DNA of 64,000 bases from an uncultured Acidobacteriota bacterium (GTDB taxonomy: Bacteria > Acidobacteriota > UBA6911 > RPQK01 > JAPXNP01): positions 192,001 to 256,000 of the forward strand of contig CAVZRV010000035.1 in NCBI GenBank assembly GCA_963777605.1. Direction: 5' to 3'. The position numbers and the translations under genes were made by a program. Every line of letters starts with the position of its first letter. Position 1 is the first letter of the stretch. The notes beneath the pieces are model-generated. The model saw only the letters and a program-made list of their open reading frames with translations. It was not told the origin of the DNA and searched no databases. Positions 1 to 64,000 of this stretch are shown here, one piece after another.

Positions 1-1
1 T

Positions 2-637
2 ATTCGGAGGAACCAGGAGAGCACAGGACAGTCCGAGTGCCCCCTCGGACATGGCCTCCCTGACCAGGCGTCGCATCTCAACCATTTCGGTCGGTGTTGG
101 CTCGCGGCTTTCCTCTCCCAGCACACAGAGGCGAACCTGCGTTGCCCCAACGAACGAAGCTACGTTGAGCGAGACGCCCTGGCGCTGCAGCCGGTCGAAG
201 TACTCGCCCAGGGTGCTCCAATCCACCTGGAGTCCGTAGGGTGCCGTCCGCGGCGCCCTACCCGCGATCGGTCCGGCCGAAAGCGACTCTCCCAGCACTT
301 CAGTAGTGACTCCCTGTCGAACCTTGCTCTGTGCCGTCCCGTCGACCAGGAGGGAGTAGTCGGAATGCGTGTGCACGTCTATGAAGCCGGGGCTGACGAT
401 CAGGCCCGCCGCGTCGATCCGGCGGCCGGCAGCGGCTTTCTCCTCGGGCGAAATCGAGCCGATTCGGGCAATCGTATCGCCGACCACACCGACATCGGCC
501 TGGAAGCGTTCCGCTCCCGTCCCGTCGACAACTTGCCCGTTCTCAATGACGATGTCAAACTTCTGGGCCCCGGGTGGGCTCCCGCACCCATAAAGGAACA
601 AACTCGCCAAGACAATCCCGATCAGATTTCGCATCAT
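2..637 (-). CDS. N-acyl-D-amino acid deacylase (D-aminoacylase) family amidohydrolase, probable lipoprotein; runs off the window edge
   Basis: Not in the ORF track. Manual translation: MMRNLIGIVLASLFLYGC...FDIVIENGQVVDGTG...ADVGVVGDTIARIG...IDAAGLIVSPGFIDVHTHSD...KVRQGVTTEVLGES. HxH metal motif, lipobox LYGC, purine-rich RBS upstream. Confidence 0.88.
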   Translation of the reverse strand, partial: MMRNLIGIVLASLFLYGCGSPPGAQKFDIVIENGQVVDGTGAERFQADVGVVGDTIARIGSISPEEKAAAGRRIDAAGLIVSPGFIDVHTHSDYSLLVDGTAQSKVRQGVTTEVLGESLSAGPIAGRAPRTAPYGLQVDWSTLGEYFDRLQRQGVSLNVASFVGATQVRLCVLGEESREPTPTEMVEMRRLVREAMSEGALGLSCALLVPPN

Positions 638-811
638 GCCACCTCCCCTCCAGACGATTATTCACAATCTCATGAACCACGAGAAATATCTATGATCGAC
701 GATTTTGGGATTTGTGATTTCCCGAGAACTACGTCTGGTGGTTTCTGAATGGGGTTCAGGGGGTAAGATTCTTCTTGATCGCCGGTCCCGAGTGCGACAC
801 CATTCCTTCTG

Positions 812-1495
812 ATGAAAAGAACACCGCGGTTTCGCTTGTCGCGCCTGTCCATTACCTGCATCCTGGCCGGAATCACCTGTAGCGTGGTGGCCGGTTTTGG
901 ACCGCTCTCGGTGAGTCAAAGTCCCGCTGTCGAACCGGGGTTCACCGCGATCTTTGATGGCAAGACTCTGAGCGGATGGGAGGGTGACCCGAACTACTTT
1001 CGGGTCGAGGACGGCGCCATCGTGGCCGGTTCGCTCGAGCGCGCGACACCGGAGAATCAATTCATCAGTTCGACTGGATCCTACGGTGACTTCGAGCTTC
1101 GTCTCTCCTTCAAGCTGCTGGGCGACCCCGCCCACGCTAACGCGGGAATCCAGTTTCGAAGCAGCCGGGTTCCCGACAGCAATGAAATGAGCGGCTACCA
1201 GGCCGACATCGGACAAACCTACTGGGGATGCCTGTACGACGAGTCACGCCGCAACCGGACCCTGGTCCAGGCCGACCAGGACGCGGTCAACCCGGTCTTG
1301 CGCCGGGACGGCTGGAATGATTATGTCATCCGCTGCCAGGGCCGGCACATCCAGCTCTGGCTGAACGGGGTGCAGACAGTGGATTACACCGAGCAGGATA
1401 GCGGAATTGCCGAAAGCGGCATGATCGGCCTCCAGGTCCACCAGGGCCCCCCGTCAAAAGTCTTCTACCGCAACATCCGCATCCGAAAGCTGTAG
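812..1495 (+). CDS. DUF1080 (3-keto-disaccharide hydrolase family) secreted protein
   Basis: Signal peptide; IFDGKTLSGWEG, YGDFELRLSFK, NAGIQFRS, GYQADIG, GMIGLQVH, FYRNIRIRKL are typical DUF1080 motifs. Confidence 0.9.
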   Translation: MKRTPRFRLSRLSITCILAGITCSVVAGFGPLSVSQSPAVEPGFTAIFDGKTLSGWEGDPNYFRVEDGAIVAGSLERATPENQFISSTGSYGDFELRLSFKLLGDPAHANAGIQFRSSRVPDSNEMSGYQADIGQTYWGCLYDESRRNRTLVQADQDAVNPVLRRDGWNDYVIRCQGRHIQLWLNGVQTVDYTEQDSGIAESGMIGLQVHQGPPSKVFYRNIRIRKL

Positions 1496-1498
1496 GGC

Positions 1499-2917
1499 TC
1501 AGGAATCGAGTCCGATGAGGGAGATGATTTTCTGCTTGTCGGCTTCCAGTTTGACCGGCTTGTTGGAGAAACTCGACTCGAGCTTGCCCGATTTCTTGAC
1601 CAGGATGGTCTCGTAAGCTGCCTTTTCGTAGAGGTTGTCCAGGTGATAGTTGACGGTGTAATCCGGGTCTTTCAACTGGTGTCCGGTAAGGACCGCCACA
1701 ATATCCTCGTCTTTGTCGATGGTGATGTCCGCGTCGCCCGATTCGGCCATCTCCATCAACTTCTTAAGACCCGCCACCGTGGTAGCTGATGCCGGCTCGC
1801 AGCCGATCCCATCCCGGCCCAGCACCGCCTTGGCGTCGGCAATCTCCTGTTCGGTGACGACGTCACACCAACCGTCGGTAAACTGGAGCGCGCGGACGGC
1901 TTTCTTCCAGCTGATCGGCCGACCGATCTTGATGGCACTGGCCAGGGTAAAGGCACCTTCAACGGGAACCAGTTCCTGCGAACTCGAAACCAGGGTCCGG
2001 TAGAGGGGGCTGGCCCCGGCAGCCTGGATGATGGTCACCCGAGGAACCTTGTCGATCAGGCCAAGGCTCTTCAGCTCCATCAGTGCCTTTCCATAAGACG
2101 AACTGTTGCCCAGGTTGCCGCCGGGAACCACGATACGGTCGGGAATCTGCCAGTCCAGCTGTTCAAAAAGGCCCAGCATGACGGTCTTCTGCCCCTCGAG
2201 ACGGAACGGGTTCAGGGAGTTCATCAGGTAAAGGTCGGTCTCGTTCGAAATCTCCTGAACCAGCTTCATCGCCACGTCGAAGTCGCCCTTCAACTGGATT
2301 GTCAGGGCGCCGTAATCGAGCGTCTGGGAGAGCTTCCCGTAGGCGATCTGCCCTTCCGGAATGAAGACGACCGGCTTGAGCGGCGTTCGCGCGCAGTACG
2401 CGGCCATCGACGCCGACGTGTTGCCCGTCGATGCACAAGCAACCACCTTCGAGCCCAGCTTCTGCGCCTGGCAAATGGCGGTCGTCATCCCGTAGTCCTT
2501 GAAGGAGCCTGAAGGGTTCCAGCCGAGGTGCTTGACCCGCAGGCGGCTGAACCCGGAGTAGGCCGCTGACCGCGGCGCCTCGAGCAAAGGGGTGTTTCCT
2601 TCTCCGAGCGTAACCACGTGACCATAATCGGCTTCATCAAAGGGGAGCAACTCTCGGTAACGCCAGACTCCGCTGAAATCGAGCGGGTGGTTGCTGGATC
2701 GCCGGGACCAGAAGAGGTCGCGCAGGAACTCCGGGTCGATTTCGGCGGGAAATTCCAGGACGATGTCCAACAGATCGCTGCATACCGGGCACCGGTAGAG
2801 CTTCTCTTCGCAGGAGAAGCTCTTTCCGCACAAGGCGTTGATGCAGCGGAACGTGTAGCGCGATTCTATTCGCTTAAGAGACGTCGAAGATTCTCGATGA
2901 CTTCCGGTGTGTCCCAC
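1499..2917 (-). CDS. thrC: Threonine synthase (start uncertain)
   Basis: N-terminal Cys ribbon, GVWRYRELLP, LGEGNTPL, NPSGSFKDYG (PLP Lys), CASTGNTSAS, PGGNLGN, CEPASA. Confidence 0.92.
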   Translation of the reverse strand: MGHTGSHRESSTSLKRIESRYTFRCINALCGKSFSCEEKLYRCPVCSDLLDIVLEFPAEIDPEFLRDLFWSRRSSNHPLDFSGVWRYRELLPFDEADYGHVVTLGEGNTPLLEAPRSAAYSGFSRLRVKHLGWNPSGSFKDYGMTTAICQAQKLGSKVVACASTGNTSASMAAYCARTPLKPVVFIPEGQIAYGKLSQTLDYGALTIQLKGDFDVAMKLVQEISNETDLYLMNSLNPFRLEGQKTVMLGLFEQLDWQIPDRIVVPGGNLGNSSSYGKALMELKSLGLIDKVPRVTIIQAAGASPLYRTLVSSSQELVPVEGAFTLASAIKIGRPISWKKAVRALQFTDGWCDVVTEQEIADAKAVLGRDGIGCEPASATTVAGLKKLMEMAESGDADITIDKDEDIVAVLTGHQLKDPDYTVNYHLDNLYEKAAYETILVKKSGKLESSFSNKPVKLEADKQKIISLIGLDS

Positions 2918-3408
2918 GGCCGAGCTCCCTGATGAAAGTGAACCAGTCTGCGGTGGCTGTCAAGTAACAGGGTCATCGGTATCGACCAGATCCGCAGCCG
3001 GTCCGCAAGAATTCCTTTTTCGTCGATCAGGATGGTGAAGTCGTAAGGGGCATGGGCCAAGTAGGCACGAACCGTCGCAGGATCTTCATCCGTAATCGCC
3101 AGTATTCGAAAGCTCTCGCGTGAAAGTGCATCCTCGAGGGCTTCCATCGAGGGCATTTCGACTCGGCACGGGCCGCACCAAGTCGCCCAGAAGTTGACTA
3201 GCAGAACCCGCTCGTCAAAATCACTGATCTTCACGGGCTTGCCGTCAACCGTAAGCAGGTCGGCAGAAAGGTCAACCTCGACCCGCTGCTCCGGTCTTAG
3301 CCAGGTCTGCCCGAAAACCGGGGCAATGCAAGAGACGAGGACGAGCGCAAACCCAACAACTACCGGAACCCAGCACTGGGAAACGACCAGATCACGCTTG
3401 AGTCTCAT
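2866..3408 (-). CDS. TlpA-family thiol:disulfide oxidoreductase
   Basis: N-terminal hydrophobic anchor; LVNFWATWCGPCRVEMP; cis-Pro motif SIPMT. Confidence 0.9.
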   Translation of the reverse strand: MRLKRDLVVSQCWVPVVVGFALVLVSCIAPVFGQTWLRPEQRVEVDLSADLLTVDGKPVKISDFDERVLLVNFWATWCGPCRVEMPSMEALEDALSRESFRILAITDEDPATVRAYLAHAPYDFTILIDEKGILADRLRIWSIPMTLLLDSHRRLVHFHQGARPWDTPEVIENLRRLLSE

Positions 3409-3695
3409 CGAAGCCGCGTCATCTTACCACAGGGTTTGAGGGTTTGGGGGTTTCGTTGGAAGCGCCAGCGTTCGCTTCCGTGCGACCTGCCGGGTTTCAC
3501 AGCGAAACCTGTCGCTTCGCGCACTTCAAAGAAACCCTCGGAAACGCACGCGCAAGTTCACCGGACAGCGGAACGAGGAACGCTGAACGTGGACACCCTC
3601 CGGACATCAAGCCCCCAGACACCCAAATCCCAAATCCAAACCGCGACTCCCATTCGACATTCTTCCTCGAGCGAGCCTATGATACTGGCTGGCGC

Positions 3696-4418
3696 ATGAA
3701 GGTAGCTCTTTTTGTCACTTGTTTGGTGGATCAGCTTTACCCGAAGGTTGGGCTCGCGACAGTTGAATTGCTGCGGAGTCTGGGCGCGGAAGTCGTCTTC
3801 GACCGGCGCCAGACCTGTTGCGGGCAACCCGCTTTCAACAGCGGTTACGCGGAAGAGGCGGCGAGGGTTGCCCGGTGCTTCCTCGAAACCTTCCGCGACG
3901 CCGAGATCATCGTGACTCCTTCGGGTTCCTGCGCCACGATGGTCAAGAAGTTCATCCCGGAACTGATGGAGCCCGATTCCGGTGATTTCGCCGTTGCCCG
4001 GGCCGTCGCCGACCGGACCTGGGAGCTCTCGGATTTTCTCGTCAACGTGTTGCAGGTCTCCGACGTCGGGGCCCGCTTCCCGCACACGGTCACTTTTCAC
4101 GATTCCTGCCACCAGCTCAGAGAACTGGGGATCTTCGAGCAGCCCCGACAGCTGATCAGGGCCATAGGTGGCGTCCGTTTCGTGGAGATGACCGACTCGA
4201 CCCGCTGCTGCGGTTTCGGCGGCACCTTCGCAGTGAAGTTTGATGAACTCTCATCGGCCATAGGTGAGGACAAAGTGAACCGGATTCAGGAATCGGGGGC
4301 CGAGGTGGTGGTTGCCAATGACGTCAGCTGCCTGATGCACATCGACGGGTTGCTGCGCCGCCAGAAGGTCCCGGTCCGGACAATGCACCTGGCGGAACTG
4401 TTGACGCAAAAGTCATGA
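3696..4418 (+). CDS. lutA: Lactate utilization protein A (CCG-domain Fe-S protein)
   Basis: Start trimmed to MKVALFVTCLVD; QTCCGQPAFNSG, PSGSC, FHDSCH, CCGFGGTFAVK; first of three lut genes. Confidence 0.9.
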   Translation: MKVALFVTCLVDQLYPKVGLATVELLRSLGAEVVFDRRQTCCGQPAFNSGYAEEAARVARCFLETFRDAEIIVTPSGSCATMVKKFIPELMEPDSGDFAVARAVADRTWELSDFLVNVLQVSDVGARFPHTVTFHDSCHQLRELGIFEQPRQLIRAIGGVRFVEMTDSTRCCGFGGTFAVKFDELSSAIGEDKVNRIQESGAEVVVANDVSCLMHIDGLLRRQKVPVRTMHLAELLTQKS

Positions 4419-5809
4419 TTCGAATCAAACCGAACATCCCGGCAGTACTGGGGAATCCGAAGCTTCAGGCAAACCTAAGGAAGACCCTCTCGAACGCCGG
4501 TCCGGCTCGTCTGGCGTCAATCGCCGACGTGGAGAACTGGGAAGAGCTCCGCAACTACGCCCGAGCCGTCAAACTCCACACTTTGGGTCAGCTCGATCGG
4601 TACCTCCTTCAGCTCGAAGAGAAGATCACTTCGCGGGGAGGTAAAGTCTTTTGGGCCGATTCGGCCCAGGAGGCGACCGACTATGTCGTGGGCCTGGCTC
4701 GAAAGAGCGGGGTCCGCTCGGTCGTCAAGAGTAAGACCATGTTGGGCGAGGAGATTCACCTCAACGAGGCTCTGGAGGCAGCCCAAGTCCAGGTGGTCGA
4801 GACAGACCTCGGAGAGTACATTCAGCAACTCTCGGGAGAACCCCCTTTTCACATCGTGACTCCCGCGTTTCACAAGTCCAAGGAGGAGGTCTCGCAACTC
4901 TTCTCGGAGCTCCTCGGCGCCCCTCCCACTGACGATGTCAGGGAAATGACCCTGACGGCCCGACGGACGCTGCGTGAACGCTTCCTGGAAGCCGACATGG
5001 GAATTTCAGGGGTCAATTTCGGAATCGCCGAAACGGGAACCCTGGTGGTCGTCGAGAACGAAGGGAACGCCCGACTGTCCACCTCGCTGCCCCGAATCCA
5101 CGTTGCCCTGATGGGGATTGAAAAGGTCATTCCGAGAGCCCGCGACCTGGCGGTCTTTCTGAAGCTGCTGACGCGCAGCGCAACGGGACAGAAGATCACA
5201 AGCTACCTCAACCTGATTTCCGGCCCTCGACGGGAGGGAGAGATGGACGGGCCGGAGGAGTTTCACCTCGTCATCGTGGACAATGGCCGCAGTTCGATCC
5301 TCCAGGATGAGTTTCTCGGCCAGACCCTGGCCTGCATCCGCTGCGGCGCCTGCCTGAACAGCTGCCCCGTCTACCAGCGGATTGGCGGTCATGCTTACTC
5401 CTCCGTCTACCAGGGCCCCATCGGGGCAATCCTGATGCCTCAACTGCTCTCACCCGAGGAGGCACCCGAGCATCCCTTTGCTTCCTCCCTGTGCGGGGCC
5501 TGCCAGGAAGTCTGCCCGGTCAAGATCGAGATACCCCACATCCTCCTCCGCCTGCGTCAGAAGGTGAAGCAGCAGCAAGGTTCAGGACTGGAGCGCCTCG
5601 GCATGCGGACCTGGAGATGGTTCATGACCTCACCGTCCCGCTACCGCTTCGCGACGAAGATCCTCGAGACCGTTTACCCGATGTTCTGGAGGAAGGGCCA
5701 GATTCGCCCGGCTCTGCCACCCATCTCGCTGTGGCAAAAGAAACGGGACCTGCCGGAGGTGCCCCGTCGCAGTTTCAGGGACCTCTTCGACAGTTCGAAC
5801 AAGGGATAA
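4415..5809 (+). CDS. lutB: Lactate utilization protein B (Fe-S protein)
   Basis: VKSKTM, ETDLGEYIQQL, ENEGNARL, CIRCGACLNSCPVY, SSLCGACQEVCPVKI; ATGA overlap with lutA. Confidence 0.92.
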   Translation: MIRIKPNIPAVLGNPKLQANLRKTLSNAGPARLASIADVENWEELRNYARAVKLHTLGQLDRYLLQLEEKITSRGGKVFWADSAQEATDYVVGLARKSGVRSVVKSKTMLGEEIHLNEALEAAQVQVVETDLGEYIQQLSGEPPFHIVTPAFHKSKEEVSQLFSELLGAPPTDDVREMTLTARRTLRERFLEADMGISGVNFGIAETGTLVVVENEGNARLSTSLPRIHVALMGIEKVIPRARDLAVFLKLLTRSATGQKITSYLNLISGPRREGEMDGPEEFHLVIVDNGRSSILQDEFLGQTLACIRCGACLNSCPVYQRIGGHAYSSVYQGPIGAILMPQLLSPEEAPEHPFASSLCGACQEVCPVKIEIPHILLRLRQKVKQQQGSGLERLGMRTWRWFMTSPSRYRFATKILETVYPMFWRKGQIRPALPPISLWQKKRDLPEVPRRSFRDLFDSSNKG

Positions 5810-5815
5810 CCGTCC

Positions 5816-6493
5816 ATGTCGCGTCAACACATACTGGAGAAAATCCGACGAAGTCGAAAGAGACAGGTAGAGCTGCCACTTGAGCTTCCTTCCTTCCCGC
5901 GGTACGACAATCCGGTTTCGAACTTCACACTCGAAGCAGAGCGGGTGGGAACACGCGTGCTCGATGGAGATGACCTGGAAGCAGCGCTGACGACGGTCCT
6001 CGCGGAAACCGGGGCCCGGCGACTCTATTGGCAAGGCGAATCGGCGCTCGAGCAACTGGGTGGCAACGTGGAACCTCTCCCGGATGAGCCGGACCCGGGA
6101 TCCCGGCGTCTGGCCTATTCCGACCATCCCGACCAGGTCTGCCGTTTCCCGCTTCGACTGGAATCGGAACCCTATGACCGGGCCAGACTGGCTCTGGCCG
6201 AAGTGTCCGTAGGAAAGGCTGACTGGGGTATTGCGGAAACCGGCACTGCCACTGAAAGCACCCAGCGGGCGGGCGGCCGGGTTCTCCCCATCCTGGCCCC
6301 CAACCATGTACAGATCCTCTCCCGCTCCCAGATCCAGATGAACGTGGCCGAGTTTCTGAGCACAATCACACTCAGCGTCGAGGAGAGCGCCCGCATCCTG
6401 ATGACCGGGCCGAGCCGTACGGCCGACATCGAAAAGATCCTCATACTGGGCGTTCACGGACCGCGGCAGCTCTACGTGATTCTCGTCCCCTAA
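5816..6493 (+). CDS. lutC: Lactate utilization protein C (LUD domain)
   Basis: GIAETGT and TGPSRTADIEKILILGVHGP; position after lutB. Confidence 0.88.
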   Translation: MSRQHILEKIRRSRKRQVELPLELPSFPRYDNPVSNFTLEAERVGTRVLDGDDLEAALTTVLAETGARRLYWQGESALEQLGGNVEPLPDEPDPGSRRLAYSDHPDQVCRFPLRLESEPYDRARLALAEVSVGKADWGIAETGTATESTQRAGGRVLPILAPNHVQILSRSQIQMNVAEFLSTITLSVEESARILMTGPSRTADIEKILILGVHGPRQLYVILVP

Positions 6494-6537
6494 TGTCCTG
6501 TCACTAGCAACCTGCAGTAAACTGTTGCACGGATTTC

Positions 6538-6942
6538 ATGTACCGGATTACGAAACGATTTCACTTTTGCTACGGCCACCGGCTGCTCAATTACGCTGGC
6601 CCCTGTGCGCATCCCCACGGCCACAACGGGTTGGTTGAGGTCGATCTGGAGAGCCCCGACCTGGATGACCAGGGCATGGTCTGGGACTTCGGGAAAATCT
6701 CCTCCCGCCTCAAGGACTTCATCAACGATTGCCTCGATCACCAGATGATTCTCCGCTCGGACGATCCCCTTGCCGCCGTCCTGAAAGAGATGGGAGAGCC
6801 GGTCTACCTGCTCGATTCCAATCCGACTGCCGAAAACCTGGCCCGGTTGATCTTCGAAGAAGGCCTCCGCAGAGGAATCCCGGTTAAGGCGGTCCGCCTT
6901 TGGGAGACTCCCCGCAATTGCGCCGAATACCGGGGAGCGTGA
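6538..6942 (+). CDS. queD: 6-carboxytetrahydropterin synthase / PTPS family
   Basis: FCYGHRL, CAHPHGHN, GMVWDF, LDHQMI, PTAENLA, VRLWETP. Confidence 0.9.
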   Translation: MYRITKRFHFCYGHRLLNYAGPCAHPHGHNGLVEVDLESPDLDDQGMVWDFGKISSRLKDFINDCLDHQMILRSDDPLAAVLKEMGEPVYLLDSNPTAENLARLIFEEGLRRGIPVKAVRLWETPRNCAEYRGA

Positions 6943-7086
6943 GAGCCGGGTTTCGGGTAACAAGTCTCCCGGTTCAACGTTCCGGGGGCCGGCGTGCGGT
7001 TGGAACCACCTGGGTTGCGGCTGATTTTCGGGAAGTCCGTAAACGCTCTGCGCTGTCGTTCCCTGAAACCTTGAACGCTGAACCCC

Positions 7087-9759
7087 TTATAGCAGCGCCT
7101 CGACCGCTTCCCGCAAGCGGCTGTTGAAGGCATCGACCGACTCTCCCGAATTCGGCTTCAGGGGCTTCCCGTAATGAATCCGGATCGGGAGAAAGCTGAT
7201 CTTGTTGGACCCTCTCCTCCAGACTTCAAAGGATCCGCGGATCCCCACGGGGACCACCGGCACGCCGATCTGAGTAGCCAGGATAGCCGGCCCCTTCCGG
7301 AAAGGCTTCAAGGTTCCATCAATGGAACGCTCCCCCTCCGGAAAGACCATTAAAACGAGATCGTTCCGCAACCCTTCAGCCGCAAGCCGCAGGGTCTGTT
7401 TGAGGTCCCGGTCCGGATTGACGGGGAGAGTCCGCACGATTCCGCCGAGGAAACCGGTCAGGCCCCCGGAGAAGTAGTCCGAATACCCCAGCGAATAGAA
7501 CCGCCGGACGATGCGGTTGGGCAAAAGGCAGATGACAATGAAGGCATCCAGGAAGCTGAGGTGGTTGGGACAAAGCATGAAAGGATACTCTTCGGGAAGG
7601 TTCTCCAGCCCTTCTCCCTTCAGCTTGAAACAGAGCTTGCTGATCAGCCGGATCGTGATTGCCACCAGAATGACCAAAGGTTCTACAAACGGACGTCTCT
7701 TCAGCAGGCGCAGATATTCTTTCGGAGTATCCTCTCCGAGCGGTTCGTCCAAAAAGTCCGACCAGCTTCGCTTCTCACCCTCCCCGTCACCCGGCTCGTC
7801 GAGCCGGTTTTTGACCCGGTCAAAGACATCCCGGAGCGTAAAAAGCTGAGCAGCCTCCTCGTCAGGGATCGAAATCTGGTAAGCCTCGTGAACCGAGGAG
7901 AGAAACTCCACTCTCTCCAGTGAATCGAGACCAATGTCCAGTTCGAGGTTCATTTCCGGATTAAGGCCGGTGGCCGCTTTGACCTCCTGCAAAAGAGCCG
8001 TTACTCGAGTTTCCACCTCGTCTTCGGGGCTCCAGGCTTCGACCGCTGCAGTGCCCTCCGGGGCACCGCTTCGCAGGCGCTGCTCGACGTCGAAGCGCTT
8101 GATCTTACGTGTCGGCGTCCTCGGAAGCGGCTCCTGCCAGATCTCGAAGGTGCGCATCCTCTTGTAGGGGGGAAGCTGCTGGGAAAGTGTCTCGGTCAGG
8201 TAGCGGATCATGTGATAGGCATTGACGACCTGCTGGCGCTTCATTTCGTCGAAATCGGGCACGATCACGGCATGGAGTCGTTCCCCTTCATGACCCGTAT
8301 CGTCCTGCACCCCGATGACGCACATTTCCTTGATCAGCGGGCAGTTGGACTGGTAGAAGTGCTCGATTTCTTCAGGATAGATGTTCTTTCCCGAACTGAG
8401 CACGATCACCTCTTTGGCGCGGCCGGTGATGTACAAGAACCCGTCCGTGTCGAAATAGCCCAGGTCGCCGGTGCGAAGCCAGCCCTCGTCGTCGAAGGCC
8501 TCCCGGGTTGCTTCCGGGTTCCGGAAGTACTCCGGAGTGACACTCTCCCCCCGAATCAGAACGTGGCCGACGCCGTGTTCATCGGGTTGATCGATCTTGA
8601 CCTCGGTGTGCGGCAGAGGCCGTCCGACCGAGCCGATCCCTTCCAGAGTGACCGGGGTGACCGTAGTGAGCGCGGCGGTTTCCGTCATCCCGTAGGCCTG
8701 GAGGACGTCGAAACCCAGATCGGTCAGCGACCAGGCCACCGCCGGATCGAAACGTGCCCCCCCGACTCCGAAGTAGCGCAAGTGTTCTCCGAACTGGGTG
8801 TGCAGTTTCCGGAAGAAGACCTTGCCCGGGTTGAATCCCAGGCGGACCCGGCTGAAGTGGGAAACCCGAAGCAGCAGGTTGAAAACCATCCGCTGCAGGG
8901 AGCCAAGGTGTTCAATCTCGGACATGATCCGGCGATGCAGGAGGTAGAAGAACTGGGGCACGCAAACGAAAATCGTGATCCCCTCTTCGCGAAACACGCG
9001 CAGGATCCGCTGGGCATCGATCACATCGAGAAACGTCGTCCGGGCCCCGCAGTGGAGCGGAACGATGAAATTCACGATCAGAGCGAGCACGTGGTAGAGC
9101 GGAAGAACGCCCAGGAAGTGGTCCCTCTCGGTCACGTGAATCAGCTTGAGCGTATCGATGACATTTCGATAGAGGTTTCGCCCAGTGAGCACGACCCCCT
9201 TTGGCTCACCCGTCGTCCCACTGGTGTAGAGGATCACATGAGGTTCGTCGATGTCCCGCGCCACGAGCGGAAGCGGGATCTCGGAGGCCTGTCCGGCAAC
9301 GACCACCTGGTTCCACTCCGGGTAACGCCCCTCCGCGGACCCAACAACCAGGACAGGCAGCGGTGCCGGAAGAAGTTCCTGGATCTGGTCCAGCACGGGG
9401 AGCAGCTTCTCCGAGGCAAAAAGAAAGCTGCACCGCGCGTGGGCGATCAGCTTGGCAAGGGTTTCGGGCGTATGGAGGACATCCAGGGGCACCACCACAG
9501 CTCCGGCACTCTGGGTCGCCAGGAATGCAATCCCCCAGCGTGGGTGGTTCTCGATGACCAGTCCCACTGAAGACGCCGGACCAACGCCCTGGTCCTGGAG
9601 GTGCCGGCTGACCTGGCGGACTTCCTCCCCCACCTGCTGGAAAGTGATGGTCTCGGCTCCGCTCCGCGTGATGTTCTTGAACGCCACCTGCTCCGGAACG
9701 CGGTCGAGAACCAATCTAAACTGCTCAAAAAAATCGTAATCAAATTTGGAATAATTCAA
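7087..9759 (-). CDS. Long-chain acyl-CoA/AMP ligase fused to a carrier (PP-binding) domain and a PlsC-type acyltransferase
   Basis: YTSGTTGEPKG, YGMTET, WLRTGDLG, LPRTPTRKIKR; carrier motif DIGLDSL; acyltransferase NHLSFLD and FPEGERS. Confidence 0.88.
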   Translation of the reverse strand: MNYSKFDYDFFEQFRLVLDRVPEQVAFKNITRSGAETITFQQVGEEVRQVSRHLQDQGVGPASSVGLVIENHPRWGIAFLATQSAGAVVVPLDVLHTPETLAKLIAHARCSFLFASEKLLPVLDQIQELLPAPLPVLVVGSAEGRYPEWNQVVVAGQASEIPLPLVARDIDEPHVILYTSGTTGEPKGVVLTGRNLYRNVIDTLKLIHVTERDHFLGVLPLYHVLALIVNFIVPLHCGARTTFLDVIDAQRILRVFREEGITIFVCVPQFFYLLHRRIMSEIEHLGSLQRMVFNLLLRVSHFSRVRLGFNPGKVFFRKLHTQFGEHLRYFGVGGARFDPAVAWSLTDLGFDVLQAYGMTETAALTTVTPVTLEGIGSVGRPLPHTEVKIDQPDEHGVGHVLIRGESVTPEYFRNPEATREAFDDEGWLRTGDLGYFDTDGFLYITGRAKEVIVLSSGKNIYPEEIEHFYQSNCPLIKEMCVIGVQDDTGHEGERLHAVIVPDFDEMKRQQVVNAYHMIRYLTETLSQQLPPYKRMRTFEIWQEPLPRTPTRKIKRFDVEQRLRSGAPEGTAAVEAWSPEDEVETRVTALLQEVKAATGLNPEMNLELDIGLDSLERVEFLSSVHEAYQISIPDEEAAQLFTLRDVFDRVKNRLDEPGDGEGEKRSWSDFLDEPLGEDTPKEYLRLLKRRPFVEPLVILVAITIRLISKLCFKLKGEGLENLPEEYPFMLCPNHLSFLDAFIVICLLPNRIVRRFYSLGYSDYFSGGLTGFLGGIVRTLPVNPDRDLKQTLRLAAEGLRNDLVLMVFPEGERSIDGTLKPFRKGPAILATQIGVPVVPVGIRGSFEVWRRGSNKISFLPIRIHYGKPLKPNSGESVDAFNSRLREAVEALL

Positions 9760-9841
9760 ATCACTCGACCTTCGGGAAATTGAGGTAGGCGCTATTATAG
9801 CGACTCAGTTCCCGAATCACCCGGATGATAAGATCATTTTG

Positions 9842-10816
9842 ATGCAGGGACTGTGGCTGCAGGAGCAGAAGCTTACCTACCGGGACGATTTGCCCGTACC
9901 GACACCTCCCCCCGGTGAGGCCCTCGTTCGAGTGGAACTCGCCGGGATTTGCCGGACCGATATCGAGCTGATCCGGGGCTACTATCCCTACAGTGGCATC
10001 CCCGGCCACGAATTCGTGGGAACGGTGACGCAAGCTCCCGGTGCCCCGCACCTGAAAGGGCAACGAGTGGTCGGCGAGATCAACGCCGTTTGCGGAAGGT
10101 GCCCCGAGTGTCGAAGGGGAGAATCGCACCACTGTCGCCGCCGCACCGTTCTGGGGATCGTCAACCGTGGAGGCGCGTTTGCCGAGTTCCTCGCTCTACC
10201 CGCCGACAACCTTCACGTCGTTCCCGACGGCGTGACAAACCGCCAGGCCGTTTTCACGGAACCTCTGGCTGCCGCCTTGAGAATCCGGGAGCAGGTATTG
10301 ATTGGCCCCGGGGAACTCGTTCTCCTGATCGGGGCCGGAAAACTGGGACAACTGGTGGCCCGGTCACTCGCGGCAACGACTTCCAGACTCCACGTCGTCG
10401 GCCGCTACCCGAGACAGCGTGAGCTGCTGGCTTCTCTGAACGCTACGATCTGGGACGCGATTCCCGCCGACACGGAGCGCTTCGGCCTGGTCGTAGAGGC
10501 GACCGGCTCCCCCGAAGGCCTGCAACTTGCGCTCGACAAGGTCCGCCCGGGTGGGACCATCGTCGTGAAGAGCACCTACGCGGGCCAGGCAGGTCTCGAT
10601 TTCTCAAAGCTCGTTGTTGATGAAATCTGTCTCGTCGGTTCTCGGTGCGGTCCGTTTGAACCGGCACTCGCAATGATGGAACAAGGGCACTTCGAATCCG
10701 AACCGCTGATCGAGGAGGAGTTCCCAATGAGCTCGGCTCTGGAAGCCTTCGATTGCGCCCAGGCGACCTCGGCAATGAAGGTGCTCCTCCGGGGACCGGG
10801 CAGCCCACCCCAATAG
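9842..10816 (+). CDS. Zinc-dependent alcohol dehydrogenase (MDR family)
   Basis: GICRTD, PGHEFVG, CGRCPEC...HC structural Zn site, GAGKLG Rossmann motif. Confidence 0.9.
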   Translation: MQGLWLQEQKLTYRDDLPVPTPPPGEALVRVELAGICRTDIELIRGYYPYSGIPGHEFVGTVTQAPGAPHLKGQRVVGEINAVCGRCPECRRGESHHCRRRTVLGIVNRGGAFAEFLALPADNLHVVPDGVTNRQAVFTEPLAAALRIREQVLIGPGELVLLIGAGKLGQLVARSLAATTSRLHVVGRYPRQRELLASLNATIWDAIPADTERFGLVVEATGSPEGLQLALDKVRPGGTIVVKSTYAGQAGLDFSKLVVDEICLVGSRCGPFEPALAMMEQGHFESEPLIEEEFPMSSALEAFDCAQATSAMKVLLRGPGSPPQ

Positions 10817-10844
10817 ATCGCGAACCTTTGGTATCGTTGCCCTG

Positions 10845-11519
10845 ATGGCGGAACCTGTCCCCAAACACATTTACGGAATTCTCTTCGATTTCGATGGAAC
10901 GCTCATTGATGCTTCCGAAGTGATCTGTCACTCATACAACCGCGCGCTCCAATCGGCCGGCCTACCTTCCCGTTCGGAAGACGACCTCAAGTCGAGGATC
11001 GGAATTCCTCTCCGGGACGTGTTCGCCGAGATCGCCCCGTCATTTCCAAACGCCGAACTGGTGGCCGCCTACCGGGAGGAGTTCTGGAAGCACTCCAGAA
11101 CCGGCACCCGGCTGCTGCCGGGAGTCGGGCAGTTGATTCCCCAACTGGCCGCCCGCTACCAGCTGGCCGTCGTGACGTCACGAAGCTCCCGGGGCGCTTG
11201 GGACATCCTCGAGTACTTCTCCCTCGACTCCCTTTTCAAAACGGTCGTGGGAGTGGACGAGGTGACCAGGCCAAAGCCGGATCCCGAACCGGTGATCTCC
11301 GCGCTCTCCCTGATTGGTGTCGATCCTAAGAATGCTCTCTTCGTCGGGGACACCGTCCAGGACATGCAGGCCGCGGCGGCGGCCGGAGTTGCCGCCGTGG
11401 GCGTCGGAACCGGGAGCCATCGGCCCGAGGATCTGCTGGCGGCCGGGGCCGTCACCGTCTTGGGCGATTTTGCTCAACTCGCAGACCTCTTGCCGGCGGA
11501 AGACGATCGGATTGCCTGA
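10845..11519 (+). CDS. HAD-family phosphatase (Gph/PpaX-like)
   Basis: FDFDGTL, VVTS, KPDPEP, VGDTVQD. Confidence 0.88.
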   Translation: MAEPVPKHIYGILFDFDGTLIDASEVICHSYNRALQSAGLPSRSEDDLKSRIGIPLRDVFAEIAPSFPNAELVAAYREEFWKHSRTGTRLLPGVGQLIPQLAARYQLAVVTSRSSRGAWDILEYFSLDSLFKTVVGVDEVTRPKPDPEPVISALSLIGVDPKNALFVGDTVQDMQAAAAAGVAAVGVGTGSHRPEDLLAAGAVTVLGDFAQLADLLPAEDDRIA

Positions 11520-11549
11520 GCACGGTTCAACGAGTCGGACTCCAAAAAC

Positions 11550-11927
11550 TCACTTGTACAGGTGGACTTCAAAATCCAGGCTGTCCAGAACGTCGTAGAC
11601 GCGTTCCAGTACCGGTGGGTAGTAGGGGTCTTTCCGTGATGGTTTTCTGCGCTTTACCGCCTTCCGGACCAGATCTGAGTTGGTGGAGAGGCGACGGTTC
11701 TCCAAATTGAGTTCGATCCAATGGTCGGCCTTGCGTGGAGGCGCTTCGGAACTGACCTGGATTGCCAGGCCCAATTGCTTCAGGATCGCAATTCTTGGAT
11801 CCTCAGCCCGATAAATGTCATCTAGGAACTGGAGCAAGTCGGCCACCATCCATCCCCGGTCGGGCAAGATCAGGGAATAAAATTGATTCTGATACTGGAT
11901 GCTGATCGATCCGGTAACGGCCTCCAT
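11550..11927 (-). CDS. Hypothetical protein (125 aa)
   Basis: Fills the intergenic gap, has an upstream AGGA/GGGG RBS-like signal and natural composition; no family recognised. Confidence 0.65.
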   Translation of the reverse strand: MEAVTGSISIQYQNQFYSLILPDRGWMVADLLQFLDDIYRAEDPRIAILKQLGLAIQVSSEAPPRKADHWIELNLENRRLSTNSDLVRKAVKRRKPSRKDPYYPPVLERVYDVLDSLDFEVHLYK

Positions 11928-12008
11928 GCCCCTATCCTAACCGATTCAAAGAAAGGGCAAAGAACAGATTATGCTAGGATTAGCGCCAGTCCACATGCGG
12001 AAGGGATC

Positions 12009-12926
12009 ATGAGAAGTTCGATCATCGACATCGCTTCGGTTCGCGAAGAGGCGGAGGCTCGCGCGACCTGGCTCCAGCTGATCAATTCGTTTGTCGAACT
12101 GACCAAACCCCGGGTCACCTCCATGGTCCTGCTGACGACAGCGGCGGGATTCTACCTTGCCTCCCACACGCCCTACAACCTGGTGTTGCTGTTCAACGTC
12201 CTGGTCGGCACCGGCCTCCTGGCAACCGGAACAGCTGTTCTCAACCAGTACATGGAGCGGGAAGCCGACCGGCGCATGCACCGGACCTCGGCCCGTCCCC
12301 TTCCTTCCGGCCGGATCACGCCAAGGCAGGCACTCAATTTCGGCATGCTGCTGGTATCTGCCGGAACGGTCTACCTGCTGGGAACCACCAACACCCTGAC
12401 TGCACTGTTGGGATGGCTGACATCGGTCATCTACCTGCTCGTCTATACTCCGCTGAAGACCCGGAGCACCTGGTGCACCCTGATTGGCGCAATCCCCGGG
12501 GCGCTCCCACCCGTAATGGGCTGGACTGCCCAGCGCGGCTCGCTCGGGATCGAGGCGGTGATTCTCTTTGGGATTCTTTTCTGCTGGCAGTTCCCCCATT
12601 TTCTGGCCATTTCCTGGCTCTACCGTGACGACTACGAGAGGGGCGGCTTCCACATGCTCCCGCAAGGAAAAGAAGCCGGGCCATGGGCGGGACGACGAAT
12701 CCTGGGATTTGCGATTTTGCTCCTGCCGGTTTCGATGGCTCCCTACTGGACCGGGTTGACCGGACTCCTCTACCTTGCCGGCGCCGTCATCATGGGACTC
12801 TTCTTTCTCTGGTCCAGTTACGAGACGGCTCGACTCGCCACCAAGCCGGCCGCACGGCTTCTGCTCAGAAACTCGGTCATTTATCTTCCTATTCTGCTTC
12901 TCTTCCTTGCGATCGGTAAAGTGTGA
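12009..12926 (+). CDS. ctaB: Protoheme IX farnesyltransferase (heme o synthase)
   Basis: LTKPRV, NQYMEREADRRMHRTSARPLPSG, YTPLK, GAIPGALPPVMGW, WQFPHFLA; start trimmed to ATG 12009. Confidence 0.93.
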   Translation: MRSSIIDIASVREEAEARATWLQLINSFVELTKPRVTSMVLLTTAAGFYLASHTPYNLVLLFNVLVGTGLLATGTAVLNQYMEREADRRMHRTSARPLPSGRITPRQALNFGMLLVSAGTVYLLGTTNTLTALLGWLTSVIYLLVYTPLKTRSTWCTLIGAIPGALPPVMGWTAQRGSLGIEAVILFGILFCWQFPHFLAISWLYRDDYERGGFHMLPQGKEAGPWAGRRILGFAILLLPVSMAPYWTGLTGLLYLAGAVIMGLFFLWSSYETARLATKPAARLLLRNSVIYLPILLLFLAIGKV

Positions 12927-13846
12927 TGGATCTCGCCATAAGCCTGCGCGATGTGGTGTTCTCCTATGGGGAACGCAAAGCTTTGAACGGTGTCTCTTTT
13001 TCGGTGGAAGCCGGCAAGATCGCCGGACTGCTGGGTCCGAATGGGGGCGGCAAAACGACCACGTTCCGGATCCTCAGCACTCTTCTGCGGCCAGAGGCGG
13101 GGACGGCCACGGTCTTCCAGCGAGACGTTGTTGGTGACCCCTATGGAGTCCGACGCCTGATCGGGGTGGTCTTTCAGAATCGCAGCCTCGACCTCGAACT
13201 CACTGTCCGGGAAAACCTGGTCCACCAGGGCCACCTCTACGGGTTGCACGGGCGGACGCTGGCTCAAAGGATCGTACAACTCGCCGAACGGTTTGGGATT
13301 GTGGACCGGCTTTCGGAGCGGGCGAAGAGCCTCTCCGGAGGCCTGCAACGCAGAGTCGATCTCGCCAAGGCGCTTCTCAGTCAGCCCCGACTACTGCTTC
13401 TGGACGAACCCACCAACGGGCTCGATCCCAAAGTCAGCCGTGATTTCTGGAACCTGCTTCAGGACCTCAACCGGACCGAGGGCATGTCGATCCTCCTCAC
13501 CACCCACTCCATGGAAGAGGCGGAGCGTTGCAATGAACTGATCATCCTGGCGGATGGGGCCGTCGTGACCGAAGGAACTCCGTCAGCGCTCAAACAGAAA
13601 GTTGGGCCTGAGATCGTGACGCTGCGTTCCCCGGTAGCCGAAGAGTTGTGCGAGCGGATCCGGAACGAGTTATCCCTTGAGCCGACGCTCGTCGAAGGAG
13701 TCATTCGAATCGAACACGACAACGGCCACGAACTCATGTCCACGTTGGCTCAACGGTTCGAGGACTCGATCGAGTCTGTCACCGTCAGCCGGGCTACCCT
13801 GGAAGACGTCTTCATCCGGGAAACCGGCCGAACGCTGGCCGGATAG
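12926..13846 (+). CDS. ABC transporter ATP-binding protein (DrrA/ABC-2 type)
   Basis: GPNGGGKTT, LSGG, LLLDEPT, TTH, C-terminal TLEDVF. Confidence 0.92.
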   Translation: MDLAISLRDVVFSYGERKALNGVSFSVEAGKIAGLLGPNGGGKTTTFRILSTLLRPEAGTATVFQRDVVGDPYGVRRLIGVVFQNRSLDLELTVRENLVHQGHLYGLHGRTLAQRIVQLAERFGIVDRLSERAKSLSGGLQRRVDLAKALLSQPRLLLLDEPTNGLDPKVSRDFWNLLQDLNRTEGMSILLTTHSMEEAERCNELIILADGAVVTEGTPSALKQKVGPEIVTLRSPVAEELCERIRNELSLEPTLVEGVIRIEHDNGHELMSTLAQRFEDSIESVTVSRATLEDVFIRETGRTLAG

Positions 13847-13952
13847 GCGGGTTTCTGGTTCCTGCTTGGTGGTTCCTGGAGAGTGTCCGCGAATGCACCC
13901 CGCCTGCGGGACTCCACCCAATCAAAAATCACAAATCTAAAATCTGAGATGC

Positions 13953-14513
13953 CTACAGGTCTGTTCTTGGGGCGGTGATGTGCTCGGGGACGAAACCCTT
14001 GATGAGGCGATTGTACCGGCCGCGCAGGTAGAGTAGGGGGCCACGGTCGGCAGCGTGAGGACCCCGGTGGACCCCCGTGACCTCTGCGAGCAAAATGGCA
14101 TGGTCGCCCGCGGGATGGATCGTCTGGAGGCGACAGTAGATCCAACCGAGGCAGTTGGGCAGAAAGGGGATCCCTTGTTCAGTGCGATCGTAAAGACCGC
14201 AGCCCCAGGACCGGTCAGTACTGTGCGTTGCAAAGAAATTGGAGATGGTCTCCTGGTCTTCGGTCAGGATGTTGACGACAAACGGACGGCCCAGGTCGAA
14301 CTGCTCCAGCCCGCCGAGTTGTCGGTCGAGGCAGACGAGGATCAGCGGAGGATCGAGGGAAACCGAGGTAAACGAGCTGACGGTGACGCCATAGGCGTTC
14401 TCCGCGGCGCCAACGGTCGTCACAACAGTGACGCCGGTAGCAAACAGTCCCATCGTATCCTTGAATGATCTCGGGTCCAAAGTCACGCTGACCTCATTTG
14501 ATGCCGGATGCAC
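13953..14513 (-). CDS. Flavin reductase family protein
   Basis: FATGVTVVT, TVSSFTSVSLDPPL, AGDH, PLLYLRG. Confidence 0.9.
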   Translation of the reverse strand: MHPASNEVSVTLDPRSFKDTMGLFATGVTVVTTVGAAENAYGVTVSSFTSVSLDPPLILVCLDRQLGGLEQFDLGRPFVVNILTEDQETISNFFATHSTDRSWGCGLYDRTEQGIPFLPNCLGWIYCRLQTIHPAGDHAILLAEVTGVHRGPHAADRGPLLYLRGRYNRLIKGFVPEHITAPRTDL

Positions 14514-14594
14514 GCAAATTATGGTATCAAAAGGGGACTGCGGCCACAGTACCGGGGCGAGGACGGGTTCACAGAGAGAAGGAAAATCCGGAAT

Positions 14595-15362
14595 ATGCAG
14601 ATCAGAGGAGAAGTGGCAATCGTAACCGGCGCGGCTTCCGGGCTCGGGGCTGCGACGGCCGAGTTACTGGTTTCGGAAGGGGCACGGGTGTCCCTCTGGG
14701 ACCTCCGCGAGCGAGAGGGCACCGCGCTGGCTGAAAAGCTTGGAGAAGCTGCCCGGTTCCTCAAGACCGACGTCACCTCAGCCGAATCGGTCAGCCGCTC
14801 GCTGCACCAGACCGTGGCCGAAGTGGGCAGCCCGAAGATCAACGTGAACTGCGCCGGAATCCTGATCGGAGAAAAGATCCTCGGAAAGAACGGCGTTCAC
14901 GATCTCGATCGCTTCCGGAAAGTTGTCGAGGTCAACCTGGTTGGCACTTTCAATGTCCTTCGGCTGGTAGCCGAAACGATGTCCGGAAACGTCCCTGCCT
15001 CCGAGGGCGAGCGGGGTGTGATCATCAATACTTCGTCCATCGCCGCGTTCGAAGGCCAGTTGGGGCAGTCGGCCTATTCGGCCTCCAAAGCCGGCATCGC
15101 CGGCCTGACCCTTCCCGCGGCCCGGGAACTCGCCCGGAACGGTATCCGCGTCTGCGCCATTTCGCCCGGCGTGTTCGACACCGCCATGGTTGCCGGTATG
15201 ACCGAGACTGTCCGCGAATCCCTCGAAGCACAGATCCCCTTTCCTTCCCGTTTGGGTCGGCCCCGGGAATTTGCCTCCCTGGTAAGGGCCATCGTTGAGA
15301 ACCCGATGATCAACGGAACCGTCATCAGGCTGGATGGTGCGATGCGGATGTCCGCCCGCTAA
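14595..15362 (+). CDS. SDR family 3-hydroxyacyl-CoA dehydrogenase (HSD10-like)
   Basis: TGAASGLG, VNCAG, NTSSIAAFEGQLGQSAYSASK, IRLDGAMRM. Confidence 0.92.
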   Translation: MQIRGEVAIVTGAASGLGAATAELLVSEGARVSLWDLREREGTALAEKLGEAARFLKTDVTSAESVSRSLHQTVAEVGSPKINVNCAGILIGEKILGKNGVHDLDRFRKVVEVNLVGTFNVLRLVAETMSGNVPASEGERGVIINTSSIAAFEGQLGQSAYSASKAGIAGLTLPAARELARNGIRVCAISPGVFDTAMVAGMTETVRESLEAQIPFPSRLGRPREFASLVRAIVENPMINGTVIRLDGAMRMSAR

Positions 15363-15376
15363 CACAGGAAGAACCC

Positions 15377-16066
15377 ATGTACGAAATCTACCGGCGCAGC
15401 CAGCGCAAGCGCATCCAGAGCGAAAGTTACACGAGCCACTCCTATCTCGTGATGCCTTCCGACGGCGAGTTTCAGCCATTCGGCTCACTGGTCCACTGCC
15501 TCGAGACGGTTCAGCGACCCGGCACCCGCATCCAGCGGGGGCCCTTTCGGGAAACCTTGATTGTCACGATTCCTCTGTACGGTTCAGTCAGAGTGGCAAC
15601 CGACTCCCAGGAGTCGATCCAGGTTGCGCGTGGTGAGCTTTCCCGGACAGTACCCGAGTATGGCGAGCACGTTACCTATGAAGCCGTTGGCGACGAGGAC
15701 GTTCGCTTCCTGGAACTGGGTTATCGAGTGTTGGGAGAACCGGAGCCTGGCAGCAACTCTTGCGCGACCTTCGACACCAGGGGCCCCCGGCCGTTGCTCG
15801 TGCCGGTAGCATCGGGTCAGGAGTCCACTGACCTGATGACACTTCCCTTCGACTGCGATATCTACATGGCTTTCCTGAGAGCGGGCGAAAACCTCATCTT
15901 CGAGACCGCCCTGGAGCGAGCGCTTATCTTGCTCGTCCTCGAAGGCACCATCCGGGTCGAGGAGCACCGGTTGCTTGATCGGGATTCGGCGCACATTCTG
16001 AGAGTCAATCATCTCGCGATTGCGGCCCCGGAGCGTTCCCAGCTCTTACTCGTAGACATGCCCTGA
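15377..16066 (+). CDS. Divergent pirin-like bicupin protein
   Basis: Length and layout resemble YhhW/pirin (S-HSY, FGSLVHCLETVQRPG, FLELGY, C-terminal LVLEG...L-DRDSA...LLLVDMP), but the metal-binding His residues are missing. Confidence 0.55.
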   Translation: MYEIYRRSQRKRIQSESYTSHSYLVMPSDGEFQPFGSLVHCLETVQRPGTRIQRGPFRETLIVTIPLYGSVRVATDSQESIQVARGELSRTVPEYGEHVTYEAVGDEDVRFLELGYRVLGEPEPGSNSCATFDTRGPRPLLVPVASGQESTDLMTLPFDCDIYMAFLRAGENLIFETALERALILLVLEGTIRVEEHRLLDRDSAHILRVNHLAIAAPERSQLLLVDMP

Positions 16067-16088
16067 GTCTGCTACAGTTGCATTTCTC

Positions 16089-17507
16089 ATGAGCGTACGT
16101 GTTCGATTTGCTCCCAGCCCGACCGGATTCCTTCACGTCGGCGGTGCCCGCACCGCCCTCTTCAACTGGCTCTTCGCTCGTCAAACAGACGGAACTTTTA
16201 TCCTCCGGATTGAAGACACCGACGAGAAGCGCTCCAGCGAGGAAATGGTCGACGGCATCATGAACGGGATGAGCTGGCTCGGCCTCGACTGGGATGAAGG
16301 GCCCTTTTTCCAGTCCCGCCGGCTCGAACTGTACCAGGCCACAGCCAGGCGGTTGCTGGCCGATGGCCATGCCTACCGTGATTTCAGTGCTGCTGACGCG
16401 CAGCCGGATGGCTATCGCGCGTTTCGCGATCTGCCGATGGCGGAGTCCGACCGCCGCGCTGATTCCAGCGAGGCATTTGCGGTCCGGTTCAAGACGCCCG
16501 CGGGAAAGACGATCTCGTTTCTCGACCTCGTTTTTGGACCGATTGAAGTTTCTTCGGACAACCTCGAGGACTTCGTGATACTCCGCTCCGACGGCTTCCC
16601 AACCTACCACCTCAGCGTCGTCGCGGACGATTCCGACATGAAGATCAGCCATGTGATTCGCGGGGCCGATCACCTCACCAACACGAGCAAACACGTTCTA
16701 CTCTTTGAGGCCCTGGGTTTCTCGGTTCCGACCTATGTCCATCTTCCCTTAATTCTCGGACCTGACAAGAAACGCCTCAGCAAGCGGCACGGTGCCACCT
16801 CAGTGACCGAGTACAGCCAGAAGGGGATGCTGCCCGAGGCGGTCCGGAATTACCTTGCGCTCCTCGGCTGGTCTCCTGGAGATGATTCCGAGATCCTCAG
16901 CCAGGATGAACTCATCCACCGTTTCGATCTTTCGCGAATCAACCGGGCCAATGCCGTCTTCGACGTCAGCAAGCTGGAGTGGATGAACAAGCGCTACCTC
17001 TCCGCCGCTGAACCCGAAGTCCTCGAGCCCTACGTCCGCCGGGAACTGGAAAGCCACGACCTTTGGGGCGACCGTTGGGCCGGTGAAGATCGGGACCGGT
17101 TTCTGTCCATCCTCAACCTGCTCAGGACCCGGGTGGAGAGCCTGCACGATTTTCCCGTTTACGGACGAGCCTTCTTCACGGATGATTTTCTCTATGAAGA
17201 GGATGCCGCGAGGCGATACCTGGAGTTCTCCGACACGGCTGAACGCGACCTGCTCCTGGATTCAATTCGACAGTTGCGGGCGGAATATTCCGAACTACCC
17301 GTTTTTGACATAGGCTCGACCGAAGAGGTCCTCCGCAGAATTGCCGGCGAGCGGGGGCTCAAGGTCGGACAATTTATCGGCGCCGTGCGAGTTGCAACGA
17401 CGGGACGCGGTCAGGCTCCCGGGATCTTCGATGTCCTGATCACGCTTGGGCGTGCGGAGACCCTCGCGAGGCTGGATCGCCTGATCCTGTATCTGGCAGA
17501 TGGCTAA
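16089..17507 (+). CDS. gltX: Glutamate--tRNA ligase
   Basis: RFAPSPTGFLHVGG (HIGH), LRIEDTD, PTYHL, RLSKRHG (KMSKS). Confidence 0.96.
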   Translation: MSVRVRFAPSPTGFLHVGGARTALFNWLFARQTDGTFILRIEDTDEKRSSEEMVDGIMNGMSWLGLDWDEGPFFQSRRLELYQATARRLLADGHAYRDFSAADAQPDGYRAFRDLPMAESDRRADSSEAFAVRFKTPAGKTISFLDLVFGPIEVSSDNLEDFVILRSDGFPTYHLSVVADDSDMKISHVIRGADHLTNTSKHVLLFEALGFSVPTYVHLPLILGPDKKRLSKRHGATSVTEYSQKGMLPEAVRNYLALLGWSPGDDSEILSQDELIHRFDLSRINRANAVFDVSKLEWMNKRYLSAAEPEVLEPYVRRELESHDLWGDRWAGEDRDRFLSILNLLRTRVESLHDFPVYGRAFFTDDFLYEEDAARRYLEFSDTAERDLLLDSIRQLRAEYSELPVFDIGSTEEVLRRIAGERGLKVGQFIGAVRVATTGRGQAPGIFDVLITLGRAETLARLDRLILYLADG

Positions 17508-18258
17508 ACTGGACATCTCAGTCGTTGTTCCAGCGTTCAATGAAGAGAATCGTCTCGAAGGGACGCTTCGCGCAATCCTGGACTACCTGAACCGACGGAA
17601 CGGGGAATTCGAAATCCTGGTGGTCGACGACGGATCAACCGACCGGACTTCTCAGGTGGCAGAGTCAGTCGCGGGCTGGCCCGACGCCGGCAGCCGCATC
17701 CGGCTGCTTCGGGAACCCGTCAACCGGGGCAAGGGATATGGCGTTCGGGCAGGGATGCTGGCAGCCCATGGGCGGCTGGCCCTGATGACCGATGCCGATC
17801 TCAGCACTCCCATTGGCGAACTCGGAAAATTACAGAGCGTTCTGGAGGAGTTCCAAGCCGACCTGGTTTTCGGCTCAAGGGACATCACCGGGTCCCGCAT
17901 CGAAATCCGCCAGCCGAAAAGCCGGGAGATTCTCGGCAAGTCATTCAATCGCTTCATCCGCTTGCTGACCCGGATTCCGTACCGGGATACCCAGTGCGGT
18001 TTTAAGCTGTTTCGCATGTCGGCTTGCAGAGAGATCTTCGAACGGCAGCGTCTCGATGGTTTCGCCTTCGACGTGGAACTTCTTTTTATCGCCCGAAAAT
18101 GGGATTTGAAACTTCATGAGGTACCGGTCACCTGGAGCCATTGCGACGGAAGCAAGGTGAGCTTTGTCCACCACGCCCCTTCGATCCTGATTGACCTTGC
18201 CCGGCTCCAGCTGAATAATGCCTCAGGGGCTTACAATCGCACGCCGGCAACCCGCTGA
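17500..18258 (+). CDS. Glycosyltransferase family 2 (dolichyl-phosphate beta-glucosyltransferase-like)
   Basis: SVVVPAFNEE, VDDGSTD, NRGKG, DADLS, DTQCGFKLF, FAFDVE. Confidence 0.9.
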   Translation: MAKLDISVVVPAFNEENRLEGTLRAILDYLNRRNGEFEILVVDDGSTDRTSQVAESVAGWPDAGSRIRLLREPVNRGKGYGVRAGMLAAHGRLALMTDADLSTPIGELGKLQSVLEEFQADLVFGSRDITGSRIEIRQPKSREILGKSFNRFIRLLTRIPYRDTQCGFKLFRMSACREIFERQRLDGFAFDVELLFIARKWDLKLHEVPVTWSHCDGSKVSFVHHAPSILIDLARLQLNNASGAYNRTPATR

Positions 18259-18273
18259 GGGAAGGAGGCTGAC

Positions 18274-19026
18274 ATGACCAGGCTTGGGGTCAATATCGAT
18301 CATGTTGCGACAATTCGGCAGGCTCGGAAGGCTCTCGAGCCCGATCCGATTGCGGCCGCGGTCCTCGCGGAACAGGCCGGGGCCCACGGAATCACCGTTC
18401 ACCTCAGGGGAGATCGCCGTCACATCACTGACCGTGATGTCCAACTCCTGCAGGCCGTGATCAAAACCCGGCTCAACGTCGAGATGGCGGTGACGGAGGA
18501 AATGATTGCGGTTGTTGCCACGGAGTTGAGGCCGGACACAGTAACACTTGTCCCGGAGAGCCCCGAAGAGGTGACCACCGAGGGAGGACTCGATGTCGTC
18601 AATCACCACCAGGAGATCGCCCGGGCCGTGCGCAGGCTGCGGGAAGCGGGAATCGAGGTGTCGCTTTTCATCGACCCTGAAACGGAGCAGATCGAAGCAT
18701 CCGAAAGCGTCGGCGTGACCATGGTGGAGTTCAACACGGCGGCATATTCTGAGGCGGTACCCCGCGGAATCAAGAACTGGGACCCGGCCTTCGAAGACGA
18801 GTTGGAGAAGATGATCGTGGCGTCTGAGGAGGCGTCCGCTCGTGCGCTTCGGGTGCTGGCCGGACACGGTTTGACCTATCGAAACGTGGGAGCGATCGCC
18901 GCCATTCCGGCAGTCGAAGAACTCAATATCGGGCACAACATCATTGCCCGAGCCGTCATGGTGGGGATGGAACGAGCAGTCAAGGACATGCTCCGGGCGA
19001 TGCTCGACGATATTGTCGAGGAGTGA
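18274..19026 (+). CDS. pdxJ: Pyridoxine 5'-phosphate synthase
   Basis: LGVNIDHVATIRQAR, ITVHLRGDRRHI, TTEGGLD, AGHGL, ELNIGH. Confidence 0.96.
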   Translation: MTRLGVNIDHVATIRQARKALEPDPIAAAVLAEQAGAHGITVHLRGDRRHITDRDVQLLQAVIKTRLNVEMAVTEEMIAVVATELRPDTVTLVPESPEEVTTEGGLDVVNHHQEIARAVRRLREAGIEVSLFIDPETEQIEASESVGVTMVEFNTAAYSEAVPRGIKNWDPAFEDELEKMIVASEEASARALRVLAGHGLTYRNVGAIAAIPAVEELNIGHNIIARAVMVGMERAVKDMLRAMLDDIVEE

Positions 19027-19035
19027 CCCTCCCCC

Positions 19036-19854
19036 ATGTCCGGCACGCTTTACGTTGTTTCCACGCCTATCGGAAATCTAAGTGACCTCAGCCCCCGTGC
19101 GATCGAGATTCTCGGTTCAGTCGAGTTGATCGCCTGCGAGGACACCCGTCACACGCGTAAGCTTCTAAATCACTTTGGCATTCAGACCCCGACGACGAGC
19201 TATCACGAACACAACGAATCCGCACGCGCCCCCGGCCTTGTCGATGGGATTGCGGAAGGTAAGGTAGTCGCCCTGGTTTCGGACGCGGGCACGCCACTTC
19301 TCTCCGATCCCGGCTACCGGCTGGTCAGACTTTGCCGGGAACGGGGGATTGCGGTGATCCCGATTCCGGGACCGTTCGCCGCATCCATTGCGGTTTCGGT
19401 GTCGGGCCTGGCAACCGACCGGGTCCTCTTCGGGGGCTTCCTGGCATCGGCTGCATCCGCAATCAGAAAGCAGCTGGAGGACATTGCATCCCTGCGGGCC
19501 ACCCTGGTTTTTTACGTCTCTCCCCATCGTCTTATCAAAACATTGACGGTAATGCGCGAGGTCTTGGGCTCCCGTCACGCGTTCCTGATTCGCGAGATGA
19601 CGAAGCTCCACGAAGAGGCGTTCAGTGGAAACCTGGACGAGCTCATCGAAAAGCTGACGCACCACGAACCCCGCGGCGAGTACACCATCGTCGTCGAAGG
19701 GTCGACCGAAGACGAACCGCCGCCCCGGATCGACACCGCCGCATACGTGGCTGGCCTGATCTCCGAGCGAGGCCTCTCTCGCAGAGACGCCATCCGGAAG
19801 GCCAGCAGGGAACTGGGATTGTCGAAGCAGGAAATCTATATAATTTGCGAATGA
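19036..19854 (+). CDS. rsmI: 16S rRNA (cytidine1402-2'-O)-methyltransferase
   Basis: LYVVSTPIGNL, ACEDTR, VSDAGTPLLSDPG, REMTKLHEE. Confidence 0.95.
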   Translation: MSGTLYVVSTPIGNLSDLSPRAIEILGSVELIACEDTRHTRKLLNHFGIQTPTTSYHEHNESARAPGLVDGIAEGKVVALVSDAGTPLLSDPGYRLVRLCRERGIAVIPIPGPFAASIAVSVSGLATDRVLFGGFLASAASAIRKQLEDIASLRATLVFYVSPHRLIKTLTVMREVLGSRHAFLIREMTKLHEEAFSGNLDELIEKLTHHEPRGEYTIVVEGSTEDEPPPRIDTAAYVAGLISERGLSRRDAIRKASRELGLSKQEIYIICE

Positions 19855-19977
19855 AGATTTTCGTTTGACGGTTTTTCCGAATTGTGGGCGGGCCCGTCGC
19901 CTAACCGCCAATCGAACTGCCTCCGAAAAATCGGAAATCGCCATCCGCAATCAAAAATCTTTTTCCTGAATCTTTTG

Positions 19978-20005
19978 TTGCTTTGGCAACGTCATTATGT
20001 ATAAT
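19978..20005 (+). promoter_or_regulatory. Putative sigma70 promoter of the arg operon
   Basis: TTGCTT (19978-19983), 16-bp spacer, perfect TATAAT (20000-20005) in an AT-rich patch. Confidence 0.7.
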
Positions 20006-20013
20006 TATGCACA
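19996..20013. promoter_or_regulatory. ARG box (ArgR operator)-like site overlapping the -10 element
   Basis: TATGTATAATTATGCACA matches the ArgR consensus TG(A/C)ATAA(T/A)(T/A)AT(G/T)CA with one mismatch; lies upstream of argC/argD/argB. Confidence 0.7.
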
Positions 20014-20015
20014 TC

Positions 20016-20081
20016 ATGCATTGGACCGGACACAGACCTGACCGACCCGGCCTTTTGAGGCGTCCCTTCTACAGGCGCTAG
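20016..20081 (+). CDS. Putative Arg-rich leader peptide MHWTGHRPDRPGLLRRPFYRR
   Basis: 21-codon ORF with 6 Arg codons (AGA, CGA, AGG, CGT, AGG, CGC), starting about 10 nt after the -10 box and upstream of arg genes. Confidence 0.55.
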   Translation: MHWTGHRPDRPGLLRRPFYRR

Positions 20082-20129
20082 CACCCCGCGCTTTCCAGGC
20101 GCGAACCATAACGTCAATCTCCAACGGAA

Positions 20130-20147
20130 GTTGTATTTCCATGCATA
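20130..20147. promoter_or_regulatory. Second ARG box-like site
   Basis: GTTGTATTTCCATGCATA, core TGTAT-N4-ATGCA with the same half-sites as the first box; overlaps the ATG at 20141. Confidence 0.5.
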
Positions 20148-21232
20148 TTCAAAGCGTTTCAAACCAGTATTCAATGCCTTCGACATCCAAAGCGGCAGGA
20201 GGGATTGTCCCGGATTTGGTGAGTTCCTGTGCAGGGACGCTGGACCTGGCATTTCCACTGAAAACGGCCGAGATCGCCAACCCGGGAGCGGGTGATGTCG
20301 TGCTTGCCAGGGTGGAAGAAGTCAACCCGGCCTACCCGGCCATGGAACTTCCCGATGGAACCGACATCATTCTCGAACCGGGGATGAAGATTGTCGGAGC
20401 GCTGGGTACGCGCAAGGCCCTTCACGGGTTTTCCGGTCGAATCCCCCACCCCCTTTTCATCGGGCAACACATCCAGTTGCTCAACAAGGGTGGAGTGATC
20501 GGCGAATGCACGGCCTTTCATCGGAACCTGGAATGGCCGACGCTGCTGACCTACCTCGGCACCGTCGTCGAGGGAGATCGTCCCGTCAACCTGCGTGACA
20601 GTGCGCTCCCCTTCGTTGACCGGGAATTGCCCAAGATCCCGTTGGTATTCGTTCTCGGGACCTGCATGAACTCGGGAAAGACAACCGTCTGCAAAACCAT
20701 CATTGACGGTTTCAGCAAGCGCGGCTACCACATCAACTCGGGCAAAGTGGCGGGTGTTGCATGTCGGCGTGATCTGAACGTGATGAAGCAATCGGGATCG
20801 AAGCGGGTGCTGAGTTTCCACGACTTCGGACTCCCCTCCAGCGCCGACGTTCCTTCGTTGGTGCCGGTCGCACGATCGATTGTCCACCATCTGGCCGAGC
20901 CAGAGCCCGATTTCATCGTCCTGGAGATGGGCGACGGAATCCTCGGCGGATACAACGTAGCGTCTTTGTTCGACGACAAGGAGTTCCTGAGCCGCCGGGC
21001 AGCCACGGTGATCTGTGCGAACGATCTCATGGGTACCTGGGGTGCGTTGGAATGGCTTCGGCAACACGACGTAGACACGGCCCACGAACCGATCCTGGTC
21101 TCGGGTCCGGTGACTGACAGCTGCGAAGGCGTCAAGTACATCGAAGACAACTGGGACGTCCAGGCCGCGAATCCATTCGACAGTTCCGGTAAGCTCTGCA
21201 GCTTCGTCCTGAAGAGCCTCCGGCCATGTTGA
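20141..21232 (+). CDS. DUF1611/DgcN-like P-loop protein, first gene of the arg operon (alternative start 20174)
   Basis: VLGTCMNSGKTT (Walker A-like, as in DUF1611 GT..GK), GKVAGVA, FHDFGLPSS, IVLEMGDGILG; overlaps the argC start. Confidence 0.7.
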   Translation: MHIQSVSNQYSMPSTSKAAGGIVPDLVSSCAGTLDLAFPLKTAEIANPGAGDVVLARVEEVNPAYPAMELPDGTDIILEPGMKIVGALGTRKALHGFSGRIPHPLFIGQHIQLLNKGGVIGECTAFHRNLEWPTLLTYLGTVVEGDRPVNLRDSALPFVDRELPKIPLVFVLGTCMNSGKTTVCKTIIDGFSKRGYHINSGKVAGVACRRDLNVMKQSGSKRVLSFHDFGLPSSADVPSLVPVARSIVHHLAEPEPDFIVLEMGDGILGGYNVASLFDDKEFLSRRAATVICANDLMGTWGALEWLRQHDVDTAHEPILVSGPVTDSCEGVKYIEDNWDVQAANPFDSSGKLCSFVLKSLRPC

Positions 21233-22236
21233 AAGTTGGAATTGCAGGCGGCTCAGGTTACGGTGGGCTGGAACTGATCAGCGTCCTGTTGCGGCACCCC
21301 GAGGTGGAGATTGTCTCAATCTCGTCTGAGCGGCACTCCGGGAAAGAGGTCTGCCAACTCTATCCCCACCTGCGGGGAATCGTTTCGCTGACGTTCTGTC
21401 CCCTGGAGGAAACAGTGGCGGCGGAGACCGACGTACTCTTCCTTGCCCTTCCTCACGGCGAGGCGATGAAGATCGCCCCAAAGGTCCCGGCTGGGAGAGC
21501 GCTGATCGATCTCAGTGGGGATTTTCGGATCAGCGACCCCGAAACCTTCGCAAAGTACTACGGCTTTCCGATGACCAGCGTCGCCGAGCAGTCCAAATTC
21601 GTTTACGGTCTCCCGGAAATCAACCGCGAGTCGATTCGCGGCAAGCGGCGCGTCGCCAACCCAGGCTGCTTCGCAACCGCCACCCTGCTGGCCCTGTTTC
21701 CCCTCTACCAGGAAGGCTGGGTTGAAGGTTCGGTCTACGTTGATTCAAAGACGGGCTCGTCCGGATCGGGTCGAACACCAAGCGACAAGACCCACCATCC
21801 CCGGCGTAGCCACGCCTTTTTTCCCTACAAGCCGTTCATCCACCAGCACGTCCCCGAGATGCGGCAGATCCTCGACAACCCCGGCAACCCGCTGATCTTC
21901 CAGGCTCACTCGACTCCGCTCGTCCGTGGTATCTTCGCCAGCCACTACATGCAGCTCAAACAACCGAAGACCGCAGCCCAAGTGGAGGACCTCTTCAGCG
22001 GCTACTACGGAGCCGAGCCGTTCATCCGCTGGGAACCAGGCAATCCCGATATCTGTAACGTCGAACACTCCAACTACGTGGATATTGCCGCAGCAACCGA
22101 TGGGGAACACCTGATCGTCTGGTCGGCTCTGGACAACCTCCAAAAGGGAGCGGCCGGACAGGCCGTTCAAAACATGAACATCATCTGCGGATTCGAGGAG
22201 ACTACCGCCCTCGAGCAGGCTCCGCTCTTCCCATAA
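21226..22236 (+). CDS. argC: N-acetyl-gamma-glutamyl-phosphate reductase
   Basis: GGSGYGG, FLALPHG, IDLSGDFR, YGLPE, ANPGCFAT, GSSGSG, HQHVPE, DNLQKGAAGQAVQNMN. Confidence 0.94.
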   Translation: MLKVGIAGGSGYGGLELISVLLRHPEVEIVSISSERHSGKEVCQLYPHLRGIVSLTFCPLEETVAAETDVLFLALPHGEAMKIAPKVPAGRALIDLSGDFRISDPETFAKYYGFPMTSVAEQSKFVYGLPEINRESIRGKRRVANPGCFATATLLALFPLYQEGWVEGSVYVDSKTGSSGSGRTPSDKTHHPRRSHAFFPYKPFIHQHVPEMRQILDNPGNPLIFQAHSTPLVRGIFASHYMQLKQPKTAAQVEDLFSGYYGAEPFIRWEPGNPDICNVEHSNYVDIAAATDGEHLIVWSALDNLQKGAAGQAVQNMNIICGFEETTALEQAPLFP

Positions 22237-22238
22237 CT

Positions 22239-23399
22239 ATGGACAACACTCAATACATTTCCATTAAGCAACTTGAAGACCGCTACCAGGTCAACACCTA
22301 TGCCAAGCTCCCCATCTTGATCGATCGGGGGGAGGGCTGTTTCGTTTTCGACCAGGACGGAAAACGCTACCTGGACCTCTATGCCGGGCATGCAGTAACT
22401 GCGACCGGGCACTGCCACCCGTCCGTGGTTGCCGCCATCCAGCGGCAAGCCTCCCAGTTGATCTTCTACTCCAACGCCACCTACAGCTCAACACGAAGCC
22501 TGGCCCTCGAGAAACTGATCGAATTGTCCCGCCCCTACCACCAGGCATTCCTGGTGAACTCCGGCGCCGAGGCCAACGAGAACGCCATCAAGCTCGCCCG
22601 CGCGTTGACCCGTCGACGGGAAGTCATTTCAACCGTCAACGCCTTTCACGGCCGGACCTACGGCAGCCTCTCCGCAACCGGCATCGAGAAATATCGCAAT
22701 TTCCTGAACACCCCCGTTCCCGGCCACCGCATCTTGCCCTTCGAAAAGGTTGCAGGGTCGGTTTCCGAGAAGACCGCCGCAGTATTGATCGAGCCAATTC
22801 AGAGCATGGGCGGGGTCGTCACGATCCCGATCTCCACGATCCAGGAGATCGCCCGCTCCTGCCAGGCGGCCGGGGCGCTGTTGATTTTCGACGAGATCCA
22901 GACTGGCGTCGGACGCACAGGCGGAACCTTCCTCTATTCCCAGAAACTCGACGTCGTTCCGGACCTGACCTCCCTGGCCAAGGGAATCGCTTCCGGCTAT
23001 CCGGCCGGGGCCGTTCTCATGACCGAGGAGATAGCGGGCCGGGTCAACCCGGGGGACCTGGGCACTACGTTCGGAGGGAATCCGCTGGCTTGCGCTGCCA
23101 TCCTTTCTACACTTCAGGTGATTCAGGAGGAAGGCCTTCTCGCCCAGGTTGATGACGTTTCCGGCTACCTCCGGGATTCTCTCGCGGAACTTCCGGTCAT
23201 AGAGGAACTGCGGGGCGACGGTCTCCTGTTGGGGATCCGGTTCAAAGGGTTGACGGCCAAGGAGGCACAGAAGCGTCTCCTGGAGGCCTTCATTCTTACC
23301 GGGACCTCCTACGATCCGTCCGTACTTCGCCTGATGCCTCCTCTGACCCTTGGCCGGGACGAGGCCGACATCTTCATTGAGGCGGTGAGATCGCTATGA
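22239..23399 (+). CDS. argD: Acetylornithine aminotransferase
   Basis: YLDLYAGHAV, NSGAEANE, FHGRT, FDEIQTGVGRTG, SLAKG, TTFGGNP; operon context. Confidence 0.88.
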   Translation: MDNTQYISIKQLEDRYQVNTYAKLPILIDRGEGCFVFDQDGKRYLDLYAGHAVTATGHCHPSVVAAIQRQASQLIFYSNATYSSTRSLALEKLIELSRPYHQAFLVNSGAEANENAIKLARALTRRREVISTVNAFHGRTYGSLSATGIEKYRNFLNTPVPGHRILPFEKVAGSVSEKTAAVLIEPIQSMGGVVTIPISTIQEIARSCQAAGALLIFDEIQTGVGRTGGTFLYSQKLDVVPDLTSLAKGIASGYPAGAVLMTEEIAGRVNPGDLGTTFGGNPLACAAILSTLQVIQEEGLLAQVDDVSGYLRDSLAELPVIEELRGDGLLLGIRFKGLTAKEAQKRLLEAFILTGTSYDPSVLRLMPPLTLGRDEADIFIEAVRSL

Positions 23400-24208
23400 A
23401 GCTCATCCTGAAGCTGAGTGGGAAGGTACTGGAGGAGGCCGGCCTGCGCCGGTCGCTTGGACAACAGATCGCCCAGCTCAATCGGGCCGGGCATCAACTG
23501 CTCCTGGTGCACGGAGGCGGAAAGCAGCTGTCGGACTTCTGCCGGGACACTGGGTTACCGGTTGTCCAGGTCCAGGGCCGGCGGGTAACCGACGAGCGCA
23601 CTCTGGAAGCAGCCAAGAAGGTCTTTGGTGCGGTCAATGCGGACCTCACAGTGAGTCTGCTGGCCGAAGGAGTCCCCGCTGTCGGGATCTCCGCTTTCGA
23701 CGGGTTCCTGACCCGGAGCAGACGGCGGCCACCGCTGGCTCTGCAAGTAGATGATCGAGTCGAGACGGTCGATTTCGGCCTCGTTGGAGAACTTCAGTCG
23801 GTGGATCGGAGCCTGGTGGATGCGCTTTGGGCGGCCGGCTATGTGCCGGTGGTCAGCTGCCTCTGCAGTTCTCCCAACGGGCAGATTCTCAATATCAATG
23901 CCGACACACTCTCTACCGAACTGTCGGTGGCGCTCGCCGCAGACCGACTGGTTGCGGTTTCCGACGTCGGTGGAATCTACCTGGACCCGGCGCGCGCCGA
24001 AACCCGCATCGAACACCTCGGCCTGGTAGAGGCGCGAAAGCTGTTGCGGGAAGGCGTCTTCCTGGATGGGATGATCCCCAAGGTCGAAAACGCCATCCGC
24101 CTGATCGAGCAGGGCGTCGATAATTTCCAGGTGCTGAGCGGACTCCAGGAAGGGGCGTTGGCCAACTGCCTGGATGGGCAAACCGGGACGCTCCTGTCAC
24201 GGGAGTAA
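23396..24208 (+). CDS. argB: Acetylglutamate kinase
   Basis: LKLSG, VHGGG, GRRVTD, GLVG, NINAD, GMIPKV. Confidence 0.9.
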   Translation: MKLILKLSGKVLEEAGLRRSLGQQIAQLNRAGHQLLLVHGGGKQLSDFCRDTGLPVVQVQGRRVTDERTLEAAKKVFGAVNADLTVSLLAEGVPAVGISAFDGFLTRSRRRPPLALQVDDRVETVDFGLVGELQSVDRSLVDALWAAGYVPVVSCLCSSPNGQILNINADTLSTELSVALAADRLVAVSDVGGIYLDPARAETRIEHLGLVEARKLLREGVFLDGMIPKVENAIRLIEQGVDNFQVLSGLQEGALANCLDGQTGTLLSRE

Positions 24209-24363
24209 CGCCTGGTCGGCCTCCTGGCTGTAATTGTCGGGCAGATCGGCCGGGCAGACTGGTTAGACCCGCCGGACATGTCGGACCTTTCTCCCCCCAT
24301 CTCCCACCCCGCTTGCTTGGGAAGGCCGGGTGTTGGATAATCTCATATCCCTTTGGGGGGTAG

Positions 24364-26239
<1,876 letters not shown>

Positions 26240-26243
<4 letters not shown>

Positions 26244-26767
26244 AATTCACTCCGGCCGAAGATCATGAACGTCGCATACCGGGATCGGAGATCTTTGCGT
26301 TCCTGCTTGTCGGCCTGTTGATCGAGTTGATCCAGGGCACTGTCGTGCCCGGCTTCCTGCATGCCGACATTCTGCTGGTCCTCGTCATCTACGTTGCCGC
26401 CCACAGCGACCCGCTGAAGGGTGCTCTGGTGGGAACCCTGTTCGGGATGGTCCAGGATTACCTGGTGGGCGTTCCTGTGGGCCTCAATGGCCTCACCAAG
26501 GCGATCATCGCATTTGGGGCCAGCTACCTCCACCGCTGGACATCGACCGACCTCGGCAGCCTGCGGATTGTGTTCATCGCTTTGCTGGCACTCATCGACC
26601 GGGCTCTCATCCTGTCGACCCTCTTCCTGCTCGGCCTTCACGTCGCTCCGCTGCGGCCCATTGAAGCAGTTTCCAGTGCCGTCCTGACCGGCATTGTCGG
26701 AGAAGTCTTCTTCCGACTCTATGATAAGATCAGGTTTCCGCCCAAGGATTTTCGGCGGCTGGATTAG
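26240..26767 (+). CDS. mreD: Rod shape-determining protein MreD
   Basis: Hydrophobic 175 aa, G..QD..G.P.GLNG; lies between mreC and mrdA. Confidence 0.85.
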
Positions 26768-26801
26768 CGTCCGCCTGCTTTAACGGTGGTGATGAGAAGC
26801 C

Positions 26802-28613
26802 ATGCCGATTTCCCAAGATAACCGCATCATCATTCGCCGGCTGACGGTCGCGAGAATCCTGGTTATTCTTGTCTTCCTGGCCCTCGGGCTCAAACTCTGG
26901 CACATCACGGTCGTTCGGTATGATCACTTCCGCAAACTGGCCGAGCACAACCAGGTCCGCACTATTCCGTTGCTGGCCCCACGGGGAACGATTTTCGATC
27001 GCGATGGCCGTCCACTCGTTGAGAACATCAGTTCGTTCAACCTTTTCGTTTACCGGGATGAAATCGGCCAACTGGAGAACCTCAAGCGCTTTCTCCAGGA
27101 GTCGGTCGAAGTTCCCGGCGAGCAGGTAGACGAGCGGCTTACGGCGGCGGCCCACTATGCGCCCTTTCAGCCGGTGCTGCTCAAACCCAATCTCGGCCTC
27201 GACCAAGTCGCCAAAATTCTCGCCCACCAGGCTGAATTTCCGGGAATCCGAATCATCGAGCAGCCGCGACGGCTCTACCGCTACGATGAACTGGCCGCCC
27301 ACAGTCTGGGTTTCGTCGGAGAGGTTTCCCAGGCAGAACTCGACTCGCCTGAGTTCGATCAGTTCTCACCGGGCGACACCGTGGGCAAGTCGGGTATTGA
27401 GCGCGTCTACAACTCTGAACTGATGGGCGAAAACGGCTATTCCCGGATCCTGGTAAACAGCACCGGAAAAGCCCTTCAGGAACTGGGCAGGGTAGAACCT
27501 CGACCGGGGAATGAGCTTCGGCTGTCCCTCGACCTGGACCTTCAGAGGGTTGCCGAGAGCGAGTTAGGTGAACACCCGGGAGCGATCCTGGCCTTCGACC
27601 CGCGCAACGGAGAGGTGCTGGTCCTGGCCAGTCGTCCCGCTTTTGATCCCAACTGGTTCGCGACGCGAATTACTCGAAGCCAGTGGGACCAGTTGATGAA
27701 CAATCCCGACAACCCGTTGCAAAACCGGGTGATCCAGAGCACCTTTTCACCCGGCTCGATTTTCAAGGTGGTGATGGCTCTGGCCGGTCTCGAACTCGGC
27801 CTGGTTACCCCGGAGACGTCGGTCTACTGCAACGGAGCGGTCACCATTTACGGGCATCCCTTCCACTGCTGGAAGGCCGGCGGGCACGGAAGAGTCCGCC
27901 TGGTTGATGCAATCCAGCACTCCTGCAACGTCTACTTTTACCTTCTGGGGCAGAAGATGGGGATTGACCAGATCGCAGAATTCAGCCGCCGCATCGGGCT
28001 GGGCCAGCCAACTGGTATCGATCTGAACGGGGAAGCGGTCGGGTTGGTGCCCTCGCCGGAGTGGAAGAAACGAGTTCAGGGCCAACCATGGTTCGCCGGC
28101 GAAACGATCTCAGTCGCCATCGGCCAGGGCCCGTTGAATGTCACACCGGCCCAGCTGGCCCGTGCGATCGGTGCGGTTGCGACGGGTAGGATCCCTCGCC
28201 TCACGTTGATCAAGGATTCCGTCGCCAGGACAACCCCGCTCACCGGTTTTTCTCCCAAGAACCTGGAGATCGTGCGGAATGCGATGTGGAAAGTGGTCAA
28301 CGAGTCGGGAACCGGGCGCTCGGCCAAGGTCGCCGGCTTCAACGTCTGCGGAAAGACTGGAAGTGCCCAGACGATCAGTCGGCGAGTGCGGGAAACGCTT
28401 TCTGAGGAAGAACAAGAGAAATACGAGGCGAATGCCTGGTTCGTTGGTTTTGCGCCCCAGGAAGAACCTGAAATCGTGATCGCCGTGATCGTCCAGAGGG
28501 GCGGTTCGGGAGGTGCCGAAGCTGCGCCGATTGCCGGGCACATCCTGGACGAGTACTACCGAAAATACAACGCTCCCCCAACGGAAACGATCCAGATGGC
28601 GGCAGGAGGATAA
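26802..28613 (+). CDS. mrdA: Penicillin-binding protein 2
   Basis: APRGTIFDRDG, SIFK (SxxK), SCN (SxN), KTG. Confidence 0.95.
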   Translation: MPISQDNRIIIRRLTVARILVILVFLALGLKLWHITVVRYDHFRKLAEHNQVRTIPLLAPRGTIFDRDGRPLVENISSFNLFVYRDEIGQLENLKRFLQESVEVPGEQVDERLTAAAHYAPFQPVLLKPNLGLDQVAKILAHQAEFPGIRIIEQPRRLYRYDELAAHSLGFVGEVSQAELDSPEFDQFSPGDTVGKSGIERVYNSELMGENGYSRILVNSTGKALQELGRVEPRPGNELRLSLDLDLQRVAESELGEHPGAILAFDPRNGEVLVLASRPAFDPNWFATRITRSQWDQLMNNPDNPLQNRVIQSTFSPGSIFKVVMALAGLELGLVTPETSVYCNGAVTIYGHPFHCWKAGGHGRVRLVDAIQHSCNVYFYLLGQKMGIDQIAEFSRRIGLGQPTGIDLNGEAVGLVPSPEWKKRVQGQPWFAGETISVAIGQGPLNVTPAQLARAIGAVATGRIPRLTLIKDSVARTTPLTGFSPKNLEIVRNAMWKVVNESGTGRSAKVAGFNVCGKTGSAQTISRRVRETLSEEEQEKYEANAWFVGFAPQEEPEIVIAVIVQRGGSGGAEAAPIAGHILDEYYRKYNAPPTETIQMAAGG

Positions 28614-28617
28614 ACGG

Positions 28618-29712
28618 GTGGCGATCGTATCGCGCCGATTCTGGGGGCAATTCGACCTGCTCCTCTTTATTCTGTCCCTGGCCCTGGCCCTGCTGGGCGT
28701 CCTCGGGGTTTACAGTGCCAGCCTGGCCGGAGACGGCAACCTCTACTGGGGCCAGTTGACGCGGATGGGCGTGGGTCTCGCCATCTGCCTGCTCGTCATG
28801 CTGATCGACTACCGGCAACTCGTTGACGCTTCCATTCTGCTCTACGGGCTGGCCATCGGGGTTCTCGTTTTCGTCTTGCTTTTCGGCACCGAAATCAATG
28901 GCAGTAAGAGCTGGATCAGTTTTCCCGGCTTCAACTTCCAGCCTTCGGAGCTCACCAAGATCGTTGTGATACTCCTCCTCGTGAAACTCCTGTCGGACAA
29001 CAACGAGGACTACCTGACGCGGCGCCAACTCGTATTCGTCGGCGTCGTCTGCGTCATACCGATCCTCCTGATCATCCTCCAGCACGACCTGGGAACCGCA
29101 GTGATGTTTATCCCGATCGTGGCCGGAATGGTGCTCGTATCCGGAGTCCACAAAAAGCTGATCATCGGTGCCCTGCTGCTCACACTGGTCGCGGCGCCGG
29201 CCGTCTGGTTCGGGCTCAAGGACTACCAGAAACAGCGCGTGCTCGTCACCCTGGATCCCGAACTGGACCCCCTGGGGGTCGGTTACCAGACCCGCCAGGC
29301 CCAGATCGCGATCGGCTCTGGAGGGCTTTTTGGGAGGGGTATCGGTCAGGGACTGCAGAGCCAGCTGGGATTCGTGCCGGAGAGCCACACCGACTTCATC
29401 TTCGCCCTGCTCGCCGAAGACACGGGCTTCCTGGGCGCATCGCTCATCCTGCTCCTCTACGGTCTGCTCCTCTCACGCCTGATTTCGGTCGGGCAGCAGG
29501 CCAGGGACCGGGCGGGAATGCTGGTCATCGCGGGAGTAGTTGCGTTCGTCTTCTCGCACGTCCTCGTCAACGTCGGAATGGCTCTGGGAATTGTTCCCCC
29601 GATCGGGATACCGCTGCCACTCCTGAGCTACGGAGGGTCCTCGACGCTCTCGACATTCGTCGCCCTTGGCCTGGCACTCAGCGTCGGGTTGCGCCGATAC
29701 ATGTACGCCTGA
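28618..29712 (+). CDS. rodA: Rod shape-determining SEDS protein RodA
   Basis: GSKSWI, FQPSE, QHDLG, IGSGGLFG, PESHTDFIF, GIPLPLLSYGGSS; GTG start after GGAGG. Confidence 0.94.
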   Translation: MAIVSRRFWGQFDLLLFILSLALALLGVLGVYSASLAGDGNLYWGQLTRMGVGLAICLLVMLIDYRQLVDASILLYGLAIGVLVFVLLFGTEINGSKSWISFPGFNFQPSELTKIVVILLLVKLLSDNNEDYLTRRQLVFVGVVCVIPILLIILQHDLGTAVMFIPIVAGMVLVSGVHKKLIIGALLLTLVAAPAVWFGLKDYQKQRVLVTLDPELDPLGVGYQTRQAQIAIGSGGLFGRGIGQGLQSQLGFVPESHTDFIFALLAEDTGFLGASLILLLYGLLLSRLISVGQQARDRAGMLVIAGVVAFVFSHVLVNVGMALGIVPPIGIPLPLLSYGGSSTLSTFVALGLALSVGLRRYMYA

Positions 29713-29722
29713 GGGAAACCGG

Positions 29723-29747
29723 GTCAGACAAGTCCGACCCGTCTGAC
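29723..29747. terminator. Hairpin between convergent rodA and gatA
   Basis: GTCAGAC-N11-GTCTGAC inverted repeat; no clear U-tract. Confidence 0.3.
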
Positions 29748-29761
29748 GAGATTCAGTCTGC

Positions 29762-31228
29762 TCAAACCGCCAGGCTTGGAAAATCGAGCTTGAGCTCGCT
29801 CTCCAGGGCGTGAGCTACTCTGAGCAGCTTTCCTTCCGAGAAGTGGGGACCCAGAAACTGCAAGCCGACGGGCAGCTTTTCCGGCGTAAAGCCGCACGGC
29901 ATGGAAAGCCCGGGAATCCCGGCCAGGTTGGCCGTCACGGTGTAGATATCGGACAGGTACATGGAGAGCGGGTCGGATGTTTTCTCTCCCAGACGGAAAG
30001 GGGGCGTGGGCGTCGTCGGCCCAACCAGCAGATCTACCTTCTCAAAAGCGTCCAGGTAGTCCTTCTGAATCAGGGTTCTCACCTTGCTCCCCTTGACGTA
30101 GTACGCATCGTAGTACCCGGCGCTCAACACGTAGGTGCCGATCATGATACGGCGTTTCACCTCATTGCCGAATCCCTCCGACCGCGTACACGCGTACATC
30201 GAGTGCAGATCTTCGGTGCGGGGGCTCCGGTACCCGTACTTGACCCCGTCGTAGCGGGCCAGGTTCGAGCTCGCCTCGGCAGGCGCGAGGATGTAGTACG
30301 TGGCGATCGCCTGCTCCGTATGAGGGAGGCTCACTTCCTCGACCGAACAACCGAGGGCTTCCAGTCGGTCGAGCGCCCTGCGTACCGGTTCCTCGATCGA
30401 AGCCTCCAGACCGGAGCCGAACCACTCTCGCGGCACGCCCACCCGGAGTTCGTGGACATCTTTTCCGATCTCCTCGACGTAACCACCAACCGCCTCGTCC
30501 GCCGTTGTCGAGTCTCTCTTGTCCTGTCCGGCAATCACACGCAGCACGTAGGCCGCATCCCGGGCCGACCCTGCAATCGGGCCGATCTGGTCAAACGAAG
30601 AACCAAACGCTACCAGGCCATAACGGGAGACTCTTCCGTAGGTCGGCTTCAATCCCACGACACCACAAAAAGCGGCTGGCTGTCGAATTGATCCGCCGGT
30701 GTCACTGCCCAGCGCGGTTGGAACCTGGCGGGCAGCAACCGCTGCCGCCGAACCCCCGCTCGACCCCCCGGGGACCCGCTCCAGATCCCACGGGTTCCGG
30801 GTCGGCTCAAAAGCCGAGTTCTCGGTGCTCGACCCCATGGCGAACTCGTCCAGGTTGGTTTTCCCGATGAGGAGGGCACCATCCCGCTTCAGCCTGGCCA
30901 CCACGGTCGCGTCATAGGGCGGCACGTAGTCACCCAGAATGCGCGACCCACAAGTGGTCCGCACCCCCCGCGTCACCATGTTGTCTTTGACCGCGACTGG
31001 AATACCGGTGAGAAATCCCAATTTCAGAGAACGGTCTGCGATCTTGCGGTCCAGTTCGTCGGCCTCCGCCAGCACCTGCTCCGGGTTCACGGTGAGAAAG
31101 GCATGGACGCGGTCATCGGTCTCTTCGATCCGCTCCAGGCACCCCTCGGCAAGCTCCCGGACCGTGACGTCCCTCCGCTTGATGGCATCCCGCATCTGCT
31201 TGATCGACCAGCCCGTCGTCTCTCTCAT
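29762..31228 (-). CDS. gatA: Asp/Glu-tRNA amidotransferase subunit A
   Basis: [48 protein letters not shown]. Confidence 0.97.
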
Positions 31229-31515
31229 TCGATCACCTTGGGAACCCGAAAATGACCGTCTTTTGAATCCGGAGCCTCTGCAAGAACTTCGTCAACCGGC
31301 AACGATTTCTCACACTGGTCGGGCCGCATTGGAGTCTTCAGTTCCGGCGTCAGGAGCGCGTGATAAGTGGGCTGAACTTCCCCCGTGTCCACGGTCCCGA
31401 GCTGCTCGAAATAGTGCAGTATCTGTTCAAACCCGGGGACAAACCGATCCAGTTCCGATTCATCAAACTCCAGGCGGGCCAGTTCGGCAATCCGTCTAAC
31501 TTCTTCCCTGGTCAA
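31225..31515 (-). CDS. gatC: Asp/Glu-tRNA amidotransferase subunit C
   Basis: [12 protein letters not shown] ... AP...[11 protein letters not shown]. Confidence 0.93.
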
Positions 31516-32476
31516 GAGTTTCCTTTCCTTCCGAAAGCAGGCGGGCAGTCTTCCCGCTGTATTTTTCGACCCAAAGAATATCTTTCCTGATCCGTTGAAT
31601 CAAAGCGTCGGCAGTGTCGAAGCGGCGCTCGGGCCGAATTCTAAAGCAGAACTGCAGCTTCATCGACTGGCCGTAGAGGTCACCCGAAAAACCGGGAAGA
31701 TGAGTCTCGATCGTCGGTTCAGGCTCGCGAAAACCCTGGATCGTGGGTCTGAACCCGATATTGGTTGCACCGACAAACTCCGTTCCATTGACGAACGCCC
31801 GGGTCACGTACACACCAGTCGCCGGGGAGAGCTCGTTGTCGGTTTTCAGATTCGCCGTCGGGAAGCCCAGTTCTATACCGCGCCTGGCTCCCTTCACGAT
31901 GCTCCCACGAATTTCGTACGGGCGGCCAAGCAGGCGCTTCGCCAACGCCACCCGACCCTCTCTCACGAGCGCCCTCAGGGCTGTACTGCTCACCCGGGAA
32001 CCCCGAAACTGAACAATCGCGGTTTCCACCACCGAGAACCCAAATTCCTTCCCCAGACCCCTGAGCGTCTCGAAGTCGCCCTTGCGGCGGTGACCAAAAC
32101 GGAAATTGGCCCCAACATGCACCTCGCGCGCTCCCGTTCTGAGAAGCAGGTCCCGGACGAACTCCAGCGGGGAGAGAAGGGACAGCCTCCGTGTGAACGG
32201 CAGCCTCAAGAAAATGTCGATACCGAGCCGGTCCAGCATTTCGGCCTGCTGGTCAAACGTCTGCAGAAGCGGGGGAGCGGTCCCCGACGCAATCACTTTC
32301 TGGGGATGGGGGAAGAAGGAGAGCAGGAACGCCGTTCCCGAGCGATCGCGGGCCCGACGGAACACCTCCCGGATGATCTCCTGGTGTCCGATGTGAACGC
32401 CGTCAAACACACCCAGGGCCACGACGGGATGGTCCAGTCGCGACGGCAGTTCGTGAATGCTTTCAATCACCTTCAT
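31496..32476 (-). CDS. ribF: Bifunctional riboflavin kinase/FAD synthetase
   Basis: GVFDGVHIGH, FRFG, VSST, GFPTAN, NIGFRPT, IRPERRF. Confidence 0.95.
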   Translation of the reverse strand: MKVIESIHELPSRLDHPVVALGVFDGVHIGHQEIIREVFRRARDRSGTAFLLSFFPHPQKVIASGTAPPLLQTFDQQAEMLDRLGIDIFLRLPFTRRLSLLSPLEFVRDLLLRTGAREVHVGANFRFGHRRKGDFETLRGLGKEFGFSVVETAIVQFRGSRVSSTALRALVREGRVALAKRLLGRPYEIRGSIVKGARRGIELGFPTANLKTDNELSPATGVYVTRAFVNGTEFVGATNIGFRPTIQGFREPEPTIETHLPGFSGDLYGQSMKLQFCFRIRPERRFDTADALIQRIRKDILWVEKYSGKTARLLSEGKETLDQGRS

Positions 32477-33228
32477 TTCACATCAACCTGCAGCCCGTCG
32501 TAGGCCAGCTCAATCCCGTCGGGCAGGGCGGCATTTCCTTCTTCATGATCGACATCGTGAGACATGTGGATCAAAAGCGTCCGATTCGCCCCGATCCTCC
32601 GGGCAGCCTCCACCGCCTGCCCGATGCTGAAGTGAGTCGGATGCGGACGATAGCGAAGTCCGTCCAGAACCAGAAACTGGAGGGCATCGAGCCTGGCGAA
32701 GCTTTCCTCAGGGATGTGGCTCACGTCGGTCAGATAGGCAAACCCGCCCACCCGGAATCCGAGAATCGGCATCTTCCCGTGGAACAGCCGGATCGGCTCA
32801 AATTGCAGAGAACCGAGAGAGAACGGGCCCATGATCTCGTTCGGTTCGATCCGGGCCACTCCCCCATAGCCGGAGTTGTTGAACATGTGCCTGAAGGTTA
32901 TCTTCAACTCGCCCATTGTCTGGGGATCCGCATACACCGGCAGCGCCTTTGAGGTGCGCGCCGTAAGCGGGAACAGGTCGTCCATTCCGAGCACGTGATC
33001 GGCATGGTGATGAGTGTAGACCACGGCGTCGAGCCGCTTCACCTGGTGGGCCAGCATTTGCTGACGGAAATCGCTCGACGTGTCGATCAGAACCGTGACG
33101 TCAGCCTCGAGGAGGGCCGAACATCGAAGCCGCCGGTTCCGGACATTATCGGACCGGCAGACCCGGCATTCGCAACCAATGACCGGAATCCCGCGCGAGG
33201 TCCCGGTTCCCAGAAAGGTCACGCGCAT
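32473..33228 (-). CDS. MBL-fold metallo-hydrolase (PhnP-like)
   Basis: FLGTGTS.G.PVIGC.C.VC, THHHADH, AYLTD, IHMSH, AYDG. Confidence 0.9.
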   Translation of the reverse strand: MRVTFLGTGTSRGIPVIGCECRVCRSDNVRNRRLRCSALLEADVTVLIDTSSDFRQQMLAHQVKRLDAVVYTHHHADHVLGMDDLFPLTARTSKALPVYADPQTMGELKITFRHMFNNSGYGGVARIEPNEIMGPFSLGSLQFEPIRLFHGKMPILGFRVGGFAYLTDVSHIPEESFARLDALQFLVLDGLRYRPHPTHFSIGQAVEAARRIGANRTLLIHMSHDVDHEEGNAALPDGIELAYDGLQVDVK

Positions 33229-33241
33229 AAATGAGTCCGCA

Positions 33242-33676
33242 TTAGAGCCTGATCACGTTCCGCTTGGTCAGGTACTTCATCCTCAGCTCGTAGAGAAGGT
33301 GTTCCAACAACTGTTCCTCATCCGTCTCCAGATTGCCCTTCGTCTTGGTCTGCAACAGGGTGAGGATGTCGATCATCTGTTGGGCCCCGTCCAGGTTTTC
33401 CATCCGCTCTCCCGTAGCCGGATCGGGCATTTCGCCCAGATAGGCCATCCCCGAAGCGGCCAGCGACATGATGAACGAAGCGAAATCGATCGCCGGCTCC
33501 TTCTGTCGTTCGGTCTTGCGCTCCTGGGTCGGCTCCGATGGGCCCTGCCTGGGTTCCGGTTCGGACTTCGACTCCGTCCCGGTCTTCGAAAGGAGTTCCC
33601 CCTCCGAAGAAAACTTCCGTCGATCGTCAACTTTGAACGGTGACGACTTTTCTTCTTCTCTTTCGTTATCTGTCAT
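33242..33676 (-). CDS. DUF1844 domain protein
   Basis: FKVDDRRKF, IDFASFIMSL, IDILTLLQTKTKGNL...LYELRMKY. Confidence 0.85.
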   Translation of the reverse strand: MTDNEREEEKSSPFKVDDRRKFSSEGELLSKTGTESKSEPEPRQGPSEPTQERKTERQKEPAIDFASFIMSLAASGMAYLGEMPDPATGERMENLDGAQQMIDILTLLQTKTKGNLETDEEQLLEHLLYELRMKYLTKRNVIRL

Positions 33677-33723
33677 GACTGCTCACCTCGTTTGATGCGA
33701 TGTAGATCCAGTTCTGAGATAAA

Positions 33724-34563
33724 TTACCCGTCTCGGTCCTCGGCGCCTTCCGCCTCGGCGATTTCCTCCAGTTTAACCGCCTGCCACGCCGACTCCATCT
33801 CATCCAGGTCTGCTTCGGCCAGGTCCCTCCCCGCTTTCTTAAGTCGACGCTCCAACCCCCTGAACCGCTTCACGAACTTGGCATTTGCCCGCTTCAGTGC
33901 CGACTCGGGATCGACCTCAAGGTATCGTGCGACATTCATGGCGACGAAGACAAGGTCTCCAACTTCCTCTCGAACCCGCGCCTCATCGCCCTGCCCAATT
34001 GCTTCTTCAAGTTCCTCGAACTCTTCGTTGAACTTCTCGCGAAGCCCCGACAGTTCCGGCCAGTCGAAACCGACGCGCGCCGCCTTGGACGTCATCTGAT
34101 AGGTCCGGTACATGGTTGGAAGGTTGTCGGGGATGCCGTCCAGGAGAGACTCCTTGACGACTTCCTTCCCCGCCGCCCGTTTCTCGGCCTGTTTCAGATC
34201 CTCCCACCTTCGTAGCAGCTCTTCCGAAGTTTCGATCGAAGCATCCCCAAAGACGTGCGGGTGGCGATTCACCATTTTCAGGAAGACCCGCCGGCACACG
34301 TCGCGGGCGTTGAATTCACCCCGCTCCTGGGCAATCCGGCTGTGGAAGATCACCTGGAAGAGAAGATCTCCCAGTTCTTCACAGAGGTCTGCGGGGTCGT
34401 CACTGTCGAGGGCCTCGATGACTTCGTGGGCCTCCTCAATCAGCATCGGCTTGAGGGTTTCACGGGTTTGCTCCCGATCCCAGGGGCATCCCTGGTCGCT
34501 TCTCAGGATGTCCATCAGTTCGACAAGATTGTCGAATTCGTGCTCGCTGTTGGGTGGTTTCAC
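33724..34563 (-). CDS. mazG: Nucleoside triphosphate pyrophosphohydrolase MazG (start estimated)
   Basis: LRSDQGCPWDREQT, EEAHE, EELGDLL, RHPHVF, GFDW, EEVGD, ANAKF. Confidence 0.93.
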   Translation of the reverse strand: MKPPNSEHEFDNLVELMDILRSDQGCPWDREQTRETLKPMLIEEAHEVIEALDSDDPADLCEELGDLLFQVIFHSRIAQERGEFNARDVCRRVFLKMVNRHPHVFGDASIETSEELLRRWEDLKQAEKRAAGKEVVKESLLDGIPDNLPTMYRTYQMTSKAARVGFDWPELSGLREKFNEEFEELEEAIGQGDEARVREEVGDLVFVAMNVARYLEVDPESALKRANAKFVKRFRGLERRLKKAGRDLAEADLDEMESAWQAVKLEEIAEAEGAEDRDG

Positions 34564-34718
34564 AGAAGGAAGCTTAACAAAGGGGTCTTGGTCTTCGCAT
34601 CTCGCGCCCGGATGTTTTATTATGACGTCAACTTTCAAGCAGATGTAGATCGATGTGTGAGAGTGAGAGGGATGAGCGAGGCGTCGCCCTTTCCCGACGA
34701 TGCAATCAGGAGAGGATA

Positions 34719-35282
34719 ATGGAACCATCGCGAGAGATGGCCTGGCAGTTGCTGAATGAGTACACCGGCAACCCCAACCTGGTGAAGCATGCACTCGCCG
34801 TAGAAGCGGCGATGCGGGCGTACGCCGTAAAATTCGACGAAGCCCCCGACCGCTGGGGTATCGTCGGACTGATCCACGACTTTGATTACGATCGCTTCCC
34901 CGATGAGCATCCCGAAAAGGGCGCGGCACTTCTGTCCGAGAAAGGCTACCCAGCGGACATGATCCACGCCGTCCGCGCCCACGCCGAGTTCACCGGCGTA
35001 CCCCGCACAAGTCGAATGGACCACGCCCTGTTTGCAGTCGATGAACTGTGCGGGTTTATCACTGCTGCGGCCTTGATCCGCCCCGACAAGGATATTCGGG
35101 GGCTCCCCGTCAAATCGGTCAAAAAGCGGATGAAAGACAAGGCCTTCGCCCGAGCAGTCAGCCGGGACGACCTCGTCCGGGGAGCGGAGGAGTTGGGCAT
35201 CGGTCTTGATGAGCACATCGGGTTTGTAATCTCGGCCATGGCTCAGATCGCCGGCGAACTGGGCCTGGATGGAAATCACTGA
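34719..35282 (+). CDS. HD-domain protein (HDIG-like)
   Basis: KHALAVEAAM, GLIHDFDY, FAVDELCGF, KDKAFARAVSR. Confidence 0.88.
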   Translation: MEPSREMAWQLLNEYTGNPNLVKHALAVEAAMRAYAVKFDEAPDRWGIVGLIHDFDYDRFPDEHPEKGAALLSEKGYPADMIHAVRAHAEFTGVPRTSRMDHALFAVDELCGFITAAALIRPDKDIRGLPVKSVKKRMKDKAFARAVSRDDLVRGAEELGIGLDEHIGFVISAMAQIAGELGLDGNH

Positions 35283-35291
35283 GGAGGTTGA

Positions 35292-37253
35292 ATGGAAGAG
35301 CAAGGCGGCAGTTTTCAATCATTGTTGAAAGAGGAGCGGCGTTTCGCTCCGTCCGAGGAATTCAAGGCCCAGGCAAATTGGAACGATCCTTCCATCTATC
35401 GGACTGCCGCTCAGGACCTTGAGGGATTCTGGGCTGAACGCGCCCAGGATATCGACTGGTTCAAACCCTGGGACAAGGTTCTCGAATGGGATGCTCCCAA
35501 TGTGAAGTGGTTCTCCGGAGCCACGACCAACGTCTGCTACAACTGCGTTGATCGTCACCTCAAGACCTGGCGAAAGAACAAGGCGGCCATCATCTGGGAA
35601 GGTGAACCGGTCCATGACCGACGCGTTTTGACCTACCAGGACCTCTACCGGGAGGTCAACCGCTGCGCCATCGCCCTGAAAAGGGTCGGCGTGGAGAAGG
35701 GCGATCGAGTGGCAATTTACATGGGAATGATCCCTGAGTTGCCGATCGCCATGCTGGCCTGCGCCCGAATCGGTGCGCCTCACACAGTGATCTTTGGTGG
35801 CTTCAGCCCCGATGCAATCCGCGACCGGATCAACGACTGCGGTGCGAAGGTCCTGATCACCGCCGACGGTTCCTGGCGCCGGGGCAACCGTGTTCCCCTC
35901 AAGGAAAACGCCGACATTGCACTCCAGGAATGCCCTACCATCGAGAAAGTCTTCGTGGTCAACCACGCCATGAATGCCCGGGACGTCAACCTGGAAGGCT
36001 ACCGCGATGTCTGGTGGCACCGGGAGATGGACCGCAGCGGGAGCGAGACGATTCCCCCCGAGGAACTGGACTCCGAACATCCCCTTTACATCCTCTACAC
36101 CTCGGGCACGACCGGCAAACCCAAGGGATTGCTTCACACCACCGGGGGGTACCTGGTCGGCACGCAAACCACAACCAAGTACGTCTTCGACCTCAAAGAC
36201 AATGACACCTACTGGTGCGCCGCCGATATCGGCTGGGTCACGGGCCACAGCTACATCGTCTACGGACCGCTGGCCAACGGTGCCACCATGGTGATGTACG
36301 AGGGTGCTCCCAACCATCCGCACCGCGGGCGAATGTGGCAGATCATCGAACGTTACCAGGTCAACATTCTCTACACGGCCCCCACCGCCATCCGGTCGTT
36401 CATGGCATGGGGAGAGCAGCACCCGAACCAGTATGACCTCTCCTCTCTCCGGCTCCTCGGAACGGTGGGTGAACCGATCAACCCCGAAGCATGGATCTGG
36501 TACCGGAAGTACATCGGACAGGACAAGACTCCGATTGTCGACACCTGGTGGCAGACGGAGACCGGCATGACCATGATCACCCCGCTTCCCGGGATCACCG
36601 AAACCAAGCCGGGGTCGGCAACTATTCCGTTTCCTGGAGTCGAAGCCGACGTCGTGGACGAAGCCGGCGACTCGGTTGCCCCCGGCGGCGGCGGGTTTCT
36701 CGTCCTGAAAAAGCCTTGGCCGGCAATGGCCCGGGCGATCTGGGGTGATCCCGAACGCTGGCAAGAGACCTACTGGAACCGTTTCCCCGGGATCTACTTC
36801 ACTGGAGACAGTGCCCGTCGCGACGAAGACGGCTACTTTTGGGTGTTGGGCCGGGTCGACGACGTCCTCAATGTCTCGGGACACCGCATCGGAACCATGG
36901 AGGTGGAGAGCGCGCTGGTGAGCCACTCCGCAGTGGCGGAAGCGGCAGTTATCGGCATCTCGCATGCGATCAAGGGACAGGCGATTGCCGCGTTCGCGGT
37001 CCTCGTCGACGACGTCGAGGGCGACCGGAAATTGATCGAGGAGTTGCGCAATCACGTCGCGGATAAGATCGGTCCCATCGCGCGGCCCGAAAAGATCTAC
37101 CTGACGAGCGAACTTCCCAAGACCCGAAGCGGCAAGATCATGCGGCGGTTGCTCCGCGATATCGCCGAAGGGCGAGTTCTCAGCGACACTACGACGCTGG
37201 CGGACGCGGGGGTCATCGACCAGATCAAAGAACAGTACGAAGAAAACAGCTAG
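35292..37253 (+). CDS. acs: Acetate--CoA ligase
   Basis: [43 protein letters not shown]. Confidence 0.97.
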
Positions 37254-37265
37254 TGTCCCCGGACA

Positions 37266-38282
37266 CTAGTGAAAGAGATAGTAGATCCGAGTAACCCACT
37301 TGGCTGAATCGGGTTCTTCGGCCGGCCCAACGAGGTACTCCTCGACAGCGGGGGGTACCTGGGTCAACTGGTACTTCTGCATGTAGGCGTCAATGGCCTG
37401 GTGTGCTCCGACCGAATTTTCATACGGCCCGGTGTGAGTGACCAGCAAAGCCTTAGAGTGGGGGACCTCGACGACCTCGGTCCCTCCTCCCAGGTCCACC
37501 GGAGAAGCAACCGGTACAGCCGCCGCCATCAGGCTAACCTGATCGTCCTCGTCCCATTGGAAGAACAGCCCGGTGGGCGGTCCGGTCGTCGCAATCTTCT
37601 TCGCGTTCAGCGCTTCCTGCAGCCTGTTCAGCCGGGTTGAAAGGAAGTTCTCGGTATCGGAAAATTTCACCTTGTCCCGGAAAGCAACGTAGACACGGGC
37701 CGGAAATTCGACCTCCGTCACCTGGTACCCGTTGAATCGGTGGCGTGCGTCGTTTTCGCAGACCTTCTTCAGGTTCTCCAGACCCCGTTTAAAGTCGGAA
37801 CCGACGGCATCCTCGAAATCCATAAAAATGCCGATGATGTTGATCGGGAAATTGAGCTTCCCCCGGTACTGCCAGGTGACCTTGGTCTGATCTCCTTCGG
37901 GATCGAGTTCGAAGTCAGTCTCGACCTCGCTTTCAAAAGGCTGGATGAACTGAATCGTGGACTCGACCCGACGATTTTCGTCGGCAGCAGTTATTACTTC
38001 TTCGCCCGCCCCAACCTGGTTATTTCCTTCCCAGATCGCGACCGCCCCAACGTGGCCTTCCTCACCCTTGAACTCGAGCGAAATGTCCGGGTCGGCCAGG
38101 TACCACGGATACCAGGTCAGCCTCTTCTTGAACTGAACGATAAAGGGGTAAATCACTTCCGGCGGCGCGTCGATCACTATGCTCCGGTCAATCGACACTT
38201 CTCCGGGGGCGACGAACGCAAGTGCAACAACAATCAGGACCAGCGTGATGACGGCAATCAGTATCAGCGTGAGTCTTTTCAA
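37266..38282 (-). CDS. SRPBCC domain plus GyrI-like small-molecule-binding domain protein with an N-terminal anchor
   Basis: RSIVIDAPPE..W.PW, G.DF.RGLENLK; C-terminal HTGPY, EEYLVGP, WVTRIYY. Confidence 0.82.
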   Translation of the reverse strand: MKRLTLILIAVITLVLIVVALAFVAPGEVSIDRSIVIDAPPEVIYPFIVQFKKRLTWYPWYLADPDISLEFKGEEGHVGAVAIWEGNNQVGAGEEVITAADENRRVESTIQFIQPFESEVETDFELDPEGDQTKVTWQYRGKLNFPINIIGIFMDFEDAVGSDFKRGLENLKKVCENDARHRFNGYQVTEVEFPARVYVAFRDKVKFSDTENFLSTRLNRLQEALNAKKIATTGPPTGLFFQWDEDDQVSLMAAAVPVASPVDLGGGTEVVEVPHSKALLVTHTGPYENSVGAHQAIDAYMQKYQLTQVPPAVEEYLVGPAEEPDSAKWVTRIYYLFH

Positions 38283-38513
38283 GACATTCCCTCTTCAAGT
38301 TGCCAATGGAAATGGCGCGGGTCCCTGCCGGGTCGAGCACGCAGATCCATCCACTGACTGCATTCTATGGGCCCCTGCCAAACGGCCGCAACCTCCCGCT
38401 CAGGTGGAACAGGTGTTCTCCCGTGTCTCGCACCAGGGTTCTCCGGGAGAGGATCAGTCCTCAGTCGACACTAACAGGTAGAATACTCCGATCGGAGACA
38501 GTCGGAACCCGCA

Positions 38514-39200
38514 ATGCCACAAACTGAAATCACAAATCACAAATCACAAATCACAAATGCCTCTGTCCGCGTGCTCCTCTTCGATCTCGGAGGCGTCCTG
38601 GTCGAGTGGGTCGGGCGTGACCAACTCCTCAACTTGACCGAAGGTCGTCTTTCTCCGGAGGAGGCACGCCGGTTCTGGTTGTATTCCAGGTGGGTTCAAC
38701 TCTTCGAACGAGGCCGCTGTAGACCGGACGAGTTCGCCGCCGGTGCCGTGAACGAACTTGGGCTGGATATGGCGCCGGCCGAGTTTCTGGACCGCTTCGT
38801 GGCGTGGGACCGGGGACCGTTTCCCGGCGCGATCGAACTGCTGGAGAAGCTTGCGCCCCACTTTCAGTTGGCCTGCCTGAGCAACAACAACGAAATCCAC
38901 TGGCCAAGGATTCGGGATCAATTCGGCCTGGGACGGTTCTTCCACCCGCAGTTCGTCTCCCATGAACTGGATCTCATCAAGCCCGAGCCGGAGATCTTCC
39001 GGCACGTCGCCTCCGTTCTGGACCTACCGCCGCAGCAGGTTCTCTTTTTCGATGACAACCCGGAGTGCGTCGAAGCCGCTCGCAGCGAAGGCTTCCAGGC
39101 CGAAGTAGCGCGAGGACCCGAGGAAATATCTGAGATTTGTGATTTGAGATTTGGGATTAGCCCCGGCCAATTCCACTCAATCACAAATCACAAATCTTAG
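38514..39200 (+). CDS. HAD-family phosphatase (YihX-like)
   Basis: FDLGGVL, LSNNN..HW, KPEPEIF, FFDD. Confidence 0.88.
   Translation: MPQTEITNHKSQITNASVRVLLFDLGGVLVEWVGRDQLLNLTEGRLSPEEARRFWLYSRWVQLFERGRCRPDEFAAGAVNELGLDMAPAEFLDRFVAWDRGPFPGAIELLEKLAPHFQLACLSNNNEIHWPRIRDQFGLGRFFHPQFVSHELDLIKPEPEIFRHVASVLDLPPQQVLFFDDNPECVEAARSEGFQAEVARGPEEISEICDLRFGISPGQFHSITNHKS
38527..38558 (+). repeat. Heptamer tandem repeat (AAATCAC)x4
   Basis: Read directly; related copies at about 701-720, 3622-3641, 13919-13950, 19926-19960 and 39131-39207. Confidence 0.9.
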
Positions 39201-39203
39201 ATT

Positions 39204-40568
39204 TTAGATGTTTTCTGGTCTCAGGTATTCCAGAACCGAGTCCACCAGTCGCCGGGCGACTTCCGGTGACTTCCCTTCGGCTACTACCCGGACGATCGGT
39301 TCCGTGTTGGAGGCGCGGACGTGCAGCCAGCGATCGGGCCAGTCCACCTTGATGCCGTCCGTGAGGTCGAGTTCCTCCCCGCGGAACACATGTTTCATGA
39401 GGCGGATGAAGGCAGCGGCCTGGCGGGGGCGGCAGGCAACCTTCTCCTTGATGATGTGGTAATCGGGGAGACGCTGCCGCAACTGGCTGACGGTCTGTCG
39501 TTCCCGGGCCATCGACTCGAGAATCAGGGCCATTGCCACGAAACTGTCCCGGCATGGGTTGAGCGCGCGGACGATCACGCCTCCGTTGCCTTCTCCCCCG
39601 ATCCAGGAACCGACCCGTTTCATGGTTTCGAGCACGTTGATCTCTCCAACCGGGCTTCGGTACAGCACCTGGCCGGCAGCAGCAACGACGTCGTCCAACA
39701 TTCGGCTCGTCGAGAGATTGGCCACTACCGGGCCTGGATAGCGCGTCAAGAGATGGCGCACTACCAACGCCAGGGTCGCATCCTCGCCCAGCGGAGTCCC
39801 GGTCTCGTCTACCAGGGCCAGGCGGTCCGCGTCGGCATCCTGGGCGAAACCGACATCGGCCTTCTCCCGCTCGACGGCGGCGCACAGGTCCCCGATGTTC
39901 TCCCGCAATGGCTCGGGGTCCCGCGGGAAGAGCTGGTCCGGGTTGGTGTGCAACTCAATGACCTCGCAGCCGAGCCGGCGCAGAAACTCGGGGCTCACCA
40001 GCGAAGCCGCCCCGTTGCAGCAGTCTACGGCGACGCGAAAAGCCCGTTCCCGGATCATCCCGACATCAACCTCGCCCATGACAGCGGCCATGTGTCCTGC
40101 AAAAGCGCCGTCGTCCTGCCGGACTTCAGGAATCTGGTCGGCCGCTACCCTCGGATAGACCCCCTGATGGTAGAGGTCCAGCACCTCGGCGAACTGACTC
40201 GGTCGCAGCGTGATTCCGTCTGAGTCACAGAACTTCAGCGCATTCCACTCCACCGGGTTGTGGCTGGCAGTGATGCAGATGCCTCCGGCCGCCCCGGCCT
40301 TCCTAAGGTGAAACTGGAGAGTCGGCACCGGGACGATGCCCAGGTTGACGGGGGTACAGCCTACGCTCAGGAGTCCCGCCACTGCGGCAGGCACCACCAT
40401 CTGGCGAGAAGGTCGCGTATCCGACCCGATTACCACCGGACGCGGACCGCAGTAGGTTCCGAATGCAGCCGCAAACGATGCCACGATCTGGGGAGTGAGC
40501 GAGACGCCCGCGATCCCGCGGACGCCGGAAACACCGATCTTGAGGGAAGGGATCTGCGCCGCCATCAC
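39204..40568 (-). CDS. Phosphohexomutase (phosphoglucosamine/phosphomannomutase family)
   Basis: SGVRG, ITASHNP (catalytic Ser), QDADADR, GGEGNGG, VRASNTEP. Confidence 0.92.
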   Translation of the reverse strand: MMAAQIPSLKIGVSGVRGIAGVSLTPQIVASFAAAFGTYCGPRPVVIGSDTRPSRQMVVPAAVAGLLSVGCTPVNLGIVPVPTLQFHLRKAGAAGGICITASHNPVEWNALKFCDSDGITLRPSQFAEVLDLYHQGVYPRVAADQIPEVRQDDGAFAGHMAAVMGEVDVGMIRERAFRVAVDCCNGAASLVSPEFLRRLGCEVIELHTNPDQLFPRDPEPLRENIGDLCAAVEREKADVGFAQDADADRLALVDETGTPLGEDATLALVVRHLLTRYPGPVVANLSTSRMLDDVVAAAGQVLYRSPVGEINVLETMKRVGSWIGGEGNGGVIVRALNPCRDSFVAMALILESMARERQTVSQLRQRLPDYHIIKEKVACRPRQAAAFIRLMKHVFRGEELDLTDGIKVDWPDRWLHVRASNTEPIVRVVAEGKSPEVARRLVDSVLEYLRPENI

Positions 40569-41921
40569 TTACCTCCTCCAGTGTACCGGCGAGCGGATCC
40601 GACGCACCGGTTGAAAAGAGCATCCACCCGTTCCTGCTCCCCTCCCTCAACGATGATTCGCAGAAGGGGCTCGGTCTTGGAGACTCGAATGTGTACCCAC
40701 AAATCGTCCCAGTCGACCCGGACTCCGTCGAGGGTATTGGGATCGTCCTGTTCAAATTCCTCCCGAAATCGCTCCAGTGCCCGGTAGGCCTGGGGAGCCG
40801 GGCAGCGGATCTCCCCTTTCGAATCACCGGCTGGGGAATTCGGCCCGCGATCTCCGACAATGGTTTGCTTTCCGACGCCATCAGCTCAAGAATCTGCCCC
40901 ATAGAGAGCAACGCATCGAACGCTACCGACGACGGGAGCACGGCGACTCCGCCCGGACCCTTCCCCGGCCAGAACAGCGGCTTCCTCCAACCCGCGGTCG
41001 ATGACATGACTCTCACCGACCGCCGTTCGAATGACGGACTGGCCGAACTCGCGGGCGACATGATCGACCCGGCTCGAGGTCGACAAATTGGTGACAATCG
41101 TGCCGGGGCGCCGGGTCAGTCGATTTCGCGCCACCAGTGGCAGGGTCATCTCTTCTGAAAGGGCCTGCCCGGTTTCGACGGCAACTCCGAGTCGGTCTCC
41201 ATCTACGTTCAGCGCGAAACCGGCGGAGCATCCCTCGCGACAAACCGCATCCGCGAGCTCTCCCATGGTTTTCGACGTCGGCTCCGGGCGATCGCGGAGG
41301 TCCTGGGGAGACTCGTGAATGAGCACGAGTTCGACGGAAAGCCGTGCCGCCAGGCCCCGGACAAGCGGGCCAAGAGCACCCCCTCTCAAGTCGACAGCAA
41401 TACGAAAATCGCCGGAACGGATCAAGTCACAGTCCAGAACCGAGCAGAGGTAAGTTTCATACGAGTCCCAGGATCCCGACGGGAGCGGGCTCCGGGCTGC
41501 GGGGATGAGATGTCGGTGCGCGGAACGCCGAAGCATGGTAGACGTCAAGCAGTTCCTCGCTCTTGAGTGGATTGAGGAGAGCCCCGTCGGGACCGACGAA
41601 CTTCAGAGCATTCCAGCGGGTGTCGTTGTGGCTTCCCGTGATCGAGATTCCGCCGCTGCAGCCCAGGTCCCGAACCGCGAATGATACCAGGGGAGTTGAA
41701 GTCGTCCCCAGTTCGATCACCTCGCAGTCCGAAGCCAGCAGGCCGGCTACCACGGCGGCATGAACCATAGGGGCGGATCGTCGTGTGTCTCGTCCCACCG
41801 CGACGGGGCCCCCGCCGGCCCAGGAACCAAAGGCACGGGCAAAGCTGATGATCAGTTCGGGGTTCAGGGCCTCCCCGACGATCCCTCTAATCCACGACGT
41901 CCCGATCTTCAGCTCACGCAC
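40565..41921 (-). pseudogene. Second phosphohexomutase paralog broken by three frameshifts (true pseudogene or sequencing indels)
   Basis: Consecutive pieces in different frames: MRELKIGTSWIRG...ITGSHND / ...NVDGDRL...GEGSG / GGVAVLP...FDALL / ...DGVRVDW...RVSKTEPLLRII...YTGGGK*. Shifts near 41525, 40960 and 40810; the final stop overlaps the next gene's start. Confidence 0.8.
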
Positions 41922-43233
41922 TGCCGCTCCCCCGTTTTGCCGAATGCCGACGGATCAACTCGCGCAGATCCCGATCCCGGGCCCGGAGTCGTTCGAACAG
42001 CGTCAACTGGCTCAGTCCCCGAACCTTGTTCAGGTCGGGCGGATCGGTCTGACCCAGAATGAAGTAGGAGTCCCCCCGGATGTAGTCGGTGAGGAATCGA
42101 AGGCCGAGTTCGAGGGAAATGATCTGAACGGCGTCAACCATCAGTTCGATCTCCCGCGGTTGCACACTCCGCGCAGTGGCCAGAAATCCCTGGGCGATCG
42201 CCTCAAAAACCTCCTCATCAACCTGCACCTTGTCCCGGTCTCGTTCCTTTTCACCAGCAACATTGGCCAGCGAGCGGACCATGTCCCCCCAGTCAGCCAA
42301 CCAGGTGTGAGGCATGATCGTGTCGAGATCGATGAGCGCCTTGACTTTTCCGGTCTGATTGCTGAACAGGAAGTTGTCGAGCTTGGTATCACCGTGAATG
42401 GCGACTCGCCGGATTCTGCCCTCGTCCATGGCATCGAGCAGCGAAGTGGCAAAACTCTCATGCTCGAGAACCAGGTCGACAGCACCCTGCACTTCGGGAA
42501 GTTGGCGGCGCCGCTGATATTCGTGCTCGGGGAGGTGAACCAGAAAGTGAATCTCCGTGCTTTCCCGAAGGCGTCGGTCCTCCGGGAGGAAGGCAACCGC
42601 CTCCTCGAACGTCTGGTTACCGGCCATCACCGAGTGAAACTGCCGGTAGTAGAGTCGGGTCTCCCGGTATCCGGGCAGGGGATTTTCGAGTCCGGCCACC
42701 TTCACTCCTGCCGTCAAGTCAGCGTAGAGTGCAAGGCCCCGGCCGGCTTCCGTGGCTACCTCGAGTTGGCGCGCCCGCGAACCAACCTCGGCCAGGCTCT
42801 TGAACGTCCGGCAGTCGGAGATCTTTTTCATCAGGCGCCAATAGGAGACCCCCCTTCGATTCTCAAACTCCAGAAAGGGTACTCCGGTCCAAGTCGGAAC
42901 CAGTTCTACCGTTTCCCAACCCCCGGACTCAGTGGTTGACCTCCTCGCCAGGCTCTCCCGCTGGGCTTCGATGCAGGCGATCATGGCGGCCATCACATTC
43001 CGCGGGCGCCGGAAAACCTGCTGGTTGATCTGCTGGAGCAGAAACTCGCGACTGTTGGCGCCGGTTCCGGAGGAAATCAGGTAAGTGTGCTGGTTGATGT
43101 TCCCCTTGTCGGGGAAATCGTAGACCTCGACCGGAGACTCCAGGGCAAACTTGGATACGATCCGGGCCGCCAGGGCGGTGGGATACTCGTCGAATGTTCC
43201 AGGTTTTAGGGCAATCGTTTCATCCCTTTCCAA
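41914..43233 (-). CDS. Aminoglycoside-phosphotransferase-fold sugar kinase (N-acetylhexosamine 1-kinase-like)
   Basis: GNINQHTY, LQQINQQVF, HGDTKLDNFLF, IDLDTIMP, DWGDMVRS, GLRFLTDYIRGDSYF; TTG start after GGAGG. Confidence 0.82.
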   Translation of the reverse strand: MERDETIALKPGTFDEYPTALAARIVSKFALESPVEVYDFPDKGNINQHTYLISSGTGANSREFLLQQINQQVFRRPRNVMAAMIACIEAQRESLARRSTTESGGWETVELVPTWTGVPFLEFENRRGVSYWRLMKKISDCRTFKSLAEVGSRARQLEVATEAGRGLALYADLTAGVKVAGLENPLPGYRETRLYYRQFHSVMAGNQTFEEAVAFLPEDRRLRESTEIHFLVHLPEHEYQRRRQLPEVQGAVDLVLEHESFATSLLDAMDEGRIRRVAIHGDTKLDNFLFSNQTGKVKALIDLDTIMPHTWLADWGDMVRSLANVAGEKERDRDKVQVDEEVFEAIAQGFLATARSVQPREIELMVDAVQIISLELGLRFLTDYIRGDSYFILGQTDPPDLNKVRGLSQLTLFERLRARDRDLRELIRRHSAKRGSGSA

Positions 43234-43310
43234 GTCGCATTCCTCCCGCGCCGAGTCCCCTCCCCAGAATCGCTGAGGGCGCCGCAATCGCACGTTCCGG
43301 CGCTATTCTC

Positions 43311-44996
43311 TCAAATGCCCGGTTCCGGATCGAGCTTTTGGTACCAGGGCAACCGGCCCAGCGGAGCCTCGACCGTCAAAGTTCGAGGTCCGGTAACCAG
43401 TTCACCGTCGTCACCCTTCCAATGGCCTGGAGGAAACACGATCTCGCGGAAGCGGGCGCCCTTTTCGAGGACCGGAGCCACAAGGACCTCTTTACCGAGC
43501 AGGAACTGGTCGGTGATTTCAACATAGCCCCGGTTAGGAAATTCGTACTCGAGACTGCGGACAATCGGCTCGCCGGTTCGGGCCGCCTCATCCGCCAGTT
43601 CCAGGAGCTTTTCTCCCATGGAGGTGTGAAGGTGAGACATCGTAATGCAGTGTTCCAGGTTTTCCTTGTCCAGAACCCGCCAGGGAGCAACCGAGAACTG
43701 CATCATGGGCATCAGGGCGTGACATTGGGCAGCCCGAACGATCAGTTCCTGGTCCACCTGTGCCAGGTCGATAAAGGAAAGGTACTCACCCCCACCGATC
43801 ATGTCGGGACAGGTGAAGGGATAGCCCATCAAGCCCTCGTTGATGATTCCAGGGATCAGTTTGCGCAGGTCCTCCCAGCTGTGTTCCTTGTCGCGCAACC
43901 GCTGGGCGAGAGGCTGCCCCCCCATCTTCCAGCAGGCACGAAATTCATTCAGAGGGAAATCGAGGCCGAGGCGGGCGAATTCCTCGCAGTGACCGTTTGC
44001 CGTGATATCCGGGCGATGCGACCTGAAGGGCGTGAGCATGTTACGGGAGGAGTAATGCTCGGCATCTCCACCGTCGAACTTGAACCCGTCGATCCTGTAT
44101 TCCTGGACAAGACGGTCGAGTTGTCCCTTGAGGAACTCTCTTCCCGACGGGTTGGTCAGGTCAACCACCGCGCTGAACCCGTCCCACCACTGCATGATGG
44201 CCGGGTACGGTTCCCTGTCGGGGTTGGAGATCCAGACCTTCCTGCCGTCTCGAGTGACCTTTTGCTGCAGGGCCGCGAAGTAGGGCCCATCCGGAGAGAT
44301 GTAGGGGCAGACCCAGACCATCACTTTGAAGCCAAGGTCGTGAAGGGTTCGAATCATGGCCTTCGGATCTTCGAAACGGGCCCGGTCAAAATCCCAATCG
44401 CCGTAGTTCTTGAACCACCCCTCGTCGATCATCAGAACTCCCGGTTCGAAGCCCGCCGCCACCGCTTTCTCAGCGTATTCGAGCACGTCCTTCTGATTCT
44501 GGTTGTAAGTCAGCTCGATCCAGGTGTTGAACTGGGGTCGCGTGAACAGTAAAGGATCGGGGATCCGGCCACTTGGAGGAAAGAAGTTCCGGCTCGCATA
44601 TTGAAACGCCTCCCGCAGGGAGTGTCCCTCCTTGCCCGAAGCAATCGCGGAACGCCTCGACGCCGCAGTGAGCAGCCGGCCGTCGAACCGGAACGAAAAG
44701 GGATCCTCGCACCAGAGGTACCGGCCCGAACTCGAAATCAGCAGAGGTTGTCCCTGATTCCCGCCAGTGTTGTCGGTGAAGTCGAATGCGTAGTCCTGGC
44801 CGCGCCCAATCGGCATCAGGTGCGACTGGCTGATGACACCGGCCCACCACCGTTCACCGTCCTTTATTTCCAGTTTCAGTTCCCGTCTCCCCTGCGACAT
44901 GGCGGAGAAACCGATCCCAAAGGCAGCCAGAAGACCGGCCAGAGTGGCGATCCAGATGAGAGGTAAGCGATTCGGGAAACGGCTTCTGGGAATCAT
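43311..44996 (-). CDS. Glycoside hydrolase family 31, secreted
   Basis: Signal peptide; PQFNTWIEL, MIDEGW, IDGFKFDGGD (nucleophile), PDMIGG, MMQFSVAPW, DQFLLG. Confidence 0.88.
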   Translation of the reverse strand: MIPRSRFPNRLPLIWIATLAGLLAAFGIGFSAMSQGRRELKLEIKDGERWWAGVISQSHLMPIGRGQDYAFDFTDNTGGNQGQPLLISSSGRYLWCEDPFSFRFDGRLLTAASRRSAIASGKEGHSLREAFQYASRNFFPPSGRIPDPLLFTRPQFNTWIELTYNQNQKDVLEYAEKAVAAGFEPGVLMIDEGWFKNYGDWDFDRARFEDPKAMIRTLHDLGFKVMVWVCPYISPDGPYFAALQQKVTRDGRKVWISNPDREPYPAIMQWWDGFSAVVDLTNPSGREFLKGQLDRLVQEYRIDGFKFDGGDAEHYSSRNMLTPFRSHRPDITANGHCEEFARLGLDFPLNEFRACWKMGGQPLAQRLRDKEHSWEDLRKLIPGIINEGLMGYPFTCPDMIGGGEYLSFIDLAQVDQELIVRAAQCHALMPMMQFSVAPWRVLDKENLEHCITMSHLHTSMGEKLLELADEAARTGEPIVRSLEYEFPNRGYVEITDQFLLGKEVLVAPVLEKGARFREIVFPPGHWKGDDGELVTGPRTLTVEAPLGRLPWYQKLDPEPGI

Positions 44997-45251
44997 CCTT
45001 CGGTCTCCTTTGGCTCGCGAGTGGTCAGAATACAGGAGGGAGAAGAAAGAAGACAGGACACCCGCACCTCGGAACCTCGGAACCTCGGAACCAGTCAACC
45101 ACGGTCCTATGGGTCCCATCTCAAGGTTCTATGGGTCCCCTCCACCAAGATTCGAGAGGCAGCGGGGGAGGCTTATCCTGCCCCTGATTGAACCGCGAAA
45201 CGTTGAACGTGAAACGCCGCACCCGATGGCGCCCGGGGTGCTGAAACCCTT

Positions 45252-46268
45252 GTGTTAGAATCGCTTCTGATGGCGACGGAATCGGCGCCGGAGATAGAGC
45301 GAGTCGAAGAAGAGAAGGAAACGGTTGATTGGACGAAGGATGGCTCGAAATCAGACGGGCCGGACGAAGAGTCACATGAGCTGATTCCGCGTGGTGAGAC
45401 CAGGATCTCCAAACTCTCACCCCTTCAACGTTATCTCCTGGAGATCCGGCAGTTCAAAACACTCTCCTCGGAAGAAGAGCATGCCCTCGCGGTTCAGTAT
45501 CGTGAGGAGGGAGACCAGTCTGCCGCCTATCGCCTGGTGACCGCCAATCTGTCTCTGGTGGTCAAGATTGCCCGGATCTACTCGCGTGTCTATCACAACG
45601 TCATCGACCTGGTCCAGGAAGGGAATATCGGCCTGATCGAAGCCGTCAAGCGCTTCGATCCCCACAAGGGGAACCGGCTTCCGACCTACGCTTCCTGGTG
45701 GATCAAGGCCTACATCATCAAGTTCATTCTGGACAACTTCCGGATCGTGCGGGTCGGCACCACCAACGAACGGCGACGTCTCCTCTTCAACCTCCGCCAG
45801 GAGAAGGAGAAACTCCGCATGAAGGGGATAGAACCAACCCACTCTCTGCTTGCCGAACGGCTCTGTGTCTCCGAAGAAGATGTCCGGGCGGTCGAGGCAA
45901 ACATCGAGTCGGGCGAGTTGCAGCTCGACTCCTACATCGGCGACGACCAGAAGACACGCTACATCGACACGCTCCGGACTGCCGAAGAGCAGGTGGACGA
46001 ACGCCTGGCGCGGGGAGAACTTCAGGAACTGTTCAACCGTAAACTCGCGGCCCTTTCGCGCGACCTTAACGAACGGGAACGGACAATCCTGAACGAACGT
46101 CTGATCGCCTCGGAACCCAAAACCCTTCAGGAACTGGCGGATCGCTTCGGTGTCACACGGGAGGCTATCCGGCTGAATGAGAAGTCGCTCGTCGAGAAGA
46201 TCAAGACTTACATGAGAGTCGCTCTTCGCGACGTCACTGAAGTCGAAATCGGCCTTTTGACGTCTTAG
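45252..46268 (+). CDS. rpoH: RpoH/sigma-32-like RNA polymerase sigma factor
   Basis: LVTANL, DLVQEGNIGL, YASWWIKAYI, RpoH-box-like RRLLFNLR, region 4 TLQELADRFGVTREAIR. Confidence 0.8.
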   Translation: MLESLLMATESAPEIERVEEEKETVDWTKDGSKSDGPDEESHELIPRGETRISKLSPLQRYLLEIRQFKTLSSEEEHALAVQYREEGDQSAAYRLVTANLSLVVKIARIYSRVYHNVIDLVQEGNIGLIEAVKRFDPHKGNRLPTYASWWIKAYIIKFILDNFRIVRVGTTNERRRLLFNLRQEKEKLRMKGIEPTHSLLAERLCVSEEDVRAVEANIESGELQLDSYIGDDQKTRYIDTLRTAEEQVDERLARGELQELFNRKLAALSRDLNERERTILNERLIASEPKTLQELADRFGVTREAIRLNEKSLVEKIKTYMRVALRDVTEVEIGLLTS

Positions 46269-46381
46269 AACCGGCCCTCGAACGTCCTGCCCTGGAATTT
46301 CATAGACTCGCTGAAACTTTCCGAGCTCGCCCGGCATCTATCTCCCTGTTAAAGTATTTTTGAGTTTGGCCGAATTTTGGC

Positions 46382-46409
46382 TTGACAAGCCGAGTTCCGG
46401 CGGTATTAT
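46382..46409 (+). promoter_or_regulatory. Putative strong sigma70 promoter
   Basis: TTGACA (46382-46387), 16-bp spacer, TATTAT (46404-46409), T-rich upstream region. Confidence 0.65.
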
Positions 46410-46422
46410 TTAGCGTTTTCAG

Positions 46423-46457
46423 GCCGTGCCCGCGCTTGGGTCGGGCACGGCTTTTTT
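46423..46457 (+). terminator. Intrinsic terminator-like hairpin
   Basis: GCCGTGCCCG-N9-CGGGCACGGC, a perfect 10-bp stem followed by T6. Confidence 0.75.
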
Positions 46458-46514
46458 GTATCCGGCTGGCCACAGACCACGAATTTAACTTTTGAAATCA
46501 GGAGGAACTGCATC

Positions 46515-46700
46515 ATGGCTGAAAAATTGAGCAAGACCGCGAGGGCTAGTCTCTTACGCAAGGGCGCCGCAGGCGCGGGCCGCAACTGTCCCCAGTGTGG
46601 AACCCCGATGGTGGCGACCAAGGTCGTCCGGTCGGCATTCGCTCCCGGTGGGATGTACTGGGTTTGCCAGAAAGACGACTACCGCGTAAAGACCAACTAG
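46515..46700 (+). CDS. Small basic zinc-ribbon-like protein (61 aa)
   Basis: Strong RBS CAGGAGG; CPQCG...YWVCQKDD; K/R-rich N-terminus. Confidence 0.8.
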   Translation: MAEKLSKTARASLLRKGAAGAGRNCPQCGTPMVATKVVRSAFAPGGMYWVCQKDDYRVKTN

Positions 46701-46753
46701 TCTGCGCTCCACGAATTGCCGCGTGCCCGTCACAAGGCACGCGGCCCCCCTCT

Positions 46754-46794
<41 letters not shown>

Positions 46795-46861
46795 TGATCT
46801 CCCGTCTCCATGATAAATTTTTGGTCTTTCTGGTATTACAGATCTCATGATGAGGTGAGAA

Positions 46862-47824
46862 GTGGCTACGGAAGATCGGAAGAACCGGCTCGCAATACTT
46901 GCTTTTGGTGGTAACGCCATCATCCGGCGGGGCCAATCCGGCGACATTCACACTCAGTTTGCCAACACGCGTCAGGTACTCCAGGGAGTTGTCGACCTGG
47001 TCGCTGAAGGAAGCGGCCTGGTCATTGTCCACGGCAACGGCCCGCAGGTCGGACACGAGTTGGTTCGCTCTCAACTGGCCTCCCGAGAGGTCCCCGAGCT
47101 TCCGCTCGGCGTCCTGGTGGCCGATACCGAGGGTGGCATGGGCTACATGATCCAGCAGTGTCTTCAGAACGTGCTCTGGAAGAACCGGATCAAGAAGCCA
47201 GTCGTAACCATCCTCACCCAGGTCGTCTGCGAGAGGGATGATCCCCGCCTCAAGAATCCGACCAAGCCGGTGGGACGCTTCTTCAACCAGGAAGAAGCGC
47301 GGGTGCTGATGGCGGAAAAGGGCTGGGTAATGAAAGAGGACGCCGGGAGAGGATGGCGCCTGGTCGTTCCGTCGCCTCGTCCCACCCGGATAGTGGAACG
47401 CCGAACGTTACGAATGCTGGTCGAATCGGGAATCCTCGTGATCGCAGGTGGCGGAGGTGGAATTCCCATATTTGTAGAAGAGAACGGAGATTTCGAAGGC
47501 CTTGATGTCGTCATCGACAAAGACCTGACAGCCAGCCTGATCGGCAAGAGCGTTGGGGCGGACACCTTGATTATCGCAACCGACATTCGCAAAGTCGCCC
47601 TCAACTTCAATCAGCCCAACCAGCAAGACCTCGATCAGATGACTCTGACCGACGCCCGGAAATACCTTTCGGAAGGCCACTTTCTGGCCGGATCCATGGG
47701 GCCCAAGATCGAGGCCTCGGTGGATTTTCTTGAGGGAGGCGGCGATCGCGTTATCATTGCAGCACCGGGCCAGATCAAAGAATCCCTCGCTGGACGTGCA
47801 GGGACCACTATCATCCACGACTGA
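46862..47824 (+). CDS. arcC: Carbamate kinase
   Basis: AFGGNA, HGNGPQVG, PTKPVG, DAGRGWR.VVPSP, GGGGIP, VIDKD, GSMGPKI. Confidence 0.94.
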   Translation: MATEDRKNRLAILAFGGNAIIRRGQSGDIHTQFANTRQVLQGVVDLVAEGSGLVIVHGNGPQVGHELVRSQLASREVPELPLGVLVADTEGGMGYMIQQCLQNVLWKNRIKKPVVTILTQVVCERDDPRLKNPTKPVGRFFNQEEARVLMAEKGWVMKEDAGRGWRLVVPSPRPTRIVERRTLRMLVESGILVIAGGGGGIPIFVEENGDFEGLDVVIDKDLTASLIGKSVGADTLIIATDIRKVALNFNQPNQQDLDQMTLTDARKYLSEGHFLAGSMGPKIEASVDFLEGGGDRVIIAAPGQIKESLAGRAGTTIIHD

Positions 47825-47848
47825 AAGGGGAGGAGCAGCACCGCCAAC

Positions 47849-48727
47849 GTGACTCTGACGATCCGTGAGCTGGAGACAACAACCGACCTGACGAGCTGTG
47901 TCTCAATTCAGGAGGTGGTATGGGGACCGGATGACGAACTGGTGGATGCGGGCGGGTTGAGCCGGGCACTCGACGACGGAGGGATCCTCCTGGGAGGCTT
48001 CGGCCAGGGAAATCAGTTGGTGGGCTTTGTCTTCAGCTTTCGAATCAGAGGGTTGGAACTCGAGGCTCAGCATTCTCACATGCTTGCGGTCCTTCCCGAA
48101 TTTCGTGACAGTGGCATCGGTCTCCAACTCAAGGAGGCTCAGTTCCGCGTTGCCCGGAAACGGGGAACCCAGTGGGTCGTCTGGACATTTGATCCTCTCG
48201 AGTCCAGGAACTCGCATCTCAACCTGAACAAGCTTGGAGCGCGGGCAAGCACCTACTTCGTCGATTTCTACCCTGGAAGTCGCAGCCTTCTCCATGCCGG
48301 GCTGGAGACCGACCGCTTGGTTGCCGAACGCGATCTCCAGGTTGGGGCAAATCGATCCTCAACAATTCCTGCCGGCGAAACTCCCCCGCATAAAGCCGTG
48401 GAGTCGGTCCGCTCCGACCGGGGATTTCCGATTCCGGGACCTCCACGACTGGAAAACTCATCGGAAGTGGTTCTCATTGAGATCCCGTGCGACATCCAGA
48501 ACCTCAAGCAGTCCAATTCAACCCTGGCGAAGGAGTGGAGAGAGGCCACTCGTGAAGCCTTTCGCTACTACCTCGATCGCAGATATGTTGTTGAGGGTTT
48601 CCTGAGAAGGAACGAGACACGGCCGAGCCGGGCGTTCCACCTGCTTCGCTATGCCCCGCTCGTCGAAAGACTGGGGCCACGGCTCGACTTTTCGAGACGT
48701 CCCTTCCAGGCCGCGCCCCACGCATGA
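47849..48727 (+). CDS. GNAT-family acyltransferase (COG3375-like)
   Basis: QEVVWG, HSHMLAVLPEFRDSGIGLQLK, WTFDPL..RN...NL.KLG, TDRL, IEIP, WREATR. Confidence 0.85.
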   Translation: MTLTIRELETTTDLTSCVSIQEVVWGPDDELVDAGGLSRALDDGGILLGGFGQGNQLVGFVFSFRIRGLELEAQHSHMLAVLPEFRDSGIGLQLKEAQFRVARKRGTQWVVWTFDPLESRNSHLNLNKLGARASTYFVDFYPGSRSLLHAGLETDRLVAERDLQVGANRSSTIPAGETPPHKAVESVRSDRGFPIPGPPRLENSSEVVLIEIPCDIQNLKQSNSTLAKEWREATREAFRYYLDRRYVVEGFLRRNETRPSRAFHLLRYAPLVERLGPRLDFSRRPFQAAPHA

Positions 48728-48854
48728 AGTCGATCCGTATTCAGCAGGCGAGTGAAGCGAGCGCGATGCCAGATACCCCGCAGTCACCTCACCTGAAACT
48801 TCACCTGAAGCTTGGACCCTGGGTCCATTTGAAACGTGGAATGGCACGGACACA

Positions 48855-49310
48855 GAGCCGGGGGTAAGGCGAAGCCGCGCCCCCGGGTTCGCGGACCCAG
48901 TTTCACTCTTTGAATGGTCCGGCGCCGCCGGGGGCCCGGCTCACCTGAAACTTCATTTGGATGAACTGGAAATCCTGGATGAGTTGGACGCGTCTGGACG
49001 GAGATTCGGGCGATCGGTGGAACTCAGAAGCCGTGGCTCTCGGCTGGATCCTGGTTCCTGGTCCGGTGCCAGACGCGGATGAGTGATGATCACGGGATCG
49101 GCGCCGGGCCGGCCCCTGAAGGGGGCCTGTTTTCAGCCCAGGCATTTGCCTGGGTTCACGGTCCACCCATCAAGAATCCAGCCCTGAAAGGGCGGCACAG
49201 CTCTCCGGACGTGAAGAATCGGCGCGACCTTACAGGCCGCAATCGAAATGCAGGACCACAGACCCAGGGTAAACCCTGGGCTGAAACCAGGGCCTCAGCG
49301 CCCGGCTCAG
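48855..49310. repeat. Intergenic cluster of REP-like palindromes (REPIN-like)
   Basis: GAGCCGGGGG..GGCGAAGCC..CCCCCGG (48855-48890); TTTCAGCCCAGG-CATTTG-CCTGGG (49131-49154) inverted to CCCAGGG-TAAA-CCCTGGGCTGAAA (49263-49286); GCCCTGAAAGGGC palindrome. Confidence 0.65.
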
Positions 49311-49336
49311 TTTCACTCTCTGGTTGGCCTGCCCTA

Positions 49337-49399
49337 CAAACAGAAAGCCGCCGATCCCGGGTTGCCACTACGTGTAGCAGCAGGCCGGAACCGGCGGCT
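49337..49399 (-). terminator. Probable terminator downstream of the Gfo/Idh/MocA gene
   Basis: AGCCGCCG...CGGCGGCT stem followed on the minus strand by TTCTGTTT. Confidence 0.5.
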
Positions 49400-49427
49400 C
49401 ATTATCCAGCCAATCTGAAGCGTGAGC

Positions 49428-50684
49428 TTACAGCTTGTCGACGTCTACGTCGGTCACCCAGTGCTGGTCGGAGGCCAGGAGTTCACCCCAGCTGATTTCG
49501 CGCCCTTCGTAAGCAGCCTGACGAGCGAGAATCGCGGTCAGCGTGCTCTCCGCGCCGTGCTTTAACTGGTTGTGATAGTTGCCGCTCGTGATGCTGTTCA
49601 CGAACTCTTTGATCTTGTTCGGAGTGGCATCACCCAACGGGTCGATTTCGGGTGCCTTTTCCCCAGAGGAGGTCTTGGCCGCGGCTTCCCAGGGATTGTC
49701 GCCCTTGATCACGACTCCACCACTGTAGAAGGCCTCGGAGAAACCTTTCGGCCCGAAACAGCGCCAGCCGACCGGTCCCCAAACGGGGAGGAACTGGGTC
49801 GAGGAGAACGCGGCCCGGATGTCGTTCGGATAGAACAGAGTGACAATGTACTCATCCGAAACATCACCGATGTCGGTTCGGACCTTGCGCGCGGCCGTCG
49901 CCTGGGCCCGCAGCGGGTGAGCGTTCAGAATCCAGTTGTAGGTGTCGAGGATGTGGATGTTCTGCTCGACAATGATGTCACCGCTCAGAACCCGATCGAA
50001 GACCCAGTTCCGCAGCTTGCTCTCCATCGGCGACATGTTCGGTTCCTTGTGACGCGGAAGATCGCCAGCGAAGTAGAAACCGTTGACACACGCGATGTCG
50101 CCAAGGGCACCGTCATGAATGCGCTTGGTCTGCTCCGCGTAGACGCTTCCGTAGCGGATCTGGAAACCGACCTCGACCGAAAGCTTCCCTTCAACACGGG
50201 CCGCCTGGGACGCCACGTCCATGCATCCGCGGACATCAGTGGCCACCGGCTTCTCGCAGTAGGTGTGCTTGTTCCCGGCCAACGACGCCTTCAGGTGGAG
50301 AGGATGGAAGTACGGAGGCGTCGCAATGATCAGCACATCGACATCACTCTGCGTGATCTCTTTGTAGGCATCCGGCCCCAGGAACTTCTTCTCGACCTTG
50401 CCCCGTCCCTTGCTCGCGTTGAGCTTGTTGAAACGCTCTTCGGCCGCGGTCAGCCGGTCCTGGAATAGATCGGCCACCGCGTAAATCTGCGAATTGGTGT
50501 TGTTTACGAAATCGCTTGCATCCGAGGTGCCGCGTCCGCCGCAGCCCAGCAAACCGACCTTGAGGGTTGAATTGGCGGCGCTTCCGAATGCAGTCTCGGG
50601 CTTCACAGCCAGCAGGGTACCGGTTGCAGCAACGGAAGATTTCATGAAATCACGCCGCCCCAGAGACTTGATCATTTTCGACAT
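49428..50684 (-). CDS. Tat-exported Gfo/Idh/MocA oxidoreductase
   Basis: GRRDFMK Tat signal, GCGGRG, ATPPYFHP, CEKP, EQNIHILD. Confidence 0.92.
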   Translation of the reverse strand: MSKMIKSLGRRDFMKSSVAATGTLLAVKPETAFGSAANSTLKVGLLGCGGRGTSDASDFVNNTNSQIYAVADLFQDRLTAAEERFNKLNASKGRGKVEKKFLGPDAYKEITQSDVDVLIIATPPYFHPLHLKASLAGNKHTYCEKPVATDVRGCMDVASQAARVEGKLSVEVGFQIRYGSVYAEQTKRIHDGALGDIACVNGFYFAGDLPRHKEPNMSPMESKLRNWVFDRVLSGDIIVEQNIHILDTYNWILNAHPLRAQATAARKVRTDIGDVSDEYIVTLFYPNDIRAAFSSTQFLPVWGPVGWRCFGPKGFSEAFYSGGVVIKGDNPWEAAAKTSSGEKAPEIDPLGDATPNKIKEFVNSITSGNYHNQLKHGAESTLTAILARQAAYEGREISWGELLASDQHWVTDVDVDKL

Positions 50685-50738
50685 GCCTTTCTCCTTTATT
50701 CGTTTAAGTAATCCATTATGACCTGAAGGCCAATAATA

Positions 50739-51737
50739 TCAGGGCACTGCTTCATTTTGGAGTCCCGTTCCTTCTACGGGAACCGTTACGGTGGAAAGAG
50801 ACCCCGCCAGCATTCCGTAAAGCTCCCACTGACTTGCCAGGCTCAGCACCCGAAGCACGATTCGACCGACGATCAGGACCTGTGCCAAAAGGGCTCCCCA
50901 GATCAGCATTCCGATTCCCCCTGAGTTGGCCCCCGGGGCCACAACCGCGTATATCAGCGTCAGCGCCGAGAACACGCTCAGGATTGCACCGCCCAGCAGA
51001 ATGACCGGTCCCCGGTTGCAACAGACGAAGCGAAGCGCCCGAATGACGGCAAGAAAGGAACTCCGCCGATGCTCCGCGACCAGCACGACCTTGGTGTAAT
51101 CCATCCAGAGCCGCACAGCGAAGAGAAGCACGAGGAAGATCGCGTACTTTGCCAGCGCGGCAACAAACGCAATCCGTTCATCTACGACCTGGCGGGTCAA
51201 CTCTGAGAGAAGCCAATCCAGTTTCCCAACCCCCTGGTAAACCAGGTAAAAGAGCACCACTCCGATCAGTCCCAGCCGGAAGAACCGGCCCAGGTACCGT
51301 CCGGCTCCCGCGGCGAAATCGCCGAAATCCCCCGAGGATCCCCGCTGGAATGACGTCATGAAGCCCGCCGACAGGAAAACCCACACGAGAAGGTAGGCTG
51401 CCCCGAAACCGCGAATCGCCAGGGGCGCCCGAAACAGCCCGCCACGGAGCAGGTCATCGAGGGAGTTGAGCACTGCTCCCGGACCACTCATCGTCGGGTC
51501 CAGCGTCCCGGCCAGACCTTGGGCCTGACCAGCAAACTCCCGGTACCAGTCCTGGCTATACCCCTGGGTCAGTGTTTCTGCCACCTGGCTCTTTCCCACG
51601 GAGTCGCGAATCTCTCCCATCATCAGAACGAAGGGAATCAAAACCAGGACGACGTTCAGCAGCCAGGCCAACGCCACGAAGCGCTTGTGCCGCCCAACCA
51701 GTTCCATACCTTTTTGAAATGCCAGCAGGAAGTTCAT
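50739..51737 (-). CDS. Hypothetical multi-pass membrane protein
   Basis: About 6 hydrophobic segments; begins 3 nt after the M1 peptidase stop. Confidence 0.8.
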   Translation of the reverse strand: MNFLLAFQKGMELVGRHKRFVALAWLLNVVLVLIPFVLMMGEIRDSVGKSQVAETLTQGYSQDWYREFAGQAQGLAGTLDPTMSGPGAVLNSLDDLLRGGLFRAPLAIRGFGAAYLLVWVFLSAGFMTSFQRGSSGDFGDFAAGAGRYLGRFFRLGLIGVVLFYLVYQGVGKLDWLLSELTRQVVDERIAFVAALAKYAIFLVLLFAVRLWMDYTKVVLVAEHRRSSFLAVIRALRFVCCNRGPVILLGGAILSVFSALTLIYAVVAPGANSGGIGMLIWGALLAQVLIVGRIVLRVLSLASQWELYGMLAGSLSTVTVPVEGTGLQNEAVP

Positions 51738-51740
51738 CGT

Positions 51741-53702
51741 TCATCCAAAAAAAGCAAAGAATTCCAGCACGTTCTGAAGCCAGTACGTCCACTTCAGGCT
51801 CCACTTGGCTGCGGCTCGCTGCGTCGGAGCACTACGCACCCAACTGTTGTTGGTGCGGTTGACGTCAAGAGCAAGAATCCCGTCGGGATCAACCACCACA
51901 GATGCGATCTTCTCGGGCCTCCGGTAGCGATAACGGACCCAGCGGTCGCGCCCGTCCCAGTACTGATCGACGCTCTCGCCACCTTCGAAGGTCACCCGGA
52001 TGTGCATCGGGAAGATGGCCTCGCCCCATCGCCGCACGACCACCCGCTGCTCGTCCAGGACGGTATCGACCGAGTCCACGGCGTAATCGAAGATGTCCGA
52101 ACTGTGATACGTCTGGTCCCAGAACCAGTCCAGGTTCCGGCCAGTCACTTCGTTGGCCACCTGAAAGAAGTCCTCGGGTTTCGGGTGCTTCCGCCGGTAC
52201 CGCTCAAAATAGGTTGACAGGACTTTTTGAAAGGTCTCCCAGCCGAGATACTTCTCGAGCGTTTCGAGCATCAGCGCCGGCTTGGTGTAAGCGTTCAAGC
52301 CATATGAACCCTGGCGCGGAACCGGCCCACTGCGGTCTCCGGATTCCAGGCTCGCCGAGGGACCGTAGGCCCAGGCCGGACGATCCATGATGTCCAGCTT
52401 CAACGGAGAGTAATACCCGGCCAGCCCGGATACCGAACGGGAACCCTGGGGAAGATCCCGGAACAGTACCGGGATGAATCCGTCGAGGTAGCGGTGAATC
52501 GTAAACGTGTCCGGGAACGCGGTCTGCATCACTCGACCCGTCGAGTAGGTGTTAAAGCCCTCGTCCAACCAGGCATCCTCAAACTCGTTGTTGCCAATGA
52601 TGGCGTACCAGAACTGATGGCCGCACTCGTGCACGGTCACGCCCTCGGGTGAGCCCGAGTTGTCGGGATTCAGCCAGCGCGTTCCGCCGGTGAAAAGAGT
52701 CGGGTACTCCATCCCACCGCTGCGCGACTGCCAGGCCGGGTCGATTACAGTGACCTGGGGATAGTCATAGGCGCCGAACCACTCCCCGTAATAACGAAGC
52801 GCTGCTTCGGTGGCCGCGAAATAGCGATCCTCCTGCCCGAGGTGGTCGGGCATCATGAGAAGACGGATATTCACTTCGGGCAAGCCGGGGAACTCGAACT
52901 TCTTCTCGAACTCGCGAAAATGGGGACTGGTCGTCCAGGCAAACTCGTGGACCCGGTCCTGGTGGTAGACGTGGGTGGCCGATCCGTTGCCGTCCTCAGT
53001 TAGCTGAACGCGGGTTCCGGTTGCACCGACTACCCATCCAGAGGGAACGGTCAGCGAAACTTCGTAGTCACCATAATCGGAGAAGAACTCGGTCTGAATG
53101 AACTGGTGACAATTCCAGGTCCCGTTCTGCTCCAGGACCCCAAGCTTGGGAAACCAGTGGGCCAGGAAGAAGTAATCGTCCCGAAAGCCGACCCGGGAAA
53201 AGGGACGAGGAACCTTGGTTACGAAGTCCATCGTGATTCGGACAGTGTCTCCCGGGGCGACCGGACGGGGGAGAGGAATCCGCATCACGGTACGATCGTT
53301 CGGATTGGCGTCATCGGGCTGGATGTACTCGATGGCGTCCGTGAGGTTAGCCTCGGAGGTCACCTTTCCGTCGGTGTCCAGCCAGCGTACGCCGATCTGA
53401 CCCAGTTCGTTTCCGCCCCAGTCCCCTTCTCTCCAGTCGGAGAAGCCCCCATCGCGAGGCCGGGCCGAGTTGAGGTAAGAACTTTCCTTGTTCCGCCAGG
53501 CATTGAAGTAGAGGTGAAAACGGAGATCGGAGACCCCGGAGTCACTGTTATTCGCCCAAGTGATCTCAGAAGTCCCGGTAATCGTTCTCTTCCCCACGTC
53601 CAGGGCCGCTTCAATCCGGTAATCAACGGCAAGCCCGCTGCCGACGATCGCCATCAGCACCAGGGCGACGCTAAGTAGTCTGAGTTGGGATGTGTTGTTC
53701 AT
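51741..53702 (-). CDS. M1 family zinc aminopeptidase, secreted
   Basis: Signal peptide; GGMEYP, HECGHQFWY...WLDEG (HExxH-x18-E), AYTKP. Confidence 0.92.
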   Translation of the reverse strand: MNNTSQLRLLSVALVLMAIVGSGLAVDYRIEAALDVGKRTITGTSEITWANNSDSGVSDLRFHLYFNAWRNKESSYLNSARPRDGGFSDWREGDWGGNELGQIGVRWLDTDGKVTSEANLTDAIEYIQPDDANPNDRTVMRIPLPRPVAPGDTVRITMDFVTKVPRPFSRVGFRDDYFFLAHWFPKLGVLEQNGTWNCHQFIQTEFFSDYGDYEVSLTVPSGWVVGATGTRVQLTEDGNGSATHVYHQDRVHEFAWTTSPHFREFEKKFEFPGLPEVNIRLLMMPDHLGQEDRYFAATEAALRYYGEWFGAYDYPQVTVIDPAWQSRSGGMEYPTLFTGGTRWLNPDNSGSPEGVTVHECGHQFWYAIIGNNEFEDAWLDEGFNTYSTGRVMQTAFPDTFTIHRYLDGFIPVLFRDLPQGSRSVSGLAGYYSPLKLDIMDRPAWAYGPSASLESGDRSGPVPRQGSYGLNAYTKPALMLETLEKYLGWETFQKVLSTYFERYRRKHPKPEDFFQVANEVTGRNLDWFWDQTYHSSDIFDYAVDSVDTVLDEQRVVVRRWGEAIFPMHIRVTFEGGESVDQYWDGRDRWVRYRYRRPEKIASVVVDPDGILALDVNRTNNSWVRSAPTQRAAAKWSLKWTYWLQNVLEFFAFFG

Positions 53703-53891
53703 GGGTTAGGGTTCGTTAGAGTGGGATTCTGGTTTCGGAATGGAAAACGGGAGTGGGAAAGCGTTTCGGGTTTTGAGATCGGAGAAAGCGGGAGTTCCGG
53801 TCCGGCTTCGCTTTCGGGTAACCACGGATACGGCCACGAACAGCACCCGGAACCAGGAACCAGGAACCCGAAACGCGCGAAGCGCAGCCCA

Positions 53892-55085
53892 CTACTGTTC
53901 ATTCCCCCACAACTTGGCACCGTTCCCCTTGTTCTTTCGCCATTCGTGCCGCCACCGATGGATGTCAACCACGCCGATGAAGGGCTTGGGAGATCGTTCC
54001 TCCTTGGACGCCAGGGGCGGGAAGGATTTGTGGGGTTCCGTTTGATACCAGTAGGCCACCGACGCCAGGTCCAGGGTCAGGTTGTTGTTGTGGCCATGCT
54101 CGATCGTGAACCGGAGCGACTTGTCGAAATAGATCGGGTCGGCGATGTGGAACCGGTAGACGTGGGTCCTTCCGAGCCAGCCGATGTCGTTGTTTACCCT
54201 CCCGTAACCGTAGAACGGGTGGCTGAACAGGCTGTTGGGAGACCAGGAAGTGTTGAAGTAATCCTCCGTTCCGGTACCGTGCAGAGAGGGAGGCCAACCT
54301 TCACCGTCGATGAACACCATGTCGTCCCCCTCTCCGTACCACATCGGGCTCGGAGACTGGACATAGTAGTTGACGCCAACGAAATGGCCCTTGCCCACGG
54401 CATCAACAAACAGGTAGTTGTCCGCTCCCGTGGTGTTCTTGCCCTGGGGGCCGAGAAGGCTCCACTCGTTTTCACCTTCCGGCAATGCCTCGGTCAACTC
54501 ATGGTTGTACCAGGCGTGGAAGCGTCCGTACTCAGCAGGAAGGGAGTCCAGTTCGAGGTAGTCAACGTAGTAATAGAAGGCATCGATCTTCCGGCCGGAC
54601 TGATTCTCCACCTCGATTCGGGCTCCGTCGGCGAAGGGCATGGCAAAGTAGGTCACGAGGGCACGCCCTTCCCTGGGGCCCGCCGCAATCGGCAGGGATG
54701 AGAAATCGTAGGACTCGTCCCAACCCTGGCCGAAGAGGGGCCCGATGGGACTCTCGACACAGGGATCGTTCGACCCGTCCCAGTACATCCGGATAATGAT
54801 GTCGTTGCGGCTCAGCGCCGGGGGCGGCGGAGCAATGGTGATCCAGATGTGGTTGATTATGCCCGCTCCCTTGACCTCGAATAGGGTTCGCCGCTCGCCG
54901 TCCGGGATGTTTTCAAATCGGTCGTTGTTGCCTCCCGTCCGGTCGTAACTGCTGATTCGCTTGCTGCGAGCGCCTCCATCCACCTTGGCCAGTTCCAGGA
55001 GGTCGGTTGCAACCCCCTGGGCCCACCCGGTAGCTAACAGACACAAAAAAACGATTGCTCCAGGAATGCACGTCCTTCTCATCAC
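53892..55085 (-). CDS. DUF2961 / glycoside hydrolase family 172 protein, secreted
   Basis: SSYDRTGGNND, IRMYWDG, YFAMPF, WYGEGDD, GTGTEDYF, YRFHIADPIYF, IEHGH, SVAYWYQ. Confidence 0.9.
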   Translation of the reverse strand: MMRRTCIPGAIVFLCLLATGWAQGVATDLLELAKVDGGARSKRISSYDRTGGNNDRFENIPDGERRTLFEVKGAGIINHIWITIAPPPPALSRNDIIIRMYWDGSNDPCVESPIGPLFGQGWDESYDFSSLPIAAGPREGRALVTYFAMPFADGARIEVENQSGRKIDAFYYYVDYLELDSLPAEYGRFHAWYNHELTEALPEGENEWSLLGPQGKNTTGADNYLFVDAVGKGHFVGVNYYVQSPSPMWYGEGDDMVFIDGEGWPPSLHGTGTEDYFNTSWSPNSLFSHPFYGYGRVNNDIGWLGRTHVYRFHIADPIYFDKSLRFTIEHGHNNNLTLDLASVAYWYQTEPHKSFPPLASKEERSPKPFIGVVDIHRWRHEWRKNKGNGAKLWGNEQ

Positions 55086-55202
55086 GACCCTCCCCTAACG
55101 AGTCTTTCTTGCGCTGGATGCCATTTCAAGAGGCTACGGGTTCCGAGTTTCGGTTCGGGGACAATATCTGTCAAGTCCCTAGCGTGCTAGACTTCGGCCG
55201 AC

Positions 55203-55916
55203 GTGGTTACCTCGAACGACGATACATCGAATGAACTAACTACAGGGATCCGGGCGGTCTTCTTCGATCTGGATGGCACCTTGCTGGACTCGGAAGTCGT
55301 CTACGTCGAGGCGATCCAGATTGCGCTGGCCCGGATGGGAGAGTACCTGTCGCACCAAAAATCCCTCGACATTGTCTATGGACGGGGGTGGAAGGACATC
55401 TACGCCGACATCCGAGCGCAGTTTCCGGGTGCCTACCCGGACATCGTCGAGATGGAAGAGGTAGTCCGCGAGATCTTCCTGGAACTGCAGGAGAGTCGCG
55501 ACATCCGAATCAGCGGATCGGTTGAGTTGCTTCGAAGGCTTGCTGTCGATTTTCCGGTTGCCATCGTATCGGGCTCTCCCCGGAACGATGTTGCCCGGGG
55601 AATCGAATCGCTTGAGGTCGGCGCTGACCTGCAATTCTTTCTGGGCGCCGAAGACTACTACCCGGGGAAGCCCCATCCCACCTGCTACATGACTGCGGCT
55701 GCCCGACTCGGAGTGCTCCCCGCTACCTGCCTTGTGTTCGAGGACTCCGCCGCCGGTGTCGTGTCGGCCAAGGCGGCTGGAATGTACTGCGTCGCGCTCC
55801 AGCGTGAAGGCAAGCCCCTCCAGGACGTCGCCCTCGCCGACCTGGTTCTCAGCGATCTCGGCTCCTTCAAACTCGATGAGTTCCGGGCCCTCGTCTCCTC
55901 CCGCCAGGGAGGGTAG
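55203..55916 (+). CDS. HAD-family phosphatase (beta-PGM/CbbY-like)
   Basis: FDLDGTLLDSE, VSGS, GKPHP, FEDSAAGV. Confidence 0.9.
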   Translation: MVTSNDDTSNELTTGIRAVFFDLDGTLLDSEVVYVEAIQIALARMGEYLSHQKSLDIVYGRGWKDIYADIRAQFPGAYPDIVEMEEVVREIFLELQESRDIRISGSVELLRRLAVDFPVAIVSGSPRNDVARGIESLEVGADLQFFLGAEDYYPGKPHPTCYMTAAARLGVLPATCLVFEDSAAGVVSAKAAGMYCVALQREGKPLQDVALADLVLSDLGSFKLDEFRALVSSRQGG

Positions 55917-55995
55917 GGTTTCCGATTTCTGGGTTCTTGTGGAAACCTCGGAACCTTGGACTGTCAGCCCTCCGTGACACAGTTCAAGTCTCACC

Positions 55996-56256
55996 ATGTC
56001 TTGGCTTTGGATCGTAGTGGCGAGCTGGGGGGCACTACTACTCATCCTGGCACTCGCAATGTGTCGAGTTGCTTCACGGAGTGAGCGCTCCCGGGGTGTG
56101 CAATCCTGCCCTCCTCGGTCGCGGATCGAGCTGTTTCCACGCCGCACTGCAAGGTCGGACCATTCCTCGAGGGGATTCGCTGGCGCAAGGCTCGATCGCG
56201 AACCCAAAGAAGATCCCGGTTTATTTCTCGTCTCCGGCTCCTCCACGCGACAGTAA
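55996..56256 (+). CDS. Possible small single-pass membrane protein
   Basis: N-terminal hydrophobic helix then a basic tail; no clear RBS. Confidence 0.3.
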   Translation: MSWLWIVVASWGALLLILALAMCRVASRSERSRGVQSCPPRSRIELFPRRTARSDHSSRGFAGARLDREPKEDPGLFLVSGSSTRQ

Positions 56257-56299
56257 CCCAGCAAGACGTGAATTTGCCACCGTTTCAGCGACTCCCCAC

Positions 56300-56628
56300 C
56301 AAACCAGCCCCGCCAGGGGCGGCATTCGAGCAGAGCAGAAACCGGAAATGCGGTGTCGCGAAACCCGGGCTCACACCACCAGGACCAGCCCCGGACAGGG
56401 GCGGCATTGGAGCCCAGAAACACGAAACCGAAATGCGTGTCGCGAAATCCGGCTCTCGCCACCGGACCAGCCCCGTCCAGGGGCGGCATCGAAGTAGCCC
56501 AGGATGAAGCGAAGCGGAATCCTGGGTCCTCGGCAAACCACCGCACCGAGTCCCGCCACGCGGGACGGCATGGCCCGATGGCACCTGGGGTCCCCGGAAT
56601 CAATTCCGATGTCGATCCGGCGCCGTCT
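56300..56628. repeat. Left REP array flanking the transposase
   Basis: Three ACCAGCCCCG..CAGGGGCGGCAT units at about 82-bp period; GTAG-REP at 56494-56526. Confidence 0.85.
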
Positions 56629-56629
56629 C

Positions 56630-57079
56630 TTAATCGGGGAACCAATCATTCGGGAATCGCATATCGTGGACATCGAACAGGGCTCGAATTTCGGCTTCGA
56701 AGGTGCGCCTCAAATGGTGTTCCTTCTGACCGTCGATATACCTCCGGACCCGGTCCCGCTGAGAGCGACTGACCGTGAATCCTCCATACCCTTCTTGCCA
56801 GGCAAACGGCCTCAAACCCTTTTCCTGAGCCAACCATCGCGACGTATTGCTTTTGATCACTTGCACTCCCTTCGACACGGATAGCGAGGCGTGCAGGGAC
56901 GCCAGGATATGGAGATGGTCCGCCGTTCCGTTTGCCGCAATCAGCTTGCTATTGTGGTTTTCCAGTATCCCCCGCGTAAAACGGCGGACCTCGGGAATCC
57001 ACCCTACAGGGACCAACGGAAGACGTCCTTCGGTTGCAAAAACAAAGTGGTAAAGGAGACAAGTATAGGAATGAGACAT
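56630..57079 (-). mobile_element. tnpA: IS200/IS605-family Y1 (HUH) transposase TnpA, REP-associated, no tnpB
   Basis: YHFVFAT..R, DHLHIL (HUH), K..TSRW, FAWQEGYGGFTVS, YIDGQKEHH (catalytic Tyr); RBS GGAGGT. Confidence 0.92.
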
Positions 57080-57134
57080 TGTGTACCTCCACCAAATAGA
57101 ACGTACACACCTGGCAAAGCGACGACATCACGGC

Positions 57135-58275
57135 ACACCAGTCCCAAACAGGGACGGTTCGGAGGTAGCCGGGAATGCAGTGTCCCCCGGGCCACACCAC
57201 CAGGACCAGCCCCGGCCAGGGGCGCCATTGGAGCCCAGAAACACGAAACCGAAATACGTGTTGCAAAATCCGGCCACCACCAGCACCAGCCCCAAACAGC
57301 GGCGGTATGGAGGTAGCCCGGGAATGCGGTGTCCCCCGGGCCACACCACCGGACCAGCCCCGGCCAGGGGCGCCATTGGAGCCCAGAAACACGAAACCGA
57401 AATACGAGCTGCAAAATCCGGCGACCACCAGGACCAGCCCCGTCCAGGGGCGGCATTGAAGTAGCCCAGGATGAAGCGAAGCGGAATCCTGGGTCCTCGG
57501 CAAACCACCCTACCGAGTCCCGCCACGCGGGACGGCATGGCCCGATGGCACCTGGGGTCCCCGGAATCAATTCGGATGTCGATCTGGCGCCGTCTCCGGA
57601 CGGTTCGGGTTGTCATCACCCGGACGACCGATTCACGGGATGCCGTCCCGCAAGCGGGACTCCGACCGGGGCTGGCGGTGTACCCAGGACTCCGCTTCGC
57701 TGCGTCCTGGGCTACTGCGATTCCGTCCCGCTTAACGCGGGACTCCGGTGCCGACCGAGTCGAATCCGCCTCACCTGGGTCCTCCGGCACCACTCCGAAC
57801 CGAGTCCCGCCCGCGCCGAATCGGAAGCGGAAATCGAGAAATACGAATCCGAACCTCGAAACCGAAATACGTGTTGCGAAATCTGGCCACCACGGACCAG
57901 CCCCGTAGGGACGGTTGGAGGTAGCCGAAATGCGGTGTCCCCGGCTCTCACCACCGGACCAGCCCCGTCCAGGGGCGGCATCGAAGTAGCCCAGGATGAA
58001 GCGAAGCGGAATCCTGGGTCCTCGGCAAACCACCCCACCGAGTCCCGCCACGCGGGACGGCATGACCCGATGGCACCTGGGGTCCCCGGAATCAATTCGG
58101 ATGTCGATCCGGCGCCGTCTCCGGACGGTTCGGGTTGTCATCACCCGGACGACCGATTCACGGGATGCCGTCCCGCAAGCGGGACTCCGACCGGGGCTGG
58201 CGGTGTACCCAGGACTCCGCTTCGCTGCGTCCTGGGCTACTGCGATTCCGTCCCGCTTGACGCGGGACTCCGGTC
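57135..58275. repeat. Right REP/REPIN array with two near-identical ~320-bp composite palindromes (period 525 bp)
   Basis: GTAGCCCAGGATGAAGCGAAGCGGAATCCTGGG at 57461-57493 and 57986-58018; inverted partners ending CCTGGGCTAC at 57683-57715 and 58208-58240; shorter alternating units upstream. Confidence 0.9.
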
Positions 58276-58558
58276 TTCAGTCTCCGAAATTGGGTAGCTC
58301 TGTTCACAAAAGCGGTCCCGCTCTTCATACCCGGCAAATGCTCAATGAGCTGTCTTCCCCGTATTCACTGGGTCTGAGGTTCAAATTCCCTTTGGTATAC
58401 TTGTTGCTGTTTCTGTAAGCCCGTCGGAGAATGATTCATCTGGGAATTGTTCCCGGAAGCAGGTAATCACGTTTGGTTCGACTCGATTGTGCAGACCTCA
58501 CGGACCCGGAAATCGTGAGGCGCAGATGCTTGTTAGAAACCGGGCTGGAGGTTCGATA

Positions 58559-59131
58559 ATGTCGAGGACTATTCTTCTTCTTTGCCTTTCCTGTCTCCTC
58601 CTGATCTCAGCCGCTCCTGCCCTCGCCCAGGAACCGGCGGATGAAGTTCCCCTCTATGTCATTGAGCCCAACGATATTCTCGAGATTTTTGTGTGGAAGG
58701 AACCCGATCTCTCCCGTAAAGTTCTGGTTCGCCCCGACGGCCGGATCTCGTTTCCGCTGGTGCAGGACCTGCAAGCGGCAGGCTTGACGCCGGCCGAACT
58801 CAAAGGGAAGGTGGAGGAACTTCTCAAGGAGTACCTCGCCGCTCCCAACGTGACGGTCATTGTCGATGCGATTCAGCATTACCGCATCTATGTCACAGGA
58901 AAAGTGAATGGCCCCTCCAGTTTTATGGTGGAAAAGCCGATAACAGTCCTGCAGGCGCTGAGCCTGGCCGGCGGTTTTGCGGAATTTGCCGACGAAGGAG
59001 GCATCAAGATCGTTCGTTCGTACGGCGACAAATATGTTTATTTGGACTTTAACTACAAGGATGTGATCAAGGGCAAGAACACCGAGCAGAACATTGTTCT
59101 GCGCTCAGGCGACGTCGTGGTGGTTCCCTGA
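58559..59131 (+). CDS. Polysaccharide export protein (Wza/OPX family, short form)
   Basis: Signal peptide; YVIEPNDILEIFVW, VRPDGRISFPL, AAGLT, LQALSLAGG, LRSGDVVVVP. Confidence 0.92.
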   Translation: MSRTILLLCLSCLLLISAAPALAQEPADEVPLYVIEPNDILEIFVWKEPDLSRKVLVRPDGRISFPLVQDLQAAGLTPAELKGKVEELLKEYLAAPNVTVIVDAIQHYRIYVTGKVNGPSSFMVEKPITVLQALSLAGGFAEFADEGGIKIVRSYGDKYVYLDFNYKDVIKGKNTEQNIVLRSGDVVVVP

Positions 59132-59151
59132 TAGAAGAGAGGCATGCCCGA

Positions 59152-60391
59152 ATGAAGATCAATTTCAGAGCATCACTGGTAGTAGTCCTAATGCTTTGGG
59201 CACCCGTCTGGGCCGAGCGGGAGAATTCCGTCAGTGCTTCCCTCGACGCAGTCACCGCAGCAGACAACAATCCCCAGGTTTCGGGCCTGAGCTTCAACCA
59301 GCTGAACCAGGGCTACCTGTTTACCTGGGGTCTCTATCCGAACATCTCCCTCAACTCCAGGGGAGCCCGTTCCGAGTTCGACCTGTCTTACGGCTTCGGG
59401 CTGTACCGGGTGGAAAACACCAGCCTCAACCTGGACTCCGAGTCCCACTCGGCGGCCCTGGGTTGGAAGTTGAACACGGAAAGACTCACGGCAACATTCC
59501 GAGAAAGCTTTAAGAAGTCCCCCGATTTCGCCTCTTTCAACCTGTTCCAGGGAATCGTGTTCACCCCGGAAGGGATCTTCTTCGACTACAACCTGGTCTC
59601 CCTCAAGCGCGACAGCTACTGGAACACGGCAAACCTCAACCTGGACTACCGGTTCGGGGCACGTTCCCACCTGGTCCTGGGGGGCGGGCACACGCTGCGT
59701 CGATTCGTGGACAACCCGCTGTTCCAGCGGCGCATTCCCAACCAGCAGCAGGCGACGGCAAATGCCGGGTACGCACGTGACCTGAGCGCCCAGACTTCGT
59801 TGACCACCGATTATCGGTTTTCCTATTTCAACTACGATTCGGACGTCTACCGTGACGGGACCAATCAGGACGTCGCCCTGGGTTTCACCCACAGGTTCTC
59901 GCCGACCGTGCGGATGGCGGTGTCAGGCGGTCCTTCTTATGCGCAACTGGTCGGCGGCGGCGGCTTCAACTACTGGGGCTACAACGCCTCGGCCAACGTC
60001 TCCAAGTCGTTTGAGCGCGAGTCAATCAATTTCTACTATCGCCGGGACAACAGCGCCAGCACCGGAATCGGCGGGATCTCCAAGACTCACCGCCTGGGGT
60101 TCGGGTTCAGCCAGCAGTTCAACCGGGTGATTTCGGCCAGCCTGGGACTGTCGGCCTACACCACCAAGCGGGTGTTCGACAACGTGATCGATCTGAGAGG
60201 CCTCACCGGATCGCTGGCCTTCAACTTCATGCTGCAGCGCCACATTTTTCTGAACGTGGGAGCCAATTACAACAGCCAGAAGGAGACAGAGCAACCTTCC
60301 CGAACTCGGACTGAACGGCCACTACAACCTCGACCGCAACCGCGTCTTCGTTTCGCTGCGGTTTGATTTACCCGATTTTGCGAGGTTTTGA
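59152..60391 (+). CDS. Outer-membrane beta-barrel protein of the EPS locus (apparent frameshift near 60290)
   Basis: Signal peptide and alternating aromatic beta-strand pattern. The alternative frame continues ...NRVFVSLRFDLPDFARF*, ending in Phe and abutting the next start. Confidence 0.72.
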
Positions 60392-62030
60392 GTGAAGAAA
60401 TTAGTCATAAAAGAGCCCCTCGACGTTTTGGTGATGCTGAACCGGCGGCGCTGGTGGATTATGCTCACTTTCCTGCCGCTGGCCTTCATCGCTGCGCTGG
60501 TTGCCATCATGCTGCCCAGCCTCTACGTGTCGGAAACGCTGATCCTGGTGTCGCCCAAAGAGGTCCCGGACGCCGTCGTGACCGACTTCATCACGCTGGA
60601 CACGGCGGATCGTCTGATGGCGATCCAGGAAACGGCCCTCAGCCGCACCAATCTTCAGAAGATTCTCAACGACTACCCCGAGGAGTTCCGGGAAGTCCGG
60701 AAAATGAGCCCCGAGAAGCAGGCTGCCGTACTGCGCAAGCGGATCAACATCGAGTTCACCACCAGCCGCCAGAGCCGCGGGTCGGTGATTCCCTATTTCC
60801 GAATCTCCTACGAGGATCGAGACCCGAGGCTGGCCCAGAAGGTCACCGAAAAGCTGTCCACCTTCTTTATCGAACGGGACGCGAAGACGCGGGAGGACCA
60901 GGTCTTCGGGACCGCCGAATTCCTCAAGCGGGAATTGAAGAAAGTCTCCGACCAACTCTCGATCGAGGAACAGGCGCTGGCACAGCTCAAAGAGCGATAC
61001 CAGTATGAGCTCCCCGAACAACTCGAGACCAACCTGCGGACCCTGGACCGTCTCCAGGAGGAGTTCAAGGCCAACAACGAGTCGCGTGACCGATACCTGT
61101 CTCTGAAGCTCGACCTGGAGCGGCGGGTCTCCGAGACTTCCCCGGTCATCTCCCGCGAACAGAGACGGCAGCAGATGGCGGGGGGAGCCCGCACTGTCTC
61201 CCCTCTGGTTCAGCGCTACCGTCAAACCGAGATGGCACTTGCCGATGCCAAGGCACGCTACACTGAAAAACACCCTGACGTGCTCCGGCTCGAGGAAGAG
61301 TTGGAGAACCTGCGCGCTCAGATCCCCCCGGAAGACCTTCAGGACGTGGGCCCCGCACCTGGAGAGACTTCGTCCAGAGCCGAGGTGATCAACGATCCCA
61401 ACCCGGCATACCAGCAGCTCACGTCTCAACTGGCCCAGGTCAACACCGAACTGCGCATCCTGGAAGACCGGCGGGGGCAGATCGACTCGGAAATCCGACG
61501 CTACACGACGCGCATCGAGAATACGCCGAAACGGGAGCAGGAAATCGCCGGTCACCGGCGGCAGGTGGATGCGTTGCAGGCCAAGTACAACGACCTGGAA
61601 GGCAAGCTCTCCCAGGCCAACCTGGCCAGCAGCCTGGAGAGCAGCCAAAAGGGAGAGCAGTTCCAGGTCATCGACCCGGCGAGCTACCCGCTGGAACCCT
61701 CCAAGCCCAACCGCCTGCTGGTTCTCCTGATCGGCCTGGGAGCAGCCCTGGGAATCGGGATCGTGGTCGGCAGTGGGAGTCGACTTTCTCGACCAGCGGG
61801 TCTGGAGTGCCAACGAAGTCATCGAACTGCTCAATCTTCCGGTCGTCGGCGAGATTCCCGAGATCATGTCGGAGGGGGACGCGCGGCGGCTCCGCAGGCA
61901 CGCCATTCTCGGTTTTGCGGCCTACTCCGCTGTCTCCATCATGGCGGTTGCCGCAGTCTACGCCATCTATTCCACTCCGCCGGTCCGGGCGCTGGGCACC
62001 GAGACACTGGCACGACTGCTCGGTTGGTGA
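60392..62030 (+). CDS. Polysaccharide co-polymerase (Wzz/GumC family; apparent frameshift near 61770)
   Basis: N-terminal TM, LSRTNL, long coiled coil, YTEKHPDV, FQVIDPA..P..PSKPNR, TM. The alternative frame gives DFLDQRVW...LPVVGEIP plus a third TM. Confidence 0.88.
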
Positions 62031-62034
62031 TGTG

Positions 62035-63540
62035 ATGAAACTCTCGAAGACACCATTCCTGGAGATTGTCGGTAAGCTGGAGGGGCGTAAGGCCTCCGGA
62101 ATCCTGGAGTTCCAGCAGCCTGAAACCCAGGAAAAGATCTACCTCTTCTTTTACGACGGCCAGGTCGAAGCGGCCTCCTCCAGCCGGCAGGAAACCTGCC
62201 TGGGCCAGTACCTGGTCCGGGAAAACCTCTTGAATCCGGACGACCTCGGGGGAATCTTGAAGCGGGCCGAGAAGGTTCACAAGCCACTGGGCGAAATTCT
62301 GGTCCAGGAAGACTGGATCGACCCCGCGGTGCTCGGTCAGATGGTGACCCGACAACTGGTCGATCTCTCTCTGCTGGCGATCAAGGGGAACTTCCTGCCC
62401 GGCACGTTCACGGGTTCGACCAAGGGGGCCATGAGACATCGAATTTACATGACCTCCTTCAACCTGACCCTGGCGATCATCCGCCGGCGTTCGGTTCAAC
62501 TCAGCCTGAATCCGGGACAGCGCGTCCTCCTGGTCGCCGACGCCATGCCTTCGGCCACATGGCTTCCCGATGAAGTATCGGTCATCAGCCACCTTCGCTA
62601 CCCGATCACGGTTGAGGATCTGGCCGAAAAGACGACGCTGGAAACCGGTCGTGTGAAGACGATCCTCCAGATGCTCGACGACCTGGAGTTGATCTCGCTC
62701 CTGGAAGGCAACCTGAGCGGGGAAACTGCTCTGGCGCGGCGGGAACGACTGCCGCTCGAGATTCTGGTTCCCGAGATCCGGAACTCGACACTCACTGAAA
62801 AGGTGGACCTCGTCAACCAGAACCACTCACCGGTGAGCGAACAGTTCCGGTCCCTCAAGGTCCGCCTCTCCAACCAGGTCGATCCGCCCGTGAAGATCCT
62901 GAGCGTCACCAGTCCGCGGGCCCAGGACGGGAAATCGCTCATCAGTATCAACCTGGCCATGAGTTTTGCCAAGGAACCGGGGCGCCGCGTCCTCCTGATT
63001 GACAGCGACCTCAGGGGCGCTTCGACCCACGAAAAGATGGGAATCTCCATGGAGCCGGGCCTCTATCACTACCTGCTGGAAGGTCTGGAGCCGCAGTGTT
63101 ACATCCGCCGGGTCGGCCAGCTCTACGTGATGACGGCCGGAAATTACGCCTCCAATGCCGTCGAACTGCTGTCCCTGAGCCGAATGCAGGATCTTATGGA
63201 ATTCGCCCAGCGCGAATTCGACACGGTAGTGGTGGATGCGCCGCCCATGCTTCCGGTGGCCGATGCGCGGATCATCACGCGGCTGACCGATGCCTCCGTA
63301 ATGGTCATCTACCAGGGAAAGACCCCCTATCGCATGATCCGCAAAGCCCTGGACATCATCGACCGTCGGAAACTGCTGGGCATCGTGTTGAATGGCGTCA
63401 AGGCGACCGGTCTCGAGGGCTACTACTCGTACGGGTACTACACCTCCGACCCATATCAATCCAGCAGTGACGTGATCGAGTTGAAGGCCAAGGCCCGCCG
63501 AAGAGGCCGCCGCAAGTCAACGCGAACCATATTTGGGTAG
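62035..63540 (+). CDS. CpsD/CapB-family bacterial tyrosine kinase with N-terminal DUF4388/MshEN-like domains
   Basis: EQFRSLK, Walker A TSPRAQDGKS, LLIDSDLR, Walker B VVVDAPP, Tyr cluster GYYSYGYY; N-terminal SGILEF...F.DGQV..A and LGQYLV/LGEILV. Confidence 0.88.
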   Translation: MKLSKTPFLEIVGKLEGRKASGILEFQQPETQEKIYLFFYDGQVEAASSSRQETCLGQYLVRENLLNPDDLGGILKRAEKVHKPLGEILVQEDWIDPAVLGQMVTRQLVDLSLLAIKGNFLPGTFTGSTKGAMRHRIYMTSFNLTLAIIRRRSVQLSLNPGQRVLLVADAMPSATWLPDEVSVISHLRYPITVEDLAEKTTLETGRVKTILQMLDDLELISLLEGNLSGETALARRERLPLEILVPEIRNSTLTEKVDLVNQNHSPVSEQFRSLKVRLSNQVDPPVKILSVTSPRAQDGKSLISINLAMSFAKEPGRRVLLIDSDLRGASTHEKMGISMEPGLYHYLLEGLEPQCYIRRVGQLYVMTAGNYASNAVELLSLSRMQDLMEFAQREFDTVVVDAPPMLPVADARIITRLTDASVMVIYQGKTPYRMIRKALDIIDRRKLLGIVLNGVKATGLEGYYSYGYYTSDPYQSSSDVIELKAKARRRGRRKSTRTIFG

Positions 63541-63591
63541 GGCGCGTTTTGGGAAATGGGTTTGGTAGACCGAGAGACGGGAAACGGGCAG

Positions 63592-63740
63592 AGGGTTCCT
63601 GGTTCCTGGTTCCTGGTTTCGGGTCGGTCCGACGAGCCCCGCCTCGCGGGGCGGAATGGAGTAGCCCAGGACAGAGCGCAGCGGAGTCCTGGGTCCCCGG
63701 CATCGCGCGCATCTGAGTCCCGCCCTTGCGGGACGACATG
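63592..63740. repeat. GGTTCCT heptamers plus a dispersed GTAG-REP copy
   Basis: GGTTCCT x3, then GTAGCCCAGGACAGAGCGCAGCGGAGTCCTGGG (63661-63693) and GAGTCCCGC..GCGGGAC, the same architecture as the REPs near tnpA. Confidence 0.8.
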
Positions 63741-64000
63741 GCCTGTCGACACCGTGGAGAGGATTTGGAGTTGTGCACTGTCAGGTAGCGTCTTGGGCGG
63801 GAGACTGAGTTTGAAACTGCGGCATTCCAGAACCGCAAATTCGGTAATTGACCAGGAGAATCCTTATCCAGGAAACCGGGGGGCGCATATCTTAAACTCG
63901 GTTCCTTCTGACGAACCCAGACGCATGATTCCAACCCTCCCAGCAACCTCACACCATTAGTGCTCCGCTCCTGAAACCCGCTTACTGTTTCCCGAATCCC

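Follow-up and report, generated by a model that had tools for sequence, protein, structure and literature searches.

The locus is a four-gene operon with the order X-argC-argD-argB, all four ORFs of which lie on the + strand of the window, as we call the whole 64 kb stretch of DNA that was analysed (Table 1). X, which encodes a 363-aa protein, stands first and is translationally coupled to the three arginine genes: X shares 7 nt with argC, a gap of 2 nt separates argC from argD, and argD in turn overlaps argB by 4 nt, in agreement with the sequence-only reading that our analysis followed up. The operon is flanked upstream by gltX, an unnamed 252-aa ORF, pdxJ and rsmI, and downstream by mreB, mreC, a 175-aa ORF and mrdA. 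As that reading had also stated, no DgcA-like epimerase, nor any other epimerase or racemase gene, is found among these flanking genes.

Table 1 Features of the operon and of the protein encoded by gene X (positions in the window)
Feature	Position	Strand	Evidence and remarks
ARG-box-like palindromic site TATGTATAATTATGCACA	19996..20013	.	128 bp before the start codon of X; probable operator for ArgR
Gene X	20141..21232	+	363-aa two-domain protein, predicted N-acyl-L-glutamate synthase (ArgA/ArgJ replacement); ORF, arg-operon context, never with ArgJ or ArgA
X N-terminal all-β domain, aa 28-164	20222..20632	+	Invariant R91, LLNKGGVIGxC motif; domain model pLDDT 90.1
X C-terminal P-loop domain (SIMIBI, dethiobiotin-synthetase-like / DUF1611_C-like), aa 165-363	20633..21229	+	VIA and hhalign
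Walker A GTCMNSGKT, aa 173-181	20657..20683	+	G173, T174, M176, G179, K180, T181 invariant in 39 sequences
Lys202, invariant	20744..20746	+	HMMER alignment of X profile to 3fgn: pairs with Lys of CKP motif, M. tuberculosis dethiobiotin synthetase
Walker-B-like LEMGDG, aa 261-266	20921..20938	+	E262, G264, D265, G266 invariant; aligned with DUF1611 EGQG motif
argC	21226..22236	+	TIGR01850, 365.7 bits vs cut-off 233.6 (NCBIfam)
argD-like class-III aminotransferase (N-acylornithine aminotransferase)	22239..23399	+	PF00202, E 2.5e-97; TIGR00707, 343 bits, below cut-off 410
argB, N-acylglutamate kinase	23396..24208	+	TIGR00761, 172.5 bits vs cut-off 151.3

An ARG-box-like site lies upstream of X. 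In a scan of the 64 kb window with the 18-nt ARG-box consensus, this site was the sole place within 2 mismatches, so that the ARG-box-like sites announced by the earlier reading come down to one. Because it is readable on both strands, the site counts as two matches; the number expected by chance is 0.10, and at least two matches arose in 3 of 100 shuffles. Genome-wide there are 10 distinct ARG-box-like places, and the same genome encodes an ArgR homologue (C29:354417-354896). The operon is probably repressed by ArgR via the upstream ARG box.

The absence of argA and argJ, which had been noted for the window, extends to the whole genome, which is 96.7% complete. The ArgJ family PF01960 had no match in it, the ArgA family TIGR01890 matched only the operon's own argB, with no ArgA GNAT domain, and neither a PRK07922-type match nor LysW was found. 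The genome does carry argG, argH, argR and an ordinary argF, which codes for ornithine carbamoyltransferase (OTC) and is the only gene of its kind there, ArgF′ being absent. It also carries M20 deacylases of the ArgE/DapE family, one of which passes TIGR01910 (228.8 vs 217.6 bits), and none of its proteins passes the ArgE family TIGR01892 (best 217.6 vs 297.7 bits). With ArgJ, ArgA, PRK07922 and LysW missing and the other arginine genes present, acylation is thus the step most clearly left without an enzyme. Since short GNAT synthases are difficult to identify, one may hide among the GNATs of this genome.

We then considered a sample of 401 Acidobacteriota genomes, 251 of which carry argC, taking E ≤ 1e-91 as a strong match to X. 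Such a match is present in 103 genomes, every one of which has argC, while ArgJ and an ArgA over the cut-off were each found in 0 of the 103. The 251 argC-bearing genomes thus divide into 103 with X, 118 with ArgJ, 30 with neither and none with both, although related genomes are not independent and these counts overstate the statistical support. The anti-correlation with argA and argJ that the sequence-only reading had predicted is borne out by this division. Fragmentary X is held by 2 of the 30 genomes without strong X or ArgJ; X, ArgJ and ArgA are all missing in 28 to 30 of the 251. Six X-bearing genomes with a named locus, strain K22 among them, likewise gave ArgJ in 0/6 and ArgA over the cut-off in 0/6. 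Below the cut-off, one X-bearing genome (G264) has a stand-alone ORF that matches the ArgA GNAT domain with 163 bits, and two further ones have faint matches. Five genomes of the genus g82 (98% complete) keep an argR-argC-argD-argF′-argB operon but show nothing of the X family at E ≤ 1e-3 and neither ArgJ nor an ArgA GNAT domain; therefore either another solution exists in them or X is dispensable there.

ArgJ also has deacetylating transferase activity, so the mutual exclusion of X and ArgJ fits the replacement of that step too. X might remove or transfer the acyl group late, from N-acylornithine or N-acylcitrulline and possibly back to glutamate, with an unrecognised GNAT performing the first acylation. 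The exclusion is indeed chiefly with ArgJ (0/103 versus 118 genomes), no ArgE passes TIGR01892 in the window's genome, and a Steroidobacter genome that carries a protein resembling X (see below) is also without ArgE according to the GapMind 2026 preprint. That preprint, however, also describes plausible argE genes near some homologues, and the window's genome has several M20 deacylases of its own, one of them over the TIGR01910 cut-off. Furthermore, no such amide hydrolysis or transfer occurs among the solved relatives in the matches listed, and a transferase alone would be unable to prime the cycle. We consider this late role of X quite improbable.

The gene neighbourhood of X was examined for the 80 best of 584 relatives, 78 of which were evaluable because the contig ended at the other two. 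Within this set argC lies directly 3′ of X in 77/78 loci, argD follows in 70 and argB in 62, in agreement with the expectation that X homologues cluster with argB, argC and argD. X relatives are also present in Pseudomonadota. The cluster of Blastocatellia reads argR-argG-X-argC-argD-argF′-argB, and that of Pyrinomonas methylaliphatogenes K22 argH(−) / argR-argG-X-argC-argD-argF′-argB. Position 92 of the ArgF′ that adjoins X in relatives is occupied by a residue other than Glu in 61/61 cases (Thr 57, Pro 2, Ser 1, Ala 1). For the Blastocatellia relatives, succinyl is the probable acyl group. In the window's family X is found alongside an ordinary OTC, without ArgF′, and the case for succinyl therefore does not extend to this family, in which the acyl group would be acetyl or succinyl.

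X has no family match in Pfam or NCBIfam. Its AF2 model (pLDDT 91.2) consists of two domains. The N-terminal one matched no solved structure in the PDB (best VIA Z 3.7, best Foldseek E 0.38), and we infer that it is the substrate-binding domain. The fold, a β-domain joined to a P-loop domain, and the lack of any corresponding Pfam or NCBIfam match reject X as a classical ArgA, short GNAT or ArgJ synthase. For the C-terminal domain, VIA returned 2g0t (Z 15.8), the dethiobiotin synthetase 3of5 (15.2), 2obn (14.7), the dethiobiotin synthetase 1a82 (14.6) and DgcN (7xrj, 14.5); in terms of Z, dethiobiotin synthetase and CTP synthase tie with the DUF1611 entries, and the listed matches include formyl-THF synthetase (Z 12.6). 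A comparison of the X profile with 10 true DUF1611 proteins in hhalign gave a probability of only 73.7% (E 2.9e-5) and aligned aa 165-363 only, and a search of PDB sequences with the X profile found no DUF1611 entry. PF07755 (DUF1611) does not match X even at E ≤ 10 (gathering cut-off 25 bits); weak matches occur in 25/39 relatives, with a best E of 1.2e-5, and one homologue, L036, scores 19 bits. Furthermore, true DUF1611 proteins are found beside X in some genomes (G124, G024, G089, G101), and the two are therefore separate families. X is remotely related to DUF1611, DgcN and dethiobiotin synthetase, and this through its C-terminal P-loop domain only. The sequence-only reading had called X DUF1611/DgcN-like and had proposed HMM and structure comparisons, which uphold the likeness for the P-loop domain; membership of the Pfam family is rejected, as PF07755 gives no match, the N-domains do not align and that of X is all-β.

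Both motifs that had been reported, GTCMNSGKTT (aa 173-182) and LEMGDGILG (aa 261-269), are present in the translation. X might also be an accessory NTPase that assists an arginine enzyme as a metallochaperone or regulator, in the manner of HypB, UreG or MeaB. The top Foldseek matches in the PDB are to HypB (E 1.5e-6), SRP GTPases and ParA/MinD ATPases appear in the same list, and the five congeneric genomes that keep the operon without X are what a dispensable helper would leave. The HypB-type matches, however, span the generic P-loop core only, with Z below that of DUF1611 and dethiobiotin synthetase, the N-domain is very strongly conserved, and the translation of the P-loop domain, inspected by eye, shows no NKxD motif for guanine specificity. 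As X is strictly confined to arg operons and its complementarity with ArgJ suits an enzyme better, we regard a helper function as highly improbable.

The invariant K202 bears on another reading, in which X is an ATP-dependent ligase of the dethiobiotin-synthetase or formyl-THF-synthetase type that would, with no need of acyl-CoA, convert free succinate or acetate into an acyl phosphate and join the acyl to glutamate at its amino group. In the alignment with M. tuberculosis dethiobiotin synthetase, K202 falls on the Lys of the CKP motif, which we take to be Lys37, acting in phosphoryl transfer. True DUF1611 proteins lack a Lys or show a gap at the same position, a gap being what hhalign of the X profile to DUF1611 shows. 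Both the Walker A and the Walker-B-like LEMGDG are invariant, dethiobiotin synthetases score level with DUF1611 (Z 15.2 vs 15.8), and formyl-THF synthetase follows. Nevertheless, P-loops bind the ADP moiety of CoA too, and the one solved and characterised relative whose reaction on glutamate is known, DgcN, is given as an acetyltransferase (GapMind 2026 preprint). Ligation with ATP is, in our estimation, rather unlikely; if true, arginine synthesis would start with a new reaction, carried out by a new combination of domains, the unmatched β-domain and the P-loop.

A synthase is favoured by (i) the tight gene coupling, (ii) the arg-cluster context, (iii) the exclusion of ArgJ and ArgA, (iv) the unfilled step, (v) the ARG box, (vi) the known reaction on glutamate of the solved DUF1611/DgcN relatives and (vii) the independent prediction of the preprint described below, gene order and phylogenetic profile supporting it well; against it stand the link to DgcN, which is remote and confined to the P-loop domain, the argC-bearing genomes that have neither X nor ArgJ nor ArgA, and the ArgA GNAT-domain match in G264. 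We propose that X is probably a non-GNAT N-acyl-L-glutamate synthase that performs the first step of ornithine and arginine synthesis in place of ArgA or ArgJ. X would N-acylate L-glutamate, and the product would then be used by the co-translated ArgB, ArgC and ArgD. The conserved residues R91, N115, C123, K202, D211 and T325/D326 of the N-domain and the interdomain region may hold glutamate, and the P-loop domain may bind the nucleotide part of acyl-CoA, as is assumed for the distant relative DgcN. Alternatively, the P-loop domain could bind ATP, on which X may depend given that it keeps the Lys aligned with Lys37. The replacement put forward by the sequence-only reading thus agrees with gene order and phylogenetic profile, as a predicted activity.

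Many free-living bacteria have no annotated enzyme for the first step of arginine synthesis, and 103 of the 251 argC-bearing Acidobacteriota genomes in the sample (41%) would depend on X. If the proposal is true, X would give a textbook step a further, non-GNAT solution of unrelated structure, would fill a gap that is common where the metabolism of soil bacteria is reconstructed, and would raise the question of the acyl donor and the acyl group. Two natural variants offer themselves for comparison, as X occurs with an ordinary OTC in the window's family and with ArgF′ in the Blastocatellia, and a cultured carrier of X is available in P. methylaliphatogenes K22.

Among known systems, dethiobiotin synthetase (BioD) shares with X the P-loop fold, the GT..x.GKT context of Walker A and the Lys that follows it. 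X differs in having an extra 160-residue N-terminal domain and an arginine rather than a biotin context; with PF13500 it scores 11.5 bits (E 0.27; cut-off 27), and this, its two domains and the arg operon reject it as a dethiobiotin synthetase. ArgA, ArgJ and the short GNAT synthases act at the point of the pathway that is predicted for X, and their distribution complements that of X; they display a GNAT or ArgJ fold, unrelated to that of X, and no sequence similarity to it. DgcN and the other DUF1611 structures (PF07755; 7XRJ, 2G0T, 2OBN) share the P-loop fold over about 180 residues (rmsd 3.0-3.2 Å, Z 14.5-15.8), with GTD...GK and EGQG of DUF1611 corresponding to GTC...GK and EMGDG of X. An adjoining gene for a DgcA-type racemase, which we take to be a defining feature of DgcN, is lacking in X. 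The statement of the sequence-only reading that DgcN is a glutamate N-acetyltransferase acting on D-Glu accords with the title of 7XRJ, ‘N-acetyltransferase DgcN’, and with the GapMind 2026 preprint, where it is termed a D-glutamate acetyltransferase with reference to Yu et al. 2023; its action is thus at the amino group of glutamate.

Contrary to the sequence-only reading, X is not a new candidate for this role, since the GapMind 2026 preprint already predicts an alternative N-succinylglutamate synthase, the Steroidobacter protein ACG33_RS14135. The main text of the preprint contains 0 occurrences of Acidobacteriota, and no named Steroidobacter protein is among the matches listed in our homology searches with X; compared by hallmarks rather than by sequence, X looks like a member of the same family. 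According to the preprint, ACG33_RS14135 is, like X, a hypothetical protein within arg operons (with argB, argC, argD, argF′, argG, argH and argR), never occurs together with ArgA, resembles DgcN (7XRJ) in structure only remotely and, as in X relatives, adjoins an ArgF′ without Glu at position 92; the genome of the window, in contrast, has an ordinary OTC and no ArgF′. Beyond the preprint, the operon persists in five congeneric genomes that lack X, ArgJ and ArgA, X appears from its alignment to keep a Lys equivalent to Lys37 of dethiobiotin synthetase, and the partner of X in the window's family is an ordinary OTC instead of ArgF′.

X, a 363-aa protein, is encoded by the first gene of a unit that continues with argC, an argD-like aminotransferase gene and argB. 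The junctions are tight: the X and argC reading frames share 7 nt, 2 nt separate argC from argD, and the argD and argB frames share 4 nt. The sequence-only reading had placed X at the head of a tightly coupled argC-argD-argB operon, which the ORF coordinates and NCBIfam scores bear out, and both motifs that it quoted are found in the translation of X. As the unit is flanked upstream by gltX, an unnamed ORF, pdxJ and rsmI and downstream by mreB, mreC, an unnamed ORF and mrdA, the four genes are self-contained. None of the flanking genes encodes a racemase, in agreement with the earlier statement that no epimerase is adjacent. A simple scan upstream of the operon gave no sigma-70-like promoter.

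The X operon and its upstream site in the window
Feature	Position	Strand	Basis
ARG-box-like site	19996-20013	both strands	TATGTATAATTATGCACA, ≤2 mismatches to 18-nt consensus
X	20141-21232	+	363 aa, ORF listing
argC	21226-22236	+	NCBIfam 365.7 bits, equivalog cut-off 233.6
argD-like aminotransferase	22239-23399	+	NCBIfam 343, below cut-off of 410
argB	23396-24208	+	NCBIfam 172.5 bits, equivalog cut-off 151.3

The operator scan used the 18-nt ARG-box consensus, with a threshold of two mismatches. The site upstream of X is the sole place in the window within this threshold, tallied as two matches because it is readable on either strand; 0.10 matches would be expected by chance, and at least two matches occurred in 3 of 100 shuffles. 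The ARG-box-like sites claimed upstream of the operon are thus present, but as one place and not several. The same scan gave 10 such places in the whole genome, in which an ArgR homologue is encoded on contig C29, a short way upstream of argH. The genome's best ARG-box-like site (one mismatch, C29:354668-354685) lies within the ArgR-aligning stretch (C29:354417-354896), ~300 bp upstream of argH, and may be an internal operator or reflect a miscalled argR start.

The absence of argA and argJ noted for the window extends to its own genome, where ArgJ has no match and the only ArgA match is the argB of the operon. This genome also has no match to the PRK07922-type model NF005921, which we take to be the short mycobacterial synthase, and none to the vertebrate-type NAT domain PF04768, for which the control likewise matched no genome, so that this negative is uninformative. 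The LysW-carrier pathway was rejected, as no LysW was found in the genome and argB and argC score above their arg equivalog cut-offs. The argG, argH and argR genes are present, together with several M20 deacylases, one of them above the TIGR01910 ArgE/DapE cut-off. The genome encodes an ordinary ornithine carbamoyltransferase (OTC; TIGR00658, 388 bits, cut-off 280.85), which adjoins an ornithine aminotransferase, and has no ArgF′, the N-acylornithine carbamoyltransferase type. ArgF′ scores above cut-off in 12 of the 41 sampled genomes of the window's taxonomic order. Because all six genomes of its family, its own included, reach OTC-level scores only, we read the window's lineage as deacylating at the ornithine stage, with an acyl group that would be acetyl or succinyl. 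The ordinary argF is immediately preceded by the ornithine–oxo-acid aminotransferase gene (TIGR01885, 558.6 bits, cut-off 378.4); the pair (contig C7, about 884250-886430; L082:240-2421) could convert glutamate semialdehyde to ornithine and then citrulline by a second route that needs no acylation.

We searched a 401-genome sample of Acidobacteriota for X, ArgJ, ArgA and argC. X was found at E ≤ 1e-20 in 118 genomes (103 strong matches at E ≤ 1e-91 and 15 weak ones), ArgJ in 120, ArgA above cut-off in 6 and argC in 251. Every strong-X genome carries argC (103/103) and none carries ArgJ or ArgA (0/103 each), the anti-correlation that the earlier reading had anticipated. The 251 argC genomes comprise 103 with X, 118 with ArgJ and 30 with none, two of which (G273 and G313) hold a fragmentary X. 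Since 9 of the 15 weak-match genomes are without argC and 4 have ArgJ, the weak matches represent a different subfamily. The tallies take in three genomes that are flagged as unpublished (G049 and G024, with strong X, and G152, with weak X and ArgJ); leaving these out lowers the counts of 103, 118 and 251 to 101, 117 and 248 and does not alter the pattern. As the genomes are related and not independent, this pattern is descriptive and not a probability. Six genomes reached via named loci, including that of the Pyrinomonas methylaliphatogenes strain K22, have neither ArgJ nor ArgA above cut-off (0/6 each). One X-bearing genome, G264, also has a stand-alone ArgA-GNAT-like ORF.

A one-genome-per-species scan gave 584 relatives of X, of which the best 80 loci were kept; these are the closest relatives, almost all from Acidobacteriota, and so do not sample the whole family. 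Two of the 80 loci end too early, and in 77 of the 78 evaluable ones argC lies directly downstream of X on the same strand, while 70 loci continue with argD and 62 with argB, so that the expected clustering with argBCD holds among these relatives. The sole exception is L036, where a RimK-type ligase gene, not argC, adjoins X. The K22 cluster consists of argH on the minus strand, then argR-argG-X-argC-argD-argF′-argB, and its ArgF′ scores 436.8 bits with the N-acetylornithine carbamoyltransferase model, above the cut-off of 288. In the Xanthomonas enzyme, position 92 decides between acetyl and succinyl (bioRxiv 10.1101/2024.10.14.618325); the equivalent residue is Thr in K22 and, among 61 ArgF′ adjoining X, Thr in 57, Pro in 2, Ser in 1, Ala in 1 and Glu in 0. 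Because Thr is not among the substitutions cited there as tested, we can only infer 'succinyl' for the ArgF′-bearing relatives.

Some Blastocatellia clusters contain additional ORFs: one of 442-448 aa, with no Pfam or NCBIfam match, between argD and argF′ (L015:12256-13593, L017:12147-13475, L069:11812-13158), and one of 120-124 aa, with a tRNA_bind domain, between argC and argD. In the argR-argG-X-argC-argD-argF′-argB-argH cluster of L113 (G313:C4:80000-94000) each gene is matched in many short pieces, the mark of a decayed operon or of an assembly with many indel errors.

The genus g82 calls for caution, as 8 of its sampled genomes bear X and 5 do not. These five keep argR-argC-argD-argF′-argB, with X simply absent, and show no X-family match at E ≤ 1e-3, no ArgJ and no ArgA GNAT domain; so either there is at least one more, unrecognised route to acylated glutamate or these genomes can do without X. 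A GNAT gene two genes upstream of argR in a related X-less genome (L096) was considered as a replacement, but it is RimI (TIGR01575, 88.9 against 86.4 bits) and occurs in 5/5 X-less and 5/5 X-bearing congeners, which rules it out. In one X-less g82 genome, a 180-aa ORF between argF′ and argB (L092:2390-2935, minus strand), with no Pfam or NCBIfam match, is a possible replacement.

Weak paralogues of X are 26-31% identical to it. Homologues outside arg operons adjoin genes for a RimK-family glutamate ligase (L036:7980-10245; 38% identity to X), a YheC/D ATP-grasp protein (L109:7240-9853, divergent), an M20 peptidase (L110:7256-9513) and an ABC exporter (L111:7284-10057; 30-31% identity in the last three). 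These neighbours suggest, without deciding the matter, that the family may act more widely in amino-acid or peptide modification.

In Pfam, X has no match at E ≤ 0.01 and only MobB (0.074) and AAA_26 (0.27) when the limit is relaxed to E ≤ 10. It has no meaningful NCBIfam match and, searched against PDB sequences alone or as a profile, yields P-loop snippets only and no relative. Its family is nevertheless large and well conserved: a word-indexed search gave 371 proteins, the named ones all 'hypothetical protein' and all from Acidobacteriota, and a profile run against representatives at 50% identity matched 1842 clusters at E ≤ 1e-3, 503 of them at E ≤ 1e-30, with further members in Pseudomonadota, Gemmatimonadota and Bryobacterales-labelled records. 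The AlphaFold model (pLDDT 91.2, pTM 0.88) has two domains, of which the C-terminal one (about residues 165-363) is a SIMIBI-type P-loop domain. The top entries of a VIA-align comparison with 48,161 chains lie within about one Z unit: 2g0t (DUF1611, TM0796; 15.8), 3of5 (dethiobiotin synthetase; 15.2), 7dpt (CTP synthase; 14.9), 2obn (DUF1611; 14.7) and 7xrj ('N-acetyltransferase DgcN'; 14.5, 183 residues aligned, rmsd 3.2 Å). The full model, submitted to Foldseek, gave generic SIMIBI P-loop proteins only (best HypB, E 1.5e-6), with no DUF1611 entry among the 50 matches listed. In a profile-profile alignment, ten true DUF1611 proteins from Acidobacteriota genomes matched X over residues 165-363 only (probability 73.7%, E 2.9e-5). 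The N-terminal domain (residues 28-164), modelled alone, is all-β (pLDDT 90.1), and no solved structure resembles it significantly (best VIA Z 3.7, best Foldseek E 0.38). X had been called DUF1611/DgcN-like; this stands for one remotely related domain, and X itself falls outside the DUF1611 family. True DUF1611 proteins occur alongside X in some genomes (G124, G024, G089 and G101).

Invariant in the family are the Walker A residues G173, T174, G179, K180 and T181, the LEMGDG motif, K202, D211 and T325/D326; in the N-terminal domain, little or no variation is seen at R91 and in an NKGGxxGxC motif. In the dethiobiotin synthetase of M. tuberculosis, the residue opposite K202 is the Lys of a CKP motif, presumably Lys37, which acts in phosphoryl transfer; the profile-profile alignment puts a gap at this position in DUF1611. 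That the step predicted for X proceeds by ATP-dependent chemistry seems to us improbable. The best available reading is that X acylates glutamate in the first step of the pathway, which we favour with some reserve.

The sequence-only reading had offered X as a novel first-step candidate. The observation is real, but the prediction is already in print: section 11 and Appendix 2 are the relevant parts of Price et al., 'GapMind 2026' (bioRxiv 10.1101/2024.10.14.618325, version 2026-07-02), and they predict an N-succinylglutamate synthase role for the Steroidobacter protein ACG33_RS14135 and do not count it among the confirmed enzymes. The main text names no Acidobacteriota, although relatives may be listed in figures or supplements. 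No P-loop N-acetylglutamate synthase is described among the literature matches listed, and a DUF1611 search gave unrelated papers. Added here are the two-domain anatomy with its unmatched N-terminal domain, the dethiobiotin synthetase-like lysine, the partition of the phylum between X and ArgJ, the pairing with an ordinary OTC that sets the window's family apart and, as a caution, the X-less congeners. According to the preprint (bioRxiv 10.1101/2024.10.14.618325), the Steroidobacter protein is only very remotely homologous to 7XRJ, a D-glutamate acetyltransferase, occurs in arginine operons almost without exception and is never accompanied by ArgA; likened by description, not sequence, X shares each of these hallmarks with this predicted synthase.
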